DNA of 6,814 nucleotides from a virus. The stretch is from positions 1 through 6,814 of IMG/VR virus record IMGVR_UViG_3300005076_000239. One strand, given 5' to 3'. The translations under genes and the position numbers were made by a program. Below the pieces are notes generated by a model, which did not search any database, was not told where the DNA came from, and saw only the letters and a list, made by a program, of their open reading frames with translations. Shown here one piece after another: positions 1-6,814 of this stretch. How positions within the stretch are numbered: position 1 is the stretch's first letter; every line of letters starts with the position of its first letter.

Positions 1-4956: not shown

Positions 4957-5427
4957 CTACGTACTTGATAAAAGGAATAATTCTCTTAAAGTTGCAATAC
5001 GCTTGCTAAACTGAGGTTTACTGTAATTTGTACGTACTGTTTCGTAGCCATAATCACGCAATTCTTTATAGAAAGTATGCAAATTACGTGCTTGTGTTTT
5101 TGAAACCGTACCAGCTTTTTTAACCGTTTTAAGGGTACTTAAAATAATTGAATAAGCCGTCAAATGATCAACATTTTCAATCGGTTTAAGATTCAAACGC
5201 GCCAAGTAATCCTTAGTAAATCCACACTTAAGTAAATTTGTGAAATTTCTAAAAAACTTCTCATCACCTAAATCAGATTGAACAGTACGAACACCGCGAT
5301 TTTCTAAATCACGATAAAATTTAAAAGCAGTATCAGCAATTGAAGTCGAAATAGAATCTTTGGCAGAAGCCTGCTCTAATGCTGAATAAATATTTTTAAA
5401 AACAGAATCATCATCAGTAAGTTTCAT
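4957..5427 (-). CDS. Probable nested in-frame gX-like product (156 aa, C-terminal part of the gII-like protein)
   Basis: The in-frame ATG at 5427 is preceded by AAAGGGGCAAAAT. The Met aligns with the M13 gX start (GQNMKLTDDDSV vs GDSMNIYDDSAV). Confidence 0.45.
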   Translation of the reverse strand: MKLTDDDSVFKNIYSALEQASAKDSISTSIADTAFKFYRDLENRGVRTVQSDLGDEKFFRNFTNLLKCGFTKDYLARLNLKPIENVDHLTAYSIILSTLKTVKKAGTVSKTQARNLHTFYKELRDYGYETVRTNYSKPQFSKRIATLRELFLLSST

Positions 5428-6306
5428 ATTTTGCCCCTTTAGAGCTTCAAACAGTTCTCGATTTGCACTTGTCCAGAGATTGCGTAAAAAATAAGGATGA
5501 TTGGCACGTTGATAGCGAATTAATTGAAATAAGTTTGTTGGTATATTGCGTTCTTTAAGAGCGTAGGCTTTGACACCAGTTTCAAATCGTAAAAGGCCCT
5601 TAGTAAAAATCTGTAAGTCAGGATTAGACATAACCTCAACAACACGCATTGCAGCTTTATCATTGGTTTTAGCCAATTTAATCTGATCCTGCAGCTGAGC
5701 CTGAAACTCACAGGATTTACCATAGACTTTACGAGCGAAACGCTTGCAGCGTTCAGAACCGAAATAGACAGTATTTTTATAGCTGGCATGCTTAGTAGAT
5801 TTGCGGATGTGTTCTGTTGAGATGTTCCGCAAAAACTCAATAGCACGTTCAACTTCACGATCATCACGTAAACGTGCGTGATACGTAACGTCAATTTGCA
5901 TTACTTCTGTCTCAGAGACAGCAAGCATGCCGTATAAAACAGGTTGAGCTTCTGCGAAATGACCAAGCATTTCTAAAGCACCCTCTTCTATCCAATCAGT
6001 TCCATAAACATTGTGACCCTGCAATATCTTTGCAGGCGAAGCTTTAAGTTCTACATGTGGCCATAACTTGCCCTCATGATGAAATTTCCAAGCCATCTTG
6101 GTAAATGACGTTGGCAATCTGTCATAAGGATGATTAAGCACTTGGTTTACTACATTGCCTTCATCATCCTTAAAAACACATCGAGCTTCGACACGTGGCA
6201 GATCAAGATTGAGTAAGTTGAAACCAAAGATACAATGACGCCCTTCACTGTCCATATCGACAAGTGACGCATCCACTGGTATCCGTAGTTTTAACATATC
6301 GTTCAT
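4957..6306 (-). CDS. gII: Rolling-circle replication initiator, homologue of Ff gene II protein
   Basis: It aligns from memory with M13 gpII: MNDMLKLRIPVDASLV vs MIDMLVLRLPFIDSLV; HPYDRLPTSFTKMAWKF vs HPFESLPTSYSGIAFKI; VELKASPAKILQGHNVYG vs VEIKASPAKVLQGHNVFG; SNPDLQIFTKGLLRFETGVK vs SNPDLLEFASGLVRFEARIK; NLFQLIRY vs NLFDAIRF. Confidence 0.93.
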   Translation of the reverse strand: MNDMLKLRIPVDASLVDMDSEGRHCIFGFNLLNLDLPRVEARCVFKDDEGNVVNQVLNHPYDRLPTSFTKMAWKFHHEGKLWPHVELKASPAKILQGHNVYGTDWIEEGALEMLGHFAEAQPVLYGMLAVSETEVMQIDVTYHARLRDDREVERAIEFLRNISTEHIRKSTKHASYKNTVYFGSERCKRFARKVYGKSCEFQAQLQDQIKLAKTNDKAAMRVVEVMSNPDLQIFTKGLLRFETGVKAYALKERNIPTNLFQLIRYQRANHPYFLRNLWTSANRELFEALKGQNMKLTDDDSVFKNIYSALEQASAKDSISTSIADTAFKFYRDLENRGVRTVQSDLGDEKFFRNFTNLLKCGFTKDYLARLNLKPIENVDHLTAYSIILSTLKTVKKAGTVSKTQARNLHTFYKELRDYGYETVRTNYSKPQFSKRIATLRELFLLSST

Positions 6307-6430
6307 TTGTCACAAATCACATGTCACATTTTGAACAATTTATACAATATCACATGTGACAAATCAACATATTTTATTATTATTTGTCACATATTACATA
6401 TCATGGTGTCACAAATGGCTATATCACAAA
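6304..6430. promoter_or_regulatory. Divergent control region between gII and the regulator: TGTCAC/TCACA iterons plus candidate back-to-back promoters
   Basis: TGTCAC occurs at 6308, 6322, 6385 and 6407, and inverted (GTGACA) at 6356. Relaxed TCACA copies lie at 6317, 6350 and 6424. Palindrome CACATGTG at 6351-6358. Candidate + promoter: GTGACA (6356-6361), 16 nt, TATTAT (6378-6383). Candidate - promoter: TTGATT (6367-6362), 17 nt, TATAAA (6344-6339). The iterons abut or overlap both start codons. Confidence 0.6.
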
Positions 6431-6609
6431 GATTAAGAGACGAAGAGTCTGAAATGATCGAGAAAAAAACACTCGATATCATGATAGAAAAAAAACTAAA
6501 AATTAAAGAAAGTGATGTAATACATGCGCTAATTAGAAAGCACATAAAAGAATTAACAGCAAATGACGTGCTGGAATATAGAAGAAAATATTTAGGGAAA
6601 GATGACTAA
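6415..6609 (+). CDS. 64-aa ribbon-helix-helix (Arc/MetJ/CopG-like) transcriptional regulator; candidate phage repressor
   Basis: MAISQRLRDEESEMIEKKTLDIMIEKKLKIKESDVIHALIRKHIKEL fits a beta-strand (ISQRLR), helix, helix pattern. It is divergent from gII, as rstR-type repressors are. An alternative start exists at 6403. The 100-aa track ORF from 6307 would be translated from the iteron DNA and is unlikely. No clear SD. Confidence 0.6.
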   Translation: MAISQRLRDEESEMIEKKTLDIMIEKKLKIKESDVIHALIRKHIKELTANDVLEYRRKYLGKDD

Positions 6610-6620
6610 TTAAGGTTAAA

Positions 6621-6671
6621 AAGTCTCATTTTCGAGACCTAAGTCCACTCTTGAGAACGTGGACTTTTTTT
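6621..6671 (-). promoter_or_regulatory. Plus-strand (viral-strand) replication origin core: f1-like nick-site hairpin plus an adjacent second hairpin
   Basis: The minus strand reads AAGTCCAC-GTTCTCAAGA-GTGGACTT, then AGGTCTC-gaaaat-GAGACTT. The f1 ori reads GAGTCCAC-GTTCTTTAATA-GTGGACTC, then TTGTTCC-aaac-TGGAACA. AGTCCACGTTCT and AGTGGACT are identical. It is on the same strand as the genes, as expected for the viral strand. Confidence 0.7.
6641..6671 (+). terminator. The same hairpin read on the + strand looks like an intrinsic terminator for the regulator gene (possible dual use)
   Basis: AAGTCCAC-tcttgagaac-GTGGACTT, an 8-bp stem with a 10-nt loop, runs into a T-run (6665-6671). It starts 32 nt after the regulator stop codon. 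Confidence 0.4.
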
Positions 6672-6687
6672 AGCCCTACCCTAAAGC

Positions 6688-6713
6688 AAAAAAAATCCTC
6701 ACTGGTGAGGATT
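6688..6713 (-). terminator. Rho-independent terminator on the minus strand (end of the long phage operon/IG transcript)
   Basis: The minus strand reads AATCCTCA-ccag-TGAGGATT followed by TTTTTT: an 8-bp perfect stem, a tetraloop and a T-run totalling 8 T. There is no T-run on the + strand side. Confidence 0.65.
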
Positions 6714-6721
6714 GAATAGAC

Positions 6722-6814
6722 ATTTCGTATAATGAAGATTGATGTTAAATAACGCCGATTTGCGACGGATATTGATGCAAATCGCCTATGTAACATAATC
6801 TTCGACCACATTAT
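6722..6814. repeat. Right copy of the terminal repeat, with the complete site A and a clipped site B of the dif-like inverted pair
   Basis: 6724-6814 is identical to 1-91. ATTTCGTATAA starts at 6722. The window ends at ...ACCACATTAT, 4 nt into the inverted XerC arm. Confidence 0.9.

Follow-up and report, generated by a model that had tools for sequence, protein, structure and literature searches.

A probable plus-strand replication origin core in an Acinetobacter inovirus, homologous to that of f1

Positions 6618-6671 of the filamentous phage genome analysed here very probably constitute its plus-strand (viral-strand) rolling-circle origin core, homologous to domain A of f1 and IKe. The identification follows from several lines of evidence taken together: the annotated origin of IKe, the recurrence of the same arrangement in relatives, the covariation of paired bases and the conserved tyrosine of the neighbouring initiator. 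The features of a gpII-family origin core are found side by side, namely a cognate initiator with its catalytic tyrosine, a nick hairpin and an adjacent palindrome, in the corresponding position and on the corresponding strand. The initial annotation, which had located the plus-strand origin here, was thus right about both strand and position, beside a gpII-family rep gene.

Genome and host

The window (the whole stretch of DNA that was analysed, 6,814 nucleotides) begins and ends with the same sequence, positions 1-91 being an exact repeat of 6724-6814. Because of this 91-nt exact terminal overlap, it is read as a closed circle, 6,723 nt in length. The long genes are without exception on the minus strand, which is therefore taken to be the viral (gene-sense) strand. 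The window proteins assigned using Pfam and PHROG comprise a gpII-family initiator (Rep), small coat-like proteins, a 553-residue pIII-like protein, a DUF2523 protein (pVI/Ace-like) and a 445-residue Zot/pI-like protein. The large open reading frames are those of Rep and the pIII-like, Zot/pI-like and DUF2523 proteins. A secretin gene is absent from the window, which has no space for one, in agreement with the earlier statement that the phage has no gIV.

The window is an inovirus (a filamentous phage of small size) whose host is Acinetobacter. Among the best 120 homologues, all that bear a name come from this genus, which bears out the earlier claim of a host different from that of f1; a near-identical contig (Rep 97% identical) is binned in an Acinetobacter metagenome-assembled genome (MAG), and the isolate Acinetobacter sp. 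ANC 4173 has an 81% relative in its genome. A dif-like hairpin makes it probable that the phage is integrative. A megablast search of the whole window against the phage collection returned zero matches, and an Rfam scan of the window returned zero families.

Architecture of the origin core

The core occupies non-coding DNA on the gene-sense strand, with rep in the same orientation 358 nt downstream. Its elements, and those immediately around it, are as follows.

6659..6666, minus strand: left arm of the nick hairpin, AAGTCCAC, homologous to GAGTCCAC of f1; GTCCAC is present in 98 distinct homologous cores
6649..6658, minus strand: hairpin loop, GTTCTCAAGA, with the predicted Rep nick (a slash marks the cut; top site C6653/A6652, alternative A6652/A6651)
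6641..6648, minus strand: right arm of the nick hairpin, GTGGACTT, in which GTGGACT corresponds to the start of the gpII-recognised region in f1
6621..6640, minus strand: second palindrome, AGGTCTC-GAAAAT-GAGACTT, at the position of TTGTTCC AAAC TGGAACA in f1 and of the second stem-loop in IKe
6618..6622, minus strand: T-run directly after the second palindrome, conserved in the family (columns 57-60 of alignment A2, with T in 64-78 of 98 cores)
6665..6671, plus strand: T7 run (A7 on the viral strand), terminator-like together with the hairpin, for the antisense regulator transcript
6686..6713, minus strand: hairpin resembling an intrinsic terminator (8 pairs, 4-nt loop, -8.9 kcal/mol), with T8 behind it and the origin a short way downstream

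The two arms of the nick hairpin are 8 nt long and 100% complementary, as found by an inverted-repeat search. The second palindrome, the presence of which after the hairpin had been recognised in the initial annotation, is made of the arms AGGTCTC (6640..6634) and GAGACTT (6627..6621), with six of seven pairs being Watson-Crick and one being G-T. When positions 6605-6680 of the minus strand are folded as single-stranded DNA, both hairpins form and dominate the predicted fold (-13.4 kcal/mol, z = -3.96). The origin is flanked by converging transcription units, the viral-strand terminator-like hairpin (6713..6686) lying on one side and the antisense regulator gene on the other.

The possibility that the resemblance to f1 arose by chance has the shortness of the motif in its favour, and nothing else. 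AGTCCAC-N9-12-GTGGACT has a single occurrence in the window, none of 200 dinucleotide-preserving shuffles contains it, and the motif recurs in the same context in 112 related loci; these results refute a chance resemblance, the probability of which we regard as negligible. Region 92-245 was considered as an alternative origin and rejected, as it folds modestly (z = -2.25) and the f1-like motif is absent from it; it is a candidate minus-strand origin or packaging signal.

Comparison with known filamentous phages

The f1 core (J02448) reads GGAGTCCACGTTCTTTAATAGTGGACTCTTGTTCCAAACTGGAACA, that is GAGTCCAC GTTCTTTAATA GTGGACTC followed by TTGTTCC AAAC TGGAACA. Two stretches that had been claimed to be identical between the window and f1, AGTCCACGTTCT (12 nt) and AGTGGACT (8 nt), are exact matches to J02448. 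In alignment A2, 20 of 27 positions are identical in the hairpin region, whereas the second-palindrome region has 7 identities in 22 positions, which is about chance level; the description 'almost identical' therefore holds for the nick hairpin only.

The arrangement is shared with Ff domain A in that GTCCAC, a loop opening with the same GTTCT, and GTGGACT follow each other on the viral strand, with a second palindrome immediately 3' and the initiator gene (gene II in Ff) downstream in the same orientation. The differences are a loop of 10 nt in the window compared with 11 in f1, a C (or A, depending on the site) in place of T 5' of the nick, and second-palindrome arms unrelated to those of f1. 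The window phage also differs from Ff in coming from Acinetobacter, in being without gIV and in carrying a dif-like hairpin. Downstream of the core, Ff phages have domain B, a replication enhancer that is AT-rich and non-coding, spans about 100 nt and has IHF sites. The window has no room for an f1-type domain B enhancer: the antisense regulator gene begins to be encountered 9 nt past the core, its stop codon (6607-6609) lying 9 nt beyond the T-run. A literature search with the f1 origin string returned vector-sequence papers only.

In IKe and I2-2 (Lineavirus), two stem-loops (6554-6580 and 6582-6599) make up the viral-strand origin, as annotated in the IKe record (6554-6599 in X02139), and the stretch from the origin to gene II contains a small antisense ORF from the family of the window regulator. 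IKe differs from the window in its loop, TATGTTTAATA, in its second palindrome, TTGCA/TGCAA, in having gIV and in not being known to integrate. The Acinetobacter phage M02 and the Af phages (PMC11209303), from the same host genus, have the dif-like hairpin, the origin core, the antisense regulator and rep in that order, and the same palindrome pair is found 361 nt upstream of the M02 rep. The M02 Rep is just 40% identical to that of the window, with no megablast match, and the loop of M02-type cores is 11 nt long, GTCTTCTAATG, with a G-run upstream where the window has an A-run. An origin description is absent from the papers on the Acinetobacter (PMC11209303), Erwinia and UPphi phages; the origin annotation is thus new for Acinetobacter filamentous phages.

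A family of origin cores

We collected 166 loci encoding Rep relatives, drawn from species-representative genomes and viral contigs, and selected those with GTCCAC-N-GTGGAC followed by a small palindrome on the Rep-sense strand. The two-palindrome core was found in 112 of the 166, mostly 350-400 nt upstream of rep; in many of the loci without it, the sequence ends too near rep. These cores comprise 98-101 distinct versions, of which alignment A2 takes 98.

GTGGACT is invariant in all 98 cores, although the loci had been chosen for GTGGAC. The same choice makes the six inner pairs of the nick hairpin uninformative. The outermost pair of this hairpin covaries (GC in 55 cores, AU in 28 and GU in 8), and so do all six tested pairs of the second palindrome (columns 45-52, for example, are CG in 35 cores and GC in 35). 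The covariation score was reached by none of 500 shuffles, and controls with slid partners scored far lower. Loci without the exact motif provide compensated variants of the nick hairpin: GTACAC..GTGTAC in Vibrio, Colwellia, Bergeyella and a Flavobacteriaceae MAG, and ATCCAC..GTGGAT in Psychrobacter.

On these sequence comparisons, the likeness of the hairpin to that of f1 is homology, inherited along with an f1-like initiator. The resemblance is therefore unsurprising: it came down with Rep, and IKe, the Acinetobacter phage M02 and some 100 further elements have it too.

Position of the nick

The nick of f1 falls at 5780T/5781A in GTTCTTT/AATA (PMC5405960; coordinates checked against J02448). 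Each of the 98 distinct loops contains exactly one pyrimidine/purine-purine (Y/RR) junction. On the 5' side of this junction, 89 loops have 7 nt; on the 3' side, 67 loops have 4 nt and 27 have 3 nt. The base before the junction is T in 95 of the 98 loops and C in 3. As GTTCTC/AAGA is the sole Y/RR junction in the window loop, the nick is predicted at C6653/A6652, the same position as had been proposed before, now by a rule that fits 98 of 98 loops.

The three closest relatives (L004, L007 and L010; Rep 93-97% identical) read GTTCTCTAGA and have their junction at GTTCTCT/AGA. The window loop, GTTCTCAAGA, is set apart from theirs by one private T-to-A change at the position before their junction; the loop had earlier been called diverged, a term hardly suited to a single private base. 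If distance from the left arm decides, the cut would fall instead at A6652/A6651. In f1, the recognition sequence runs from 5777 to 5791-5809, starting four bases 5' of the cut and reaching 11-29 bases 3' of it (PMC5405960), and because recognition is anchored 3' of the cut, 6653/6652 is favoured over 6652/6651. The window lacks the T that all other members of its clade have immediately 5' of the nick position. A C at -1 is also found in two other natural cores (L069 and L127), and C/AAGA may therefore still be cleavable.

The Rep initiator

Two features make up the rep region.

4957..6306, minus strand: Rep, a gpII-family initiator of 449 residues, C-terminally truncated (Pfam, PHROG and alignment)
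4886..4981, minus strand: remnant of the conserved Rep C terminus, IIPFIKYVEINFDQQVPSNFVEPKSTFSKIA followed by a stop, out of frame through a 55-nt deletion near 4981

Rep matches the Pfam families Phage_CRI (1.5e-41) and G2P_X_C (4.4e-08) and PHROG 702 'replication protein' (6e-96). Besides its similarity to M02 Rep, it is about 34% identical to the gene II products of Ff, IKe and Erwinia PEar, and the earlier reading of this protein as a clear gpII homologue is well founded. The initiators of Ff and of the window belong to the same Pfam family, and Tyr197 of f1 gpII, the residue covalently linked to nicked DNA (PMC5405960), aligns with Tyr195 of Rep (codon 5724..5722); a tyrosine is invariant at this position in all 17 aligned family members. 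No identical database protein was found by exact look-up of the window Rep, and searching the PDB by sequence was likewise negative. When an AlphaFold model of Rep (pLDDT 80) was compared with the PDB in Foldseek, there was no match at E <= 0.001; TATA-box-binding-protein-like folds alone appeared, as weak matches (E about 0.06-0.3; TM, relative to the query, about 0.2), and nothing is concluded from them.

Relative to L010, L004 and L007, the window is without 55 nt near 4981. The resulting frameshift removes CGFSKAQLQNL.. and, with it, the conserved last ~50 residues of Rep. The lost C terminus can still be read in another frame, suggesting that the deletion is recent. The 449-residue protein proposed earlier for a nicking assay is this truncated product, which bears on that experiment.

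The frameshift in Rep and the private change at the nick together raise the possibility that the genome is defective or contains assembly errors, and this copy of the origin, with a Rep lacking its last ~50 residues, may not be firing. The region would then be an origin by descent in a replication-impaired or mis-assembled genome copy, either served by a helper Rep in trans or marred by sequencing or assembly errors. Such a state would account for the loop GTTCTCAAGA where L004, L007 and L010 have GTTCTCTAGA and 93-95 of 98 cores have a T, for the reading-frame shift that leaves the C terminus legible at 4981..4886, and for a Rep sequence that matches no database protein exactly. Against it stand the natural occurrence of C at -1 in L069 and L127 and the exact 91-nt overlap that closes the contig, as expected of a replicating circle; moreover, truncated Reps may keep nicking activity, the N-terminal domain with the catalytic tyrosine being intact. 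On this evidence we consider an impaired or mis-assembled copy unlikely.

The second palindrome and the antisense regulator

Between the origin and rep lie a gene on the opposite strand and its promoter region.

6403..6609, plus strand: antisense gene for a 68-residue regulator, between the origin and rep (PHROG 5219)
6307..6402: divergent promoter/operator region with repeated TGTCACA/TGTGACA (inverted repeats; promoter-like sites at 6356-6383 on the plus strand and 6404-6376 on the minus strand)

The sequence pattern of the regulator resembles that of ribbon-helix-helix proteins. An antisense ORF of its family occupies the same position in 92 of 109 related loci, and most of the others have an XRE-like protein of about 110 residues; the origin, the antisense regulator and rep are one conserved unit. 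Regulator alleles are uncoupled from Rep: L010 (Rep 97%) has an M02-type regulator and L012 (Rep 61%) has that of the window type.

The initial annotation had suggested that a conserved stem with a diverged loop and second palindrome could serve as a specificity-swap pair for gpII-family initiators. This idea is not favoured by the comparison with L010, the Rep of which is about 97% identical to that of the window: GTCTC/GAGAC in the window corresponds to GTCCG/CGGAC in L010, a compensated change, and the loop differs by one private base. Because the arms change and pairing is kept between near-identical Reps, the second palindrome behaves unlike a simple determinant of Rep specificity, and the compensated changes would fit selection for pairing better than for a sequence read by a protein. 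Nor does the second palindrome track the regulator allele, as L004 has the palindrome of the window and an M02-type regulator.

The second palindrome might accordingly be a structure-dependent element (a single-stranded DNA or RNA hairpin, possibly a viral-sense terminator with the T-run) and not a sequence-specific element for Rep binding or specificity. The compensated arms in L010 argue for this, as do the equal CG and GC counts at columns 45-52 across the family and the T-run behind the palindrome, which has at least four T in seven positions in 69 of 98 cores. However, f1 and IKe have no T-run after the second palindrome, the homologous region of f1 lies inside the gpII footprint (5774-5813; PMC5405960), and a symmetric site for a dimer would keep palindromy too. 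We regard a purely structural role as a plausible possibility, though one that we lean against.

A related question is whether the nick hairpin terminates transcription of the regulator gene, as had also been claimed. On the plus strand, the RNA hairpin begins 32 nt past the regulator stop codon; its 8-bp stem has four GC pairs (-9.7 kcal/mol), U7 comes next, and a terminator scan found no other terminator-like site after the gene. Termination is thus possible in this genome; yet the loop of 10 nt exceeds the usual 3-8 nt, the site was not called by the consensus terminator scan and the T-run is not conserved. The viral-strand A-run that would provide it is present in only about 25 of 98 cores, about 70 having a G-run that gives no antisense T-run: most of the family has GGGGA, L004 (Rep 94%) has GGGGAAA in place of the A-run, and the A-run is absent from M02-type phages that carry the same regulator family. 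The hairpin may act as a terminator of the regulator gene in this lineage, and this is not a conserved property of the origin. It is very improbable that the hairpin and T7 are chiefly a terminator or insulator for the antisense gene and that the likeness to f1 is incidental, even though the stem, its stability, the U7 and the lack of another such site would fit. The hairpin and loop are kept in f1, which has no antisense gene, and in the G-run cores, which give no antisense T-run; L004 has GGGGAAA there; and a terminator would not conserve the loop sequence or a strand-specific Y/RR junction.

Module boundaries at the core

Among relatives, similarity on one side of the hairpin is a poor predictor of similarity on the other (r = 0.27). 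We compared 120-nt windows, a low resolution, and termed a pair discordant if one flank was at least 85% identical and the other less than 60%, related pairs being counted and not independent events. Counted in this way, 29% of pairs are discordant at the hairpin. The figure falls to 4% at 50 nt upstream and to 0% within the regulator gene; it is 19% at the regulator-rep boundary and 35-55% in the upstream dif-like region. By a cluster-based count, the core has 12-16 excess combinations and position +200 has 0. The origin core is therefore a frequent module boundary between otherwise unrelated relatives. Clustering of boundaries at the core is the expectation if, in mixed prophage arrays, copying both begins and ends at this point; the junction cannot be placed exactly at the nick, since the hairpin is identical in all partners.

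CTXphi and RS1 replicate by rolling circle from tandem dif-integrated prophages. RstA of CTXphi belongs to a different Rep family and uses a different origin sequence. Like the core described here, the CTXphi/RS1 origin adjoins a rep-regulator module, and the prophages lie in tandem or mixed arrays at dif; the relatives of the window are, by comparison, mosaic, with boundaries at the origin. Replication of the CTXphi type from tandem dif prophages is alluded to in PMC7307601 and PMC11209303.

We tentatively propose, as a reading that is on balance rather doubtful, that the near-invariant nick hairpin is the module-swap point of unrelated Acinetobacter inoviruses. Rolling-circle copying in mixed dif arrays would run from one origin to the next, so that the structural half of a phage would be joined to an origin-regulator-rep half from a different phage; the hairpin would be kept universal for interchangeability and, in lineages with the A/T-run, would also terminate the antisense regulator transcript. 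If this were true, the terminator in such lineages would link the expression of an immunity gene to the activity of the origin.

Model of initiation and implications

By analogy with the biochemistry of f1, Rep would bind the double-stranded replicative form at the right arm, GTGGACT, and the adjacent palindrome. It would then nick the viral strand in the loop, most likely at C6653/A6652, and become joined through Tyr195 to the 5' end, while, as in f1, the free 3'-OH would prime rolling-circle synthesis by a host polymerase. After one round, the regenerated hairpin would be cut and resealed, the step at which the left arm would matter if the f1 scheme applies. In deletion work on the f1 origin by Dotto, Horiuchi and Zinder, the left arm was reportedly needed for termination and not for initiation. 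A role in termination agrees with the start of f1 domain A at 5769 (PMC5405960).

The view of how such origins work is unchanged by these results, and a specialist would expect an f1-like nick site beside a gpII homologue. What they provide is a base-level origin annotation for an uncharacterised Acinetobacter inovirus, with a possible use in phagemid or single-stranded DNA production tools for Acinetobacter. The parts worth keeping are the comparative rule and the module-boundary pattern. The rule (GTCCAC, a loop with one Y/RR junction, GTGGACT and a palindrome) locates the plus-strand origin in about 100 gpII-family phages, prophages and small replicons of Acinetobacter, Pseudomonas, Psychrobacter, Pseudoalteromonas, Vibrio and others, and it is an aid to reading the tandem and mixed prophage arrays found at dif.

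Genome ends and the dif-like hairpin

The first 91 nt of the window are repeated exactly at its end (1–91 = 6724–6814), and this terminal direct repeat identifies the window as a circular genome of 6,723 nt. The repeat spans a hairpin made of two dif-like sites, which lie in inverted orientation on the viral strand, just upstream of the plus-strand origin.

Paired dif-like sites of the window
Within 6724–6814 (= 1–91), reaching ~97; viral strand; first dif-like site, TTCGTATAATG-TGGTCGAAGA-TTATGTTA
Within 6724–6814 (= 1–91), reaching ~97; viral strand; second dif-like site, reverse complement of TTCGTATAATG-AAGAT-TGATGTTA

Folding of the two inverted sites yields a hairpin that is long and forked (z = −4.69), and the inverted pair is also found in Acinetobacter phage M02 and in many relatives. 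The observation also covers 3885–3990 of L003, a locus encoding a Rep relative. Canonical-looking dif sites (TTCGTATAATGTATATTATGTTA) are carried by the prophage ends in L003 and four other such loci (L024, L091, L103 and L105). The arrangement looks like a folded single-stranded attP for XerCD in the style of CTXphi.

Sequences flanking the origin core

The viral strand contains a terminator-like hairpin of canonical form and then T8 (6686–6713, minus strand), located between the dif-like hairpin and the origin; converging transcription units thus flank the origin on both sides. Directly 3′ of the second palindrome, a T-run is present in 69 of the 98 distinct origin cores aligned (columns 57–60 of the alignment; 6618–6622 of the window, minus strand); f1 and IKe have no T-run at this position. 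That of the window is able to pair with an A-run upstream of the nick hairpin, thereby enclosing both origin hairpins.

Antisense genes and the regulator–rep region

In the divergent promoter region between the antisense regulator gene and rep (window 6300–6416), the motif TGTCACA/TGTGACA recurs (ATTTGTCACA and the complement of this sequence); these repeats are probably operators. An unannotated antisense ORF also lies between the origin and gene II of IKe, in the classical ‘intergenic region’.

IKe X02139 6601–6798 (L002 702–899); minus strand/complement; antisense 65-aa ORF

An iterated profile search, run on a small local database, placed the IKe ORF in the family of the window regulator (E = 4.9e-12). 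Elsewhere on the antisense strand of the window, directly after the zot-like gene, is an ORF of 63 aa that encodes a hydrophobic segment (244–435, plus strand), followed by a terminator-like hairpin (219–235); a family match was sought for this ORF and none was found.

Rep variants and repeated origins

Compared with its closest relatives (L010, L004 and L007), the window has a 55-nt deletion at ~4981, in the region encoding the Rep C terminus, which causes a frameshift. Its Rep is 449 aa long, versus 490–503 aa in relatives, and the coding sequence of the conserved C-terminal peptide survives as an out-of-frame remnant (4886–4981, minus strand). Another feature, shared by the window clade, is a Rep insertion of ~80 aa (window residues ~310–390; roughly 5140–5380, minus strand). 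This insertion looks like a duplicate of the gpX-type C-terminal module, with ..FKFYRDLENRG..CGFTKDYL.. beside ..HTFYKELRDYG..CGFSKAQL...

Two related loci carry repeated origin cores: L143 at 510, 2550 and 4590 (spacing 2,040 nt) and L019 at 336 and 2934 (spacing 2,598 nt). This arrangement suggests that they may be mini-elements in tandem, or small replicons made up of origin and rep that lack structural genes; such elements would be RS1-like satellites or plasmids.
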